Source: an uncultured Gammaproteobacteria bacterium (lineage in GTDB: Bacteria > Pseudomonadota > Gammaproteobacteria > Pseudomonadales > Oceanobacteraceae). From it: a DNA stretch of 64,000 nt. How positions within the stretch are numbered: the stretch's first letter is position 1; each line of letters starts with the position of its first letter. Below the pieces are notes generated by a model. The model was not told the DNA's origin. It saw nothing but the letters and a program-made list of their open reading frames with translations, and did not search any database. Shown in pieces: positions 1 through 64,000 of this stretch. Location: contig CAWKOX010000033.1 of the NCBI GenBank assembly GCA_963851095.1, positions 179,312-243,311 on the forward strand. Direction: 5' to 3'. The translations under genes and the position numbers were made by a program.

Positions 1-65
1 TTTTTAGCGCGCATTAGGCTGATTTTGTGTTGAACAAGAGGGTGTTTGATTTCAAATACTGACAT
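1..65 (-). CDS. upp: uracil phosphoribosyltransferase, 5' end only (gene runs off the window)
   Basis: The reverse complement of 1-65 starts with ATG (63-65) and reads MSVFEIKHPLVQHKISLMRAK. This closely resembles the conserved Upp N-terminus (..VKHPLV.HKL..MR..). It is absent from the ORF track because it is truncated by the window edge. Confidence 0.6.
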   Translation of the reverse strand, partial: MSVFEIKHPLVQHKISLMRAK

Positions 66-254
66 GTTTTTTGATCCGGCTAAATTTTTCTACATTTTCA
101 CACAAAATGACTGAAAAGTGAGGGCAATTCTGTAACTTTTTGTCCAAGCGGTCAGGTAAATGTGATTAATTTGCTCTGTATCTAGTGTGGTGAGAGCAGC
201 CATTTAATAGGATAGCTGATAAAATGGCTGAAATAGCTCAATTTAGGGATCATT

Positions 255-536
255 ATGCCTGTTGCCGGTGTACGTCACATACTTGTGAAAAGCAATGAAG
301 AAGCCAACCGTTTACGCGATCGAATCGTAAAAGGTGCTGATTTTGGAAAGCTAGCAAAGCAGTTTTCACTTTGCCCGTCGGGTAAAAAAGCGGGTGGTGA
401 TTTAGGAGAAGTACGCCCAGGTCAAATGGTGAAACCGTTTGATAAGGTGGTATTTAAAGGGGAACTGTTGAAAGTACATGGTCCAGTGAAAACCCAGTTT
501 GGGCTTCACTTGATTCAAGTTCTGTATCGGGCTTAA
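255..536 (+). CDS. ppiC: PpiC-type (parvulin) peptidyl-prolyl cis-trans isomerase
   Basis: 93 aa. Single-domain parvulin hallmarks: HILV near the N-terminus, [14 protein letters not shown], and FG.HLI near the C-terminus. Confidence 0.85.
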
Positions 537-604
537 CGTTGCTAAATATAAGCAAGCCCACCGTTAAGTCCAGTGGGCGAGTTTGACTCTAGAATATCTC
601 GCGA

Positions 605-1150
605 TTACCACATCAAATCATCAGGAATTTGATAATCCGCATACGGATCATCTTCTTCAACGTCTGGTGCTGTATTTTCTGCAATGTAGATAAAGCATTC
701 TTGGTCGCGCTGGCGAATTTTTTCTGCCACCCCTAAAGGAATAATCGCGAAAGTTTTATTGTCTTGTTCTGGGCTAGTAATGGCTAGTTTCCCACGGCTT
801 AGGCGATCTTGAATGTCTTCGTTTACGTAAACCTTTTTGATCTTGGTACCAGCGGTGAAGTTGTACACCAGGTCACCTTCAACTGAGATGGTATTCATTT
901 TAATCAGTTGCTTAATCTGGGCAATAATTGCCTTCGCATTCGCCGCCGCTTTTTTCTCGTCATTTAATACTTTGTCACGAGCCATTTTTTCTTGCTTAGC
1001 TTTGTCGGCTAGTACCTTGGCTTCGTCGACAATTTCGGCACCTTTACGGGCTTCTTTTACGTTTTTCTTTTTTTGTTTTTCAGCCTGTTTGGCTTTTTTC
1101 TTATCTGTTAGCCCCATGGCTAGCAGCTGTTCTTGTAATGTTTGTGCCAT
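605..1150 (-). CDS. DUF2058 / YaiL-like Lys-rich protein
   Basis: 181 aa. N-terminus is MAQTLQEQLL..GL followed by a long K/E/A-rich coiled segment and a C-terminus ending DDLMW, the typical YaiL-family layout. Confidence 0.6.
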   Translation of the reverse strand: MAQTLQEQLLAMGLTDKKKAKQAEKQKKKNVKEARKGAEIVDEAKVLADKAKQEKMARDKVLNDEKKAAANAKAIIAQIKQLIKMNTISVEGDLVYNFTAGTKIKKVYVNEDIQDRLSRGKLAITSPEQDNKTFAIIPLGVAEKIRQRDQECFIYIAENTAPDVEEDDPYADYQIPDDLMW

Positions 1151-1256
1151 TTTACTCTCATCGATTTTTTAAACATTAGGCTGCGGCTATTAATTTACGT
1201 TTCTGAATAGGCGTTTATTAATAGAAGGCAGCCTGAGATTAATAGTAATTCACAGT

Positions 1257-2639
1257 TTACAGGCGACGCACTCTAAAGCGACGGCCTTTCATGTTCTTTT
1301 CTTGAATCAGCTTTAACGCTATGCGCGCACTTGGGCGAGCAATGGCAACATAGGCCTGATTGGGGAACATGTTAATTTTGCCTACATCGCTACCCGGAAT
1401 GCCACCGTCAGCGGTTAATGCGCCTAAGATATCGCCTGGGCGTAACTTACTCTTTTTACCACCATCGATGCACAAGGTCACCATGTTTGGTTTCTTGGGC
1501 TCGTAAGGGCTTTTAACTTTTGAGATGTCACTGGTTTCATACTTGGTATTCATGTATTCATTAATTGCGAACATCTTCTTAACTTCGGAAGCCGCCATTA
1601 ACGAAAGGGCTAAACCTTCTTTACCCGCACGGCCTGTACGACCAATGCGGTGAACGTGAACTTCAGGATCGCGTGTTACGTCGTAGCTAATCACTAAATC
1701 AAGATCGTCGATATCCAAACCACGAGAAGCAACATCGGTAGCGATTAAAATAGACGCACTCTTGTTAGAGAAGCGAACCAATACTTGGTCACGTTCGCGT
1801 TGTTCCATTTCACCCACAAGGGCGAGGGCGTGATAACCGCGTTCGCGCAAAAATTCTAATACGTCGTAGCAGGCAATTTTTGTATTACAGAAGATCACTG
1901 TAGATTCTGCCGCTTTGCTACCTAGCAAGGTTAACAAGGCTTCGTCTTTATCTTTCATCTTCGGCACATCGTAAAAGCGTTGGGTAATCGTGCTTTTAGA
2001 TTGCTCGTCTTTGATGGTGATGGTTGTTGGCTCGTGCTGAAATTCTTTACTCAGCGCCTGAATACCTTCTGGATACGTTGCCGAGAACAGTAACATCTGG
2101 CGATCATACGGTGTAAAACTGATGATGTTAGTGATTTCATCGACAAACCCCATGTCCAGCATGCGATCGGCTTCATCCAATACTACGGTATTGACAGAAT
2201 TTAAGTCTAACGTGCCTTTGTTAATGTGGTCAGAAATACGCCCCGGAGTGCCTACAACAATGTGTGCGCCATGTTCCAAAGAACCAATTTGTGGGCCGAT
2301 AGATTGACCGCCACACAAGGTCAGAATTTTAATATTTTGCTGATATCGTGCTAGTTTGCGAATTTCATCGGCAACTTGCGTTGCTAGTTCGCGCGTCGGG
2401 CATAAGATCAGTGCCTGACAACCGAAATTTCTTTGGTTTAAACGCGTTAAAATACCAATACCAAAAGCCGCTGTTTTACCACTGCCGGTTTGTGCTTTTG
2501 CCAATACATCACCACCCTCGATAACAATCGGTAATGCTTGCGCTTGAATAGGGGTCATGTCTTTGTAACCCATCTGATCAAGGTTATCGATCATGCCTTG
2601 CGGTAACGCAAGAGAGGAAAAGTTGGCTGGTTGGCTCAA
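1257..2639 (-). CDS. dbpA: ATP-dependent DEAD-box RNA helicase DbpA
   Basis: 460 aa. Q-motif (TPIQ), Walker A AQTGSGKT, DEAD, SAT and HRIGRTGRAG motifs, plus the C-terminal DbpA RNA-binding extension (..GDILGAL..FRVRRL). Confidence 0.85.
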   Translation of the reverse strand: MSQPANFSSLALPQGMIDNLDQMGYKDMTPIQAQALPIVIEGGDVLAKAQTGSGKTAAFGIGILTRLNQRNFGCQALILCPTRELATQVADEIRKLARYQQNIKILTLCGGQSIGPQIGSLEHGAHIVVGTPGRISDHINKGTLDLNSVNTVVLDEADRMLDMGFVDEITNIISFTPYDRQMLLFSATYPEGIQALSKEFQHEPTTITIKDEQSKSTITQRFYDVPKMKDKDEALLTLLGSKAAESTVIFCNTKIACYDVLEFLRERGYHALALVGEMEQRERDQVLVRFSNKSASILIATDVASRGLDIDDLDLVISYDVTRDPEVHVHRIGRTGRAGKEGLALSLMAASEVKKMFAINEYMNTKYETSDISKVKSPYEPKKPNMVTLCIDGGKKSKLRPGDILGALTADGGIPGSDVGKINMFPNQAYVAIARPSARIALKLIQEKNMKGRRFRVRRL

Positions 2640-2831
2640 GGTGAAACTCCACTGAATGTGTAGGGGCTAGGCCTACTTTTGACTTATTGGCTAATTTAAG
2701 AAGCTGCAAAAGCGGCTGGAATAGCAGAAAAAATCTATTATATCAGAAGCTCATTAAGATGCGTCTATCTAAACGTCTTAATACGCTGAAGTTGTATCGG
2801 TTGTTTAAGTGGTAGTAGGTAAGAATATAAG

Positions 2832-2864
2832 AGAAAAACGGCTGACACAGGAAGGCCAGCCGTT
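2832..2864 (-). terminator. rho-independent terminator downstream of the hemolysin-III gene
   Basis: On the minus strand, aacggctg / cagccgtt form an 8-bp stem (2837-2844 with 2857-2864) followed by a T-run (A-run 2834-2838 on the plus strand). Confidence 0.6.
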
Positions 2865-2869
2865 AAGAA

Positions 2870-3580
2870 TTATAATAAATAATAAATGGCTATAAAGTGG
2901 CTAAACGCACCTGCCAGTACAAAAATATGCCAGATTTCATGGAAACCAAACGACTTTGGCCATGGATCAGGCCATTTGGTTGCATAAACGATTGCGCCTA
3001 CGGTATAGGCGATACCGCCATAGACTAACCAATCAAAAGAGACTTCAGGCATCACTTCTTTCATGGTTGTCAGGCCAAAAGCACTTGCCCAACCCATGCC
3101 TAAATAGATCAAGGTTGATAGCCAGCGAGGTGCGCCAATCCAGAATATTTTTAATAGAATGCCGGTGAACGCTAGGCCCCAAATTGCAACCAATAGTGTC
3201 CAGCCAAAGCTATCACGCAGGGCGATCATACAAATAGGTGTGTAAGTGCCCGCTATCATGGCAAAGATTGCCATGTGGTCAATGCGCTTTAGCTTAAGGA
3301 TTTTCTCATCACTGCCTTGGGCTAAATGATATACCGCGCTGCTGCCGAACATTAAAGTCATGCATACACCGAACACAGCAAAAGAGGTGAGCTGCCAAAT
3401 ATCACCGTGAAGGCTGGCCTGAACAACAAGAAAGCAGAGCACAGCAATGCCTACGAGTGCACCGAATAAATGACTAAAGCCACTAAAAGGATCACGAAAA
3501 CGATCACTAGAATGAGAGCCCGCCAATGGTGCGGCGGGTTGAGAGGTTGTCGAATTCGACATGTGTGTGTATCCATTCAT
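2870..3580 (-). CDS. hemolysin III / PAQR family membrane protein
   Basis: 236 aa, 7 predicted TM segments. Conserved DH..IF, family-typical His motifs and C-terminal HIFVL.G...H. Confidence 0.85.
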   Translation of the reverse strand: MNGYTHMSNSTTSQPAAPLAGSHSSDRFRDPFSGFSHLFGALVGIAVLCFLVVQASLHGDIWQLTSFAVFGVCMTLMFGSSAVYHLAQGSDEKILKLKRIDHMAIFAMIAGTYTPICMIALRDSFGWTLLVAIWGLAFTGILLKIFWIGAPRWLSTLIYLGMGWASAFGLTTMKEVMPEVSFDWLVYGGIAYTVGAIVYATKWPDPWPKSFGFHEIWHIFVLAGAFSHFIAIYYLL

Positions 3581-3658
3581 TAGAGGTTTTTCAGACAGTC
3601 TACACCTATTAAATACAAAATTAGTGATTTATAGGAAAGAGTGTGGTGCTATACGCCT

Positions 3659-3973
3659 ATGACGACTGTTACAACAACTAGCCCATCCAAACCTTGGTTT
3701 ATCTACCTTGTGCGCAATAATCGTAATGCCTTATATACCGGAATTACGACCGATGTTGAGCGCCGCTTTACTGAGCATCAAAGCAGCGGCCCCAAAGCGG
3801 CGAAAGCATTAAAAGGAAAAGGGCCATTGGTTCTGGAATTTAGCTATGCTGTTGAAAATCGAGTCATTGCGTCTCAGCTCGAATATCGGATAAAAAAGTT
3901 AACGAAAGCGAAAAAAGAGCAGCTCATTAATGACCCTGAATTGATCAGCGAATGGTGCTTGTTAATTCCTTAG
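3659..3973 (+). CDS. GIY-YIG nuclease-superfamily protein (YhbQ-like)
   Basis: [24 protein letters not shown] is the GIY-YIG core. I prefer the ATG at 3659 to the GTG at 3641. Confidence 0.75.
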
Positions 3974-4053
3974 GGACATTCCATTTTCATCACTTAATGT
4001 GTACTATCGTGCCTAACTATAAAAATAAAATAGATAAACTAAAGGTAAGCCTC

Positions 4054-6144
4054 ATGCGTTCATTCATGTTAGTTATCTTGGCGGTTACGACGCTTAGTGC
4101 GTGTGCAACTGTTAAAGATGTGACGGTTATTCAGCCGACCCCGATTCCTGTTGATGTTACGGGTATTGCTACTGCAGGAGCGATCTCGGTAGACATTACA
4201 CCGCCTCCCGGTATGCCAATGGGTGGTTATTCGGTAATGGCAAACTATGGCAAAGGTTTTCGTACGCGCTTAAAGGCTCGTATTGTTTATCTTAATGATG
4301 GTCAAGGGCACTCAACAGCGTTGGTGCAAACCGATTTAACCGCAGGTTCATTATTAGTACATCATCAAGTAGTCGCAGCGGTTGCCGAGAAAACAGGCTT
4401 ACAGGCCAGTGATATTGTGATTACGTCTTCACACAGCCACTCGGCTCCTGTGAATCACTTTGAAAATGATTTTTATAATAAACACATGTCGAGCGGCCAA
4501 GGTTTAGAAGAGAAGTTCTTGAACTTTGCTAGCCAGCGTATTGCAGATGGGATCTTGCAAGCGCATAAACATCGCCGCCCAGCAAAAGTTGCGACTGGCC
4601 GTAAAGATATTTATGGCTACAACCGTAACCGCTCATTAGATTCTTATGTTTTAAATGACAATGTTTCAGGGATTGACCTTGAAGATCCTACCGCCGTTTC
4701 AAAGGCGGTTAACCCAGCAATGTACATGATCCGTGTTGATGTTTTGGATACTCAGGGTGAATACAAACCATTAGCCGCTTTCTCAAGCTTTTCAGTACAC
4801 GCGACGGCATTGAGTGTTCCGGTAGAAGTGTATAACGCCGATTTATTCGCTTATGCACAGAAAGACTTAGAGTGGGCAATTGAGCGTAAATACAATACGT
4901 CTTGGAAAGTTGTTCATGGTTTAACGACGGGTACTCAGGGTGATATGGCGCCAGCATTACCGGACCATGGTGATAATACCTTCGGTCACTTTGAAGTAAA
5001 TTGGAAAGAAGCCAAAAAGCTAGGCCAAGGTATTGGTAAAGAAGCGATTGCCTTGTTTGAAGAGTTAGGTAGTCAGTTGACCAGTGATATATCGATTACT
5101 ACGGCGGCTCGTGAATTGAATATTCGTGAACATAATACCGTAGGGGATGTTGAGCTTTGTGAAGATCCGGCCATTGGTGCCCCCGTTGCAGCGGGTGCTT
5201 ATGAGCGTCGTACGCCATTCTTAGCGGCTATTCCATTTTTAAAAGGCGGTAATATCCTATCGCGCAGCTGGGTATTTACTGAAGGCTGCCAAGGTAATAA
5301 AACACATTTAGGATTTAAGTACTTACAGCCTTTATTAGAGCCAAAAGACAGCTTCCCTAATACGGTTTTGTTTCAGCTAATTAAGATCAACGATACAGTG
5401 GTTATGCCATTGCCGTTTGAGATCACCACAGAATCAGGCCGTCGTATGGCAGCCAGTGTTAGCCAGGCGTATCAGCAAGCTGGACAAGATATAAAGCATG
5501 CGTGGATTGCGGGTAATGCCAACGGTTATTTTGGTTATAGCACCACACCAGAAGAATATGCGCGTCAAAACTATGAAGGCGGGCATACGCTTTATGGTCA
5601 GTACACAACGCCTTATTTATCAGCGCAGTTAGGACGTCTAGCCAATGATATGATTGAAAAAGGGCCGTTCGTTGAACTTGCCGATGAATGGTCTTATGAC
5701 TTGGTTGTGAATGAATTCTTTCCAGAGACAGAAGCAAGCCAAGGTAAACGTGCCATTTTAGCCCAGCCAGAAGCCTATACCGCAGAAGCGGCGAATGAAG
5801 AGCATTATGTGTCGTTCAACTGGTTAGATGTGGGTGCGAGTGAAATTGAACTTCATAAATCTTTGGTGAAAGTAGAAACCTTAGCCAATGGTGAATGGAT
5901 CAACATGAGTAATGCTGGCGAGCCGATTACGGATGACGGTTATGATATTGAAGTGCGTCTTGTGGACGACGAAGATAAAGGCATGGGTGAGTATCAAACT
6001 CGCTGGTATAACCCGGTAGCGGGTGGTCAGTATCGCTTTGTGATTGCGCCGCGTGACGGGCAAGAACAGCTAATATCACCGGTATTTACGTTTGCTGCTG
6101 ATAAAAACGATATAACTGAAATGGCTGTTTCAATTGTTGAATAG
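4054..6144 (+). CDS. neutral/alkaline ceramidase family lipoprotein
   Basis: The ORF-track frame 3952-6144 has an internal ATG at 4054 giving MRSFMLVILAVTTLSAC (lipobox LSAC). GGYS....G...RL.AR and SSHSHSAP motifs match neutral ceramidase catalytic-domain signatures. A C-terminal beta-rich tail domain follows. Confidence 0.72.
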   Translation: MRSFMLVILAVTTLSACATVKDVTVIQPTPIPVDVTGIATAGAISVDITPPPGMPMGGYSVMANYGKGFRTRLKARIVYLNDGQGHSTALVQTDLTAGSLLVHHQVVAAVAEKTGLQASDIVITSSHSHSAPVNHFENDFYNKHMSSGQGLEEKFLNFASQRIADGILQAHKHRRPAKVATGRKDIYGYNRNRSLDSYVLNDNVSGIDLEDPTAVSKAVNPAMYMIRVDVLDTQGEYKPLAAFSSFSVHATALSVPVEVYNADLFAYAQKDLEWAIERKYNTSWKVVHGLTTGTQGDMAPALPDHGDNTFGHFEVNWKEAKKLGQGIGKEAIALFEELGSQLTSDISITTAARELNIREHNTVGDVELCEDPAIGAPVAAGAYERRTPFLAAIPFLKGGNILSRSWVFTEGCQGNKTHLGFKYLQPLLEPKDSFPNTVLFQLIKINDTVVMPLPFEITTESGRRMAASVSQAYQQAGQDIKHAWIAGNANGYFGYSTTPEEYARQNYEGGHTLYGQYTTPYLSAQLGRLANDMIEKGPFVELADEWSYDLVVNEFFPETEASQGKRAILAQPEAYTAEAANEEHYVSFNWLDVGASEIELHKSLVKVETLANGEWINMSNAGEPITDDGYDIEVRLVDDEDKGMGEYQTRWYNPVAGGQYRFVIAPRDGQEQLISPVFTFAADKNDITEMAVSIVE

Positions 6145-6167
6145 CACGTTGGGATAGATTGCTTGTT

Positions 6168-6220
6168 GAAGTAGAAGGAGTCTAGCGACAAAATGTTTGT
6201 CGCTAGACTCCTTCTACTTC
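6168..6220. repeat. perfect 25-bp inverted repeat (hairpin, 3-nt loop) between convergent genes
   Basis: gaagtagaaggagtctagcgacaaa (6168-6192) / atg / tttgtcgctagactccttctacttc (6196-6220) are exact reverse complements. There is no flanking T-run on either strand. Confidence 0.85.
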
Positions 6221-6277
6221 ATCGGTAAATCAAGGGCAAATCAGAGTGCCTGATTTACGACCCTTAATTCATTCGAA

Positions 6278-6793
6278 TTATTGATCTTCGCTTGGTCTTT
6301 CAAAGGTAGAAGGCTCTTCGGTATCAGTCGGCTTTGCTACATGATACTTAATCTGCAAACCTTGTAAGAAATTACGTAGGATTTGGTCTTTACAGATTCT
6401 GTAGTGCTTATGACCAGGACGGCGGAAGAACGCAGTCAGTTCTGGCTTACTAATGCGGAAATCTGCAAGTTCTAATACACTCAGCATATCTTCATCAACG
6501 TAATTTAACGCGATTCTTAGCTTACGCAAAATGATGTTATTGGTCATTTCTTTCTCGATCGGGGCAGGCTCGCCTTCTTTAACGCCACGACGATCATTGA
6601 TAAGACCATTCAAAAAAGTTGCCAAAAGATAATCTTTCAGACCTTTATAGTCATCATGGTCATCTCTTTTTAACCAGCAGCTAACCTGTTCACGAGTGAC
6701 GGTTTCACCTGCCAAGGCGAAAAGGCTGATCATTTTTGAATCGCTAAAGTCAAAGGTATAGCGAATGCGGCGTAATACATCGTTATTAGTCAC
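6278..6793 (-). CDS. DUF1456 (YehS-like) protein
   Basis: 171 aa with two tandem copies of the N.ILR..R.A.. motif (NDVLRRIRYTF / NIILRKLRIAL), characteristic of YehS-family proteins. Confidence 0.7.
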   Translation of the reverse strand: MTNNDVLRRIRYTFDFSDSKMISLFALAGETVTREQVSCWLKRDDHDDYKGLKDYLLATFLNGLINDRRGVKEGEPAPIEKEMTNNIILRKLRIALNYVDEDMLSVLELADFRISKPELTAFFRRPGHKHYRICKDQILRNFLQGLQIKYHVAKPTDTEEPSTFERPSEDQ

Positions 6794-6984
6794 GGGGTTA
6801 TTCTCAAGAAGTCATATATAGATGGTTAATAGGGTAATTCTAGCAGGTTTGGTATTTATTATTGAGGTAAATCTGTAACTCGCTCACCGAGGCACTAGAA
6901 TCAATCCGTGCTGGTTGATTCTAGTGATCTTTATTCATTTAGAGACTGATTCTAAGACTTATTCTAAGACCAGTGCATTCTAGG

Positions 6985-7668
6985 TCACACGACGTTATCA
7001 CCGACACTGTATGAAATGGTCTGGCTTATCTCCTGTAACGATAATCCACTTTCTTGCTGCATTTGATTAAAAAAATCTTGAGCGGCGTTCAAGGATTTTT
7101 TCGTTTGCAGGCCGCCATCAATAATTTCATTGGCACGTAAATACGCCTCAACATCTCGCGACAGTAAAAATGTATCTTTACCCAGCATACGCAGAGTATA
7201 AGCACCGGTATTGCCTCCTAAGCGAGCACCGTGCTTTTTAAGCCAAGCCCACAAGCCAATGATGTCATCCGTTGGCCATTCAGCGACTAGCTGGTGGAAC
7301 GGTTTACCTGCATCTTTCGCCGCGAAATGGATCATTGATGCGTTAGCGGGGATCGTTTTTACCTTGTTGTAATTTCTGACGATGCGCTCATCGGATGATT
7401 TTTCTTCAAGCATTTCAGGGGGCATCATCAATAATTTTTTGATATTGAAATCCCAGAAGACTTCACGAAAGCCAGGCCATTTTTTATCGATAACAGACCA
7501 GTAAAATCCACTTTGAAAAATTTTACGGGTAAATTCTTCTAACCACTCATCATCGGATATTTTCATCAGCTGCTTTGTGGTTAACGGCTTATGCACAATA
7601 GACGCTAGCGCTGCTTTGCCACCTTTACGCTTGGCTGCACGTTGTTGGATGTCGTAGAACGTTTCCAT
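6985..7668 (-). CDS. DNA-3-methyladenine glycosylase I (Tag)-like protein
   Basis: The layout resembles the Tag / adenine-glycosylase fold (helix-hairpin-helix core: F.SGF.W..I..KW..FRE.F..F..). The start is taken at the internal ATG (METFYDIQ..), because the upstream 26 codons are hydrophobic junk. Confidence 0.6.
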   Translation of the reverse strand: METFYDIQQRAAKRKGGKAALASIVHKPLTTKQLMKISDDEWLEEFTRKIFQSGFYWSVIDKKWPGFREVFWDFNIKKLLMMPPEMLEEKSSDERIVRNYNKVKTIPANASMIHFAAKDAGKPFHQLVAEWPTDDIIGLWAWLKKHGARLGGNTGAYTLRMLGKDTFLLSRDVEAYLRANEIIDGGLQTKKSLNAAQDFFNQMQQESGLSLQEISQTISYSVGDNVV

Positions 7669-7789
7669 GAGGTTTCCGGGATGAGAGTAGTGAACTAGGG
7701 ATGGGGGGAGTTTAATCGAATGGTGAAAAACTAAGACAAGATACAAGCATTCACCACGGAGTGCACTCCGTGGTGAATCGCTTTTGGTC

Positions 7790-8815
7790 TTAGTTGTTCG
7801 CGTGCAGCTCTTCGTTCAACTGAATCGCAGACTTGTTTGTCACACATTCAACTGCGCCAGAGATAGAGTTACGACGGAAAAGAAGATCCGACTTACCTGC
7901 TAAATCACGGCCTTTCACAGTTTCTACAACATTCTTAGCATCGTCTAAGACCAGAATCTTAGTACCGGCTGTAATGTACAAACCAGATTCGATGGTGCAA
8001 CGATCGCCCATTGGGATACCGGTACCGGCGTTAGCGCCTAATAAGCAGTTTTCGCCCACAGAAATAATGATGTTACCACCGCCAGAAAGCGTGCCCATAG
8101 TCGAGCAACCGCCGCCTAGGTCAGAACCGTTACCAACAACAACACCAGCAGAAATACGACCTTCAACCATAGAAACACCCAACGTTCCGGCGTTAAAGTT
8201 AACGAAGCCTTCGTGCATTACGGTTGTGCCTTCACCAATGTGTGCGCCTAAACGAACACGAGCGGTATGCGCAATACGAACGCCGCTTGGTACAACGTAG
8301 TCAGTCATGCGTGGGAATTTATCCACAGAATTGACGCTTAGTAGTTCGCCTTTTAAACGTGCTTGTAACTGTGCTTCTGGCAATTCAGCTAGGTCGATTG
8401 CGCCTAGGTTTGTCCAAGCAACGTTTGGTAATAGGCCAAACATACCATCTAGGTTAATGCCGTGTGGCTTAACTAAACGGTGAGATAATAAATGAAGCTT
8501 TAAATACACTTCAGGGGTAGAAGCCGACTGAGCATCAGATTCTAAAACCGTTACAACGACTGGCTTCTGACTTTCAGTACACGCGCGCGCTAGCTTAGCT
8601 TGTTCTGGTGCAACGGCTTCTAGTGCTGCTGCTAGGGCTTCTAGTTCACCGCCATCAACTTCAACAGCTTGGTTGCCACCTTCATAGCCGATAGCATCTT
8701 TTGCCGCAGCAATGATGTCAGCGCTTGGCTGAAAAAGAGGGGCTTGGTAATAAACTTCTAACCATTCGCCTTTTGCGTTTTTTGTGCCTAAGCCAATAGC
8801 AAATGCAGTGCTCAT
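7790..8815 (-). CDS. dapD: 2,3,4,5-tetrahydropyridine-2,6-dicarboxylate N-succinyltransferase (long form)
   Basis: 341 aa. C-terminal left-handed beta-helix hexapeptide repeats (..GA.IGEGT.V.....VN.NAGT.G..MVEGRIS.GVVVG..SD.GGG). Length matches the roughly 340-aa pseudomonad-type DapD. Confidence 0.9.
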   Translation of the reverse strand: MSTAFAIGLGTKNAKGEWLEVYYQAPLFQPSADIIAAAKDAIGYEGGNQAVEVDGGELEALAAALEAVAPEQAKLARACTESQKPVVVTVLESDAQSASTPEVYLKLHLLSHRLVKPHGINLDGMFGLLPNVAWTNLGAIDLAELPEAQLQARLKGELLSVNSVDKFPRMTDYVVPSGVRIAHTARVRLGAHIGEGTTVMHEGFVNFNAGTLGVSMVEGRISAGVVVGNGSDLGGGCSTMGTLSGGGNIIISVGENCLLGANAGTGIPMGDRCTIESGLYITAGTKILVLDDAKNVVETVKGRDLAGKSDLLFRRNSISGAVECVTNKSAIQLNEELHANN

Positions 8816-8874
8816 AATAAAATCCTTACTTTAAAAAGTGAATAAAAAGGGTGAATAAATAGAAAACAGGTTAA

Positions 8875-9225
8875 TTAGGAATTAACAAAATCCTGATAAT
8901 CTTCGGCTTTAAAGCCTAATAATTTGTTACTTGCATCATCTACCAATAATGGGCGTTTGATGATGGAAGTATTCTCTAACATGATCTCGATAGCAGACGC
9001 TTGGTCGATAGAGTCTTTAACGTCTTCAGGAAGCTTGCGCCAAGTGGTTCCGCGCTTATTAATTAATGCTTCCCAACCTAAGTCTGCGACCCAAGAATCT
9101 AGAGCTTCTGCAGTTAGCCCGTCTTTTTTATAATCGTGAAACTGGTAATCAATACCTTCCGCTTCTAGCCACTTGCGGGCTTTCTTAATGGTATCGCAGT
9201 TCTTAATGCCAAACATTGTGATCAT
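8875..9225 (-). CDS. ArsC/Spx-family reductase-like protein (YffB type)
   Basis: 116 aa. FGIKNCDT.KKARKWL....I.Y.FHDYKK.G and KRPLL are typical of YffB. Confidence 0.8.
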   Translation of the reverse strand: MITMFGIKNCDTIKKARKWLEAEGIDYQFHDYKKDGLTAEALDSWVADLGWEALINKRGTTWRKLPEDVKDSIDQASAIEIMLENTSIIKRPLLVDDASNKLLGFKAEDYQDFVNS

Positions 9226-9372
9226 AATTGCCCTTGTTGCGCCTGGTGAGCTGCTGGATATGAAAATTGGATCGGTATATTAACAAAATGTGATCTGTTT
9301 TTCACACATTGAGTATTGTGTTTACCCTATTAATGAAAATACACTAGCGTTATTATTGTTTTTATTCGTTAT

Positions 9373-10050
9373 ATGAATTTTAAAAGAGTTCTGCTGTTAA
9401 TGCGTAAGCTTGTTTTATTTCTGTTTTTTTCTGCTCTATTTCTGTTGTATCCCTGTATCAGCGATTCGCCAATTGTGGAACGCATTACGACAGGAGAAGT
9501 ACTTAAAAGTGCCAAAAACTTCTTTGCGTTTGAACAGTCTGCTAGCCATGAAAATATACCAAGTGATATCCAAAATAAGAATCGTGGCTTGCTAAACGAT
9601 CATCCAGCAAAGAATGCGAGTGAACATCGGGAAAAAGCTGCTGTAGAAATCGCTGAAGGCAATGCCGAAGATAGTCAAGATGATAGTACTGAAAATAGTG
9701 CTGAAAGTAGCACCGAAGACCGTCACGAAAGCCTTGAAGTAAGTGCAGGTGAAGGGAGTTTAAATGCCACGTTCGAACCTGTAGCAGAAGCGCCCAAAAG
9801 ACTGCTCGACCTAACTCTGCCTCAATTAGTTGACGATGTGCTTGATATAAAAATCTTCAAGTATGAATATAAAAGTATGCTACCTAATCTGTTCACGCCT
9901 AAGACGGTTGAAGAGGAGAGGGACAGAACGTCTTTTGGTGGCCGAATCTTAATGGAAGAAGGATTTGAAGATCGGGAAGAATATCGTTTACAGGATATTC
10001 GTGGGTCAATTGAAGGCGCTGAATTGACCCTTGAGGTAAAAACAAACTAG
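9373..10050 (+). CDS. hypothetical secreted acidic protein
   Basis: Hydrophobic N-terminal signal-like segment, then an E/D/S-rich low-complexity middle. I recognise no motif. Confidence 0.4.
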   Translation: MNFKRVLLLMRKLVLFLFFSALFLLYPCISDSPIVERITTGEVLKSAKNFFAFEQSASHENIPSDIQNKNRGLLNDHPAKNASEHREKAAVEIAEGNAEDSQDDSTENSAESSTEDRHESLEVSAGEGSLNATFEPVAEAPKRLLDLTLPQLVDDVLDIKIFKYEYKSMLPNLFTPKTVEEERDRTSFGGRILMEEGFEDREEYRLQDIRGSIEGAELTLEVKTN

Positions 10051-10051
10051 C

Positions 10052-10933
10052 TTAGTTAGCTGCTAAGCATAGCGCCATCCATTGCTCAATACCGGCGCTG
10101 CGGAATTTTTGTTGGTGTAAAATAAAATAGAACTGTCTCTCAAAGTTGCGCTGCGGCACTGAGAGGCGCACCAAACTACCGCGTTTAAATGCATCTTCTA
10201 ACGTTATCTGTGATAAACAGCCAATTCCTAAATTCGCTTCAACCGCGCGCTTAATTGCTTCGGTATGCTGCAGCTCATGAGCAATGGTGAGGTTTGGCAG
10301 AATGCCATGCATCGCGCGCTCAAACGCTTGGCGGGTACCAGAACCTGCTTCACGCAAAATCCATTGAGCAGCGATTAGGTCTTCATCATTGATGCTCTCT
10401 TTATTAGCCAGGGGATGGTTGGGGCTACAGAAAACGGCGAGCTCATCATCACGCCATGGAATAACCTCTAAATCAGAATGTTGTAACTCCCCCTCAATCA
10501 AGCCAATGTCCAAATCAAAATTCAATACCTTCTGGCTGATACTGGCCGTATTGGCTACTTCGAGGCTGATATTCGCGTTGGGCTGCTGACGCATCATGTC
10601 GGCCATGATATTGACCGCAAGGTAGTTACCAATCGACAAGGTTGCGCCAATTTTTAAATGCCCCGCGTCGGCATGTTTTAACAGGGTTTGCTCTAAATCC
10701 GCCGCTTGGGCCAATAAACTTTCCGCCTTAGGGCGAATCAGACGCCCTTGCTCATTTAACTGTAAGCGCTTACCAATACGATCAAACAGCTGAACATCGA
10801 ACTGCTGCTCTAATTCTTTTAAGGCAGAACTGGCTGCACTCTGGGAGAGATTCAATGCTTGTGCAGCCTTACTAACATTCTGCTGGTGGGCAATGCCCAG
10901 AAAGACTTCAAGTTGGCGAAGGGTATAGCGCAT
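10052..10933 (-). CDS. LysR-family transcriptional regulator, divergent from fpr (FinR-like arrangement)
   Basis: 293 aa. N-terminal wHTH (LRQLEVF....QQNVSKAAQALNLSQSA.S..LKELE) and a LysR substrate-binding domain. Its position divergent from ferredoxin-NADP reductase mirrors finR-fprA of Pseudomonas. Confidence 0.8.
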   Translation of the reverse strand: MRYTLRQLEVFLGIAHQQNVSKAAQALNLSQSAASSALKELEQQFDVQLFDRIGKRLQLNEQGRLIRPKAESLLAQAADLEQTLLKHADAGHLKIGATLSIGNYLAVNIMADMMRQQPNANISLEVANTASISQKVLNFDLDIGLIEGELQHSDLEVIPWRDDELAVFCSPNHPLANKESINDEDLIAAQWILREAGSGTRQAFERAMHGILPNLTIAHELQHTEAIKRAVEANLGIGCLSQITLEDAFKRGSLVRLSVPQRNFERQFYFILHQQKFRSAGIEQWMALCLAAN

Positions 10934-10960
10934 GGTGATTCATTATCTTATATAGGTAAA

Positions 10961-10979
10961 ATCGATAAGTGTAATCGAT
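10961..10979. promoter_or_regulatory. candidate LysR box (dyad ATCGAT-N7-ATCGAT containing T-N11-A)
   Basis: ATCGATAAGTGTAATCGAT lies 28 bp upstream of the LysR start codon, in the divergent intergenic region. Confidence 0.4.
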
Positions 10980-11115
10980 ATAATCTGTTTTTCTGATTAA
11001 TAAGTCTAGGGTATTCTGGTATCAGTTAATAATTAATGACTTAAGGTCTAATTCAAAAGGCAAAGTCAAAATCAACAAGTCAAAATGAAAAAGAGTGAGG
11101 CAAGTCGTGAGCAAA

Positions 11116-11880
11116 ATGATTCGTGAGACTGTCACCAAGGTACACCATTGGAATGACACACTGTTTAGCTTTAATACCACCCGTAATCAGGGCTTACGTT
11201 TCAAAAATGGCCACTTCACTATGATAGGGCTAGAGATTGATAATAAGCCATTATTGCGTGCCTACAGCATAGCCAGTGCTAACTATGAAGAAGAAATGGA
11301 ATTCTTTAGTATTAAAGTGCAAGACGGCCCACTGACTAAGCATCTACAAAATTTAAAAGTAGGTGATGAAATTTTGGTAGGCACTAAGCCGGTAGGCACT
11401 TTGATTGCTGATCATTTATTGCCGGGTAAAAACTTGTACTTATTGAGTACAGGCACAGGTTTAGCACCTTTTATGAGCATCATTAAAGATCCTGAAATTT
11501 ATGAACAATTTGATAACGTCATTTTAACCCACGGCGTACGCGAAACGTCTGAATTGGCGTATCAGCACTTCATTGAAGAAGAACTGCCAAATAACGAATA
11601 CTTTGGTGATGTTGTACGCCAAAAGTTGAAGTACTACCCAACAGTGACGCGTGAAGCCTTTCGTAATCAGGGACGTTTAACCGACTTGATTGAAAGTGGA
11701 AAGTTATGTGCAGATCTAGGTTTGCCAGAAATTAACCTAGAACATGACCGCTTTATGTTGTGTGGTAGTCCAAGCATGCTGAAGGATTTCTGTGAGATTC
11801 TGGATAACCGCGGGTTTGAAGAAGCACGCCAAGGTGAACAGGGGCACTATGTGATTGAACGGGCTTTTGTTGAGAAGTAA
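11116..11880 (+). CDS. fpr: ferredoxin--NADP(+) reductase
   Basis: V.HWND.LFSF...R...LRF.NG.F.MIGL, RAYSIAS, LLSTGTGLAPF and a C-terminal ..Y.IE.AFVEK match bacterial subclass-I Fpr. The ATG at 11116 is preferred; GTGs at 11095 and 11107 are possible. Confidence 0.9.
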   Translation: MIRETVTKVHHWNDTLFSFNTTRNQGLRFKNGHFTMIGLEIDNKPLLRAYSIASANYEEEMEFFSIKVQDGPLTKHLQNLKVGDEILVGTKPVGTLIADHLLPGKNLYLLSTGTGLAPFMSIIKDPEIYEQFDNVILTHGVRETSELAYQHFIEEELPNNEYFGDVVRQKLKYYPTVTREAFRNQGRLTDLIESGKLCADLGLPEINLEHDRFMLCGSPSMLKDFCEILDNRGFEEARQGEQGHYVIERAFVEK

Positions 11881-11906
11881 ATGACCCTTATTTTTATGAC
11901 ATGGAG

Positions 11907-12305
11907 TTAATTCCTAATTGTGTAATTATCTAAGTATGTGCACTGGATTTTGACATCCCAGGGAGCATAAATATTTATAAAAGATAAACCAGGCATAACA
12001 CCATTCATTACGGTATCAACCGCGAAAGTTGTTAAGCCTGCTTTGACCCCAAATTCAACGGTCACTTTCTTCCATGGCTGACCATGGCAACTTTCATAAA
12101 GATTAACAGGGTAGCTTATTTCGACCATGCCATTAAGCGCCGTATCGTGCCAATGAGAATACCTTTTAAGTTTTGTATTAACTTTATCTGTTGTTTTTTG
12201 AGTGAAATGCATTGTGCTACATCCCGTAATAAATAATATTATGAAAGATGATGTTAGAATTTTGAAAACAGAGATGTCATTATTCATAGGTAGGTATCTC
12301 TTCAC
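11907..12305 (-). CDS. small lipoprotein, Bor-like (paralogue B)
   Basis: Lipobox FITGC. The C-terminal half has SCHG ... NIYAPW..KIQC, resembling the Bor/Iss layout (C-G-G ... IYTP ... VYC). It is the last gene of the PhoPQ-like operon and overlaps the preceding gene end. Confidence 0.5.
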   Translation of the reverse strand: MKRYLPMNNDISVFKILTSSFIILFITGCSTMHFTQKTTDKVNTKLKRYSHWHDTALNGMVEISYPVNLYESCHGQPWKKVTVEFGVKAGLTTFAVDTVMNGVMPGLSFINIYAPWDVKIQCTYLDNYTIRN

Positions 12306-12612
12306 ACCAAACTTTTGCTGTTCTTGGGGCGTATATAAATAGGGTGAAAAATCCTCGAATCCAATCGGATGATGTCATTACAGCTTGCATTTGTTCAACT
12401 CTCCGATCTCCACAAACGTCACTGGTATTAATTTCGTATTCTCCCATTAATCCCCAAAAATAATACTCCTTACTATCGCTATAATCTGGAGCTCCTACTT
12501 CTTTAGGTCCGCCATAAGGGCGCATGGTTACACTTGAACAGGCTGATAGCAAAAAAACACAAAATAGTAGGCTGCATTTTTTGATCTGACTCTTTATTAT
12601 ATTTTTATACAT
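12280..12612 (-). CDS. small lipoprotein, Bor-like (paralogue A)
   Basis: Lipobox LLSAC. YFWGLMGEYEI..SDVCGDRRV......FFTLFIYAPRTAKVWC parallels lambda Bor (FF.SG.GQ....a..iCGG..V......iTLGIYTP..a.VYC). Confidence 0.55.
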   Translation of the reverse strand: MYKNIIKSQIKKCSLLFCVFLLSACSSVTMRPYGGPKEVGAPDYSDSKEYYFWGLMGEYEINTSDVCGDRRVEQMQAVMTSSDWIRGFFTLFIYAPRTAKVWCEEIPTYE

Positions 12613-12633
12613 ATCTAACTAACTTAAATGAAA

Positions 12634-13995
12634 TTAATCATGGATTATTGTTTGTGTCTTAAAAGATATTTTAAAGCAAGCGCCACCTAAAATAGAATCA
12701 GAAATATGAATGCTAGCTTGATAAGCATCTAATATCTCCTTAACGAGTGCCAAGCCCATTCCTTGTCCCGCTTCTACTGTATCTAGACGTATGCCTCGTT
12801 GCAATATTACATCTCTTTGTAAGGCTGGAATACCAAGGCCGTCATCTAAAAAATATAGCTCAAGGTTATTGTCAGAACTACAGATCTTTATCGCAACAGT
12901 ACTTTTGCAATATTTACAGGCATTATCAGTTAAGTTTCCGAGTACCTCAATTAGATCATTTTCATCACCCTGAAAATAACACTCTTTATCTATAGTTAAT
13001 TTAATTGAGATATCTTTTTCAGCATATACTTTGGACATTGCATCAATAATAGAGTTGATTATTGGGGATATAGGGACCCTATGGATAAGTAGACCTTGGA
13101 GGCCATGTACAGCACGTTGAAGTTGGTAGCGAATAGTGCTCGTCATTTTATTGACTTGGGATTGCAAGTAATGGTGGTCTTCTCTATTAATATTTTTTTT
13201 GTATATGATTCCTTGTATAACACTTATGGGTGTTTTTAAACTATGAGATAGGTCGGCAAGGGAGTTTCGATAGCGATCACGTTGATTTTTTTCAATTTTC
13301 AAAAGATGATTCAGGTTTGAGGTTAGTGGGCGAAGCTCACTTGGATAATTATCAGCCAGCATGTGTTTATTTCCCATTTGAATATCTTTTAAATCGATAC
13401 TTAACTGGTGTAAAGGTTTTAATCCCCAACGTAAAATAATTAATTGCATTATAAATAAAAAAATAGCGGCAGAGCATAAAAGAATAATAAGTGTATTTTT
13501 ATATTCTTTGAGATCATTATTAATAGTTTTAATATTCTCAATAAGTAGAATATTAAAGATATTTTCTATTCCGCTTTCTGCTTCTCCGCCTAAGGAAACG
13601 CCGTATCGAGCTATAAATAATTCTTCATTAGCATTTTTAGCAAGGCTGTACTGCCATTGGCCTACAGTTATTGGCGAAGGTGAGAAGTTGGGGAGATTTT
13701 TTGCCGATATCGAGGCCCATATACGCTGATGTTTTTCATTCAATATTATGGCATATATCCCCGAATTAGGTAGGTTGAAAAGTTGATGTGAAATCTTTTC
13801 ATCAAGTAATAGTTGGTTATTCTGAAACTCAATCTGTGCAAGAATACTATAGCTATGTACTTTTAATCGTTCTTTTAGTGCTTTAGTTTGGACAACTGAG
13901 AAAAATTCCATTAATAAAAAACCACCGCTGATTGCTAGAGAAATCAGTATGATAAACGTTATTAATAATAATCGGACTTTCAATGAATTCAGCAT
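12634..13995 (-). CDS. sensor histidine kinase, PhoQ-like
   Basis: 453 aa. Two TM segments flank a periplasmic domain of about 140 aa, followed by HAMP. The H-box region LADNYP.EL..L..NLN.LL..E....RYRNSLADLSHSLKTP..VIQG is very close to the PhoQ H-box. ATP-lid N/G boxes are present (NL.DNA.KY, DDG.GI, G.G.GLA). Confidence 0.8.
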   Translation of the reverse strand: MLNSLKVRLLLITFIILISLAISGGFLLMEFFSVVQTKALKERLKVHSYSILAQIEFQNNQLLLDEKISHQLFNLPNSGIYAIILNEKHQRIWASISAKNLPNFSPSPITVGQWQYSLAKNANEELFIARYGVSLGGEAESGIENIFNILLIENIKTINNDLKEYKNTLIILLCSAAIFLFIMQLIILRWGLKPLHQLSIDLKDIQMGNKHMLADNYPSELRPLTSNLNHLLKIEKNQRDRYRNSLADLSHSLKTPISVIQGIIYKKNINREDHHYLQSQVNKMTSTIRYQLQRAVHGLQGLLIHRVPISPIINSIIDAMSKVYAEKDISIKLTIDKECYFQGDENDLIEVLGNLTDNACKYCKSTVAIKICSSDNNLELYFLDDGLGIPALQRDVILQRGIRLDTVEAGQGMGLALVKEILDAYQASIHISDSILGGACFKISFKTQTIIHD

Positions 13996-13998
13996 ATT

Positions 13999-14670
13999 TT
14001 AAAAAGACGCATTAAATTGATAGCCTCGGCCTCGAAGCGTTATTATTGGATTAACCCCCTCACTGTTCACTAATTTCTTTCGTAAACGTGCAACCAATAC
14101 TTCTACAACATTACTGTCACGATCAAAATCTTGCTCATATAAGTATTCTGTTAAGCGTTTTTTTGAAATAACCTCAGTTGGGCGCCGCATCATGTATTCG
14201 AGAATTTTGTACTCAAAGGCGGTTAGGTCGATTTTTTTATCTAAAAGGGTAACTAGCTGACTTTCTATGTTAAGTGTAATTGGACCTACCGTTAATTGTG
14301 CAGAATAGCCAGTGGCTCTTCTTAATAATGCTCGACTTCTGGCTACCAGTTCTTCTATATGGAAAGGTTTTTCCATATAGTCGTCAGCGCCAGATTCAAG
14401 CCCCTCTACTTTTGCTTTCCAACCACCGCGTGCAGTCAGTATCAGGATGGGAAATTGACAGCCTTCATTTCTTAACCGGCTGATTAATTCTATGCCATTA
14501 ATTTTGGGTAGGCCAATGTCTATAATTGCTAAGTCAAAGTCATATTCACTTGCTTGATAATAACCCTCAAGGCCATCATTTGCTTTTTGGCAAGAATACC
14601 CTTCAGCTGATAAACCATCTAATAGATGTTGTTGTAAGTTGAGGTCGTCTTCAATAACTAGAATTTTCAT
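13999..14670 (-). CDS. OmpR-family response regulator, PhoP-like
   Basis: 223 aa. MKILVIEDD, phospho-acceptor D in AIIDIGLP, LTAR..W..KVEGL.SGADDY..KPFHIEEL, LTAFEY, and a winged-helix C-terminus TLRG.GY. The layout mirrors E. coli PhoP. Confidence 0.85.
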   Translation of the reverse strand: MKILVIEDDLNLQQHLLDGLSAEGYSCQKANDGLEGYYQASEYDFDLAIIDIGLPKINGIELISRLRNEGCQFPILILTARGGWKAKVEGLESGADDYMEKPFHIEELVARSRALLRRATGYSAQLTVGPITLNIESQLVTLLDKKIDLTAFEYKILEYMMRRPTEVISKKRLTEYLYEQDFDRDSNVVEVLVARLRKKLVNSEGVNPIITLRGRGYQFNASF

Positions 14671-15158
14671 TGTTTAGCCTCATTCATATTTATGGGTATC
14701 TTTGGGAGGGTAAATAATTGACCACTAAAAGCATGAACAGTAAAAACAGAAACGGTTCCATTATCAGATAGTAGTTTTATTTTATAGTGCGGAGGAGGTC
14801 CAGTTTGAAATTGATTACGTAAGATTTTTCCTGGAAATTTTTCTAAAACAGAGTTTGTAGCATGTTGCGCAGTAATTATCTGTGGATTGGAAGGGGTTTT
14901 TGTCGGGCGTATTTGACTGTTAGATTCTTGATGAATTTCGCGTTCAATCCATTGAGTGAATGGAGAAAAGATACTTTCTATCCATTTTGTTGAGGGTGCA
15001 ATTTTTTTCTCTACCCAGCCTTCTTCAACTGAATCATTAATTGAGCTGTTACTTTTGACGGGCACATCTGTATTCTCAGCCTGTAAATTATAGGATGCTA
15101 GTAAGGTGCTTGTATAGAATATAAGAATACATAGCTTACATCCTCGGCTTTTTCTCAC
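14667..15158 (-). CDS. secreted PepSY-domain-like protein, first gene of the two-component operon
   Basis: Signal peptide (..LLASYNLQA/EN). The C-terminus A...VLEKFPGKIL........YKIKLLSDNGTVSVFTVHAFSGQL fits the PepSY pattern. Its stop overlaps the response-regulator start (ATGA, 14667-14670). Confidence 0.5.
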   Translation of the reverse strand: MRKSRGCKLCILIFYTSTLLASYNLQAENTDVPVKSNSSINDSVEEGWVEKKIAPSTKWIESIFSPFTQWIEREIHQESNSQIRPTKTPSNPQIITAQHATNSVLEKFPGKILRNQFQTGPPPHYKIKLLSDNGTVSVFTVHAFSGQLFTLPKIPINMNEAKQ

Positions 15159-15348
15159 AGTAGTATCGGTCTCGTTGTGGATTTACATTCAGGCATTGAA
15201 ATTAAAATAAGAATAATAGCTTAATCTTTGCTGAATTAGAAATCCTTAAGTTTTTAATCCCGTTAAGCTTAGGTTCAGATTGTATTTGGTATGGTGGTTA
15301 GAATAATAACTAATATGCTTACTTTAGTGTAATTTAAAGGAGAGAAAT

Positions 15349-15528
15349 ATGTATACCGCTTACCATGAAATGCTTATTTTATTGCAACAGCAAATTCAGG
15401 CAAAAATCCGACAAAATGCTCCGAAATCCATTGGTAAAGATGAAAGGTATATTGCCTTAGAAGAAAAAAATGAAGGCTCTGGAAAGATAAAAACAGATAG
15501 TCTTCATTCAGCTTGTGTTCAGCTTTAG
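15349..15528 (+). CDS. 59-codon small ORF below the ORF-track cutoff, first gene of the divergent lipoprotein operon
   Basis: ATG at 15349 follows a strong SD (aaaGGAGagaaatATG). It reads MYTAYHEMLILLQQQIQAKIRQNAPKSIGKDERYIALEEKNEGSGKIKTDSLHSACVQL with a stop at 15526-15528. It has no signal peptide and a predicted helical N-terminus. Confidence 0.35.
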   Translation: MYTAYHEMLILLQQQIQAKIRQNAPKSIGKDERYIALEEKNEGSGKIKTDSLHSACVQL

Positions 15529-15578
15529 TCACTACAATAGCGACTGAAATTGTTTAGATACTAATACGAGAATTTCTT

Positions 15579-15995
15579 ATGTTACGAATAATAATGATGA
15601 TATTAATACTGATTTGCTCGGGATGCGCAAGGCTTGATCATGTTCAGATTAACGATATAGATCAGAGCCAAGGTGATTCAGTACCTATTTCTGTAACGAT
15701 TAGTCAGTTAGGAGTTAATGCGGCTGATATTACTTCAATAACGGGGGATCTAATACCGTCTGGGGGGACACAAGAGAGTCTAGGTGATCTTGCTACTGTT
15801 CTTGCGCTGATAAATATGGGGCCCATGACGGGCAATCCTATTTACAATGATCGCTATGCAGAAAATATTTTACATGAACTTCACCAGCAGTGTCCTACTG
15901 GTAGGATTACAGGCATTCGAAATATTCGTGAAGGCTTATCCTATGGCCCCGTTAGCGGTGAAATTATGCGTATAAATGCAGATTGTATTTTATAA
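15579..15995 (+). CDS. small two-cysteine lipoprotein (paralogue C)
   Basis: Signal with ..ICSGC. C-terminal QQCPTGRITGI....ADC is shared with paralogue D (KCQGGRLTGI....GYC). Confidence 0.5.
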   Translation: MLRIIMMILILICSGCARLDHVQINDIDQSQGDSVPISVTISQLGVNAADITSITGDLIPSGGTQESLGDLATVLALINMGPMTGNPIYNDRYAENILHELHQQCPTGRITGIRNIREGLSYGPVSGEIMRINADCIL

Positions 15996-16010
15996 ATTTT
16001 GGAGAGTACT

Positions 16011-16328
16011 ATGAAAAAAATACTTACGACGTTGTCATCTTTAATTGCAGTTAGTTTGTTATCAGGGTGTGTTAGCTTGAACTCTGTATCACTGACCCAG
16101 TTACCTGAAAAGCGAGAGAAGTTAGTAACAGCGAGTGCATCTGATTTTTTATTTTTAGGCTTTACCACACAAAATGATTTTGTTGGTGAGGCTGTTAGTA
16201 ACTTGAAAGAAAAATGCCAAGGTGGGAGGCTTACGGGCATTTTAACTAAACATCAAACAACATCCTATTTGTTGATATTTAAGCGGGAAGTTATTGCTAG
16301 TGGTTACTGTAATATTGTGGAGGAATAA
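16011..16328 (+). CDS. small two-cysteine lipoprotein (paralogue D)
   Basis: ATG at 16011 follows GGAG. Lipobox LLSGC. FLFLGFTTQNDFVGEAVSNLKEKCQGGRLTGI...SGYC. Confidence 0.55.
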   Translation: MKKILTTLSSLIAVSLLSGCVSLNSVSLTQLPEKREKLVTASASDFLFLGFTTQNDFVGEAVSNLKEKCQGGRLTGILTKHQTTSYLLIFKREVIASGYCNIVEE

Positions 16329-16331
16329 GAA

Positions 16332-16649
16332 ATGAAAGCCATATTCTTTTTAACACTGATATTGCCGTTGATATTAATGACTGGCTGTACTCATAGTATT
16401 CATATGGTTCATACCGATGGCTTTGAATCAGCTGTAAATATTCAAGATAAAATACAATATGTGGAAGCTGTAGCAACTCAGAATGTAGTTTTTTATTTTG
16501 CTTTTGATACAAACTATGTAGAAGAGGCAAAAGAACAATTAGAGCAGAAGTGTAAAGGCCCGCTTTTAGCGGTAAGTACTCAATACTCAACTTCTCATGG
16601 ATTTTTTCATTGGACGAATAAAATCTTAATGAAAGGCTTGTGTGGATGA
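16332..16649 (+). CDS. small two-cysteine lipoprotein (paralogue E)
   Basis: ATG at 16332 follows GGAGGA, 3 nt after the preceding stop. Lipobox LMTGC. VVFYFAFDTNYVEEAKEQLEQKCKG...KGLCG aligns with paralogue D. Confidence 0.55.
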   Translation: MKAIFFLTLILPLILMTGCTHSIHMVHTDGFESAVNIQDKIQYVEAVATQNVVFYFAFDTNYVEEAKEQLEQKCKGPLLAVSTQYSTSHGFFHWTNKILMKGLCG

Positions 16650-16808
16650 AAGTAAACTCCTTAGTGGATGAAAAATTCAATCACTAAGGATAAGATAAAT
16701 ATGTCAGGAAATAACCTAGCAAAATATCCCTTTTTCTTGCACACTCATCGTATACATACTTATTCTAACAAATTAAAAAATTACTGATTATCTCTGCAGG
16801 GACGTTCT

Positions 16809-17813
16809 ATGAAAGTATTTATCGCCATTCTGATTATTGCGCTATCGATGTCTATGTACCTTGGCCGACACTATATGGGCTTCGTCGATTTATCCCCAGA
16901 AGTGGTTAATAGTCGTTATGCCAATGAGGATTCTAAGTTTATCAAGCTTGGCGGTTTACAACAGGGCATTGAATTACATTACCGTGATGAAGGCTTAAGT
17001 GCTGCACAAAACCCAGAAGCACCTGTTTTGTTTTTATTGCACGGCATTATGGCCAGTTTGCATACTTGGGATGGCTGGGTCGAAAACCTTCAGAATGACT
17101 TCCGTATTATTCGTATCGATATTCCAGGATTTGGTTTAACAGGGCCTTATACTGATGGTATTTATAGTATAGAACGTACTATGGACATGCTTGATCAGTT
17201 AAGTAATGAGCTTAATATTGACTCTTTTTTCTTGGCAGGAAATTCCATGGGGGGTTATATTTCTTGGAATTTTGCGATTAATCATCCAGAAAAAGTTAAA
17301 CGTTTGATTCTGATCGACGCTGCGGGTTATTCATTTGAAATGCCAATGATGTTAAAGCTTCTAGATACTCCTGTATTGAAAGATAGTATGGCATTTATAA
17401 CCCCTAAGTTTGTTGTCACTCAGACATTAAACGAAGTGTATGGCGATGGTTCTAAAGTTACCGATACGACGATTGAACGTTATCATCAGATGATGTTACG
17501 TGAAGGCAATCGCCAAGCGGTTGTCAGTGTTTTACAGACGCTAACGGATATTAATACTGACGGTATTCAGCAAGTTAAAGTGCCAACGCTGATTCAGTGG
17601 GGTGAAAAAGATGCTTGGATACCGTTGGCACATGCTCAGCAATTTGCCGATGAAATTGAAGGGGCTAAGTTAATTACGTATCCAGGAGTCGGTCATATTC
17701 CGATGGAAGAAATTGCAGTTAAAACAGCTCAGGATGCAAAAAAGTTTTTGACGCGAGTAATAGAAGAGCCAAAAACAATCGCACCTAAACCAGTAACGCC
17801 TGTCGTTTTATAG
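16809..17813 (+). CDS. alpha/beta-fold hydrolase
   Basis: 334 aa. N-terminal TM/signal, HG oxyanion motif (LLHGIMAS), nucleophile elbow GNSMGG, and a C-terminal catalytic His (GVGHIP). Confidence 0.8.
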   Translation: MKVFIAILIIALSMSMYLGRHYMGFVDLSPEVVNSRYANEDSKFIKLGGLQQGIELHYRDEGLSAAQNPEAPVLFLLHGIMASLHTWDGWVENLQNDFRIIRIDIPGFGLTGPYTDGIYSIERTMDMLDQLSNELNIDSFFLAGNSMGGYISWNFAINHPEKVKRLILIDAAGYSFEMPMMLKLLDTPVLKDSMAFITPKFVVTQTLNEVYGDGSKVTDTTIERYHQMMLREGNRQAVVSVLQTLTDINTDGIQQVKVPTLIQWGEKDAWIPLAHAQQFADEIEGAKLITYPGVGHIPMEEIAVKTAQDAKKFLTRVIEEPKTIAPKPVTPVVL

Positions 17814-17816
17814 TTC

Positions 17817-17855
17817 CAATAATGAGCAGTCGATAGGCTGCTCATTATGGTTTTT
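17817..17855 (+). terminator. rho-independent terminator after the hydrolase gene
   Basis: Stem taatgagcag / ctgctcatta followed by TTTTT (17851-17855). Confidence 0.6.
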
Positions 17856-17894
17856 GACGATGCTTTTAAGGCGCTACTACTAAAGAGAGCGTCT

Positions 17895-19145
17895 TTAAAG
17901 AGAGCGTCTAGGGTCTGCGATAATGTTAGCGAAGATTAATCCTGCGACCAGCGACATCAAAATCAAAAAAGACTGACTTCCAATTTGTTCAATGTGTAAA
18001 ATCTCCTTTCCAGAAATGACCGTATTCAACCCCATATACAGTTTACTGCCTGGAACTAATACCACGATGCCTTGCAATAAGACAATCGCGGCAGGTGCCT
18101 TACGCCAGCGAGCAAAGAGATTGGCGTAGATCCCTAAAAAAAGCGCGGCAAAGAAAATTCCTAATGCGCTACCAAAGTAAGCTGAAGCCACGATGCTCAC
18201 GCTATGACCTAAGAAGCCTGCCGCCACACCCCAAGGGGCGTCCTTTAAACGAATCTTGAACATCACCATCAATGAAAATGACAATACTAAAACCGCTAAC
18301 CAGCCGCTCCATTTAGGCAATCTAACCGCTTCTGCTTGCTCAACGTTCCCCAATAAAACACTGGCGATGGCGAAGCCTAAGAAGGCGCCAAAGTAGAGTT
18401 TGAATAGCGACATTAAAGCATCCATTACTCGCACCGTGCCGGATATTAAATCTCGAGCCGCCAGTTCAGATAAACCAACGGTTAAAGCCAAACCTGGAAT
18501 AAAGACAATGATACTGGCCAGTACCACTAAAGCCATATTAATACTGGGGGCAATAAAGGCGATGGCAGAGGCAGCAAAAGCAGCAAAAAGTGCAGCAAGA
18601 GGATCTAGAGCCGATTGTATTCTCGGGTGCTTTTCTCCAACCATGACTAAACCATAAATGCCAAGACCTATCGTGAAGGAAGCAATAACATCGGCCCAAC
18701 TCGTGCCCATCAACATACTGAAAGCTGCGCTGGCTAAACCAAAGGCGATGAAAATCACCCAACGAGGATAGGGGTTAGGCTTGTTGTTGATTTCTTCTAG
18801 GCGTAGAAGGGCATCATCAAGATCGCGCTGACCAGAGCATAACTCTTCCACCAATTCATCGGTTCGGGCCAACAGTCCTAAATCAAGATCGCCGGGTTGC
18901 ACGCGGGCAATATAACTGTGTTCTTGATTTTCACGATCGTCTTTTGGCCAAAAAACACAGGTGATCGACGTCGGGCTGATTAAGAAAGAGCCGCCTAGTT
19001 CAAGTGCTTCACTGATTTTAACCAAGTGGCCTTCTAGCTGATAAGCTGGCGTTCCGCATTGGTGTAATGTTTTAGCGAGATAAATTAAAAATTTACGGCG
19101 CTTCTTAAATAATTTTGTTGGCATGGCTTCGTGGTCGTTATTCAT
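17895..19145 (-). CDS. threonine/serine exporter (ThrE) family membrane protein (fused YjjP+YjjB-like halves)
   Basis: 416 aa. Cytoplasmic N-terminus ..LHQCGTPAYQLE..L..I...L then about 10 TM segments. The layout matches the DUF1212+DUF3815 ThrE family. Confidence 0.72.
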   Translation of the reverse strand: MNNDHEAMPTKLFKKRRKFLIYLAKTLHQCGTPAYQLEGHLVKISEALELGGSFLISPTSITCVFWPKDDRENQEHSYIARVQPGDLDLGLLARTDELVEELCSGQRDLDDALLRLEEINNKPNPYPRWVIFIAFGLASAAFSMLMGTSWADVIASFTIGLGIYGLVMVGEKHPRIQSALDPLAALFAAFAASAIAFIAPSINMALVVLASIIVFIPGLALTVGLSELAARDLISGTVRVMDALMSLFKLYFGAFLGFAIASVLLGNVEQAEAVRLPKWSGWLAVLVLSFSLMVMFKIRLKDAPWGVAAGFLGHSVSIVASAYFGSALGIFFAALFLGIYANLFARWRKAPAAIVLLQGIVVLVPGSKLYMGLNTVISGKEILHIEQIGSQSFLILMSLVAGLIFANIIADPRRSL

Positions 19146-19201
19146 CGCGGACTGCTATTACTTTAGCAGTAGAAATAAGTAGCTGAAAGAAAAACGGCCT
19201 G

Positions 19202-19729
19202 TTAAAAGAACAGGCCGGTTTCAAGTTGTGCTTCATCAGTCATCATATCTTTGTGCCAAGGTGGATCAAAGATCAACTGCACCTTCACCGATTCAACATT
19301 GGGTACCTTAGCAACGCGATATTCAACATCGCTAATCAATACTGGCCCCATGCCGCAAGTCGGCGCGGTTAACGTCATACGAATGATCACGTTTTTACCT
19401 TCGATATCGATGCCGTAAATTAAACCTAGGTCTAATAAATTCACCGGTAGCTCAGGGTCGAAAATAGTTTTCAGTGCCTGGCGAATTTGCTCTTCGTGAA
19501 CTAAACCATCACCTATATCTGTAAAGGTAATTTCTTCAGATTCAAGGCCAATTAATGCGGCATCGGTACCATCAACACGCACCATGTTACCGTTCAGCGT
19601 TAACGTATAATTACCGCCTAGCGCTTGAGTAATGGTTAAAAAAGATCCGGCTGGAATAATAGTCGGCTGGCCACTGGGTACTTTACGGGCAGGACAGTCC
19701 TGCTGGGAAACAACCATGCGTTTTTCCAC
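19202..19729 (-). CDS. sufT: SUF-system Fe-S assembly protein SufT (DUF59/MIP18 family)
   Basis: 175 aa. DUF59 core I..AL..I.DPELP.N..DLGLIY.I......V.I.MTLT.P.C. It is the last gene of the suf cluster. Confidence 0.75.
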   Translation of the reverse strand: MEKRMVVSQQDCPARKVPSGQPTIIPAGSFLTITQALGGNYTLTLNGNMVRVDGTDAALIGLESEEITFTDIGDGLVHEEQIRQALKTIFDPELPVNLLDLGLIYGIDIEGKNVIIRMTLTAPTCGMGPVLISDVEYRVAKVPNVESVKVQLIFDPPWHKDMMTDEAQLETGLFF

Positions 19730-19741
19730 GAGATTGCTCCT

Positions 19742-20113
19742 TTACACTGAAAATGATTCGCCGCAACCACACAGGTCTTTAGCGTTTGGGTTATTAAACT
19801 TGATGGTGCTGTTTAGGCCTTCAGTCGTGTAATCAACTTCTGTGCCTTTTACCATCGCAAGATATTCAGTGGGAACATACAGTGCAACATCGTCTGCCAC
19901 TTGAAAGCAGGTATCTTCTGCTAACGGCGTTGTTACAAACTCAATCTCGTATTTGAAACCCGAACAACCACTTTTTTTAACACCAATACGAACACCCATA
20001 GCATTGGAATTGGCTAACAGCTTACGCACATGAATCAAGGCCGACTCCGTCATACTGACTTGTTGGCTTTGTTGATTAATTGCTGCGTTTGGATCAAACG
20101 TTTCTATGGTCAT
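19742..20113 (-). CDS. sufA: Fe-S cluster A-type carrier (SufA/IscA family)
   Basis: 123 aa. GCSGF.Y and C-terminal CGCGESF motifs. Confidence 0.8.
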   Translation of the reverse strand: MTIETFDPNAAINQQSQQVSMTESALIHVRKLLANSNAMGVRIGVKKSGCSGFKYEIEFVTTPLAEDTCFQVADDVALYVPTEYLAMVKGTEVDYTTEGLNSTIKFNNPNAKDLCGCGESFSV

Positions 20114-20157
20114 AACTTATCTCTCAGGAAAATGTTGTCTCTTGTTATTACAATTAA

Positions 20158-21390
20158 CTAGAGTAAAAACATCTTCACTTTTTCAATCGCTTTGAACAGA
20201 GCGTCCACTTCATCTAATGTATTGTAGAAGGTAAACGACGCCCTTATTGTGCCTGGAATCTCAAACTGCTCCATCACTGGCATAGCACAGTGATGGCCGG
20301 TACGAACCGCGATGCCTTGCTGATCTAACAACGTACCCACATCGTGAGGATGCGTACCTTCAATTAAAAAGCTGAATACACTGGCTTTGTTTTTACTGGT
20401 ACCAATTAAACGAATACCGTCTGTTTGAGCGGCCAATTCATTCGCGCGCGCAAGTAAGTCGTCTTCATGTTTGGCTAAGGCGACACGGTCTAGACTGTTT
20501 AAATAGTCAATCGCCGCGGCCATCGCGATAGCGCCTGCAATGTTTGGCGTGCCGGCTTCAAACTTATACGGCAAAACGTTATACGTCGTTTTTTCAAAGC
20601 TCACGTGCAAAATCATTTCGCCACCACCTTGATAAGGAGGCATCGCATTTAATAGTTCTTCTTTACCGTACAAAACCCCTAAGCCTGTTGGTCCAAATAA
20701 TTTGTGACCAGAGAATGCGTAAAAATCGCAGTCTAATGCTTGTACATCGATATCCCAATGAGCAACGGCTTGCGCACCATCGATCAGGGTTTTTGCACCG
20801 ACTTTATGGGCTTCGCGAATAATGTCTTCAACAGGGTTCAATGTTCCCAACGCATTCGACACATGCACCACTGCGACAAATTTTGTTTTGTCGCTGAGCA
20901 GTTTTAAATACGCGTCGTAATCTAAAGAGCCATCGTCTAGCACAGGAATAACTTTTAATAGTGCGCCTGTTTGCTCACAGACCATCTGCCAAGGCACGAT
21001 GTTAGAGTGATGCTCCATGCCGGAGATAATAATCTCATCGCCAGCTTTTACATTCGAACGAACCCAGGTTTGAGCAACTAGGTTAATCGATTCTGTGGTA
21101 CCGCGAGTCCAGATAATTTCTTCACTTTTGGCTGCGTTCAGAAATTTCTGCATCGTGGTGCGCGCATCTTCAAACATCTGCGTCGCTTGATCACTTAACG
21201 TATGAGCGCCGCGGTGCACGTTGGAATTCGTGGTGCGGTAATAATTAGCAATGGCATCGATAACCACTTGTGGTTTTTGCGTCGTCGCGCCGTTGTCTAA
21301 ATAGACTAATGGCTTACCGTTAACTTCCTGATGCAATACTGGGAAGTCAGCGCGAATTTGTTCGATGTCCATTTTTTTGCTATCGCTCAT
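20158..21390 (-). CDS. sufS: cysteine desulfurase SufS (class II)
   Basis: 410 aa. YLDN.ATTQKP, PLP-lysine motif FSGHK, and active-site RTGHHCA. Confidence 0.9.
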   Translation of the reverse strand: MSDSKKMDIEQIRADFPVLHQEVNGKPLVYLDNGATTQKPQVVIDAIANYYRTTNSNVHRGAHTLSDQATQMFEDARTTMQKFLNAAKSEEIIWTRGTTESINLVAQTWVRSNVKAGDEIIISGMEHHSNIVPWQMVCEQTGALLKVIPVLDDGSLDYDAYLKLLSDKTKFVAVVHVSNALGTLNPVEDIIREAHKVGAKTLIDGAQAVAHWDIDVQALDCDFYAFSGHKLFGPTGLGVLYGKEELLNAMPPYQGGGEMILHVSFEKTTYNVLPYKFEAGTPNIAGAIAMAAAIDYLNSLDRVALAKHEDDLLARANELAAQTDGIRLIGTSKNKASVFSFLIEGTHPHDVGTLLDQQGIAVRTGHHCAMPVMEQFEIPGTIRASFTFYNTLDEVDALFKAIEKVKMFLL

Positions 21391-21449
21391 ATTTTACTTC
21401 TTACCTTAAATAATTGTGTTTAATGATTTCTAAAACTAGGGAGTTTTCA

Positions 21450-21559
21450 GAATCAATGTTGGTGGTTTGTAGAGCAAATATCTAAAACATGGATGTTTTA
21501 GTTAAGGCTACAAGGATGTATTCACGCTGATTTGCGGAATAGACCACCAACATTGATTC
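21450..21559. repeat. nested inverted-repeat element in the sufD-sufS spacer
   Basis: Outer arms gaatcaatgttggtggt (21450-21466) and accaccaacattgattc (21543-21559) are exact reverse complements (17 bp). They enclose an inner 9-bp hairpin, ctaaaacat-gg-atgttttag (21482-21501). Confidence 0.75.
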
Positions 21560-21592
21560 GGTTTAAAAACCAAAAATCACAACTTAATATTT

Positions 21593-22936
21593 TTACCCAA
21601 TGTGCTGCATTAATTCTTCGTCACGACCAAAGCGTTGAGCTAAGATCGGACGAATCAAATTGCGAACAGCATCCAGTTCAAGGTTTTCTAATAATTCATT
21701 AATAAAACCAAAACTTAACATCACGTCAGCTTCTGCTGCGCTAATGCCGCGAGAGCGTAAATAGAAACGCGCCTGCTCGTCTAACTGAGCAATGGTTGCA
21801 CCGTGAGCACAACGCACATCGTCTGCATAAATCTCAAGCTCTGGCTTAGTATTAATCGTCGCATCGTTAGAGACTAATAAGTTTTTATTGCTTAACTCAG
21901 CCAATGTCTTCTGCGCATCTGGATGAATGTGAATGCGGCCGTTAAAGACAGCTTTCGACTTATCCGCCATGATGCCGCGGAATACTTCCTTCGTCGTGCA
22001 GTTAGCAACTTTGTGCTCAATGTTACTGTGAAAATCAATCAACTGCTTATTCTGAGGAAGATAAACACCGACCAACTCACAGTGACTGCCGCCGACATTA
22101 TGATTCACATTAATATCGTTGCGCACAATCTTAGCGCCTAGGCCAAGCTGGAAACTGTCGTAATTTGCATCACGATCAAGATCAACATGAACGCCACCAA
22201 TTTGAATGCTGCCTTCTTGCATTAACTGCAAACGGTAGTGATTCAAACGCGCATTCGGGCCAACTTTTGCTTCAGTAATCGCATTCACAAAACAATTTTG
22301 CTCATCGCTATTGCTGGCAAAATGTTCAACAACCGTTGCCTCAGCACCGGTTTCTAATACGATCAGAACACGTGCTTGAACGGTAAACGGATTAGCTTGC
22401 GCTGTGGTGATATGAGTAATTTGAATGTTTGTTTTCAAATTCTCATTTTTACCAACATGCACCAAAACACCCTCTGTCGTCGTTGCATTATTCAACGCCG
22501 CAAAAATGTGTTTCTCTTGCTCAATGGCCGTGCCTAAGTTATCTGCAATAATCGCTTGCTGTGCTTCGTTAGCTTGGCTAAAACGAACAACGTTGGTAGT
22601 GCTTTCATTAGAAGAAAACTCTTGAGAAGAAAGTTCTGCTGAAAACTGACCGTTAACAAATACTAAACGCTGAGCGTCTAACGCAGGAATTGTCGTGAGG
22701 GCATCTAAGCCAGCAGCATCATAAGATGCTGCTAAACGACCATAACCTGCTTCGTTTGAAGTAAAACCAAACAAAGAGGTAAACTTCCATGCTTCCGTTT
22801 TACGGGTTGGAATTTCCTGCTGTAAAAAACTTTCTTTACCGCTTTTATTTAAGGCAGCGATGGCTGAAAGTGATGAAGTCTCTTTGTTAAGATCGTCATC
22901 ATTAACGGCTAGCAGACCTTTATGAAAATCAGTCAT
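21593..22936 (-). CDS. sufD: Fe-S cluster assembly protein SufD
   Basis: 447 aa. C-terminal beta-helix region with ..ELEIYADDV.C.HGAT...LDE...FYL.SRGI is conserved in SufD. Sits between sufC and sufS. Confidence 0.9.
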   Translation of the reverse strand: MTDFHKGLLAVNDDDLNKETSSLSAIAALNKSGKESFLQQEIPTRKTEAWKFTSLFGFTSNEAGYGRLAASYDAAGLDALTTIPALDAQRLVFVNGQFSAELSSQEFSSNESTTNVVRFSQANEAQQAIIADNLGTAIEQEKHIFAALNNATTTEGVLVHVGKNENLKTNIQITHITTAQANPFTVQARVLIVLETGAEATVVEHFASNSDEQNCFVNAITEAKVGPNARLNHYRLQLMQEGSIQIGGVHVDLDRDANYDSFQLGLGAKIVRNDINVNHNVGGSHCELVGVYLPQNKQLIDFHSNIEHKVANCTTKEVFRGIMADKSKAVFNGRIHIHPDAQKTLAELSNKNLLVSNDATINTKPELEIYADDVRCAHGATIAQLDEQARFYLRSRGISAAEADVMLSFGFINELLENLELDAVRNLIRPILAQRFGRDEELMQHIG

Positions 22937-23697
22937 TAGCTAGCTCCGTTCTCAGCTGCGTCTTCTAACCAAGCGTAACCTTTTTCTTCTAGTTCAAGCG
23001 CTAGCTCTTTACCGCCAGACTTAACGATTTTACCGTTAGCAAGAACGTGAACAAAATCAGGTACGATGTAGTCTAATAAACGCTGATAGTGAGTGACGAT
23101 AATGAAGCTGCGGTTTGGATCGCGTAAGCTGTTAACGCCTTCTGCAACAACCTGCAATGCATCGATGTCTAAGCCTGAATCGGTTTCATCTAGGATGCAA
23201 AGCTTTGGCTCTAACAACATCATCTGCATGATCTCGTTACGCTTCTTCTCACCACCCGAGAAACCTTCGTTAACACCACGCTTCAAGAAGCTTTGGTCTA
23301 AATCAACCAATTTACATTTTGCGCGAGCTAGTTTCAAAAAGCTAACAGAATCTAAAGGCTCTTTACCTTGTGCCGCGCGAACAGAATCAACAGACGCTTT
23401 TAAAAATTCTAGGTTAGAAACACCTGGGATTTCAACAGGGTACTGAAACGCTAAGAACAAACCTAAACGTGCGCGTTCTTCAGGGTCTAGATCTAATAAA
23501 TCTTTACCTTCTAGTTCAGCACTGCCGCCGGTTACTTCATAGCCTTCACGGCCAGACAATACGTTGCCCAAAGTACTTTTACCGGCGCCGTTAGGGCCCA
23601 TGATCGCGTGAATTTCACCCGGTTTAATATCTAGGTTTAGGCCTTTTAGAATGTCTTTTTCTTCAACGTTTGCTTTTAAATCTTTGATCGTTAACAT
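22936..23697 (-). CDS. sufC: Fe-S cluster assembly ATPase SufC
   Basis: 253 aa. Walker [13 protein letters not shown] signature FSGGEKKR, Walker B ILDE.DSGLD. Confidence 0.95.
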
Positions 23698-23850
23698 GTT
23701 GTATTTTCCTGAAATTTTTTAATTTGTTTTGTGGGGCAAACTAGTGGTTCATATCTTTTGTAATAACAGTGCGAAAAACAAAAACGCAAGATAGATATAT
23801 TAAAACCACATCCCTGTACGTCTGCCAGCCTGAGCATCCATGGCTCAGTC

Positions 23851-23896
23851 GTAATTCGGCAAACAAAGCGAAGCTTTGTAGCTCTTGCCGAATTAC
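23851..23896. repeat. nested hairpin overlapping the sufB stop codon, in the sufB-sufC spacer
   Basis: gtaattcggcaa (23851-23862) and ttgccgaattac (23885-23896) are exact complements. They enclose the inner hairpin acaaagc-gaa-gctttgt. Confidence 0.65.
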
Positions 23897-25359
23897 CCTA
23901 CTGATCCTTCTAGCGATACTTCTAATAACTTGCCGGCTTCTACGGCGAATTCCATTGGCAGTTCTTTAAATACTTCTTTGCAGAATCCGTTAACAATCAT
24001 AGAAACTGCTTTTTCAGTATCGATGCCACGCTGTTGGCATAAGAACAATTGCTCGTCAGAAACTTTTGACGTGGTTGCTTCGTGTTCTACAACAGCGCTT
24101 GGGTTTTTACTTTCTATATAAGGGAACGTATGAGCGCCACACTTATCACCAATTAATAGTGAATCACACTGGGTGTAGTTACGTGCGCCTGTTGCACCAG
24201 GGCCCATCTTAACTAAACCACGGTAAGAGTTTTGGCTCTTACCGGCCGAGATACCTTTAGTAATAATGGTCGACTTAGTGTTTTTACCTAAGTGGATCAT
24301 TTTTGTGCCGGTATCGGCTTCTTGGAAATTATTGGTTAACGCAACGCTGTAAAATTCGCCAACAGAGTTGTCGCCTTTTAAGACGCAGCTTGGGTATTTC
24401 CAAGTAATCGCTGACCCTGTTTCAACTTGTGTCCAAGAAATTTTGGCGTTGGTATGTGCGACGCCGCGTTTGGTTACGAAGTTGTAAATACCGCCTTTAC
24501 CTTCACTATCACCTGGGTACCAGTTTTGAACGGTCGAGTATTTGATTTCAGAATCATCATGAGCGACCAATTCTACTACCGCAGCGTGCAACTGATTGTC
24601 ATCACGCATTGGCGCGGTACAGCCTTCCAAATAGCTAACGTGAGAACCTTCGTCGGCAATAATCAGCGTGCGCTCGAATTGACCTGTTTTTTCTTCGTTA
24701 ATACGGAAGTAGGTCGATAATTCCATTGGGCAGCGAACACCTTTAGGAATATAGACAAACGAACCGTCACTGAATACTGCAGAGTTTAGTGCCGCATAAT
24801 AGTTGTCTTTTTGTGGAACGACAGAACCCATATACTTTTTAACCAGTTCTGGATGCTCATGAACGGCTTCTGAAATAGGCATGAAAATAACGCCAGCTTC
24901 ACTTAATGTTTTACGGAAGGTTGTTCCTAATGACACTGAGTCGAATACGATATCAACAGCAACACCAGCCAAAGCCGCTTGTTCGTGTACCGGTATGCCT
25001 AGCTTTTCGTAGGTTGCTAATAATTCAGGATCAACTTCGTCCAAGCTTTGTGGACGATCTTCCATGCTCTTTGGTTCTGAGTAATAAGAGACTTCTTGAA
25101 AATCAATGTCTAGATGTTGAACCTGCGCCCAATTGGGTGGCGTCATTTCTTTCCATACAGCAAACGCTTTCAAGCGCCATTCAAGCAACCACTCTGGCTC
25201 GCCTTTTTTGGCTGAAATAAAACGGACGGTATCTTCGTTTAGGCCAGGCGCTAATGTTGCAGATTCTACGTCGGTAATAAAACCAGCTTCGTATTCTCTG
25301 CCTATCTGGCGATCGATTTCTGCGTTATCAGTCATAGGAACGACTCTCATCTCTATCAT
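23893..25359 (-). CDS. sufB: Fe-S cluster assembly scaffold SufB
   Basis: 488 aa. Colinear with E. coli SufB as I recall it (..[24 protein letters not shown].., ..[30 protein letters not shown].., C-terminal ..LE.SVG). The start may instead be the ATG at 25335 (MTDNAE..). Confidence 0.95.
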
Positions 25360-25460
25360 CGTCTACGGCCATTTGGGAGCAACTATTATTCAATGGGCTG
25401 AAAAACAGTGGGCGGCCGTGATGTTGGTTTGTAATACCATACTAATTTGGTAGGGTATTT

Positions 25461-25487
25461 TAATCAATACCAATCTGGTATCGATTA
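25461..25487. promoter_or_regulatory. 27-bp near-perfect palindrome in the sufB / Rrf2 divergent promoter region (candidate Rrf2 operator)
   Basis: TAATCaATACCAatcTGGTATcGATTA. The core ATACCA-N3-TGGTAT (25467-25481) is perfect. It lies about 100 bp upstream of sufB and about 180 bp upstream of the Rrf2 gene. Confidence 0.4.
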
Positions 25488-25668
25488 GTAAATTATGGGG
25501 CGGTATTCTATCAAAGTGAGCAGTTTTTCACCAATCAAATTGATACTTCCTCCCTAGATAAGAATGGGTCGTATTTGGCCAATCGTATGTTAATGACAGG
25601 GTGGCATTTGAGAATTAATCGATAGCCTCTGATATGATGAAGCCTCTGTAAACTAAAGAACTCTTTAA

Positions 25669-26136
25669 ATGCTAAGAATTGGCAAATTAACCGATTATGG
25701 TTTGGTGGTATTAAACCAGCTAGCCCTTGCGGGTGCTGTTAAGCAATCAACCGATGATATTTCTCAGGCGACAGGCTTGACCGTTGCGACTGTGCGTAAG
25801 GTTATGAAAGCGATTGTGGATGCGGGTTTGGTTAATGCTCAGCGTGGTTCAAAAGGGGGTTATCGTATTGCTCTTGCGCCTGCTCAGATCAGTGTATTAG
25901 ACGTAGTGCAGGCTTTTGAAGGCCCCATTTCATTAACGGAATGCAGTGCGGACGATAATCAGTGTGAAATTACGGACTCTTGTTCGTTATCCAGTAACTG
26001 GACCGGTATTAACGACTTGCTTTTACGGGTTTTAGGGGATATCACCTTAGATGATATCCGCAACCCTGGGGTTCAAGATACCTTGCATCACCAGATAGTC
26101 GATCAGTTACAACGCATTCAGTTGGTTAATTTATAA
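25669..26136 (+). CDS. Rrf2-family transcriptional regulator (probable SUF / Fe-S regulator)
   Basis: 155 aa. N-terminal wHTH (LTDYGL..L..LA......S...I...TGL...TV.K....L....LV...RG..GGY.LA) and a three-Cys cluster-ligand pattern C-X6-C-X5-C (ECSADDNQCEITDSC). Confidence 0.85.
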   Translation: MLRIGKLTDYGLVVLNQLALAGAVKQSTDDISQATGLTVATVRKVMKAIVDAGLVNAQRGSKGGYRIALAPAQISVLDVVQAFEGPISLTECSADDNQCEITDSCSLSSNWTGINDLLLRVLGDITLDDIRNPGVQDTLHHQIVDQLQRIQLVNL

Positions 26137-26294
26137 ACTGAATTTATAAGCATTCACTATGACAAAAATGAGCACTAGTCGACAAAGTTGAGCTTAGGAA
26201 TTTGGATTGCTCTCAGAATGAGAACTAAGTTCGATTAGTTCTTTATCATTAGGGACATAATCACTCTACCCATTCAGCAAGAACTGAGACGATT

Positions 26295-26957
26295 ATGTAT
26301 CACTATCTATTATCACTCATCACTGCATTAATATTATCGATTGCCACTTTAACGGCATCTGCTGAACAGACTTCTACTGTTACAACCGGCTTTGAAGAAG
26401 AAAGTAAGCTTCAGGGCTATGGCGCGTTTACGAGCCTTAATAAAGATTGGATGTTGATGGCGTTATACGTTGACCCTGTTGACGAAGCTACAGGAACAGC
26501 TGCTCCACAACGACTAGAAATTAAAATATCGACTGAAAAATTCAGCCAGCGCCGCTTTCGCTCATTATGGTTAAATGCCTTAGCGATTGAGCATGGCGCG
26601 GAGAAAATGGCAGCCATGCAAGGTGAGCTGAATCAATTCTTTGATTTAATACAACAGCCGCTAACGTCTGGTGATATTTTAATTATTGAACGTACTCAAT
26701 TTGGTGATAATACGAGTAATGAAATCAAAATTAATTATCATACGCTGGCTAATTTATCCTCTGATTTTTTGCCGTTTATGGTGAAAAGCCTTGTGGGGCA
26801 GCATCCTCCGACTCAAGCATTGAAATCGGGCTTGATGGGCGAGGAAAGCTTGAGAGCACAAACCAATTTGAGCATTCGCTTCGATCGATTAGAGCCTACT
26901 TTACCTCGCATTGCAGAAGTCTCTCGCTGGCGTAAGCGTATTCTTGCGAGTAATTAA
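26295..26957 (+). CDS. hypothetical periplasmic protein
   Basis: Signal peptide ..LTASA/EQ. I cannot name a motif with confidence. Confidence 0.4.
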   Translation: MYHYLLSLITALILSIATLTASAEQTSTVTTGFEEESKLQGYGAFTSLNKDWMLMALYVDPVDEATGTAAPQRLEIKISTEKFSQRRFRSLWLNALAIEHGAEKMAAMQGELNQFFDLIQQPLTSGDILIIERTQFGDNTSNEIKINYHTLANLSSDFLPFMVKSLVGQHPPTQALKSGLMGEESLRAQTNLSIRFDRLEPTLPRIAEVSRWRKRILASN

Positions 26958-27039
26958 GCGCTATTTTATGAGTGTACGTTAGTGGCTTATTACTGAGCGA
27001 CTAACGTCATACGCCATTTAAATTGATATCAATTTAAGG

Positions 27040-28203
27040 TTATTCACCTCGAAGTATCTGGCCGTTAAATGTTAAACCAGGCAGTTGTTCACTGGTGCCA
27101 AAATCCCATATCGATTCATCCCAATCTTTATAAAGAGTAACCGGCTCGTATAGTCCTTCATTTTTACCGTCACTTGAAACACACGCACTATTATTACTTG
27201 TGGTATCTGCGTTAACAGCACAACGTAATATGGATGAATCAAGGCCAATATAGCCATTCTCTTCTCTAGCGCTGGTACTGTGTATCTGTTGTGATAAATC
27301 TTTAGCCCAGTAGCTATGGAACACTTCAGGTGCGAATGCACCTTTCCCCACTAATCCGCCGTGCCTTCCTTGATCTGCTACTAAAGGTTTAAGAATACCT
27401 GTATTAATACTGTTAGATACAGACAGCTTACTCAGGTGAGCATTGCCAACGAGACCGCCTGTCGTAACAGCGGTTACCGTACCTCTATTCATACTGTTGC
27501 TGACGCTTACTTTTGCTTGAGTAAATCCAATGAGGCCGCCAGCAGACGAGCGTTCATGAGTTGCGTTGATATCAATGCTATTAAAACTAGACTCAAGGTG
27601 GGTATCGAACGCAAGGCCGATAAAACTACCTACTGAAGTGCTTCCGGTTATTGAGCCTAGATGGCCTACTAGGCCCAGTTGTTTGATGAATGCGTTATTG
27701 GTTACCGAGAATAAACCGATTTTTGATGTGTATTCATCATGAATGTATAAGTTCTTGATTAGATACCCATTGCCATGAAAGGTGGCTGAAAAAGGCGCTT
27801 CTCGAGTTCCAATAGGGAGCCAACCAAAGCCTTGGTCCCAGTACTCATCTGCGCTGTCCATCATGCCATCATTATTGGTATCAAAATCTAAATCCGTGGT
27901 TAATTCGAAGCCGTTGCATCCATCAATCTTATCATCAGCTAATGTGGGGCAGCCGGTATTAGATCCATAAAGTTTTTTGCCATTAACATTATTTCTTATT
28001 TCATTTAAATCACTCAGATCGTTAATCTCAATAAGGCCATTATTATCTAAGTCGTAATCGCTGCGGCCACTATTATCTATTCCGTTAAGGGCATATGTAG
28101 GGCTACTGAAAAGTAAAATAAGTTGAATTGCATATCGTTTGTTTATTGATTTCTGCGTGGCTGAAATATTGCCGGAGCAGGGGTTGTTCTTTATGAGTAG
28201 CAT
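27040..28203 (-). CDS. secreted GLUG-motif protein with two EF-hand/dockerin-type Ca-binding loops
   Basis: The internal ATG at 28203 gives MLLIKNN...LLFSSPTYA/LNG (signal). There are two canonical 12-residue loops, DLDNNGLIEIND and DTNNDGMMDSAD, then repeated GGL(I/V)G motifs (AGGLIGF, TGGLVGN, HGGLVGK). Confidence 0.55.
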   Translation of the reverse strand: MLLIKNNPCSGNISATQKSINKRYAIQLILLFSSPTYALNGIDNSGRSDYDLDNNGLIEINDLSDLNEIRNNVNGKKLYGSNTGCPTLADDKIDGCNGFELTTDLDFDTNNDGMMDSADEYWDQGFGWLPIGTREAPFSATFHGNGYLIKNLYIHDEYTSKIGLFSVTNNAFIKQLGLVGHLGSITGSTSVGSFIGLAFDTHLESSFNSIDINATHERSSAGGLIGFTQAKVSVSNSMNRGTVTAVTTGGLVGNAHLSKLSVSNSINTGILKPLVADQGRHGGLVGKGAFAPEVFHSYWAKDLSQQIHSTSAREENGYIGLDSSILRCAVNADTTSNNSACVSSDGKNEGLYEPVTLYKDWDESIWDFGTSEQLPGLTFNGQILRGE

Positions 28204-28349
28204 CAAGTTCGTCCATGTAAATTGATTCAAATGAAGGTTAGCACAAGATTGTATATTACAAAAAAAGAGGGTCGAAATTACCCTAAATTGGTACTGTTCG
28301 GGTACAATCGCGTCCATTTTTTAACCTTAAGTATTCGAACTAGAAAATT

Positions 28350-29144
28350 ATGTCTGATGACTATCTTGACCGTTTTGGTGGTATTGCCCGTTTATATGGC
28401 ACCGAAGGCCTAGAACGCCTGCGTAATGCACATGTATGTATTATTGGTATTGGTGGCGTGGGCTCTTGGGCTGCTGAAGCCGTTGCTCGAAGTGGTATTG
28501 GCGCAATTACCTTGATTGATATGGATGACCTTTGTGTCACTAATATCAATCGTCAGTTACCGGCAATGGATGGCAATACAGGCAAGCTCAAGATCGAAGC
28601 GATGGCTGAGCGGTTAAAGGCGATTAATCCACATTGTAAAATCACAACTCACATGGACTTTGTCACAGAGAAAAATATGAAGGCCCTAATTCATACAGGT
28701 TTTTCTTATGTGATTGATTGTATCGATAGCGCTAAAAGCAAAGCCGCTTTAATTGCTCATTGCCATATCAATAAAATCCGCATCGTTGTAACGGGTGGCG
28801 CGGGTGGCCAGATTGACCCATTGCAAATCCAGATTATCGATGTGAATAAATGTGCTCATGATCCGCTGATTTCTAAAGTGCGTTCAATTTTGCGCAAAGA
28901 TTACAGCTTCTCTCGTAACCCTAAGCGCTATTATTCGATCCCGTGCGTCTACTCGACTGAACAAATGACTTACCCACAGCCCGATGGCAGTGTGTGTCGA
29001 ATAAAGCCTGATGATGACGGCAGCACGCGTTTAGATTGTGCTTCAGGTTTTGGCTCGGCAACTATGGTGACGGGGACTTTTGCTTTTGTTGCAGCTTCTA
29101 GAGTTGTGAAGCGTATCGCAGAAGGCGCGGGTAAAAAATCTTAA
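28350..29144 (+). CDS. tcdA: tRNA threonylcarbamoyladenosine dehydratase (ThiF-family E1-like)
   Basis: 264 aa. RFGG.ARLYG...L..L..AHVC..GIGGVGSW.AEA.ARSGIG.ITLIDMDD.CVTN.NRQ and TGGAGGQIDP.QIQ closely follow E. coli TcdA/CsdL. Confidence 0.85.
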   Translation: MSDDYLDRFGGIARLYGTEGLERLRNAHVCIIGIGGVGSWAAEAVARSGIGAITLIDMDDLCVTNINRQLPAMDGNTGKLKIEAMAERLKAINPHCKITTHMDFVTEKNMKALIHTGFSYVIDCIDSAKSKAALIAHCHINKIRIVVTGGAGGQIDPLQIQIIDVNKCAHDPLISKVRSILRKDYSFSRNPKRYYSIPCVYSTEQMTYPQPDGSVCRIKPDDDGSTRLDCASGFGSATMVTGTFAFVAASRVVKRIAEGAGKKS

Positions 29145-29201
29145 AGGGTGGAGAGACTCAGGCTATACTAAGTATAAAGAATTATAGATAGGAATAGGGT
29201 G

Positions 29202-29882
29202 ATGGCAGATCCAAAGTACGATATTTACTTTCGTGGAGAAATCTTACCGGGTGCTGATGCTGCTCAGGTTAAGTCTGCAATTGCACAAATATTCAAAGCT
29301 GATGATGCTAAATTAGCGATTCTTTTTTCAGGTAAAGTTAATACCATCAAAAAATCGGTGGATAAAGCCACTGCAGCAAAATATCAACAGGCTTTTAAGA
29401 AAGCGGGCGCAAAAGCGGTTATCACGTTGGCAAAACAGGTGCAGTCTTCAGAGCCCCCAGCTGCTCCTGTTACCGCTCAGCAAGAGAATGTGCCACCATC
29501 TAAGCCTGATAATACACCTGCGGTTAAACAGGCTATTGCTGACGCAAATTGGGATGTATTGCCGAGTGGAAGTGATTTACTAAAGCCGGATGAGCGTCGA
29601 GACATACCCGATGTCGATATTGATACCAGCAGCATTAAGGTTGTTTCGCCATTTGCCGAAATCGAAGTAGAGAATAAACCCATACCGCCAGCACCTGATA
29701 CGAGTCACATATCAGTAGCAGAGGTGGGTGAGGATATGAATCCGAATAAGGCTCCACCTGCCGCTGATCTAGTATTGGATTTATCGTCCTTTAGTATTGC
29801 GGAAGCAGGTGCTGCATTAACTGATGAGAAAGAGAAGAAAACCCCTCCAGCCCCTGATACCAGTCATATTGAACTAGAGTAG
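29202..29882 (+). CDS. hypothetical protein with a Pro-rich linker and duplicated PPAPDTSHI motif
   Basis: Compact N-terminal domain of about 75 aa, a P/A/Q-rich linker, then two copies of (K)xPPAPDTSHI (nt about 29686-29712 and 29842-29868). The second copy is at the extreme C-terminus. Confidence 0.4.
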   Translation: MADPKYDIYFRGEILPGADAAQVKSAIAQIFKADDAKLAILFSGKVNTIKKSVDKATAAKYQQAFKKAGAKAVITLAKQVQSSEPPAAPVTAQQENVPPSKPDNTPAVKQAIADANWDVLPSGSDLLKPDERRDIPDVDIDTSSIKVVSPFAEIEVENKPIPPAPDTSHISVAEVGEDMNPNKAPPAADLVLDLSSFSIAEAGAALTDEKEKKTPPAPDTSHIELE

Positions 29883-29919
29883 CAAGTGCTGGAGCCTTAA
29901 TTAGAGACTTTAAAGTACG

Positions 29920-30591
29920 CTAGCACCAGCTGGCGATACCTTCAGGGCGCTCTAACAATTCTTGAATATTGGCTTCTAATACTCGATAACCAACATTTCC
30001 GTAAAGCTTTTGGCGGCCATTATCTAATAAATAGGTTGGGCTTCCTTCCAATTTGTTTTTCTCTCTCATATCCATATCGGCACACAAGGCTGCAATTGCA
30101 GAGCCGTCATTAAGCTTTGCTTGAATCAAATCTGTTGGTAATGACATAGATTGAGCAATTTCTACCAACACGCTTAGCTGGCTAATATCACGCGCGTCTT
30201 GAAAAAATGCTTTGCGGATATTCAAAATCATCGCTTGGAAATCGCTATTGCTGACAACGGCTTCTGCGACCAAAAGCTGGATGGCTTTTAAATATAAATG
30301 GCTGTTGGCAGAGGATGCCGGTTTGCATGTTAACCAAACATTTGGATTAATTTTTAAATGTGGAAATCCTTCGGCAACGTTAAGCACGTGTTTGTTGAAA
30401 CCTTCAAACCCACCTTTATCTTTCCAGCCTTCTGCAATACGCGTTTGAGTATTACCAAATAAGGTAATGAAGTGCTCATTAACCTCAATCTTTTCTCCAA
30501 ACTCCTGGTTCAGTTCATCAAGGCGGATTTGTGCAACATAGGCCCAGATACATAAGACATCAGTGAAATAATCTACAGTTATTTTGGGCAT
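29920..30591 (-). CDS. DsbA-family thioredoxin-fold protein (single-Cys variant)
   Basis: 223 aa. The N-terminal ..VDYFTDVLCIWAY.. occupies the position of the DsbA/FrnE CxxC, but only the first Cys is present (C-I-W-A). C-terminal GSPT..L is a cis-Pro-loop-like motif. Confidence 0.65.
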   Translation of the reverse strand: MPKITVDYFTDVLCIWAYVAQIRLDELNQEFGEKIEVNEHFITLFGNTQTRIAEGWKDKGGFEGFNKHVLNVAEGFPHLKINPNVWLTCKPASSANSHLYLKAIQLLVAEAVVSNSDFQAMILNIRKAFFQDARDISQLSVLVEIAQSMSLPTDLIQAKLNDGSAIAALCADMDMREKNKLEGSPTYLLDNGRQKLYGNVGYRVLEANIQELLERPEGIASWC

Positions 30592-30922
30592 GTTAATTCT
30601 CGACTTTTTGGGTATATAAAATATTGTTGGGTTATTTAATATAACTATAGGGGAATATAGATGGCTGTCAATGATTTCAACCTAGGGGATTCAAAATAAT
30701 GCAGTCTGTTTAGGGCGGTTATCTGTTTAAATAAAATATGTCTTTAGACCTAGTGCGCCACTTCTGATACCTGATGTTACATAAATGTCCTATTTTGAAA
30801 CAATACTGATTTTTATAGCTGGCATACTGCGTCCGATTTTCTTTTGCGTTCATATACTCACCCAGCATAATTTAAACAACTGTGGGTAGTGAATGCTGAC
30901 TCTTAAAATAGGTTCCCTTCAG

Positions 30923-32446
30923 ATGAAACAACGTGTTTTAGTTGCAGCGATTACTGCTGCTGTATTGGCTCCGGCTGCTCAAGCCTCTGGTTATAAATTG
31001 AACGAACAAAGTGCTGCGGGCGCGGGTACTGCTTATGCAGGTCGTGCTGCTGTTGTTCAAGATGCAAGTATCGTATTTTATAACCCTGCTGGTATGGTGA
31101 AATTAGACCGCGCTGAAGTGACTGTGGGTGGATCTGTTCTAATGACATCCGGTAGCTTCGACCTTGATAGCTATACTAATGGCGCAGGTAAAGAGTATAC
31201 CTCTGTAGAAGGAAGCCCTTACTCAGACGGCGGTGATTTTCTTTCTACAGCCGTTGTTCCCTATGCTTATTACGCACGGCCTATTAATGATAAATTCGCC
31301 GCTGGCTTAGGCATCTTTGTTCCGTTTGCAACGAATACTGACTACAAAGATGATTTTGTGGGTGGCGGTTTTGCAGATCAAACAAAACTAACGTCTATCG
31401 ATATTCAGCCAGCGGTTGCTTACCGTGTGAACGATGAGTTCTCGGTGGGTTTTGGTTTAGATATTACCTATATGAAGGGCTTGTTATCTAAGCAGGTTGA
31501 TACTGTTCCTTATAATGAAAACTTGAAATATCTTAATGGTGGTAAAAATCCTGCTCATGCGGGCCTTGGTTTCGCAGAATTGACGGATGCCCAATGGGCG
31601 GGGTCTGCTGGCTTTGAAAACCATTATGAAGTTGAGGGTGATGATTGGCAGTTAGGATACAACCTAAGTATGATGTGGGATCTGAATTCAGATATTACTT
31701 TAGGTGTTACTTATCGTTCAGAAATGAAATTCAAGCTTAAGGGTGATTCTGAATTTAAGCAAAGCCAAGGTGTTTTTGGTTTAACTAAAGCCCCGACAGA
31801 TATTCCTGGAACAGCTGTACAAGCAGGAGATTACATTATTGCTCCTGTTGATGGCTCAACGGGTTCAGTGCCTAAGCAAGGTTCTGAAGTGCCTATTACA
31901 ACCCCTCAGTCTTTAACTATAAGCTATGCTCACCAACTCACTGAGAAGTTTCAATTAGTGGCTGGTGCAACGTGGACTCAGTGGTCTGTTTTTAAAGATT
32001 TCGATGTAATTTCTACTGAATCTGCACCTGGCATGATCGAAGAATTGAGTGATTTAAAAGTTAATGGCCAGCATACGGGCTATATTGGTCATATCGAAGA
32101 AAACTGGAATGATGTGACGGCGGTTGCGATTGGTGCTAACTATCAGTTAAACGATGATTGGTTATTACGTGCAGGTTATGCGAATGACCAAAGCCCTGTC
32201 AGCAACTCTTATCGTACTGCTCGTGTTCCTGATAACGACCGTGAATGGTTGAGTGCTGGCTTTAATTATCGTATTGATCAGGACCTAGATGTAGATTTTG
32301 CTTTCTCTTATATGTTCTTTGAAGATACTAGAATTGATGAGTACAACCGTGATTTAGCGGGTAACCCTAAAGATCAAACAAACCTGCAGGGCGAGTACTC
32401 GATGGATGCCATGGGTGTTTCTTTCCAGGTGAACTACAAGCTTTAA
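30923..32446 (+). CDS. outer-membrane long-chain fatty acid / hydrophobic compound transporter (FadL/OmpP1/TodX family)
   Basis: The ATG at 30923 gives MKQRVLVAAITAAVLAPAAQA/SGYKLNEQSA.G.G.A.AG.AA...DAS....NPAG, the classic FadL N-terminal hatch. It has a C-terminal aromatic-rich beta-barrel end (..VSFQVNYKL). Confidence 0.8.
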   Translation: MKQRVLVAAITAAVLAPAAQASGYKLNEQSAAGAGTAYAGRAAVVQDASIVFYNPAGMVKLDRAEVTVGGSVLMTSGSFDLDSYTNGAGKEYTSVEGSPYSDGGDFLSTAVVPYAYYARPINDKFAAGLGIFVPFATNTDYKDDFVGGGFADQTKLTSIDIQPAVAYRVNDEFSVGFGLDITYMKGLLSKQVDTVPYNENLKYLNGGKNPAHAGLGFAELTDAQWAGSAGFENHYEVEGDDWQLGYNLSMMWDLNSDITLGVTYRSEMKFKLKGDSEFKQSQGVFGLTKAPTDIPGTAVQAGDYIIAPVDGSTGSVPKQGSEVPITTPQSLTISYAHQLTEKFQLVAGATWTQWSVFKDFDVISTESAPGMIEELSDLKVNGQHTGYIGHIEENWNDVTAVAIGANYQLNDDWLLRAGYANDQSPVSNSYRTARVPDNDREWLSAGFNYRIDQDLDVDFAFSYMFFEDTRIDEYNRDLAGNPKDQTNLQGEYSMDAMGVSFQVNYKL

Positions 32447-32484
32447 TCATTCAAATGATTGAGTAAAAAAAGTAGTGAATAAAA

Positions 32485-32516
32485 GGGCGACTGGGTTAAA
32501 CCCGTCGCCCTTTTTT
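32485..32516 (+). terminator. rho-independent terminator after the FadL-family gene
   Basis: gggcgac(t)ggg-ttaaa-cccgtcgccc followed by TTTTTT. Confidence 0.7.
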
Positions 32517-32569
32517 GTTGTGTGTTTTTCGTTATACTCACTGCATAACATTAAAATAAGAGAAGTAGC

Positions 32570-32998
32570 ATGTCTAAAAAAACAGTCGGCCTTGCAGGCT
32601 TAGCCGGTTTAACAGGTTTGGGCAGCGATACAACCACTGTATCAGATCAAAGCGCCAGTGCAGGTTCGGTTTACTCGACTGAGTTAGGGCGTACTTGCCC
32701 TGAGTGTGGAAAAGCAAAGGGTAAATGCGTCTGTAGTAATGAATCAATGCCTGAAGGTGATGGCATTGTGCGAATTCAGCGTGAAACTAAAGGTCGTAAA
32801 GGTAAGGGTGTTACTTTAATTACGGGTATTTTATTAGCCCCAGCCGAGCTGAAAAAACTGGCGAAAGAATTAAAGCAAAAATGTGGTGTGGGTGGTGCGG
32901 TAAAAGACGGAGTGATTGAAATTCAAGGCGATGTGCGCGAGCAGATGTTTGATGAAATGAAGCAGCGTGGCTTTACTGTAAAAAAAGCGGGCGGTTAA
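32570..32998 (+). CDS. yciH: SUI1-family translation initiation factor-like protein YciH
   Basis: The C-terminal 100 aa (..GIVRIQRETKGRKGKGVT.I.G....ELKKLAKELK.KCG.GG.VKDG.IEIQGD.R......L...GF.VK..GG) matches the SUI1/YciH fold. There is an N-terminal extension of about 35 aa. Confidence 0.8.
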   Translation: MSKKTVGLAGLAGLTGLGSDTTTVSDQSASAGSVYSTELGRTCPECGKAKGKCVCSNESMPEGDGIVRIQRETKGRKGKGVTLITGILLAPAELKKLAKELKQKCGVGGAVKDGVIEIQGDVREQMFDEMKQRGFTVKKAGG

Positions 32999-33045
32999 GT
33001 TAGTGGGTTAAATCTGCCTGTAAAATGAGTATAAAAAATTCAAAT

Positions 33046-33086
33046 AAAAAAGGCGTCTACTTTGATATAGGGTAGACGCCTTTTTT
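33046..33086. terminator. bidirectional rho-independent terminator between yciH and pepA
   Basis: AAAAA-ggcgtctac-N11-gtagacgcc-TTTTTT. Confidence 0.7.
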
Positions 33087-33144
33087 GTTTCTTAAGCTCT
33101 TTATGTAAAAGCTAGCTTTTATTCAGTAACTTATTTTAAGCAAC

Positions 33145-34638
33145 TTACTTGTTTAATAAATAGTTCACTAACAAAGGTACAGGACGGCCAGTAGACCCTT
33201 TGTTTTTACCACCGGAATGCCAAGCAGTACCAGCGATATCTAGGTGAGCCCAAGATTGGCCTTCAGTGAAGCGCGCCAAGAAACATGCCGCGGTTGTAGA
33301 GCCCGCAAGACGACCACCAATGTTGGCGATATCGGCGAAGTTAGAATCTAACTGTTCTTGATAATCGTCTTCTAACGGCAAGCGCCACACTTTATCGTGA
33401 GAATCGACAGCCGCTTTTTGCAACTCCGCCGCTAATGATTCATCTTCGGTGAATAAACCCGAGTTCACGGTTCCTAGAGCCATCATGCAAGCGCCGGTTA
33501 AGGTTGCGATATCAACAATAGACGCAGGCTTTAGATTATCAATCGCATACGTCAAAGCATCACATAATACTAAGCGACCTTCGGCATCGGTATTTAGAAT
33601 CTCAACCGTTTTACCGGAAAGCGTAGTCACGACATCACCTGGCTTACTGGCATTACCTGCTGGCATATTCTCTGCGGTGGTGATCATGCCAATAATATTG
33701 ATTTTTGGCTTTAGCTCAGTCAAAGCGGTCATCGTGCCTAATACCGACGCTGCACCACACATGTCGTACTTCATTTCATCCATGCCAGCGCCAGGCTTTA
33801 AGCTGATGCCGCCGGTATCGAAGGTAATACCTTTACCTAAAATAAGGTGAGGGGCTTCGTTTGCATCGTCAGCACCTTGGTATTTCATCATGATGAATTT
33901 GCCGGGTTCGCTAGAGCCTTTAGACACTGAAACGAATGCCCCTGCGCCCATAGCGTCCAATTCAGCTTCATCGATAATGGTGGTTTCGATTAGGCCCGTT
34001 TCTTCGGCTAATGCTTCAGCCTGATCGGCTAAGTAGGTTGGGGTACAAATATTAGGTGGCATGTTGCCAAGGTCTTTGGCGACAGATACGCCGTGAGCAA
34101 TTGCTTGGCCTTTTTCTAGTGAGGCTTGTACGTTGGCATCCCCTGCCCAAAGAATGTTTTCAATCGAGTCAGAGTAATCTTCTTTTTCGTGCTCTGGCTT
34201 GCTCTTGGTCTGATCAAATAAGTACAGGGCATTTTCACAGGCAATCGCAGCTTGCTCAGCTTTCCAAGCATTGTCTTTGCCAATGACTGGAATATCTTGT
34301 AGGTATAATGCCGCTTGAAGAGCGCCTGATTTTTTAATGGCACTGGCAGCGGCTTCGGTGACTTTAATGTAGTTTTTGGCGGTTATGCCCTCGGCTGTTT
34401 TGCCGGTACCCACTAAAATTAGACGTTGAGCAGTAATCCCCGGTACTTTAAATAGCATTAGGGTTTCGCCCGTTTTGCCATCGAAGTCGCCGCTATCAAA
34501 AATATCGGTTAAATATTGCTCAGCGGCTTTGTCGATGCTATTGGCGGCGCTCGATAATTTGCCTTGGTCATCGATGCTTACAACGATGCAGCTGGCCAAA
34601 AGTTCGCAGGCATTCTCTTGAGTAGTGCTGAATTGCAT
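33145..34638 (-). CDS. pepA: leucyl aminopeptidase (M17)
   Basis: 497 aa. M17 signature NTDAEGRL.L.D and metal ligands (GKGITFDTGG.SLKP, DM.GAA). Confidence 0.92.
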   Translation of the reverse strand: MQFSTTQENACELLASCIVVSIDDQGKLSSAANSIDKAAEQYLTDIFDSGDFDGKTGETLMLFKVPGITAQRLILVGTGKTAEGITAKNYIKVTEAAASAIKKSGALQAALYLQDIPVIGKDNAWKAEQAAIACENALYLFDQTKSKPEHEKEDYSDSIENILWAGDANVQASLEKGQAIAHGVSVAKDLGNMPPNICTPTYLADQAEALAEETGLIETTIIDEAELDAMGAGAFVSVSKGSSEPGKFIMMKYQGADDANEAPHLILGKGITFDTGGISLKPGAGMDEMKYDMCGAASVLGTMTALTELKPKINIIGMITTAENMPAGNASKPGDVVTTLSGKTVEILNTDAEGRLVLCDALTYAIDNLKPASIVDIATLTGACMMALGTVNSGLFTEDESLAAELQKAAVDSHDKVWRLPLEDDYQEQLDSNFADIANIGGRLAGSTTAACFLARFTEGQSWAHLDIAGTAWHSGGKNKGSTGRPVPLLVNYLLNK

Positions 34639-34836
34639 TATTTGCTCCGGTTAAGATAGAAATACGATTAAAAAATATCTGAATATGGGTTTAACGATAA
34701 GACATATATGGGTGCTTTGGAAAGAAATATCAAGCTTCTTTTGAGTTCGTCTTTACTGGCTGAATTAATGAGAAAGCTATACACTGCGCGATAGCAGTAA
34801 TATTGTTATTTTATGGTGCTATAGAAGGCTGAAAGT

Positions 34837-35907
34837 TTGATTATTTTTCGATATTTGTCCCGAGAATTGTTTACCTCAATGGCAGCGGTCACTGGGATAT
34901 TGTTAATGATATTGATGAGCAGTCGCTTAATTTATCAGCTGACGGCTGCAGCAGCGGGCAAAATTCCCCTTGAAATCGTCTTCTTCACCTTGTTACTCCG
35001 CATGCCATCCTTCCTTGAGATGATTCTTCCTCTGTCTCTTTTTATTGCAATTTTATTGGCTTATGGCCGCTTGTACGCTGAAAGTGAAATGACGGTTCTA
35101 ACGGCAACGGGTTTCTCAAATGGAAAACTATTGGGTTATACGTTATTGCCCGCTGGTATTATTACTCTTTTAGTTGCTTTCTTTAGTTTGTATCTAAGTC
35201 CACTTGGGGCTCAGAAAATGGAAGACCTGTATCGTAAGCAAGCCTCAATGACTGAGTTTGAATTACTTGTACCCGGACGATTTCAAAGTACGGCTAAAGG
35301 CTCTCGAGTTACGTATACCGAAGGCTTAAGCAATGACAAAAGCCAAATGAATAATGTCTTTATTGCCGATGGTAATACCATTTTGCTCGCCGAATCTGGA
35401 ACCCAAAAAGTGAATCCTGATACCGGCTCACGATTTTTAGAGCTGCATAATGGTAAGCGCTTCGATATTACGCCGGGTAAGTTAGATGCCGAGATCTTAG
35501 ATTTTGAATTGTACGGGGTGAAAATTGCGGGTGAGCAAGCCGAGCGACGACGAATAAAAAAAGAAGCCATCCCTACCAGTGAATTATTTGGCAATGAAAG
35601 TGAAAGGCATATTTCTCAGCTGCAGTGGCGCTTTTCGTTAATTATTATGGTGCCTATTTGCGCGATGATCGCTTTTCCACTTTCTAAGGTGAACCCTCGT
35701 CAGGGGCGATTTGCTCGTTTATTCCCTGCGATTATTTTATTTATGATGTACATAACATTGCTGATTTCTTTAAGGGGGATGTTAAGTAAAGGCAATATCG
35801 CCCCAGAAATTGGAATGTGGTGGGTGCATGGGGTGTATGCATTGATAGGCTTAGGGTTGTTATTTATTCCTGAGTGGAACCGTCGTCGTAAGATTAGGAA
35901 GTTGTGA
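34837..35907 (+). CDS. lptF: LPS export ABC permease LptF
   Basis: TTG start. MIIFRYLSRE.. is the typical LptF N-terminus. It has 6 TM segments with a periplasmic beta-jellyroll insert and is divergent from pepA, as in many gammaproteobacteria. Confidence 0.85.
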   Translation: MIIFRYLSRELFTSMAAVTGILLMILMSSRLIYQLTAAAAGKIPLEIVFFTLLLRMPSFLEMILPLSLFIAILLAYGRLYAESEMTVLTATGFSNGKLLGYTLLPAGIITLLVAFFSLYLSPLGAQKMEDLYRKQASMTEFELLVPGRFQSTAKGSRVTYTEGLSNDKSQMNNVFIADGNTILLAESGTQKVNPDTGSRFLELHNGKRFDITPGKLDAEILDFELYGVKIAGEQAERRRIKKEAIPTSELFGNESERHISQLQWRFSLIIMVPICAMIAFPLSKVNPRQGRFARLFPAIILFMMYITLLISLRGMLSKGNIAPEIGMWWVHGVYALIGLGLLFIPEWNRRRKIRKL

Positions 35908-37025
35908 TGCGCCAGTTAGATTCTTATATTGCCCGTACTGTTCTAATGGCAACCATGGTTGTCATGATTGTGATTGTTGGTCTTGATGCAATTTTTACTT
36001 TAGTGGATGAGTTAGATAATTTAAAAGGTAATTATCAGTTGGTTGATGCTTTGTTCTTTTCAGGGCTTCGACTTCCACGCCGCATTTATGAATATATGCC
36101 AATGGCGTGTCTTATTGGTTGCTTGGCTGGGTTAGGCTCAATGGCGGCGAATAGTGAATTAACCGTTATGCGAGCGGCAGGTATTTCGATCAACCGCATC
36201 GTATTTTCAGTTTTAAAACCAATGGCCGTATTGATGTTCATTTCTTTATTATTGGGTGAATATGTTGTGCCATCTTTAGAGCGAATTGCTCAGGCACATA
36301 AAGCGGTTGCCCAGGGTGCTAATGAAGCACTGTCGAATAAAGGCAAAGGCTACTGGCATCGTGAAGGTAATACCTTTATGCGCTTTAATGCGGTAGAGCC
36401 GGGTGGTGTATTGCACGGTATAACACGCTATGAGTTTTCAAAGACTGCTGTTGAAGAGTCTGAACTAGACGTAACCGATACGGAAAATGTGCAGCCTGCT
36501 GATGAGTTGAAGCAAGTCGTCTATGCTCAGCGAGCGATTTATCAGCGTTCGTATTGGCAGATGGAAAATATTGTTATTACTCATTTTGAAAATGATAAAG
36601 TCTGGCGCGAAAAGCATGAAACCGGGCGCTGGGATACCGAACTAACCCCTGAAAAACTCAGTGTTGTGATTGTTAGTCCGAGGGATATGTCAATCTCAGG
36701 TCTCTATCGCTACGCCAGCTATTTGGATGATCAAGGCTTAAATTCTGACGCCTATATGTTGTCTTTCTGGCGAAAAATAACTCAGCCTTTAAGTACCTTT
36801 GCATTGGTGATCTTGGGTATTTCATTTATCTTTGGTCCCTTGCGATCAGTCACTCCAGGTTATCGAATTTTTAGTGGGATTATTGTGGGGATGATTTATA
36901 AGTATGCTGAAGAGTTGCTTTCTCCTGCGAGTATCGTTTTAGGATTTGAACCTATTTTAGCCAGTATTATTCCAATCGGGTGCAGTTTTGCTCTAGGTTT
37001 ATTACTGATGAGAAAGGCCGCATAG
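35904..37025 (+). CDS. lptG: LPS export ABC permease LptG
   Basis: Overlaps the lptF stop by 4 nt. LD.YI....L and the YjgP/YjgQ permease layout are present. Confidence 0.85.
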   Translation: MMRQLDSYIARTVLMATMVVMIVIVGLDAIFTLVDELDNLKGNYQLVDALFFSGLRLPRRIYEYMPMACLIGCLAGLGSMAANSELTVMRAAGISINRIVFSVLKPMAVLMFISLLLGEYVVPSLERIAQAHKAVAQGANEALSNKGKGYWHREGNTFMRFNAVEPGGVLHGITRYEFSKTAVEESELDVTDTENVQPADELKQVVYAQRAIYQRSYWQMENIVITHFENDKVWREKHETGRWDTELTPEKLSVVIVSPRDMSISGLYRYASYLDDQGLNSDAYMLSFWRKITQPLSTFALVILGISFIFGPLRSVTPGYRIFSGIIVGMIYKYAEELLSPASIVLGFEPILASIIPIGCSFALGLLLMRKAA

Positions 37026-37153
37026 TGTTTCATTTGAAAAAGCTCGCTAATTCACTAGCGGGCTTGTCATAAAGTCTTTAGTATATTTAGTTAGTCAATT
37101 CTTGATAAACAAGATAATAAAAATAATAAATAAAAATACTGATAGGCCTTTTA

Positions 37154-38299
37154 ATGTTAGAACTGTTTTTCTCAGCATTTGGTGCAGGCACCTGTATTGT
37201 GCTGATGATGTTACTACTTAAAGATTTCTCTCATGCTAACGCGGCTCGTGCTTTTTTTGTATTAATCTTTGGCGCCTTTGTTTCTTTATGTCATAACTGG
37301 CTACCCAGCAGCTTGCATGTTTATGCCTACATGATTGAAAGTGTGACCCCTGCCTTTTTTTGGATCAGTTGTCGTTTAATCTTTCAGGAAGGGAAATCAC
37401 TTCCTCGAATTGGTTTAGCCATTGCTATCTTCAGTATCGTCGCCCCAGTGCTTAGACATCTAATTACACTATCGTTAGGAATGAGACCGCAATGGGTGGA
37501 GTTTATAGGCCGCGAAGTGCAGCAATATTGTGAGTATGCCTTAATTGTTATGGGGGTTATGGCTCTATTGAGGGGGCGAGAGGATGATATGGTTGAATCC
37601 AGAAGGCGTTTACGATGGGCAATCATGGGGGCGGCTGGTTTGTCATTAGGCTGGTCAATTTTTTCATTCAATCTCAACTTTGGTTCGGATGCTTCTAGAA
37701 TCTTCGCAATTGATTTATCTCTGTTAGTTATTATTTGGTTCTTGGTTAAGGGGCGTTCAGACATTTGGGGTGGGATTAAACTGCCTAAAAATACCTTTGG
37801 TAATGGCAGTCTTACTACTGATTTTACTACGGCTCTCACTATCGATAGAGAGCGAACTCAGGTTGCTGATGGTGTTGTTGGTGGTGTAGAAAATACCCTG
37901 ATAGAACAAGTGAATAACGAAGCTGACGATTCTCTTTCTTCTATTGAAGAAGTTCCAATGGTACTGCGCGAATCGGAAACTCTAATTCGAATTAAAGCGA
38001 TTATGCAGGAAGGCTTTTATCGCCGAGAAAATCTTACTTTAAAAGATCTTTCTAATGTCTTAGAGGTGCCTGAATACAAAGTTCGAGCCGCAATTAATAA
38101 AGAGCTAGGCTATCGAAACTTCAATGAATTTATCAATGAATATCGCATTAACGAGGCGGCAAAAAGGTTGAGGGATGAGCCTGAAACGCCTATTTCTAAT
38201 ATTGCTTTGGATGTAGGCTATCGCACACTTAGTTCATTCAATCGCGCATTTCGAAAAGAAAAAGATACTACTCCAACAGCTTTTCGAGAGGGTTACTGA
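37154..38299 (+). CDS. AraC-family transcriptional regulator with a polytopic membrane N-terminal domain
   Basis: 381 aa. About 6 hydrophobic helices in residues 1-200, then a C-terminal HTH_AraC domain (..LTLKDLSNVLEVPEYKVR..IN.ELGYRNFNEFIN.YRI.EA...L......I..IA.DVGY..LS.FNRAF.K....TP..FR). Confidence 0.75.
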   Translation: MLELFFSAFGAGTCIVLMMLLLKDFSHANAARAFFVLIFGAFVSLCHNWLPSSLHVYAYMIESVTPAFFWISCRLIFQEGKSLPRIGLAIAIFSIVAPVLRHLITLSLGMRPQWVEFIGREVQQYCEYALIVMGVMALLRGREDDMVESRRRLRWAIMGAAGLSLGWSIFSFNLNFGSDASRIFAIDLSLLVIIWFLVKGRSDIWGGIKLPKNTFGNGSLTTDFTTALTIDRERTQVADGVVGGVENTLIEQVNNEADDSLSSIEEVPMVLRESETLIRIKAIMQEGFYRRENLTLKDLSNVLEVPEYKVRAAINKELGYRNFNEFINEYRINEAAKRLRDEPETPISNIALDVGYRTLSSFNRAFRKEKDTTPTAFREGY

Positions 38300-38613
38300 C
38301 GCATTTTTACTAATCAAAACGTTCATTTCAATAAATGCTTGGTCGCTTTTAATAAAAAACACATTACTTGCTAGCGCTTGTGGTGCAAGGCTTTGAAAGA
38401 ATTGCACAACGAATGTAACGAACTCCTCAGCGAAAGAGTTTTACCCTCCTTATAGGTATCAGTTCTACTTGTGAGGCTTCAGTAAATTTGGTGTGGCGAT
38501 ATAACATTAATAAATGCCATAACAGTTTAAAGACGATGAAAATCCTCTGCTGAAGCCTAACGATAGAAATATAAAAATCCCGATTTTAAGGGATGTTACC
38601 TTTGAGGCTCAGA

Positions 38614-40242
38614 ATGATTAAATCCAAGAAATCCTTATCCAGTACTCCTTTAATTAAATTAGGTTTGGCATCGGCTATTGCGATTACTGCTTTCGGCATG
38701 ACAGGTTGTGGTGGTGATAGTGATAATAAAAGTAGCGGAACAGCTCAGGTCGCTGTTGATCCGTGCTTAAGTGTTGATTGCACCGCTTCTGGCTTTGTTT
38801 TACCTGCTAATGCCATTTATGTCTCGCCAGATGCTACAGATGGTACAGATTTGAAAGACGCGCTGATTACAGCGCTAACCGATATTCCTGATAATGCCGT
38901 TATTGTTTTGCCAAAAGGTTCTTTTATCGTTAGCTCTGCCATTACGGTTACTGATGCGACAGGCATAACGATTACAGGTCATGGTATGACCGATACAAAG
39001 TTAGACTTCAGCTCTGCGCCTGATGATGATGGCTTCAAGTTTGCGGGTGGTAACGATATTACCATTCGTGATTTGGGTGTTTATGAAGCGCCTAAAAACG
39101 GTATCAAAGCAGACGGTGTTAATGGTATTCATATTACCTATACCTCGGCAATTTGGGAGACAGATTTAGAGGAAGGTGGAGATAATAACGGTGCCTATGG
39201 TTTGTATCCTGTTTCTAGCCAAAATGTATTGATGGATTATAACTATTCAAAGGGTTCTGCTGATGCCGGAATCTATGTGGGTCAATCTAATAACATCGTT
39301 GTACGTCATAATATTGCAGAGCATAACGTTGCGGGTATTGAAATTGAGAACTCAAACAATGCGGATGTTTATAATAATGTTGCTTTTGATAACGCTGCAG
39401 GCATCTTAAGTTTTGACCTACCGGGTTTACCTCAAGCCTACGGTGGTGGGGTTCGTATATTTAATAATGCGACTTATGATAATAATACCCCTAATGTCGG
39501 TGCGGGTGCTGTGAGCCTTGCGCCATCCGGTACGGGTATTTTAATTTTTGCGACCAGTGATGTTGAAATTTATAACAATACCATTGTCGATAATGATACG
39601 GCAGGTATTGAAGTTGCGAGTTATTTTTTAGCTGATGATGATGTAGCAAATTACCCGACTAATCATGGCTCTACCATGGCAAATGGTTGGAGCCCTCTTA
39701 TCAAAAATATTAATATTCATGATAATACGTTCAAGGATAATAGCCTTGCAGTACCACCAAAGGCTGGTTTGCTTCAGCAAATTATTGCAGGTTATCAATC
39801 ACCTTATAATGCGACAGGAAGTGCACAAACAGCGCCAGCGATCATTTATGGTGGTATTGGCGAGCTGCTTTCAAATGCGGGTCAGCTAACAGGCTTTAAT
39901 CAACTCGTCGGTGAAAATGCTGCTGCAGATGGCGTTAATTATAATCCTTATACCGCTGTAGACCTTGTGTGCTCACACAGTAATATCAATGATAATAACA
40001 AAAACACACTAAATGCTAATGATCTTAATGTGGGATTGGTCTATGGCACTGTTGCGACCGATACGAATAACTGGAATGAAGATCAAAGCGCACCTGAAGC
40101 GACCTTGCGTATCGACAAAATGGAAAACAATACGCTATTAGATTGTACTCTGGAGCGACTTTCTCCTGCGGTTGTTACTATTAATAATAAAAAATATGGC
40201 TGTACTGCGGATGACTCTGCTTTAGCCGCTTGCGCACTTTAA
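38614..40242 (+). CDS. parallel beta-helix repeat lipoprotein
   Basis: The ATG at 38614 gives MIKSKKSL...AFGMTGC (lipobox). The central region has repeated ..N.....N.A..N..GI.. turns (NIAEHNVAGIEIENSNNADVYNNVAFDNAAGIL; IYNNTIVDNDTAGIEV), typical of right-handed beta-helix (NosD/pectate-lyase-like) folds. Confidence 0.7.
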   Translation: MIKSKKSLSSTPLIKLGLASAIAITAFGMTGCGGDSDNKSSGTAQVAVDPCLSVDCTASGFVLPANAIYVSPDATDGTDLKDALITALTDIPDNAVIVLPKGSFIVSSAITVTDATGITITGHGMTDTKLDFSSAPDDDGFKFAGGNDITIRDLGVYEAPKNGIKADGVNGIHITYTSAIWETDLEEGGDNNGAYGLYPVSSQNVLMDYNYSKGSADAGIYVGQSNNIVVRHNIAEHNVAGIEIENSNNADVYNNVAFDNAAGILSFDLPGLPQAYGGGVRIFNNATYDNNTPNVGAGAVSLAPSGTGILIFATSDVEIYNNTIVDNDTAGIEVASYFLADDDVANYPTNHGSTMANGWSPLIKNINIHDNTFKDNSLAVPPKAGLLQQIIAGYQSPYNATGSAQTAPAIIYGGIGELLSNAGQLTGFNQLVGENAAADGVNYNPYTAVDLVCSHSNINDNNKNTLNANDLNVGLVYGTVATDTNNWNEDQSAPEATLRIDKMENNTLLDCTLERLSPAVVTINNKKYGCTADDSALAACAL

Positions 40243-40352
40243 TTAATTAACGACCTTTATTTAAGGGAGCTCTGTGATTAGGCAGGGCTCCTTTAATGAC
40301 TGTTTTTTGGGTTGTAATATAATTTTATAAATAGGTGTTTCAAGGTTGCGTT

Positions 40353-41651
40353 ATGAATAAAAAAAATAAATTTCAAAGAAAAATACACTATTTTTCCATC
40401 CTTACAATCAGTGTTCTACTGGCTGCTTGTGGGGGCGGAAGTAGTTCAAAAGAAACTGTTGGTTCCGATTTGGATATTGATAGAGAGGTTTCTGATGCCT
40501 CGTGTGAATTTAGCGAAACAGGTGTCAATTGGGCAGCATTGTTAACAGAAAATTGCCCTAAACTATCAGATTATAATTTATTCTTAGATCAAACTGACCC
40601 TACTAGTGGGCCTAATGAACAAGGTATTCCGTACGATTTATCGACGCCGTTATTTACTGACTACGCGACAAAGTATCGTTTTGTTTTTGTGCCAGAAGGC
40701 AAGGTAGCAACGTATTCTGAACATGAAGTTATCGAATTTCCTGTAGGAACCGTTTTAGTAAAAACGTTTTCGATGCCTGAAAATACCGCTAACCGTGGTG
40801 TTAATGAAACCCATATAGAAACTCGATTATTGATCCACCGTGCAGATGGTTGGACAGCACTTCCTTACTATTGGGATTCGGCAACTGATGCTTCTTATAT
40901 CGTGACGGGCAAAGCAATTGATATAGCCATTACCCATGACGGTCAGCCTTTGACATTTGAATACGGTGTACCACAGAAAAATCAGTGCACTAACTGTCAT
41001 GCAGTGGTGCCTGTGTTGGATAAGAATGACCCGCAAGATAAGCGAAAGTCTATTTTTAAGCCGATAGGCCCAAAGGCTCGCTTTTTAAATTACGATTATG
41101 ATTATGGTAGTCAGGTTGAAAATCAATTAGCGCACTGGGAAAGTGAAGGAATACTGACTTCTGTGCCAACAGACAAAACCGCGATTAATTCTGCTCCAAT
41201 TTTTAAAGATACAACGGCGTTAGCAGAGTTAACCAATGAAGAGTTAACGGTCATGGCGCGCGGATATTTAGACATTAACTGTGCTCATTGTCATCGCCAA
41301 GAATTAACGATTCCCGAAGCTAAGTATGCTGGGGCAGCAGGGGATAGTGGCTTAACGGTTGAGTTTAATCGCGATTTTGATACAGAGCCTGGTCGATTTG
41401 GTGTGTGTAAAACAGCAGTCGCGGGTGGTTATCAGGCAGAAGAAAATGGTTATAACCAATACCCTAGAGATATTGTACCTCAACATGCTGATCGTTCTTA
41501 CCTACTGTATCGCATGAATACCAATGATGGTCGCCATAAAATGCCTGAACTAGGGCGAGGGAGTATTCATAAAGAAGGGGTCAAGCTTATCGAGGCTTGG
41601 ATAAACTCAATGGAGGAAAATGATTGTGGCTTGAATGATTTAGTTGATTAG
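40353..41651 (+). CDS. diheme c-type cytochrome lipoprotein (resembles the family NCBI labels SO_2930-type, from memory)
   Basis: The ATG at 40353 gives MNKKNKF...LLAAC (lipobox). There are two CXXCH heme-attachment motifs, CTNCH and CAHCH, and C-terminal ..LLYRM......MP.LGR. Confidence 0.7.
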   Translation: MNKKNKFQRKIHYFSILTISVLLAACGGGSSSKETVGSDLDIDREVSDASCEFSETGVNWAALLTENCPKLSDYNLFLDQTDPTSGPNEQGIPYDLSTPLFTDYATKYRFVFVPEGKVATYSEHEVIEFPVGTVLVKTFSMPENTANRGVNETHIETRLLIHRADGWTALPYYWDSATDASYIVTGKAIDIAITHDGQPLTFEYGVPQKNQCTNCHAVVPVLDKNDPQDKRKSIFKPIGPKARFLNYDYDYGSQVENQLAHWESEGILTSVPTDKTAINSAPIFKDTTALAELTNEELTVMARGYLDINCAHCHRQELTIPEAKYAGAAGDSGLTVEFNRDFDTEPGRFGVCKTAVAGGYQAEENGYNQYPRDIVPQHADRSYLLYRMNTNDGRHKMPELGRGSIHKEGVKLIEAWINSMEENDCGLNDLVD

Positions 41652-41677
41652 TGATTAGCTAAGTCCTTGTGCTATAG

Positions 41678-41729
41678 CTCTGTTAAATACATTGGTTCTG
41701 TTAAATACATTGGCTCTGTTAAAATTGAG
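41678..41729. repeat. 18-bp tandem direct repeat, about 2.8 copies
   Basis: ctctgttaaatacattgg (41678-41695), ttctgttaaatacattgg (41696-41713) and ctctgttaaaattgag (41714-41729, degenerate). It lies between the cytochrome stop codon and a terminator hairpin. Confidence 0.85.
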
Positions 41730-41792
41730 AGGCGTAATAAAAAAGGCGAGTTAGCATTACTGCTAACTCGTCTTTTTGCTAGATCACTGAAT

Positions 41793-42245
41793 TTAATCCT
41801 GGGGGGCAAAAACAATACGAGTAAAAGACGCATGGTCATGCCACGTCTTTTCTTGCTTATCCCACAAAGCCCACCAAAACCCTAAACCGCCTAAGCCAAT
41901 TGAAAAAAAACCAATGGCAATGCGTAACATGCATTGACCAAGGGAAAGCTGATGATGAGGTTTAAGTTCATTCGCAATTCTTAAGCCCCAAGCCTTCATC
42001 CCTAGTGTTTGTCTTTTTCGACGCCAGAACGTGGTGTAAAAAAAGAAAATGATGATGAAGAAGTAACTCGCGGCGACGGGAATAGGAAGCTCGCCAACCG
42101 GTTCACCGTTATTGAATAAATATGAGCTGGCAGGAATAAGGATGGCCGCCAGTAAAAAGCTAATGCCAGTAATATTAAATAGATCGTAAACCATGGCGGC
42201 TAATCGGCGCCAAAGCGGGGCAGAAGGTAAGTTAATATCAGACAT
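41793..42245 (-). CDS. RDD-family membrane protein
   Basis: 150 aa. N-terminal ..LWRRL.A..YD......, three TM segments and WRR...QTLGM.A.GLR. are the RDD-domain hallmarks. Confidence 0.7.
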   Translation of the reverse strand: MSDINLPSAPLWRRLAAMVYDLFNITGISFLLAAILIPASSYLFNNGEPVGELPIPVAASYFFIIIFFFYTTFWRRKRQTLGMKAWGLRIANELKPHHQLSLGQCMLRIAIGFFSIGLGGLGFWWALWDKQEKTWHDHASFTRIVFAPQD

Positions 42246-42381
42246 AAAGAATTAGCTTCGAAAAGGAGAAGGAATTTGACACATTCTAACAGTAAGGTGA
42301 AATACGGTCTAACGAAAGCGATTGAATATAATAGCCCAGCCTCAGTCTCTTAGTGGGTGGGCTATTCGGTAATGACGGTAT

Positions 42382-42936
42382 CTAAGCTTTTTTTTCCCAG
42401 GCTAGATTTTTAAACGGTGCGTCTAAGGGTGTTTCAGCAAGATGGTTAACATAGTTGCTAATGATTTTTTGAGATAAGCCGAGAACGATTTCTAGAATTT
42501 GCTGTTGCGCATAGCCTGCTGCGAAAAATGCATCCATTTCATTTTGTGTTAAATGACCGCGATTGCGTACCAATAAAAGGGTTACGACACGCAATGCTTC
42601 TAATTTTTCTGAAGGCAGTGGTGTTTCATTGCGTAGTGCTTCAGTAATTGCTGGATCAACCTGCATTGAATTGGCAATCATTGAATGAGCAGGCACGCAG
42701 TAATGACAAGAGTGCTCTACGTTTATTGTTTGCCAAACCACGGTCAATTCATCTTTATCAAAAGACGTGTTCATAAACAAAGCATGCAGCGTGGTATAGG
42801 CTTTATATAATTCAGGCGATTCAGCAAGTGTGGCGTGAAGATTAGGGATCATTCCCATTGCTTTAAGACCTTCTGCTAGTGGTGCCTTGCTTTTTTCAGG
42901 CGCTGATTCAATTGTGTGAATAGTAAAGTTGCTCAT
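42382..42936 (-). CDS. carboxymuconolactone decarboxylase / AhpD-like family protein
   Basis: 184 aa. The CxxC active-site motif sits in the AhpD-like context (EHSCHYCVPAH). Confidence 0.75.
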   Translation of the reverse strand: MSNFTIHTIESAPEKSKAPLAEGLKAMGMIPNLHATLAESPELYKAYTTLHALFMNTSFDKDELTVVWQTINVEHSCHYCVPAHSMIANSMQVDPAITEALRNETPLPSEKLEALRVVTLLLVRNRGHLTQNEMDAFFAAGYAQQQILEIVLGLSQKIISNYVNHLAETPLDAPFKNLAWEKKA

Positions 42937-43003
42937 GTCTTTCTCCGGATTTTCTGCTGATAATTAATAGGCATTTGAATTGATGTCGCATGCTATGTTA
43001 GTA

Positions 43004-43047
43004 ATTGTACTGATTAGTACAATTGCAATACTGTACCGACTAGTACA
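43004..43047. promoter_or_regulatory. two adjacent palindromic operator-like sites in the AhpD-like / TetR divergent region
   Basis: ATTGTACT-gatt-AGTACAAT (43004-43023, 8-bp perfect arms) and TGTAC-cgact-AGTACA (43032-43047) share a TGTAC..GTACA core. Confidence 0.45.
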
Positions 43048-43080
43048 TTATTGCAAGTATCTATTTGGAACAGTGTGTTT

Positions 43081-43677
43081 ATGGCTAAGAAAAAACAATT
43101 TGATGAGGCGATCGTATTAAGCCAAATATCTCAGTATTTTTGGGATCACGGCTACTTCGCTACCAAAATGGATGAGTTGTCGGCGTTAACAGGGTTGACC
43201 AAAAGCAGTCTTTATAATGCCTTTGGCAATAAAGAGTCGCTCTTTGCTAGGTCGGTTGATTTTTATATTGAGCAACAGCTTGCGCCTTTTAAAAACAGTA
43301 TTGCGGAAACGCTGTCATTGTCTGATGCGGTGAGTGGCATTCTTGAAATAAAATTTTTGAATGACAATAATCCGTTGGTAACGCAAGGTTGTTTAGTAAC
43401 CAATTCTATTTTAGAGCTGAAAAGCAATGAGCCTGATTTGCATGACCATGTGATTCAAGGTTATGAAGAAGTATATAGGGCTATGGAGTGCTTCTTTGCT
43501 GGGTTCGTTCAGCATAAAAAAGTAAGACAAGGTATTGATGCCCAGCAATTGACGGATCTGTACATTACCTTTCAGCAAGGTTTGAACGTGCAGTCTAGAA
43601 ATCAGCAGGCGAAAGAAAGTATAGGGCGGGCTATTGAGATGTTTTTAATGTTGATCAAAACATTGGAGGCTGTTTAA
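43081..43677 (+). CDS. TetR/AcrR-family transcriptional regulator
   Basis: The ATG at 43081 gives MAKKKQFDE... The N-terminal HTH is ..GY.ATKMDEL.A.TGLTKSSLYNAFGNKE.LF. Confidence 0.8.
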   Translation: MAKKKQFDEAIVLSQISQYFWDHGYFATKMDELSALTGLTKSSLYNAFGNKESLFARSVDFYIEQQLAPFKNSIAETLSLSDAVSGILEIKFLNDNNPLVTQGCLVTNSILELKSNEPDLHDHVIQGYEEVYRAMECFFAGFVQHKKVRQGIDAQQLTDLYITFQQGLNVQSRNQQAKESIGRAIEMFLMLIKTLEAV

Positions 43678-43685
43678 TCGCAAGC

Positions 43686-43725
43686 AAAAAAAAGCCCCGT
43701 ATATCGCTAGATATACAGGGCTTTT
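43686..43725. terminator. bidirectional terminator between the TetR gene and tRNA-Leu
   Basis: AAAAAAA-agccccgtatatc-gcta-gatatacagggct-TTT (13-bp stem, one mismatch). Confidence 0.6.
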
Positions 43726-43732
43726 AGAATAA

Positions 43733-43820
43733 TGGTACCAGTGGGCGGAGTCGAACCGCCACTCCCTTGCAGGAACCGGATTTTGAATCCGGCGTGTCTA
43801 CCAATTTCACCACACTGGCC
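43733..43820 (-). tRNA. tRNA-Leu (anticodon CAA), type II with long variable arm, CCA encoded
   Basis: The reverse complement reads GCCAGTG TG GTG AAATTGGTAGA CAC G CCGGA TTCAAAA TCCGG TTCCTGCAAGGGAGT GGCGG TTCGACT CCGCC CACTGGT A CCA. The cloverleaf was folded by eye. The anticodon loop is TT-CAA-AA, the T-loop is TTCGACT, and the first acceptor pair is G1-U72. Confidence 0.85.
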
Positions 43821-43843
43821 TGAATCTCGTTCAGAGGCCGCGT

Positions 43844-43871
43844 ATAATACTGTTTTTTGAAGGAGTGTCAA
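43844..43871 (-). promoter_or_regulatory. candidate sigma-70 promoter of tRNA-Leu with a GC-rich discriminator
   Basis: The minus strand reads TTGACA (43871-43866) - 16 nt - TATTAT (43849-43844), followed by cgcggcc. The mature tRNA 5' end lies about 24 nt downstream. Confidence 0.45.
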
Positions 43872-44102
43872 CCATTTCATTTGAAATGCGTTTGTTTTGA
43901 GTATCTTGCAGGGTCATTATCTTGATGGGCCATTAACTTTTTGGATTTTAGTGTCATAGAGTGTCAATTCTGGTTGTCAATCACCGTTCGAACTCAATAG
44001 GCGCTTAACTTGTATACCTTGCTCAGGTAAAATGCGGCACTTATTTTCGATTGACCGTCTACTGGCTTGTTATTAGTCCGTAGCTTATTTCAGTGACTCT
44101 TC

Positions 44103-45134
44103 ATGAAAACCAGCGATTTTAGCTTTGACCTACCCGATGAATTGATTGCCCGCTTCCCGATGGAAGAGCGCAGTGCTTCGCGCTTATTGTGTGTCGATGG
44201 CGAAACGGGGGCTATTGAGCATAATGGTTTTCGTGATTTAGAAGGCTTATTAAACCCTGGGGATTTATTGGTTTTTAATAATACCAAAGTCATTCCGGCG
44301 CGCTTATACGGCCAAAAAGAAAGTGGCGGTAAGTTGGAAGCTTTGGTCGAAAGAGTCCTTGATGAGCACCATGTGATTGCGCATGTTAAGTCATCCCGAT
44401 CACCTAAAGCAGGTCAGCGCATTATGTTAGGCGGCGCGGATGTTGAAGTGATTGGGCGCAAGGGCGCGTTATTTGAACTGAAATTTTTAGATCCACGTCC
44501 GGTATTTGAAATATTAGAAGCCGAAGGCCATATGCCTTTACCTCATTATATGGATCGTGCGGATGTGGAAAATGATAAAGAGCGTTATCAAACTGTTTAT
44601 GCTCAACACGATGGCGCGGTTGCCGCCCCGACTGCGGGTTTGCATTTTGATGATCCGCTTTTAGAGCGCTTAAAAGCCAAAGGTATTGATTTTGGTTATG
44701 TGACTTTGCATGTCGGTGCGGGCACATTCCAACCAGTGCAAGTTGATGATGTGAATGATCATACGATGCATTCAGAATATGTCGATGTTGATCAACACTT
44801 GTGTGACCAAGTTAATGCAGCGCGTGCTCGTGGTAATCGAGTGATTGCCGTGGGGACTACCTCAGTTCGTAGCTTAGAAAGTGCGAGTCAGAGTGGCACT
44901 ATTCAGCCGTTTAATGATGATACGCAAATCTTTATTTATCCAGGTTATGAGTTTAGGTCTGTGGATGCGTTGATTACAAACTTCCACTTACCTGAATCGA
45001 CCTTGATTATGTTGGTCTCAGCATTTGCTGGAAAAGAACATACTTTAAACGCCTATGATTGTGCGATTAAAGAGAAATACCGTTTTTACAGTTACGGCGA
45101 CAGTATGTTTATACCGCGCCCAAAGAAAGCATAG
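44103..45134 (+). CDS. queA: S-adenosylmethionine:tRNA ribosyltransferase-isomerase
   Basis: 343 aa. M...DF.F.LP.ELIA..P...[28 protein letters not shown] and VGTTS.R.LES are QueA signatures. Confidence 0.92.
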
Positions 45135-45138
45135 TTAA

Positions 45139-46302
<1,164 letters not shown>

Positions 46303-46375
46303 AGGCGTTAAGGGTGTTGTTGCTTCGATTGACAACACTTGACAGAAAAATTTGATATATTACGGCAACTGACTA

Positions 46376-46753
46376 ATGGAAATGAACATGAATTTAAAAT
46401 CTTTGATGGCTGCGGCCGCATTATTAGCACCTGTATCAGCGTTTGCTGAAGCGCCTGCGCCAGCACCAATGGGTGTTACTGGCCAGCTTGTATTTTTAGG
46501 TGGCTTCTTATTAATCTTTTACTTTCTACTATGGCGTCCACAGAGCAAGCGTCAAAAAGAACATAAAGCACTACTTACTGATTTGTCGAAAGGCGATGAG
46601 GTAGCAACTGCTGGTGGTCTTGTCGGTAAAGTGATTAAAGTAAACGATGACTTCTTGATGATTGAAGTTGCTGACAACGTTCAATTGCCGGTGCAAAAAT
46701 CAGCGATTACTGCAGCATTGCCAAAAGGCACGATTAAAGGCATTAAGGCTTAA
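46376..46753 (+). CDS. yajC: preprotein translocase subunit YajC
   Basis: TM segment followed by RPQ.KRQKEHK.L...L.KGDEV.T.GG..GKV, the YajC signature. The exact start is uncertain (several ATGs between 46376 and 46388). Confidence 0.85.
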   Translation: MEMNMNLKSLMAAAALLAPVSAFAEAPAPAPMGVTGQLVFLGGFLLIFYFLLWRPQSKRQKEHKALLTDLSKGDEVATAGGLVGKVIKVNDDFLMIEVADNVQLPVQKSAITAALPKGTIKGIKA

Positions 46754-46770
46754 ATCGCAGTAACCAAAAA

Positions 46771-46794
46771 GGGCAGCTTCGGCTGCCTTTCTTG
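46771..46794 (+). terminator. stem-loop (terminator/attenuator) between yajC and secD
   Basis: gggcagc-ttcg-gctgccc followed by tttctt. Confidence 0.5.
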
Positions 46795-46898
46795 TGTGTT
46801 AAGGGTGAGAAAATTGATCGCCGTTTTACCGCATGATGATTATAAAAAACTAATAATTAACAAAAAATCAACGATACATTAACAATAGGGCAGGATTG

Positions 46899-48800
46899 AT
46901 GCTCAATAAATACCCATTATGGAAAAATATACTGATTGTATTAGTGTTGGCATTGGCCACCATTTATTCAGTACCGAATTTATACCCACCAGATCCAGCG
47001 ATTCAAATAACGCCGAATCAGGCGGGTGCAGAATTAAGTGAGCGTTCGTTAGAACAGATCCGCGCTAACTTAAAAGAAAATGGCATTGATTTCTTTGGGG
47101 AAGAAGCCACTGGTGGGACGGTTTTATTTCGTTTAACCGATAGCGAACAACAGTTACCTGCTAAAGATAAGTTACAGCGTGCTTTGGGTGATGAATTTGT
47201 TGTTGCTTTAAACCGTGCGCCAACAACACCACAATGGTTATTAGATATGGGCGCAGGCCCAATGACATTGGGTCTTGATTTGAGTGGTGGTGTGCACTTC
47301 TTAATGGAAGTGGACATGGAAGGCTACATGAAAGGTCAGATGAAAAACTATCAGGCTGAAGTGAAGCGTCAACTCCGTGAAGAAGACATTCGATATCGTC
47401 GTGTGACAATTGAAGAAAATAGCTTACGTATTAGCTTTAAATCAGAAGAGCTTCAAGAAGCGGGTGATTCGTACTTGCGCCGTGCTATGACAGATTTTCG
47501 TGCGTCGACTGAAAGTAATGAAACTTTTGATGTGATCATTGCGTTGACTGAGCAAAAGCGCAAAGACTTACAGAACTATGCGGTAAAACAAAACTTAACC
47601 ACTATTCGTAATCGTGTGAATGAGTTGGGTGTTGCTGAACCTTTGGTGCAACGCCAAGGCGCTAACCGTATTGTGGTACAGCTACCGGGTGTTCAAGATA
47701 CGGCAACGGCTAAGAAGGTTTTGGGTAAGGCCGCTAACCTATCTTTCCGTTTAGAAGCTGAACCTGATGCAAGTCGTTATTCAAGCGAAGAGTATGCTTT
47801 TAGAACGAATGAGTTCCGCACCGCGCGTGTAGAAAAAAATGAGATCATTTCTGGTGATCGCGTTACCAATGCTCAACCTTCTTTTGATGAGAACGGTCAG
47901 CCGCAAGTAAATATCAGTCTTGATTCTACTGGCGCTAATATTATGGCCAAAGTGACACGTAAGTCGATTAAGCGCCGTATGGCGGTTTTGTTTATTGAGC
48001 AAAAGCCTACGACTCGTTATCAAATGGAAGATGGCCGCGAAGTGGCAGTCACAAAATATACCGAAACACGCGGTATTATTTCTTTGGCGACCATTCAAAG
48101 TCAGTTAGGTGCGAGTTTCCGTATTACGGGTTTAGAGCCTGCTGAAGCGTCTGAGCTTGCATTATTATTACGTGCGGGTGCATTAGCAGCGCCGATGTAT
48201 TTTGTTGAAGAACGTACCGTTGGCCCAAGCCTGGGTAAGGAAAATATTGAACAGGGTGTTATGTCTGTCTTGGTTGGGCTTGCGTTAGTGCTTGTCTTTA
48301 TGATGGTTTTCTATCGTCTATTCGGCTTCTTTGCAAATATCGCCTTATTCTTTAACTTGGTGATTTTGATTGCTTTGATGTCGCTTATTGGGGCAACGCT
48401 AACCCTTCCTGGAATCGCGGGTATTGTATTAACCGTCGGTATGGCGGTTGATGCGAATGTACTTATTTTCTCGCGAATTCGTGAAGAGATGAATGCAGGG
48501 CGCTCACCGCAGCATGCGATTAATGAAGGTTATGATCGTGCTTTTGTGACCATTTTTGATGCCAACTTAACGACCTTGATTGTTGCCGTTATTTTGTTTG
48601 CTGTTGGTACAGGCCCTGTTAAAGGCTTCGCGGTCACTCTATCACTGGGTATCATCACCTCGATGTTTACTGCGATTGTATTGACGCGTTCGTTGGTTAA
48701 CTTTACTTATGGTGGTCGTCGAATCAATACACTGTCTATCGGTGGCATTAATAAAAGAGACGGTTCAGCTAATGAGCTGACAGCAGAGGAGGCTAAGTAA
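46899..48800 (+). CDS. secD: protein translocase subunit SecD
   Basis: About 633 aa. MLNKYP.WK, a large periplasmic P1 domain, and a C-terminal 6-TM RND-like core (..GIAGIVLT.GMAVDANVLIF.RIREE...G..). Confidence 0.92.
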   Translation: MLNKYPLWKNILIVLVLALATIYSVPNLYPPDPAIQITPNQAGAELSERSLEQIRANLKENGIDFFGEEATGGTVLFRLTDSEQQLPAKDKLQRALGDEFVVALNRAPTTPQWLLDMGAGPMTLGLDLSGGVHFLMEVDMEGYMKGQMKNYQAEVKRQLREEDIRYRRVTIEENSLRISFKSEELQEAGDSYLRRAMTDFRASTESNETFDVIIALTEQKRKDLQNYAVKQNLTTIRNRVNELGVAEPLVQRQGANRIVVQLPGVQDTATAKKVLGKAANLSFRLEAEPDASRYSSEEYAFRTNEFRTARVEKNEIISGDRVTNAQPSFDENGQPQVNISLDSTGANIMAKVTRKSIKRRMAVLFIEQKPTTRYQMEDGREVAVTKYTETRGIISLATIQSQLGASFRITGLEPAEASELALLLRAGALAAPMYFVEERTVGPSLGKENIEQGVMSVLVGLALVLVFMMVFYRLFGFFANIALFFNLVILIALMSLIGATLTLPGIAGIVLTVGMAVDANVLIFSRIREEMNAGRSPQHAINEGYDRAFVTIFDANLTTLIVAVILFAVGTGPVKGFAVTLSLGIITSMFTAIVLTRSLVNFTYGGRRINTLSIGGINKRDGSANELTAEEAK

Positions 48801-49735
48801 TGGCTAAAGAATTGAATTTTGACTTCATGAAGCTACGTAATATAGCCATGGTATTTTCTGCAATATTGTTAATTGTTTCTATTACTGCATTAGTTACGCG
48901 CGGTTTGAACTTAGGTTTAGATTTTACCGGGGGAACTTTGCTTGAGGTTTCTTATCAGCAGCCAGCGGATATTGAAAAAATTCGCGGGCAGTTAGATGAA
49001 TCCGGTTTCCTCGGTTCTACGGTGCAGCATTTTGGCAGCGAGACCGATGTTCTAATTCGTATGGCAGAAGCGTATCGCGATACTTTAGGTGCTGAAGTAC
49101 TTGAAACATTACGTGCAGGCAGTATTGAAGATGGAAATGCCTTCAATGATGTTGAACTGCGTCGAAGTGAATTTGTGGGCAGTCAAGTGGGTGAAGAGCT
49201 ACGTGACCAGGGCGGTTTAGCATTGCTAATGGCTTTGTTCGTAGTGATGCTTTATGTGAGCTTCCGCTTTCAGTTCAAGTTCTCGGTAGGGGCTGTTTTC
49301 GCATTGTTCCATGATGTTGTCATTATCTTAGGCTTCTTTGCTTTGTTTCAGTGGGATTTTGATTTAACCGTATTTGCAGCGTTGCTTGCCGTAATTGGTT
49401 ATTCGTTGAATGATACGATTGTTGTTGCGGATCGAATTCGTGAAAACTTCCGTATGGTTCGTAAGGGCGATACGATCGAAATTATTAATATTTCATTGAA
49501 CCAGACCCTTGGTCGCACCATCATGACATCGGTAACAACCGCATTGGTATTGCTGGCATTAATGTTTTGGGGTGGCGAGCTTATTCATAACTTCGCGCTA
49601 GGCTTGTTCATTGGTGTGATTGTTGGTACGTATTCTTCGATTTATGTTGCAGCGAATATTCTGTTATTAATGAATATTTCACGTGAAGATCTTATTCCGG
49701 CGGAACTCGAAGAAGAAGTTGATGATATGCCTTAA
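48800..49735 (+). CDS. secF: protein translocase subunit SecF
   Basis: 311 aa. GLDFTGGT, IGYS.NDTIVV.DRIREN. The start overlaps the secD stop. Confidence 0.92.
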   Translation: MAKELNFDFMKLRNIAMVFSAILLIVSITALVTRGLNLGLDFTGGTLLEVSYQQPADIEKIRGQLDESGFLGSTVQHFGSETDVLIRMAEAYRDTLGAEVLETLRAGSIEDGNAFNDVELRRSEFVGSQVGEELRDQGGLALLMALFVVMLYVSFRFQFKFSVGAVFALFHDVVIILGFFALFQWDFDLTVFAALLAVIGYSLNDTIVVADRIRENFRMVRKGDTIEIINISLNQTLGRTIMTSVTTALVLLALMFWGGELIHNFALGLFIGVIVGTYSSIYVAANILLLMNISREDLIPAELEEEVDDMP

Positions 49736-49770
49736 TGGCCAATTAACGGATTGTTTAGTTAGTTAAAAGC

Positions 49771-49808
49771 AAAAAAACTCTGGTTAGCGTTCGTTAACCA
49801 GAGTTTTT
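49771..49808. terminator. bidirectional terminator between secF and the MshEN-motif gene
   Basis: AAAAAAA-ctctggtta-N8-taaccagag-TTTTT (10-bp stem including the flanking a/t pair). Confidence 0.65.
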
Positions 49809-49855
49809 GCGTTTTGTACTTGATGTTCTAGTAATAAAAACCTGGTCCGTAAGGA

Positions 49856-50569
49856 CTATGAGTCATGCATTCTAATGGTGACATTCACATTAGATAAGTC
49901 GATATCTTTAATATAAACATCTCCCATGCTATGTCCTTCACCACCTTTCACTCGTACATTTCTAAACGCTATCTGGCCAATATGAGTTGGAAGAGCAACG
50001 GCAATACTGCCATCAGCATTGGCGGTGGTTCTTTCACCTTCGCCATAGGTAACATTCGACATTTCAACGTCGGCATCTAATAAGTTAGTTGCGGGCATCA
50101 ATAGATTACTCAATGTTTCTATCGTGCTTTCACCATTATCACTGGTATCTACCACATTATTCATAATGTCTTGAATATTAGGTACATTAGAATTGACCCC
50201 TTGTGCGGTTATATTTCCCATCGCTGCATCGCTCATGGGTGTTAAACCTGAGGCTTTCTTTTCAATAACCTGCTCTGTACTAATTGATTCACGTTCAATA
50301 TTGGCTGATGCCATAAACGGTTGAATAGGGCCTAATAGTAAGGCGGTGAAAGCAGCAGCATAGCGGTAGCGAGATTGTTTTTTTAACGCTCGATTTAGTT
50401 GTCGTTCGGTAATCCAGCCTTGATCAATTAAGACTTCACCGAGTCGCATGTCGGTTTTGCCTTGAATCTGCAAGGCCTGATCTAGTTGGGCTCTTGTAAT
50501 AAAACCTTTATTGATAAGCAGAAGACCTAATCGAGACTTCTGCTGAATCTCTTGCTTTCTTTGCATCAT
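49856..50569 (-). CDS. small membrane protein with an N-terminal tandem MshEN-type c-di-GMP-binding motif and an uncharacterised extracytoplasmic domain
   Basis: From the internal ATG at 50569: MMQRKQEIQQKS-RLGLLLINKGFITRAQLDQALQIQ-GKTDM-RLGEVLIDQGWITERQLNRALKKQ. That is two 24-residue RLGxxLIxxGxIxxxxLxxALxxQ motifs separated by exactly 5 residues. A hydrophobic segment follows (AAAFTALLLGPIQPFMASA), then about 150 aa with no motif I recognise. Confidence 0.6.
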   Translation of the reverse strand: MMQRKQEIQQKSRLGLLLINKGFITRAQLDQALQIQGKTDMRLGEVLIDQGWITERQLNRALKKQSRYRYAAAFTALLLGPIQPFMASANIERESISTEQVIEKKASGLTPMSDAAMGNITAQGVNSNVPNIQDIMNNVVDTSDNGESTIETLSNLLMPATNLLDADVEMSNVTYGEGERTTANADGSIAVALPTHIGQIAFRNVRVKGGEGHSMGDVYIKDIDLSNVNVTIRMHDS

Positions 50570-51007
50570 GAATTGGCCCTGTATTCTATTATTTATTATT
50601 AGTAGACCCTCAATCATATAGGGACTTACTAATGCTGCCTGTGTCTTATCTGTTAAACAACAACAAGGTTCTGACAGTATTTATGAAGTCGCATAAATAC
50701 TCTTTAAGTCTTTGAAATATATAGATAAAACGCTTATGAAACGGTTTGTTACCAAACACTTTTTATTGTGTAAGGATGATACTTATCAGTATAGACAGGA
50801 TTAAAAGGTTGGATGTTGAAAGTTCAGAATTTGTACAAAAAATTACTAATATTGACGCATTTTAAGGAAAGTTGGATAAATTAAGCCGCAATTGATCTAC
50901 AGCTATGCCCTAAGTGCTTTAATTCCCCTATAATCGATCTTTATAAATAAACAGTTCTAGTATCGTTATATGCCTCATTGTTATTGAGGATTTTTGGAGA
51001 GTAATGA

Positions 51008-51967
<960 letters not shown>

Positions 51968-51991
51968 GATGCATCTAATAAAAAAAGCGCT

Positions 51992-53176
51992 TTAAGCGCT
52001 TTTTTTATTTTCAATAGCGTCTGCCGAAGTCTTGCCTAAAAAGAAACGTTCGATCTCATCTCTTCGTGCCATGCCATCTTTGTAGCCTAATGCAATTAGG
52101 TCTTTACAGAACCCACTTGAAAACAGTAAATAACTTAAAATTCCCGAGCCATTGCGGCTGGTATTGCCACTTCCCCCTAAGGCTAGACGAATTACACGCG
52201 GTAGTTCATCGACATGACGTCCTGCTATTTCGTCCATTGAAGAGCTGGGGTTAATCTCTAGCAGTTCAATCGGTTTGAGTTCCATACCATGTTTTTTTCG
52301 AACGTCTTCCGGAATTTTATCGACGGTGCGATTAATGCGTTGCAATCGCTCTACGTCGGTTTCCATACTGTCGAGGAAGGCTGCGTTCAACATATGTCCC
52401 ATAACGGAAGCTGGTGTCGGGTAGGCGGTCGCTTCAACTTTTTCTTTGCGTTTATGTGCTTCGCCACTGACCCCAATGACTAATATCTTTTCAGCGCCTA
52501 AATGCAGGGCAGGGCTTATCGGGGCGAGCTGACGTACTGCACCATCCGCATAATATTCTTGATTGATTTTTACTGAAGGAAAGATCATAGGGATAGCCGA
52601 AGACGCCATTAAATGATCGATACCAATGCGTGATCGATAGCCAATTCGACGATGGCGCTGCCAATTTACAATGCTGTAGTGGCCTTGAAAGAAACTCACG
52701 GATTCGCCGCTGTCTAGGCCCGAGCCCGTGACGCACATGGCGTGCAATGCCCCGCTATCAATGGCTTTTTGAATGTTGTCGAACTTAATAACTTCGCTAA
52801 GCAGGTCGCGCAAAGGTGCATTATCTAATAATGAAACGCGGTCGTGTTTGTACTTACGGCCGATTAAGGTGGTGCGAGTTAGGCGAGAAAGAGTTTTTAC
52901 TACTCCTTTAAAGTCAGTACGGTAGATAAGATTAGGCTTGAAGTTTGTCCAAATTCTTTCGAGGTGGCGAATACCAATATGATGGTGCTCAGCATAACTG
53001 GCCAAGGCAACACCGTTAATAGCCCCTGCTGATGTGCCAGCAATGATGTCGTAAGGATTTCCCAGGGTCTTGGGCAATATTTTATTAATCGCCTTTAACA
53101 CACCTACTTGATAGGCCGCTCGTGCGCCACCACCCGATAGGATTAAGCCGATTTTTTTATGGTCAGTGCCAATCAT
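51992..53176 (-). CDS. patatin-like phospholipase family protein
   Basis: 394 aa. Oxyanion GGGARAAY, nucleophile elbow GTSAGA, and the catalytic Asp in a DGA context (YADGAVRQ). Confidence 0.8.
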   Translation of the reverse strand: MIGTDHKKIGLILSGGGARAAYQVGVLKAINKILPKTLGNPYDIIAGTSAGAINGVALASYAEHHHIGIRHLERIWTNFKPNLIYRTDFKGVVKTLSRLTRTTLIGRKYKHDRVSLLDNAPLRDLLSEVIKFDNIQKAIDSGALHAMCVTGSGLDSGESVSFFQGHYSIVNWQRHRRIGYRSRIGIDHLMASSAIPMIFPSVKINQEYYADGAVRQLAPISPALHLGAEKILVIGVSGEAHKRKEKVEATAYPTPASVMGHMLNAAFLDSMETDVERLQRINRTVDKIPEDVRKKHGMELKPIELLEINPSSSMDEIAGRHVDELPRVIRLALGGSGNTSRNGSGILSYLLFSSGFCKDLIALGYKDGMARRDEIERFFLGKTSADAIENKKSA

Positions 53177-53262
53177 GTGAGAACTTTTCTTAGAATATGT
53201 TATTAGCTTTCAGTATAGAGCATAATATGGATCCTTGAGAATGACTGATAAAAGGTTTCAAC

Positions 53263-53919
53263 ATGTTCAGCGGTATCGTGCAGACTAAATTAGCTATAAA
53301 AGAAATTATCAAACAGGCCGACTTTGCTAGCCTGGTTTATGATTTTTCCGCCCAATTTGCCGCCGGTTTACAGCTAGGCGCATCGGTTGCTCAAAACGGC
53401 GTATGCTTGACTGTTCGCACCATGACACCCAATGAAGACGGCAGTATTCGTGTTAGTTTTGATGCGATCGCACAAACGTTAAAGCTGACTAACTTGGCAG
53501 ATCTTAAAAGCGGTGATGAAGTGAACATTGAACGAGCCGCGCGCTTTGGCGATGAAATCGGCGGGCATGTGGTTTCTGGGCATGTCTTTGGTTGTATTCG
53601 AGTATTATCCGTTGAGCAAGACGCACTTAATATGCGATTGGTCTTCGAAAGACCGGCTGAATTAAGACCTTATCTTTTGAACAAAGGGTTTGTTGCGCTA
53701 AATGGCTGTAGTTTGACGATTGCTGAAGTGACTCAAGATACGTTTACTGTTTGTTTGATTCCAGAAACTCGTGACGTCACGGTGTTTGGCACGATTGAAG
53801 TGGGTGCCAAGGTCAATTTAGAAATAGACCCTAGCACTCAAGCAACGGTAGATACCATTAAAGAACTGATGGCATCAGGTCAATTGGCTGAACTTATAGC
53901 GACTGTAAAAAACGCATAA
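53263..53919 (+). CDS. ribE: riboflavin synthase (alpha chain)
   Basis: MFSGIV and internal two-fold repeat motifs (G.S.A.NG.CLTV / G..ALNG.SLT.). Confidence 0.88.
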   Translation: MFSGIVQTKLAIKEIIKQADFASLVYDFSAQFAAGLQLGASVAQNGVCLTVRTMTPNEDGSIRVSFDAIAQTLKLTNLADLKSGDEVNIERAARFGDEIGGHVVSGHVFGCIRVLSVEQDALNMRLVFERPAELRPYLLNKGFVALNGCSLTIAEVTQDTFTVCLIPETRDVTVFGTIEVGAKVNLEIDPSTQATVDTIKELMASGQLAELIATVKNA

Positions 53920-54163
53920 TATCCATAGATTCAAACATCCACTTGCTTTCGCTGCCTGTTTCAATGCGCAAGCAAGGTACGGTAGAGCGTCCAGTTGCTT
54001 TCTGTAGGGCGTTTCTATGCTGTGGGTCAGACATTGTATTGCATAGCTTTACCTCAACCTTGAGCCCTTTAAGTGAGCGTAATACGCGTGCACAAAATGG
54101 GCATGAATCGTAATAATAAAGTGAATACTGGGTACCCGCTGCTGAAGATTGAGTGTTACTCAT
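53894..54163 (-). CDS. glutaredoxin-like thioredoxin-fold protein (CPFC)
   Basis: 89 aa. LYYYDSCPFC.RV and TVPCL (cis-Pro loop). The 3' end overlaps the ribE 3' end by 26 bp (convergent). Confidence 0.65.
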   Translation of the reverse strand: MSNTQSSAAGTQYSLYYYDSCPFCARVLRSLKGLKVEVKLCNTMSDPQHRNALQKATGRSTVPCLRIETGSESKWMFESMDIMRFLQSL

Positions 54164-54210
54164 AATGCTGTATTCCCTGAAGAACTTAAATTAAATGGCT
54201 AGGCCAATAG

Positions 54211-54966
54211 ATGGATTATACCCAACATTTACTGTTATTTGTTATTGCTGTTATCGCCAATTGGTTTTCTGCCTTGGCGGGGGGTGGCGCAGGGCTGATT
54301 CAGTTGCCTATTTTGATCTTTATGGGGTTGCCGTTTTCGTTGGCATTGGCGACTCATAAAGTTGCTACGGTGGCGCTGGGGCTCGGGGCAACGATAAGGC
54401 ATGTCAAAGAAAAGCACAGCTCTATTCGATTATTAATGCTGATGTTAGCGGCAGGTATCCCTGGGGTTATTCTAGGTGCTTATATTATTATTGATGTTGA
54501 TGATCGCTGGGCGGAAATCATTCTGGGAGCCTTAACTTTAAGTCTCGCACTGTATTCAATAATGAAACCGGAGCTGGGGGTTGAAAGCAAGCCGCTGCAT
54601 CGGGACGTGGTGGGCATTCTAATCGGTGCTATGGGGTTATTTGTAATTGGCTTTGCTAATGGCGCCTTGTCTGCGGGTAGCGGTTTATTTGTGACATTAT
54701 GGCTAGTCTATTGGTTTGGTTTAGATTATCGCTTAGCGGTTGCTCATACTTTAATCGCGGTCGGATTAGGCTGGAACGCGTCAGGGGCGATCACCATGAC
54801 ATTGCTTGCGGAAGTTAAGTGGGATTGGTTGCCGGCCTTGTTACTAGGCTCTTTAGTCGGCGGCTATTTAGGTGCCCACAGTTCGATTAAAGCAGGCAGT
54901 ATTTGGATTAAACGCTGTTATGAACTCGTCACTTTCGTTGTGGGTATAAAATTATTACTGGGCTAG
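54211..54966 (+). CDS. TauE/SafE-family sulfite/anion exporter membrane protein
   Basis: 251 aa, about 8 TM segments, G-rich motifs (AGGGAGL...P.L) typical of TSUP/TauE. Confidence 0.8.
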   Translation: MDYTQHLLLFVIAVIANWFSALAGGGAGLIQLPILIFMGLPFSLALATHKVATVALGLGATIRHVKEKHSSIRLLMLMLAAGIPGVILGAYIIIDVDDRWAEIILGALTLSLALYSIMKPELGVESKPLHRDVVGILIGAMGLFVIGFANGALSAGSGLFVTLWLVYWFGLDYRLAVAHTLIAVGLGWNASGAITMTLLAEVKWDWLPALLLGSLVGGYLGAHSSIKAGSIWIKRCYELVTFVVGIKLLLG

Positions 54967-55004
54967 TTTAAAAGGCTGTTCGACTGGCTGAAAGGGGTGC
55001 TCGA

Positions 55005-55445
55005 TTAGTCGTGTGCTAGCCAGTCTTGCAGGATTTCTCGAATGTCGTCAAGCTGATAAGGCTTACTTAAATAGTCGTTCATGCCCGCCGCTAAGCAGCT
55101 TTCTTTATCGCTGGTTAATGCATTGGCGGTGACGGCAATGATGGGTGTATTGGCATAGCTCTCTTTGGAATTACGAATACATTTTGTCGCCTCAAAGCCA
55201 TCCATAACCGGCATCTGGCAGTCCATCAAAATTAAATCAAATACTTCGCCGTTAGCGTGAGCCTGTTCCAGTATCGTCAATGCTTTACCGCCATGATCTG
55301 CGGTTTGACTTTCAATATCTAATCGCTTCAACATTGTTTTAAGCACAACCTGATTAATATGGTTATCTTCAACGATGAGAACTTTAGGTGACTCGCTAGT
55401 TTGGGACTGATTAATTTGATTGATCTTACTATTACCTACTTTAAA
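55005..55445 (-). pseudogene. receiver (REC) domain lacking a canonical start codon, probably the 3' remnant of a hybrid sensor kinase
   Basis: The ORF-track ORF starts at the GTG at 55346. The same frame stays open upstream to a TAA at 55446-55448 and reads FKVGNSKINQINQSQTSESPKVLIVEDNHINQV-(V)LKTMLKRL.. So beta-1 and the acidic pair (VEDN) of the receiver lie upstream of the first ATG/GTG/TTG. The downstream part is intact (LILMDCQMPVMDG, AVTANA, LSKP). Confidence 0.5.
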
Positions 55446-55479
55446 TTAGTCGGTGACATCATACCGTGAAATGTCATGC

Positions 55480-58260
55480 TTAAGAATCACTTCTAATTGA
55501 TTTTCGACGGCGGCGGTCACTAGCTGTACAAAATATCAGCATGCCGTTCAATATCAGCAAAATGAAAGCACTTCCAGCCGCAGTGCTGTTGCTGCCGGTA
55601 TCAGTTGTTGATTCATCACGTTTAATGTCCTTCTCGATTTCGAAATTGATGATGGCATCAAAGGGGTCATCTTCCAGTTGAAGCTCTTGCAGACTATCGC
55701 CTAAAGTGACCTGAAGTTTATTCGCATCAAAGGCATATTTATTAACGGTTATGGTGTAATTGAGGCTGCGTTCACGAATATTACTCAGTTCGGCTAATAC
55801 CGTTGAGTTATCGCTAGCGACAAGCTTTACACTAGGAGGCAGGGTACTAAAATCAAATGTTGAAGTAATGATGCGGCCTGAAAAAGTTAATGGATTATCA
55901 ATTAGCTCTAATGCAAACGTTTCTTGATCGGATTGTGAGCTGATATGGTTCGTGAACGATGTATGGTTTTCAGCAGATACCGTGATTTGACTATCACCAA
56001 CTTGAGGCAGGCTGATGGTCGCTTCTCCTTGTTCGTTCGTCATTAATTCGCGACTGAGACCCCAGTCGCTAAATCGATCATCGCTAATGCTTATTGTGGC
56101 AGCTATACCTATACCGGAAGAGTCTGTAACGGTAATGGCAACATCATGAAAGGGTAAAGTGGTTAGATCAATATTACCCGCAGGCAGTGATGGGCTATCG
56201 GCACTGATATTAATCGCACTGATGTCAGAGGCATCGTTGATTTCAAGCTGTACAACTGCACGATTGAAATGAATCGCATCGTCGGGTGTTGTTACTTGTG
56301 TTGCAATCACATTGTTCACTTTCAGATCGAGTAGCCCTTGTCCTTGATTGATATGCAGGTCTAACAGGCTATCAGCAGGAGCACCTTCGATGAAGATTTC
56401 TTGCTTTGAAGAGTTCTCAATAAGCTCAGTGATATTGGCCGAAACTCTTAAGGCTCGCTGAATGATAAAGTCTGCGCTATTCCCCAAGCTATCTGTCACG
56501 GTAATGCTATAGCGGCCAGCAAAAGCGCCAGTTGCAGGCATGTCTAAATAATAATCGCCGTCGGGTACATGCCTAAGGAACTCTTGAGTCGCATTCCTTC
56601 CATCAAAGGTAACTTCTACGGTATGGTTCTGGTCCCCCCCGTCTAAGGCAAATTCAAAGACGGTATTTAAGATAGTTAATGCCTGATCTTGATTAATATT
56701 TCCAGCATCACTGGTTAAAGAAAAGTCTCTCAAAATCGTTAGGCTTATCGCTTGCATCGTTGTTGTATTACCATCAGTGACGCTAATGTTAATGGTGGTA
56801 TTACCGGTGAAGTTATTGACAGCTTGAACCGTTAGGGCGGAGTTGTTAATGGTAGCCGTAACCTGATTTGCATCGAACGCAGAAACGGCAAAGGCTAGAG
56901 CATCTTGCTCTATGTCTGTAGCGGTTAGATTAAGTGTGAAGGTTTGGCTATATAGAGTAGAGCCAGAGGCTGGGTTAGTGAAAACGGGTGAGTCGTTAAC
57001 AGGCAAAATGGTGTAAAGGAAGTCTTCAGAGTCCGTTGCATTTTCTGCTCCACTACCATCATTGGCGATTACTGTGATGGTGGCATTACCAAAGTAATGT
57101 TCTGCTGGCGATAGTGTGAGCATGGCTCCTGATATCGTAGCCAGTACGGATGGATTGTTGGAAGAAGCAGAATAGCTAGTTGTCTGGTTATCAGGGTCTG
57201 TCACCGATAGCGAAATGATCAACTCATTATCTTCATCGCTTGTCTGATTGCCTATGGCTGTTAATACCGGGGCGGTATTTGCGGGTGGCTCGCTAATAAT
57301 AGGGCCGTTAATAATGGGCCAGCCAATATCCTGTAGTATTTGTTGCGCTAAGCCCGGTGCAATTAAAAATTCGGTATATTCAGGCTCCATGATTTCGTTC
57401 GGAGAGGCATCGATACTAAAATGGGAGACAGAGCTGCCCTCTTTATAAGGATTTGGCGCATGCATTTCAACTTTGCCATTATTTATCCCATCGCTTAAAC
57501 CAATTTCCGCCGCGGCGGTATTGACGTTACTGCCACTCCAAACAAGGTTGTCGGTATTTTTTGATGAGGCTAAACGCTGAGCGTTCGTCATATCTTCCCA
57601 ACTTAAATTCAGTGTGCTATCGAATAAGTGTTTGGTATAGCCATCGGGGGTATTCTGAAATAGCGCGCCGGAGTTACCGTCTGCAAGTGATAAAACCCCT
57701 AAGCCGTGAAGTAGCTCATGGATTACTGTGCTATAAAATGAGATGTCGTGAATGTATTGAGGATCGCCTGATGCCTCGGGATCATCGTAGCCATAATACC
57801 AATCGCTGCCACTTAGGCAGTTTGCATTATTATCAAGACGAGCGTTAAAAGAAGCGTCAATATCGGCTTTGTCTGCAATGGTATCGCTACCCATTAGATT
57901 ATTAGCCAGAGCGACGGGGTAGTAAGTATCTGCGGCCGGAGCATTCGCAAAATTAATCAAAACATTGTTTGGGCCTGCTGTTCCTAGAATAGCATTGTCA
58001 CTATTACAGTCGAGGTCAGTGACAAACGCGGCGTCGACCGTTACTTCAAAATCAATTTGCAGGTAAGCTTCAAGTGTATCAGCGGCCTTCTGAAAAACAT
58101 TAAGACGCTGCTGGCCTAGCGTTGTGCCCGAGTTTCCTCCGACAGGATCTGTGCTGGTCGCATCATTAAGCCCAGTGCCGGGAATGATAATGATCTCTCC
58201 GGCAAAGCTTATCGGCGATAGGGACAGTAAAAAAGCCGCTAAAATAAGGCGGTATGGCAT
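55480..58260 (-). CDS. large secreted HExxH zinc-metalloprotease-like protein with cadherin-like repeats and a C-terminal sorting-signal-like tail
   Basis: 926 aa. Signal peptide ..SPISFA/GE, VIHELLHGLG (HExxHxxG), and at least two cadherin-like modules (..APVLTAIGNQTSDEDNEL.ISLSVTDPDNQ...ILPVNDSPVFTN..). The extreme C-terminus is TAAGSAFILLILNGMLIFCTASDRRRRKSIRSDS: a small-residue motif, a TM helix and an Arg cluster. Confidence 0.6.
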   Translation of the reverse strand: MPYRLILAAFLLSLSPISFAGEIIIIPGTGLNDATSTDPVGGNSGTTLGQQRLNVFQKAADTLEAYLQIDFEVTVDAAFVTDLDCNSDNAILGTAGPNNVLINFANAPAADTYYPVALANNLMGSDTIADKADIDASFNARLDNNANCLSGSDWYYGYDDPEASGDPQYIHDISFYSTVIHELLHGLGVLSLADGNSGALFQNTPDGYTKHLFDSTLNLSWEDMTNAQRLASSKNTDNLVWSGSNVNTAAAEIGLSDGINNGKVEMHAPNPYKEGSSVSHFSIDASPNEIMEPEYTEFLIAPGLAQQILQDIGWPIINGPIISEPPANTAPVLTAIGNQTSDEDNELIISLSVTDPDNQTTSYSASSNNPSVLATISGAMLTLSPAEHYFGNATITVIANDGSGAENATDSEDFLYTILPVNDSPVFTNPASGSTLYSQTFTLNLTATDIEQDALAFAVSAFDANQVTATINNSALTVQAVNNFTGNTTINISVTDGNTTTMQAISLTILRDFSLTSDAGNINQDQALTILNTVFEFALDGGDQNHTVEVTFDGRNATQEFLRHVPDGDYYLDMPATGAFAGRYSITVTDSLGNSADFIIQRALRVSANITELIENSSKQEIFIEGAPADSLLDLHINQGQGLLDLKVNNVIATQVTTPDDAIHFNRAVVQLEINDASDISAINISADSPSLPAGNIDLTTLPFHDVAITVTDSSGIGIAATISISDDRFSDWGLSRELMTNEQGEATISLPQVGDSQITVSAENHTSFTNHISSQSDQETFALELIDNPLTFSGRIITSTFDFSTLPPSVKLVASDNSTVLAELSNIRERSLNYTITVNKYAFDANKLQVTLGDSLQELQLEDDPFDAIINFEIEKDIKRDESTTDTGSNSTAAGSAFILLILNGMLIFCTASDRRRRKSIRSDS

Positions 58261-58421
58261 GGCTCGATTCTCGGTTGCTGATTTTGCCTACTTACTTTAA
58301 CAGGCTAGCTAATAAACTGAGTGGGGGGTAGGAATATTGTGTGGTGAATATGTAAGTGGTATTAAACAGGGCTGCCAAATTGGCGGTCAGTTAGCCTTTA
58401 TTCATCTCACTAGTCGTCTCA

Positions 58422-58856
58422 CTATTCATCTTCGCTGTCAGCAATCGGGGTAATCACTCTTTCTATAATTCGAGGTTTGCCATCTTTGCTTTTTATTGCG
58501 ACAGGAGCGTGTTGATATTGCCCTTTGAGGTCGATACTGATGCTGCCATCAGGATGATGCTTTTTAACCAGCTGATCAGCTGGGATACGTTTTGCTTCAA
58601 GAGCGTCTTCAATAAACTTAGGAATCTCTTGCGACTCAGAGGTCTTATGGTGACTGGCTTCTTTTTCAGCAGTCGTTTTGATCGGTGCCGATTTAATGTG
58701 AGGTGTGGTATTGATGTTCTGATCAGTGGCTGAAGATGCGCCAGTATCCGTTAGGATTTCGACTTGTGAATCTGGGTTGACTTGTGCACCTGGATTAAAC
58801 AGGTAAATAATACCCGCGACGGCCATTAATATCGCCAATGCTCGAAGTTTATCCAT
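58422..58856 (-). CDS. hypothetical N-terminally anchored protein
   Basis: 144 aa, one N-terminal TM segment (ALAILMAVAGIIYLF), no motif I recognise. Same strand as, and upstream of, the 926-aa gene. Confidence 0.35.
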   Translation of the reverse strand: MDKLRALAILMAVAGIIYLFNPGAQVNPDSQVEILTDTGASSATDQNINTTPHIKSAPIKTTAEKEASHHKTSESQEIPKFIEDALEAKRIPADQLVKKHHPDGSISIDLKGQYQHAPVAIKSKDGKPRIIERVITPIADSEDE

Positions 58857-58992
58857 TTCAATACTCCCCAGTCATTTCGACCTTTTATTCTTAATGGTTT
58901 TTATAATCTGACTTTCTTATATCTTTTGTAGCATAAGCCCTAATCGAAAGACAATTTTAGTACTAAGAAAGGATCGAATCTTCTACGATAGA

Positions 58993-61623
58993 TCAATATT
59001 TCTTATGTTTTGTGAACCGTGTCGCTTCGCTTTCTAGTGGATTTTCAGGCCAAGGATGCTTTGGGTAGCGGCCACGCATTTCTTTACGCACTTCAAAGTA
59101 ACTACTGCGCCAAAAGTGCGGCAAATCTTGTGTTATCTGCAAAGGCTTTCGTGCAGGAGAAAGTAAGTGCAGCATCAGGTCGATTCGACCATTGCAGATA
59201 CTGGGCTTACCTTGATAGCCAAACATTTCTTGCAGTTTAACCGCGAGTACCGGCGGGTTTTGTGAGTAATCGATTTTATAGTGAGAGCCACTCGGGACTT
59301 CAATTTTCTCGGGAACTAACGCATCAAAGTCAGCAACCTTATCCCAGCCTAAGCGGTTTAATAGTGCTTGTTTTAAATCGATTTTATTTAACGCTTTTTG
59401 TGATCGGCATTGGCTAAGGAGTGGCATTAACCAGTTTTCGATATCGGCAAGCAGTGCGTCTTCACTAAAGCTAGGCCATGGGTTGCCATAACTTTTTGTG
59501 CTGTCGAGATGTTGTGAACTGTCAGATTGTTGCTGGTGGAACTCAAACGCCAGTTGTAGGCGTGCAAGCAACTGATGGTGTTCGTCATTCCAAGGTAATG
59601 ATTTTATACCGTTATCAATGAGATAATTTCGCCATGCATCCTGCCATTGCTCGTTGCTTAACGCGCTTAACTTTTTCTGGCTGATGAGCAGCGCGCCTAA
59701 GTATTCTCTGGTTTCTGCTTCGAGCTGTCCTTTGTCATTCCATTCAATATGGCTGCGTACTTGGATATGGCTACTGAATATCTCTAATAATTCAGCTTCA
59801 CTAATGGGCATGGCTTTGCGAATTAAGCTGCTGCCTTGTAGGTTGTCTTCAATATCGGTGACGATTAACCAGTCTTCTTGAGTTAACGAGGAGCTAAAGT
59901 GAAGTTGAGCGCCACGGCCTGAGCTGAGTAGATAATGCTGTGCGCTACTACTATTTGCCGTTGCACCTTTTGAACGGCTACCTCTGCGCTGGGCAATGCG
60001 ATCAGGAAAGGCGAGGGCCAATAGTTGCGGAATACTTGCTCTAGGTTTTTCTAATTTAGTCTTTTCTAATTTAGGCTTCTCTGATCTTGATCCTACTTTT
60101 TTCTCCCAAGCTTGTGCCTGACGGTGTATCGACGAGAATATTTTAGGTTGGGCCTTAGCCTGTTGTAAAAGGCTGGCTAAATCATCGTTATTACGGAGTG
60201 CTTTTGGTGTATCGGTTAATAGTGCCGCTAATAAACAGGCGTCTTTTAAGGTTTGCTGGTCGTTCGCATTTAAGAGCATATGAGCAAATCGCGGTGACAT
60301 TCCCAACTGGCTAGCATGTTCTCCGTGTGGGCTTATTTGTCCTTTTTCATCCAGAAGTTCTAGATTGGTTAATAACGCTTGTGCTTGTTCGACAAAACGT
60401 GGGGGCGGAGGTGTGAGCCAATCAAGTTCTTCAATGCTCGAGCCCCATTGAGCAACGTTGAGTACGAGGTCGCTAAGTTCAATGCGACTGATCTCTGCAG
60501 GGCTGTGTGCTTCAAGGCTGCACTGCCCTTGTTCGTTCCATAATCGATAGCAAATGCCGGGTTCTATTCGTCCTGCTCGGCCCGCTCTTTGTATGGATGA
60601 GGCTTGGCTTATCTTTTTGGTCATCAAGGCATTCATGCCGCTGCGTGCATTGTAATTCAGCTGCTTTTCTAATCCGGAATCGACTACGATGCGTATACCT
60701 TCAATGGTCAGCGAGCTTTCTGCGATGTTGGTCGCGAGTACGATTTTGCGTTGGTCTTTTTCGGTTGCTTGAATCGCTGCTTGCTGTTCTTTGTCGCTGA
60801 GTTGGCCGTAAAGAGGATGAATGCTGGTGGAAGCGGCGATGCTCGAATGTTGCGCGTTCTTTAACTTTTCTTGCAGCTGTTGCTGAACAAACTGGATGTC
60901 TCTAACACCGGGAAGAAAGGCGAGAATACTGCCGTCTTCTTGTTGTAATGCGGTGATGATAGCGTCGGTCATTTGGTTGCTCAGACGTGCCTTGGTATCG
61001 AAGCCACAGTAGTGGTAGTCGATGGGGTAAGCGCGGCCGGGGCAGAATAATGTGTCTGCTTCTAGCATGTGCTCAAGAGCTTGTTTGTCTATGGTCGCTG
61101 ACATGACCAGTAGTTTTAAATCTTCGCGAAACAGTTGTTGGCATTGTAGGCTGAGAGCTAGGCCAAGGTCGGTATTAACGGAGCGTTCGTGGTGTTCATC
61201 GAATATGATGAGGCCGATATTGCTCAGTTCGGGGTCTTGTAGCAGGTAGCGGGTTAAAATACCTTCGGTAATGACTTCGATGCGGGTATGTTCGCTTACT
61301 TGGGTATCTTGGCGCATACGATAGCCAACGGTTTGGCCGACGTTTTCGCCTAGGCTCTTGGCCATGAATAACGCGGCATTTCTGGCGGCAAGGCGTCTGG
61401 GTTCTAGCATGATGATTTTTTTGTAGCTGCCATCATCGTTTATTAGCCAATCTGCGTCTAATAAGGCTAAAGGCACGCGCGTTGTCTTACCGGCCCCTGG
61501 TTGGGCGGATAATATGATATTTTTGTTTTGGCTTAAGGCCTGATTTAATTCTGGTAAGATAGAATCAATCGGTAAACTGTTCATGGCTATGGCGGCCTTA
61601 ATTGTCGAGTCGGTGTGGTTCAA
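58993..61623 (-). CDS. hrpB: ATP-dependent RNA helicase HrpB (DEAH-box)
   Basis: 876 aa. Walker A PGAGKTT, DE(H)H box (IIFDEHHERS), SAT, QRAGRAGR, and the HrpB C-terminal domain (..RYPKH.WPE.P). Confidence 0.88.
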   Translation of the reverse strand: MNHTDSTIKAAIAMNSLPIDSILPELNQALSQNKNIILSAQPGAGKTTRVPLALLDADWLINDDGSYKKIIMLEPRRLAARNAALFMAKSLGENVGQTVGYRMRQDTQVSEHTRIEVITEGILTRYLLQDPELSNIGLIIFDEHHERSVNTDLGLALSLQCQQLFREDLKLLVMSATIDKQALEHMLEADTLFCPGRAYPIDYHYCGFDTKARLSNQMTDAIITALQQEDGSILAFLPGVRDIQFVQQQLQEKLKNAQHSSIAASTSIHPLYGQLSDKEQQAAIQATEKDQRKIVLATNIAESSLTIEGIRIVVDSGLEKQLNYNARSGMNALMTKKISQASSIQRAGRAGRIEPGICYRLWNEQGQCSLEAHSPAEISRIELSDLVLNVAQWGSSIEELDWLTPPPPRFVEQAQALLTNLELLDEKGQISPHGEHASQLGMSPRFAHMLLNANDQQTLKDACLLAALLTDTPKALRNNDDLASLLQQAKAQPKIFSSIHRQAQAWEKKVGSRSEKPKLEKTKLEKPRASIPQLLALAFPDRIAQRRGSRSKGATANSSSAQHYLLSSGRGAQLHFSSSLTQEDWLIVTDIEDNLQGSSLIRKAMPISEAELLEIFSSHIQVRSHIEWNDKGQLEAETREYLGALLISQKKLSALSNEQWQDAWRNYLIDNGIKSLPWNDEHHQLLARLQLAFEFHQQQSDSSQHLDSTKSYGNPWPSFSEDALLADIENWLMPLLSQCRSQKALNKIDLKQALLNRLGWDKVADFDALVPEKIEVPSGSHYKIDYSQNPPVLAVKLQEMFGYQGKPSICNGRIDLMLHLLSPARKPLQITQDLPHFWRSSYFEVRKEMRGRYPKHPWPENPLESEATRFTKHKKY

Positions 61624-61656
61624 GTTGATGAGGTTGTGATCTCTAAGGGGTATTGT

Positions 61657-61836
61657 ATGTCAGATTCGTCAGATGTTTTAGATTTTGCGCAAGCCGCTGA
61701 GCGTCGCAAGCATGAAAAACGGGAAGAAAAGGTTGCAGGCATTCGTGATCAGTTTGATCGTGCCTTTAATCCAAGCACGAAACCGACGCCGGTGAAGGAT
61801 TTCTTGCGTAAGAAAAAAGCTAAGAAAAAGCGGTAA
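61657..61836 (+). CDS. small basic hypothetical protein (59 aa)
   Basis: The internal ATG at 61657 gives MSDSSDVLDF...KKKAKKKR. It is divergent from hrpB. Coding status is uncertain. Confidence 0.3.
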   Translation: MSDSSDVLDFAQAAERRKHEKREEKVAGIRDQFDRAFNPSTKPTPVKDFLRKKKAKKKR

Positions 61837-61983
61837 AAGCTAAGGGCGAAAAGCATTTTGACTGTTGGTTTTTAAACCGCAAATAGCTCAAATATATTCT
61901 TAATTCTCTAAACTGAAGAGCATACCGAGCGCAAGCAGATCATTAGAAGGATCTAGCGCCACGGCATTTTAGAGTAACGAAAC

Positions 61984-63102
61984 CTAAGCCTTACGCTGTA
62001 AAAATACGCCACATTCAATATGGTGGGTATAAGGGAACTGATCAAACAGCGCGAAGCGTTTAATGTCGTGGGTCTTGGTGAATTCTTGCAAGTTGTTGTG
62101 CAAGGTTTCAGGGTTGCATGAAATATAAATAATATTGTCGTAGCCTTGGGTTTGCTTCACCGATTCGTCGTCCAAACCAGAGCGTGGTGGGTCCACTAAA
62201 GTGGTGGTGAATTCATAAGCATTCAAATCAATGCCTTCTAAGCGACGGAATGCTCTAACGCCTTGTAAGGCTTGCACGAATTCTTCACTCGAAAGACGCG
62301 CGATAATTAAATTATCGATGCCATTTTTTTCGATGTTATCTTGTGCAGCATACACCGACGTTTTAGAAATCTCAGTCGCCATCACTTTATTGTAATGCTC
62401 GGCCAGCGCGATAGAAAAGTTACCGTTGCCGCAATACAGCTCAACCAAATCACCACTTAACGGTCTGGATAGTTCTTTCGCCCAAGACAGCATCTTCTGG
62501 TTCATGCCGCCGTTTGGTTGAGTGAAGCCCCCTTCGATTTGCTTGTAGTGATAGTCTTTGCCATCGATGTTTAAAGTTTCAATGACGTAGTCACGCTCTA
62601 AAACAACCTTCTGCTTACGAGAGCGGCCAATAATAGGAAAACCAATCTGTGCTTGCAGCTTTTCCGCTGCTGCGCGCCATTCATCATCTAATGGCTTGTG
62701 ATAAATCATGGTGATTAATGCATCGCCACTTAATGTGGTGAGAAATTCCATTTGGAACATGCGCTGCATTAAAATATCGTTTTCGGGTAGGTGAATCGCA
62801 TTACGCATTTCTACCATTAAATGGTTGATCAGCTTACTGGCAATTGGGAAGTCAGTAATCTCAATAGGCGTTCGCTTATCGGCGGGATCAAACATGGCGT
62901 AAAAACAACGGCCATCTTGATGCCAAATGCGAAATTCAGCGCGTAAACGAAAGTGTTCAGGTTCACTTGCGAAGACTTCCAGTTTAGGCAGTGGCTGTGC
63001 TTTTCCAGTGCTGCTAGTCGCAAAGTTCGCAAAGTCGTGTTCGATTTTCGCTTGTTTTTCATCTAACAGAGTTTGGTACTGATCTGGATTGGTCATGGTC
63101 AT
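61984..63102 (-). CDS. trmA: tRNA (uracil54-C5)-methyltransferase
   Basis: 372 aa. SAM-binding LELYCG.GNFS..LA, VDPPR.G.D, and catalytic ISCNP.TL. Colinear with E. coli TrmA. Confidence 0.88.
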   Translation of the reverse strand: MTMTNPDQYQTLLDEKQAKIEHDFANFATSSTGKAQPLPKLEVFASEPEHFRLRAEFRIWHQDGRCFYAMFDPADKRTPIEITDFPIASKLINHLMVEMRNAIHLPENDILMQRMFQMEFLTTLSGDALITMIYHKPLDDEWRAAAEKLQAQIGFPIIGRSRKQKVVLERDYVIETLNIDGKDYHYKQIEGGFTQPNGGMNQKMLSWAKELSRPLSGDLVELYCGNGNFSIALAEHYNKVMATEISKTSVYAAQDNIEKNGIDNLIIARLSSEEFVQALQGVRAFRRLEGIDLNAYEFTTTLVDPPRSGLDDESVKQTQGYDNIIYISCNPETLHNNLQEFTKTHDIKRFALFDQFPYTHHIECGVFLQRKA

Positions 63103-63345
63103 GTCTAAAGAGTCTTTTTAAAAGGTCGGCAAAAGCCATATTGAGTGGCATTATACGAGATCGCTTTGCCGAGTCATAGTCGTTGTCGAAGAATTAGAGA
63201 GCAGGTAAGTCATACACGTCACTTGGGCCAATGCAGCATGGTAGAGTTTGACTAAACTGTTAATTATTAATATGAAGCACCATAGACCCATTAATACTTG
63301 GTGTAAGTAGTCATCTGATTTAAATTTGTTTAAAAGGAATACCGC

Positions 63346-64000
63346 ATGTCACACGTACAAGAACTGGTTGATTTATTACGCTTAGAGTCAATTGGTGTAA
63401 ATCGCTTTCGTGGCCAGTGCCAGGACTTGGGTTTCCGTAATCTGTTTGGTGGACAAGTGCTGGGGCAGAGTTTATCAGCGGCGTGTCAGACACTGCCTGA
63501 AGGTGAGTGGGCTCCGCATTCGTTGCATGCGTATTTTCTGCGTCCTGGAAATGTGGTTGATAGCATTGAATTTGAAGTGGATTGTGTGCGCGATGGTCGC
63601 AGCTTTGCAATGAGGCAGATTACTGCCAGTCAAAACGGCAAAGCCATCTTGACGATGATGTGTTCATTTCAGCATCCTGAAGAAGGTTTTGAACATCAAG
63701 ATACGATGCCAGATGTGAAAGGCCCTGAAGGTGTGTTATCTCAGCTTGAATTAAGTCGTATGTTTAAAGATCACTTTCCTGAGAAAGTTCGTGATATCTA
63801 TACCGCAGACAAGCCGATTGAAATTCGTGCCATTGATCCTATAAATATTTTTGCACCTAAAAAACAAGATCCTATTAAATATGTTTGGATGAAAGCGGAT
63901 GATCAATTAGAAAATGATCCTATGGTTCACTTGAGTGTTTTAACCTATGCTACAGATTTTAATTTAATCGGTACCTCGATGATGCCTCATGGTGTTTCCT
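63346..64000 (+). CDS. tesB: acyl-CoA thioesterase II, 5' portion (runs off the window)
   Basis: ATG at 63346. MSHVQELVDLLRLESIGVNRFRGQCQDLGFRNLFGGQVLGQSL.AA..T......HSLHAYFLRPG......EFEVD.VRDGRSF..R...A.QNGK.I matches the TesB double hot-dog N-terminal half. It is absent from the ORF track because there is no stop codon in the window. Confidence 0.8.
   Translation, partial: MSHVQELVDLLRLESIGVNRFRGQCQDLGFRNLFGGQVLGQSLSAACQTLPEGEWAPHSLHAYFLRPGNVVDSIEFEVDCVRDGRSFAMRQITASQNGKAILTMMCSFQHPEEGFEHQDTMPDVKGPEGVLSQLELSRMFKDHFPEKVRDIYTADKPIEIRAIDPINIFAPKKQDPIKYVWMKADDQLENDPMVHLSVLTYATDFNLIGTSMMPHGVS

Follow-up and report, generated by a model that had tools for sequence, protein, structure and literature searches.

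Genes and features at the locus

The window analyzed here is a stretch of 64,000 nucleotides from an uncultured gammaproteobacterium. Between fpr and an alpha/beta hydrolase gene, nine genes had been predicted in two divergent units, and all nine open reading frames were found. The features are as follows.

11880-16696, no strand: accessory islet (blastn comparison with the island-free Oleispira genome L003)
11907-12287, minus: LipB, divergent Bor-like lipoprotein, 126 aa, frame open to GTG 12305 (hhalign against the Bor profile)
12280-12612, minus: LipA, Bor-family lipoprotein, 110 aa (Pfam PF06291 Lambda_Bor)
12634-13995, minus: PhoQ-like sensor histidine kinase, 453 aa (NCBIfam PhoQ, Pfam HAMP_PhoQ)
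13999-14670, minus: PhoP-like response regulator of the OmpR/PhoB family, 223 aa (Pfam Response_reg and Trans_reg_C)
14667-15158, minus: secreted single-domain PepSY protein, 163 aa (PepSY domain in orthologues, signal-like N-terminus)
15220-15236, minus: PhoP-type box 1, ATTCAG-CAAAG-ATTAAG (motif and conservation in variants)
15262-15278, plus: PhoP-type box 2, GTTAAG-CTTAG-GTTCAG (one mismatch to the P. aeruginosa consensus GTTCAGNNNNNRTTCAG)
15349-15528, plus: small ORF, 59 codons (conservation across variants)
15506-15522, plus: PhoP-type box 3, ATTCAG-CTTGT-GTTCAG (consensus scan, repeat search)
15579-15995, plus: LipC, first of the trio, 138 aa (profile similarity to LipD)
16011-16328, plus: LipD, second of the trio, 105 aa (family alignment, AF2 model)
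16332-16649, plus: LipE, third of the trio and LipD paralogue, 105 aa (BLASTP and hhalign against LipD)
16658-16690, no strand: hairpin 3' of the LipE stop (repeat search; 15-nt arms, 3-nt loop, no T-run)

On the minus strand, the PepSY gene is translationally coupled to the response regulator gene by a 4-nt ATGA overlap, and gaps of 3 nt and 21 nt separate the regulator from the kinase and the kinase from LipA. The overlap of LipA with LipB is 8 nt from ATG 12287, the LipB start used by the orthologues, and 26 nt from GTG 12305. These five genes probably constitute one operon (module 1). On the plus strand, module 2 comprises the small ORF followed by the three paralogous lipoprotein genes. 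The LipD start at ATG 16011 is backed by orthologues, and the LipC-LipD and LipD-LipE spacers are 15 and 3 nt.

The PepSY protein has a signal-like sequence at the N-terminus and a conserved EEGWVEKKIAPPTQW motif. The PepSY domain score of the window copy is 0.003, and all seven orthologues match PepSY (best 2.4e-6). The top NCBIfam match of the response regulator was PhoP (2.1e-61), at 207 bits and below the cut-off of 336. Similarly, the kinase matched NCBIfam PhoQ over residues 154-450 only (1.1e-73; 248 bits, below the cut-off of 497), and its precomputed Pfam annotation is HAMP_PhoQ. The protein contains two transmembrane segments, and its periplasmic domain spans about 135 aa. Its catalytic domain matches the PhoQ structures 3cgy and 1id0 at 2e-36, followed by the next kinase at 1.5e-11. 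The periplasmic sensor domain gave no PDB sequence match at E<=10, the PhoQ sensor domains of the PDB included. Since this domain lacks detectable sequence similarity to solved structures, the input of low Mg2+ or antimicrobial peptides hinted at in the original prediction cannot be assumed.

LipA matched Pfam PF06291 Lambda_Bor at 2.2e-17 (63.4 bits, cut-off 25) and PHROG 260, "Bor-like outer membrane protein", at 9.2e-8, with 257 relatives among representative proteins. The LipB family is small, with just 22 members that all share at least 50% identity. Weak Pfam Lambda_Bor matches were found in 6 of 17 LipB homologues, and hhalign of LipB against the Bor profile gave 88.5% on mature sequences and 95.5% with signal peptides. 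The lipobox ITGC, Cys67, and Cys116 of LipB are invariant in the 17 aligned homologues; in the Bor family alignment, too, neither the lipobox Cys nor the two later Cys vary. Judged by these matches, LipA is a genuine member of the Bor family and LipB is a divergent Bor relative.

For LipD, 104 homologues were found (Oleispira, Bermanella, Moritella, Thalassolituus, and others), and for LipC 58; none of either set has a Pfam domain. Cys20, Cys69, and Cys100 of LipD are invariant in the family alignment, as are Cys16 and Cys105 of LipC, with Cys136 present in at least 90% of the LipC homologues. The predicted pattern, in which the lipobox is followed by one internal Cys and one close to the C-terminus, is therefore kept in the alignments of LipB, LipC, LipD, and Bor. 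LipD and LipE match by BLASTP (1.6e-6) and, as mature sequences, by hhalign (98.5%, E 1.4e-15), and in related loci LipE always comes after LipD. LipC resembles LipD (hhalign probability 96-97%, E 4e-9 to 4e-10) and differs from it by an insert of about 40 residues, in which the motif MGPxTGNP is invariant. The AF2 model of LipD (pLDDT 84.6) has a beta-beta-alpha-beta-beta order; that of LipC is poor (pLDDT 62). By these comparisons LipC, LipD, and LipE are mutually homologous and make up a family of their own, which lacks database matches and whose profile link to Bor is no more than borderline.

Occurrence and origin of the islet

The blastn homology with L003 ends at window position 11879 and restarts at 16697, and L003 has 173 bp in place of the islet. 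These boundaries are nearly equal to the limits first proposed, 11907-16680. The G+C content of 11907-16680 is 35.6%, compared with 42.9% in the rest of the window and 43.1% in the flanks of the islet, and it is the fifth lowest among 1185 windows of the same size, with the minimum at 12051. This full calculation confirmed the AT-rich character, and no other stretch of the window is as rich in AT. The single-line estimates reported before (22-38% inside, 43-63% outside) had the correct direction but overstated the contrast, the real difference being about 7 points. As noted originally, the islet has no mobility gene: Pfam and NCBIfam detected no such domain in it, and an integrase, a tRNA, and direct repeats at its flanks are also lacking.

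Five other Oleispira genomes (L003, L005, L006, L008, and L009) lack the islet at the junction of fpr and the hydrolase gene, and a diverged islet is present in eight other genomes. Seven variants are complete (L004, L091-L095, and L097) and occupy the same junction, with both units kept together and divergent in all seven. The eighth, L096, is a short contig without flanks that runs from PepSY and ends within LipA. The nine genes are not universal core synteny, and the sister genomes give the compositionally deviant region its accessory status. The region 11880-16696 is a strain-variable accessory islet of 4.8 kb in the marine oil-degrader Oleispira, apparently assembled from two modules.

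Alternatively, the block could be an ancestral feature of this site in Oleispira that was lost repeatedly by deletion, its low G+C content reflecting local mutation or selection and not foreign origin. Its constant position at the junction, without integrase, tRNA, or direct repeats, fits such a history, and among the non-window variants the islet (HK 76-94%) and the right-flank genes have diverged to a similar degree. However, each island gene of the window is an outgroup to the other copies (HK 72-76%, LipC 68-71%), while the window's flanks nest with L003, L004, and L005 (ThrE 89-99%), and presence and absence alternate inside this close clade. The island G+C is below that of the flanks in every variant, and the presence of the C-D-E trio in many unrelated contexts of other genera indicates that the trio moves. 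We regard the ancestral history as doubtful. It is a question of origin alone and does not conflict with the functional model given below.

It is unlikely that the five lipoproteins are without exception homologous to Bor and that the nine genes were acquired jointly as a self-contained, Bor-based surface-remodelling unit. The lipobox and the two later Cys are common to all five, and hhalign of Bor against LipD with signal peptides gave 90.5%. When Bor and LipB were aligned with LipD and LipE as mature sequences, a full-length match with the three Cys in register was obtained (61%, E 7.9e-5), and its score of 28.7 was unmatched in 150 column shuffles (best 21.5). Nevertheless, Lambda_Bor matched 0 of 59 LipD homologues even at E<=10 (Pfam), Bor against LipC or LipE singly gave nothing by hhalign, and Bor against LipD gave just 26% on mature sequences. 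The LipD model had no Foldseek match below E 0.001 in BFVD or the PDB. Common ancestry is thus supported within the trio, the link to Bor on mature sequences being just 26-61%, and the description of five Bor-like lipoproteins holds for LipA and LipB and not for LipC, LipD, and LipE. The trio occurs without the sensor, in the same C-D-E order, in at least eight other genomic contexts, eight of them without the Bor genes as well. Other marine Gammaproteobacteria have it as a cassette of three genes that stands by itself. This indicates that the islet is composite, contrary to the self-contained unit proposed originally.

PhoP-type boxes of the divergent promoter region

The published P. aeruginosa PhoP consensus was taken as the motif (PMC3156716). 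With at most one mismatch, only two sites were found in the 64 kb (0.59 expected), both upstream of LipCDE; with two mismatches allowed, 13 sites were found against 8.5 expected, which is no window-wide enrichment. Boxes 1-3 have the common shape GTTCAG-N5-RTTCAG, each 10-11 nt upstream of a -10-like hexamer. Box 1 faces the PepSY-regulator-kinase operon, with TATTTT (15209-15204) 10 nt downstream, and keeps its alignment position in 7 of 8 island variants, reading for instance ATTCAGCTTAGGTTCAG in L092, L095, and L097. Box 2 faces the sORF-LipCDE operon 11 nt upstream of its hexamer (TATGGT in the window, TATAAT in 5 of 7 variants) and is conserved in the island variants. Box 3, in which the repeat search reported TTCAGCTT twice at 11-nt spacing, lies 73 nt ahead of the LipC ATG, with TACAAT (15533-15538) following after 10 nt; mismatch-free boxes are found at its position in L004, L095, and L097. 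Box 3 is missing in L092-L094, and boxes 1 and 2 are degenerate in L004. The boxes are otherwise largely conserved across the variants, while the neighbouring intergenic DNA has diverged.

The two stand-alone cassettes closest to the window's own, L101 and L102, also have the PhoP-type box, 65-71 nt ahead of LipC; it is the sole such site in each locus and is mismatch-free in L101. The box is absent from the other 6 of 8 stand-alone cassettes. This indicates that control of the trio by the regulator is lineage-specific and not intrinsic.

The two transcription units might be merely neighbours, with the boxes non-functional or read by a PhoP/PmrA-type regulator encoded elsewhere. The trio is without the sensor in most genomes, the motif at two mismatches is not enriched, and the box without an adjacent sensor in L101 and L102 means that a regulator encoded elsewhere can evidently serve. 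This explanation is improbable, however, given boxes within about 300 bp, in both orientations and at fixed spacing to the -10-like hexamers, that are conserved while the flanking DNA is not, and given units that stay joined in every complete variant. Moreover, box 1 faces the regulator's own operon, which is the usual layout of autoregulation. The retention of the boxes amid diverged DNA supports the wiring of regulator to lipoproteins: both operons are apparently wired to the islet's regulator, in agreement with the predicted tie between the lipoproteins and a PhoPQ-type module.

Proposed mechanism and known systems

The preferred model, with a probability of about 0.6 on sequence evidence, is that the envelope-sensor operon and LipCDE are co-controlled by the regulator through the boxes. 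The phosphorylated regulator most likely binds boxes 1-3, which are direct repeats of the Pseudomonas PhoP type. Box 1 would provide autoregulation and Bor expression, and boxes 2 and 3 would direct the regulator to the sORF-LipCDE unit. An envelope signal, received by the kinase/PepSY pair, would thereby load five small and probably disulfide-bonded lipoproteins into the outer membrane, where they may stabilize the envelope. The outer-membrane location is suggested by the lack of Asp at position +2.

Such operons of a PepSY protein, a regulator, and a kinase are described as the widespread DbfQRS module (PMC12714742). In DbfQRS of Vibrio cholerae, the PepSY protein binds the kinase periplasmic domain and outer-membrane damage switches the pathway on. 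DbfQRS is autoregulated, and LPS defects and polymyxin B trigger its response (PMC12714742). Judged from gene layout, V. cholerae DbfQRS has the same architecture as the sensor part of module 1. E. coli PhoP controls slyB and the Bor homologue borD (PMC5740661), a precedent for the Bor genes beside a PhoP-like regulator in the islet. These two systems make the islet less new than originally claimed. A sensor module of this layout does recur elsewhere; its arrangement with the trio does not hold in the contexts where the trio occurs alone. The islet is a new arrangement of known parts, namely a PhoPQ-like sensor, two Bor-type lipoproteins, and a three-lipoprotein cassette, and not a new kind of system. 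The three Pseudomonas-type PhoP boxes in the divergent promoter region are new here.

Exclusion of phage or competitors by masking of surface receptors, as by the phage-encoded lipoproteins Cor and Llp, instead of envelope stabilization, is very unlikely: Bor is a prophage-borne family (PHROG 260) and the islet is strain-variable and fast-evolving, a pattern common at defence loci, but no protein had a meaningful match to the PADLOC defence models, no phage genes are nearby, and to our knowledge no sensor of the PhoPQ/DbfQRS type triggers an exclusion system.

The hairpin after LipE, which was not called by the terminator scan, is possibly the 3' end of the LipCDE transcript. The small ORF had no match in Pfam, NCBIfam, PHROG, or Rfam, and is absent in L004. 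Seven of the 8 variants keep its Shine-Dalgarno sequence AAGGAG, its ATG, and its first 23 codons. There are 12, 9, and 21 variable columns at codon positions 1, 2, and 3. In the protein, a conserved stretch of 23 residues at the N-terminus (MNTAYYDMLILLQQQTQALIRxNA) is followed by a variable C-terminus.

The AT-rich islet and its history

A nine-gene AT-rich islet between fpr and an alpha/beta hydrolase gene had been predicted from the sequence, and the full G+C calculation confirmed it. Positions 11907-16680 contain 35.6% G+C versus 42.9% in the rest of the 64-kb window, and the block ranks fifth lowest among 1185 windows of 4.8 kb, with the minimum at 12051. The ORF map matched the predicted genes one for one, down to the ATGA overlap, the gap of 21 nt and the spacers of 3 and 15 nt. 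The minus strand carries the operon for a PepSY protein, a PhoP-like regulator, a PhoQ-like kinase, LipA and LipB; the plus strand carries a small ORF (sORF) followed by LipC, LipD and LipE. The starts of LipB (ATG 12287, 126 aa) and LipD (ATG 16011, 105 aa) were refined by orthologue alignment. The predicted lack of a mobility gene also held, as none of the nine proteins showed an integrase, transposase or other mobility-related domain when scanned against Pfam and NCBIfam. No direct repeats flanking the islet junctions were found by repeat search and by comparison with the island-free genome L003, and no Rfam families were found across 11000-17500.

The window was assigned to Oleispira by a genome scan using the flanking fpr gene. 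Whether sister genomes lack the block between fpr and the hydrolase gene received a divided answer. The hydrolase gene directly follows fpr in five Oleispira genomes (L003, L005, L006, L008 and L009), while the complete nine-gene block occupies the same junction in L004, L091 and five metagenomic contigs (L092-L095 and L097); the short contig L096 covers PepSY through LipA only. The homology between the window and L003 ends at window position 11879 and restarts at 16697, with 173 bp in L003 instead. The island G+C is below that of the flanks in every variant (38-40% versus 42-43%), and the window copy is the lowest. For every island gene, the copy in the window falls outside the others as an outgroup, with 72-76% identity to all others for the kinase and 68-71% for LipC, while its flanks nest with L003, L004 and L005 (ThrE 89-99%). 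This indicates that the history of the islet differs from that of its flanks. Compositional deviation and presence or absence among close relatives, two criteria for a horizontally acquired island, were thus both found. We read the block as a flexible islet subject to gain, loss or exchange through homologous recombination; an ancient presence followed by repeated loss may also have produced this distribution.

Several other features were observed around the islet. Immediately behind fpr, the 173 bp at the islet position in L003 (10786-10958) form a perfect hairpin, GATTCACCACGGAGG-ACC-TCCGTGGTGAATC; a TTGTCCTAT-like motif also occurs there in several copies. In the window, fpr and LipB converge with only 27 nt between them, and this gap holds no terminator-like hairpin. 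The hydrolase and ThrE genes adjoin each other in the window but are separated by about 1.4 kb of additional sequence (11929-13370) in the island-free genome L008; this neighbourhood as a whole seems susceptible to insertion and deletion. A 225-aa ORF (window 9373-10050) upstream of the LysR gene begins with a signal-like sequence, followed by an acidic body rich in Ser and Glu. It is hypervariable among Oleispira genomes, with 85% identity in L003 and only 29-56% over partial lengths elsewhere; the LysR and fpr genes beside it are 90-99% identical among the Oleispira genomes. The ORF region and the AT-rich stretch at 8600-9600 are 35-40% G+C. The flanking hydrolase (16809-17813) matched PF10142, "PhoPQ-activated pathogenicity-related protein", with 25.4 bits against a cut-off of 20.3, in a short segment surrounding the nucleophile elbow only. 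Since the gene is also present in island-free genomes, this match is probably generic hydrolase similarity.

A PepSY-headed sensor operon with Bor-family genes

The regulator contains receiver and OmpR-type DNA-binding domains, and its best family match is PhoP in NCBIfam; the score of 207.3 bits is below the equivalog cut-off of 336. Similarly, the best match of the kinase is PhoQ, at 248.6 bits against an equivalog cut-off of 497 and over residues 154-450 only. Its HAMP domain is assigned to PF26769 (HAMP_PhoQ) in precomputed Pfam, and its catalytic domain matched the PhoQ crystal structures at 2e-36, the next kinase being at 1.5e-11. For the periplasmic domain of about 135-137 residues, Pfam gave no PhoQ_Sensor hit and no PDB chain matched even at E<=10, so that the input signal is unreadable from homology with solved structures. 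The predicted PhoPQ-type module is retained for the PhoQ-type HAMP and catalytic domains, and not for the periplasmic domain, which lacks PhoQ-sensor similarity, nor at the level of the PhoP and PhoQ equivalogs. The PepSY protein has an N-terminal signal-like sequence and one PepSY domain, scored at 0.003 in the window copy and matched in all seven orthologues (best 2.4e-6). Its gene overlaps the regulator gene by 4 nt, and no family was assigned to it in NCBIfam, PHROG and PADLOC scans.

The closest layout is that of Vibrio cholerae DbfQRS (VC1637-VC1639), composed of a secreted PepSY protein, a PhoP-like regulator and a PhoQ-like kinase [PMC12714742, PMC5636140], in which VC1638/39 resemble PhoPQ [PMC5636140]. 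There, the sensor domain of the PhoQ-like kinase is bound by the PepSY protein, which moves the kinase towards phosphatase activity. The operon autoregulates and responds to outer-membrane damage, with activation by LPS defects or polymyxin B; PepSY-sensor modules are reported to be widespread [PMC12714742]. In both operons, a gene for a small secreted single-PepSY protein lies immediately upstream of the regulator and kinase genes, and the domain layout is PhoP/PhoQ-like. This likeness is one of gene and domain layout. The islet operon is probably autoregulated as well, judging from box 1 below. Unlike DbfQRS, it runs on into two Bor-family lipoprotein genes, faces a three-lipoprotein operon and sits in a strain-variable islet.

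The PhoP-PhoQ system of Pseudomonas aeruginosa offers a second comparison, since it shares the PhoQ-type catalytic and HAMP domains and a regulator whose best family match is PhoP. OprH is encoded within the P. aeruginosa operon (oprH-phoP-phoQ), so that both sensor operons also encode envelope proteins, OprH there and Bor lipoproteins here. The islet operon differs in being headed by a PepSY gene rather than oprH, in proteins that fall under the NCBIfam equivalog cut-offs, and in a periplasmic domain without PhoQ-sensor similarity.

Five Bor-like lipoproteins had been predicted, and the assignment stands for two of them. LipA scored 63.4 bits against the Lambda_Bor (PF06291) gathering threshold of 25 (E 2.2e-17) and belongs to PHROG 260, "Bor-like" (9.2e-8); by these matches it is a clear Lambda_Bor member. 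The LipB protein of the window had no Pfam Lambda_Bor hit, NCBIfam, PHROG and PADLOC scans gave it no family, and 6 of 17 orthologues touched Lambda_Bor weakly (best 0.0025). Its family consists of 22 proteins, one with a source name (Oleispira sp.). When LipB was compared by hhalign with a Bor profile built from about 100 diverse Bor proteins, the result was 88.5% for mature sequences and 95.5% with signal peptides, in a full-length alignment that matches up the three Cys and the IYAP...C tail. This profile-profile comparison supports the homology of LipB to Bor. LipA and LipB thus resemble Lambda Bor, Iss and E. coli BorD, LipA by family membership and LipB by the same three Cys and tail. 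The lipobox and two mature-protein Cys are present and conserved in all five lipoproteins and are not Bor-specific. No solved relatives of Bor or LipD were found when both profiles were searched against PDB sequences.

The islet host is a free-living marine psychrophile, so serum resistance is not the phenotype that matters here. Both Bor-family genes lie in the sensor operon and not in a prophage. Finding a Bor gene within the sensor operon of a non-pathogen argues that Bor-type lipoproteins natively serve to protect the envelope in general and not to confer serum resistance. There is precedent for a Bor homologue under PhoP, as E. coli borD belongs to the PhoP regulon [PMC5740661].

A recurrence of the sensor-plus-lipoprotein layout elsewhere had been raised in the original prediction. 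The metagenome scan with the kinase returned Oleispira-type islands and three unrelated kinases, and the sensor-plus-Bor arrangement was not found in it outside Oleispira.

Candidate PhoP-type boxes and the predicted wiring

The divergent intergenic region was aligned across eight island variants. Little is conserved beyond short blocks, and these blocks are direct hexamer repeats with 11-nt spacing. Three candidate boxes were identified:

15220-15236, minus strand, box 1, facing the sensor operon
15262-15278, plus strand, box 2, facing the small ORF
15506-15522, plus strand, box 3, 73 nt before LipC

The repeat sequence and the 11-nt periodicity are the same as those of the P. aeruginosa PhoP box, whose consensus is GTTCAGNNNNNRTTCAG [PMC3156716]. 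With at most one mismatch, GTTCAGNNNNNRTTCAG has only two hits in the 64-kb window, boxes 2 and 3, versus 0.59 expected. Box 1 carries two mismatches in the window and one in five variants. The box 3 repeat was also picked up independently by the repeat search. Every box ends 10-11 nt ahead of a -10-like hexamer, the arrangement of an activator site that stands in for the -35 element. A consensus scan for sigma-70 promoters and terminators performed no better than shuffles, which is expected of activator-dependent promoters. A box-like site at 51037, inside an apparent thioredoxin-reductase-type gene as judged from its translation, was dismissed as chance.

The Pseudomonas PmrA site consists of CTTAAG repeats. 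Since the consensus of the boxes across the variants is GTTCAG, a PhoP-type reading was favoured over a PmrA-type one. The window has a CTTAAG-centred palindrome, AAATCCTTAAG / CTTAAGTTTTT (15240-15255), between boxes 1 and 2; the other island variants do not keep this palindrome.

Candidate PhoP boxes thus lie upstream of both the sensor operon and the lipoprotein unit and are conserved in the variants. In the most economical reading, the regulator would autoregulate its own operon, and thereby both Bor genes, and would activate the sORF-LipCDE unit. The predicted link from sensor to lipoproteins is well supported by these conserved putative sites.

The sORF is probably a real small protein. 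Its Shine-Dalgarno sequence, ATG and first 23 codons (MNTAYYDMLILLQQQTQALIRxNA) are kept in seven of eight variants, with variation in this head mostly at third codon positions; the remainder varies in sequence and length (51-74 aa). No family was found for it in Pfam, NCBIfam, PHROG and PADLOC scans. L004 is without the sORF, yet has a perfect box 3.

Under stress, the envelope is stabilised by SlyB, an outer-membrane lipoprotein that PhoP induces. A PhoPQ-type signal leading to more small outer-membrane lipoproteins would resemble the control of slyB by PhoP in E. coli [PMC5740661]; the islet lipoproteins have no detected sequence relation to SlyB, and the likeness is a functional analogy only.

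Close precedents exist for the components of the islet, namely DbfQRS-type PepSY sensors, Pseudomonas-type PhoP boxes and PhoP-controlled Bor. In the 4.8 kb of the islet, a single sensor operon is combined with five lipoprotein outputs and three candidate binding boxes, and natural strains with and without the islet exist. It provides a compact, testable regulon for an envelope sensor of the PhoPQ/DbfQRS type beyond the models from enterics and Vibrio.

LipC, LipD and LipE as a separate family and cassette

LipC, LipD and LipE are mutually homologous by hhalign (D versus E 98.5%, C versus D 96%, C versus E 89%), and LipC carries an insert of about 40 residues relative to the other two. None of the three matched a Pfam or NCBIfam family or received one from PHROG and PADLOC scans, and Lambda_Bor was hit by none of 59 LipD homologues in a Pfam scan; unlike LipA and LipB, they are not demonstrable members of that family. 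For mature sequences, hhalign of Bor against D gave 26% (90.5% with signal peptides), and Bor plus B against D plus E gave 61% (E 7.9e-5) in a colinear alignment whose score was reached in none of 150 column shuffles; Bor against C and Bor against E gave nothing. The AF2 model of LipD (pLDDT 84.6) has a beta-beta-alpha-beta-beta fold. Foldseek searches of BFVD and PDB with this model gave nothing below E 0.001; the signal-peptide helix was kept in it, which may have weakened the searches. The LipC model (pLDDT 62) was too poor and was left out of the fold search.

The link to Bor is thus borderline at the sequence level. With no family match and no LipD fold match, the three proteins are set apart as an uncharacterised family of their own, which may be related to Bor very remotely. 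As for the common ancestry proposed for all five lipoproteins, homology holds within C/D/E, and A/B are Bor-family, while the profile link between the two groups reached only 26-61% on mature sequences.

The trio also stands alone, in the same gene order, in at least eight other contexts, with hosts including Moritella yayanosii, Thalassolituus pacificus, Bermanella and several marine Gammaproteobacteria. The neighbours differ in each, and no sensor or Bor gene is present. The Oleispira islet is therefore a composite of the C-D-E cassette and the sensor-plus-Bor operon, and the original view of a self-contained unit was not upheld. In the two cassettes closest to that of Oleispira (L101 and L102), the same box lies 65-71 nt before LipC and is the sole such hit in each locus; no PhoP-type box was found in six more distant stand-alone cassettes. 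The box on the cassette in some lineages gives a first functional handle and suggests that C-D-E is probably an envelope-stress output. The cassette has no annotation, occurs widely in cold marine Gammaproteobacteria (Oleispira, Bermanella, Moritella and Thalassolituus) and is the unexplained part worth following.

MgrB acts on PhoQ as a feedback modulator. A more elaborate scheme can be drawn, in which LipC, LipD and LipE would be three undescribed, co-evolving outer-membrane lipoproteins, very remote relatives of Bor, that assemble into a hetero-oligomer and stabilise or remodel the outer membrane when the PhoPQ/DbfQRS-type sensor fires, with the conserved 23-residue head of the sORF, which also lies downstream of a candidate PhoP box, as an MgrB-like feedback modulator of the pathway. 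Taken jointly, we consider this unlikely, at about one chance in five.

Other genes were seen beside the stand-alone cassettes. A gene of about 140 aa with a BTP domain (PF05232), of the PACE efflux-transporter type, adjoins C-D-E in Moritella (L083, 6854-7276) and Bermanella (L088, 8638-9054), the latter with a LysR regulator beside it. In Moritella yayanosii, a DUF535 (PF04393) gene directly follows C-D-E (L083, 8725-9663). DUF535 is the VirK/YbjX family, PhoP-regulated in enterics, and its position may be a second hint tying the cassette to PhoP-type regulons. In the Bermanella-like genomes (L088/L089 and L103), C-D-E keeps one conserved position, immediately behind holC (DNA polymerase III chi) and 2-3 kb, or a few genes, ahead of valS; this may be the older chromosomal home of the cassette.
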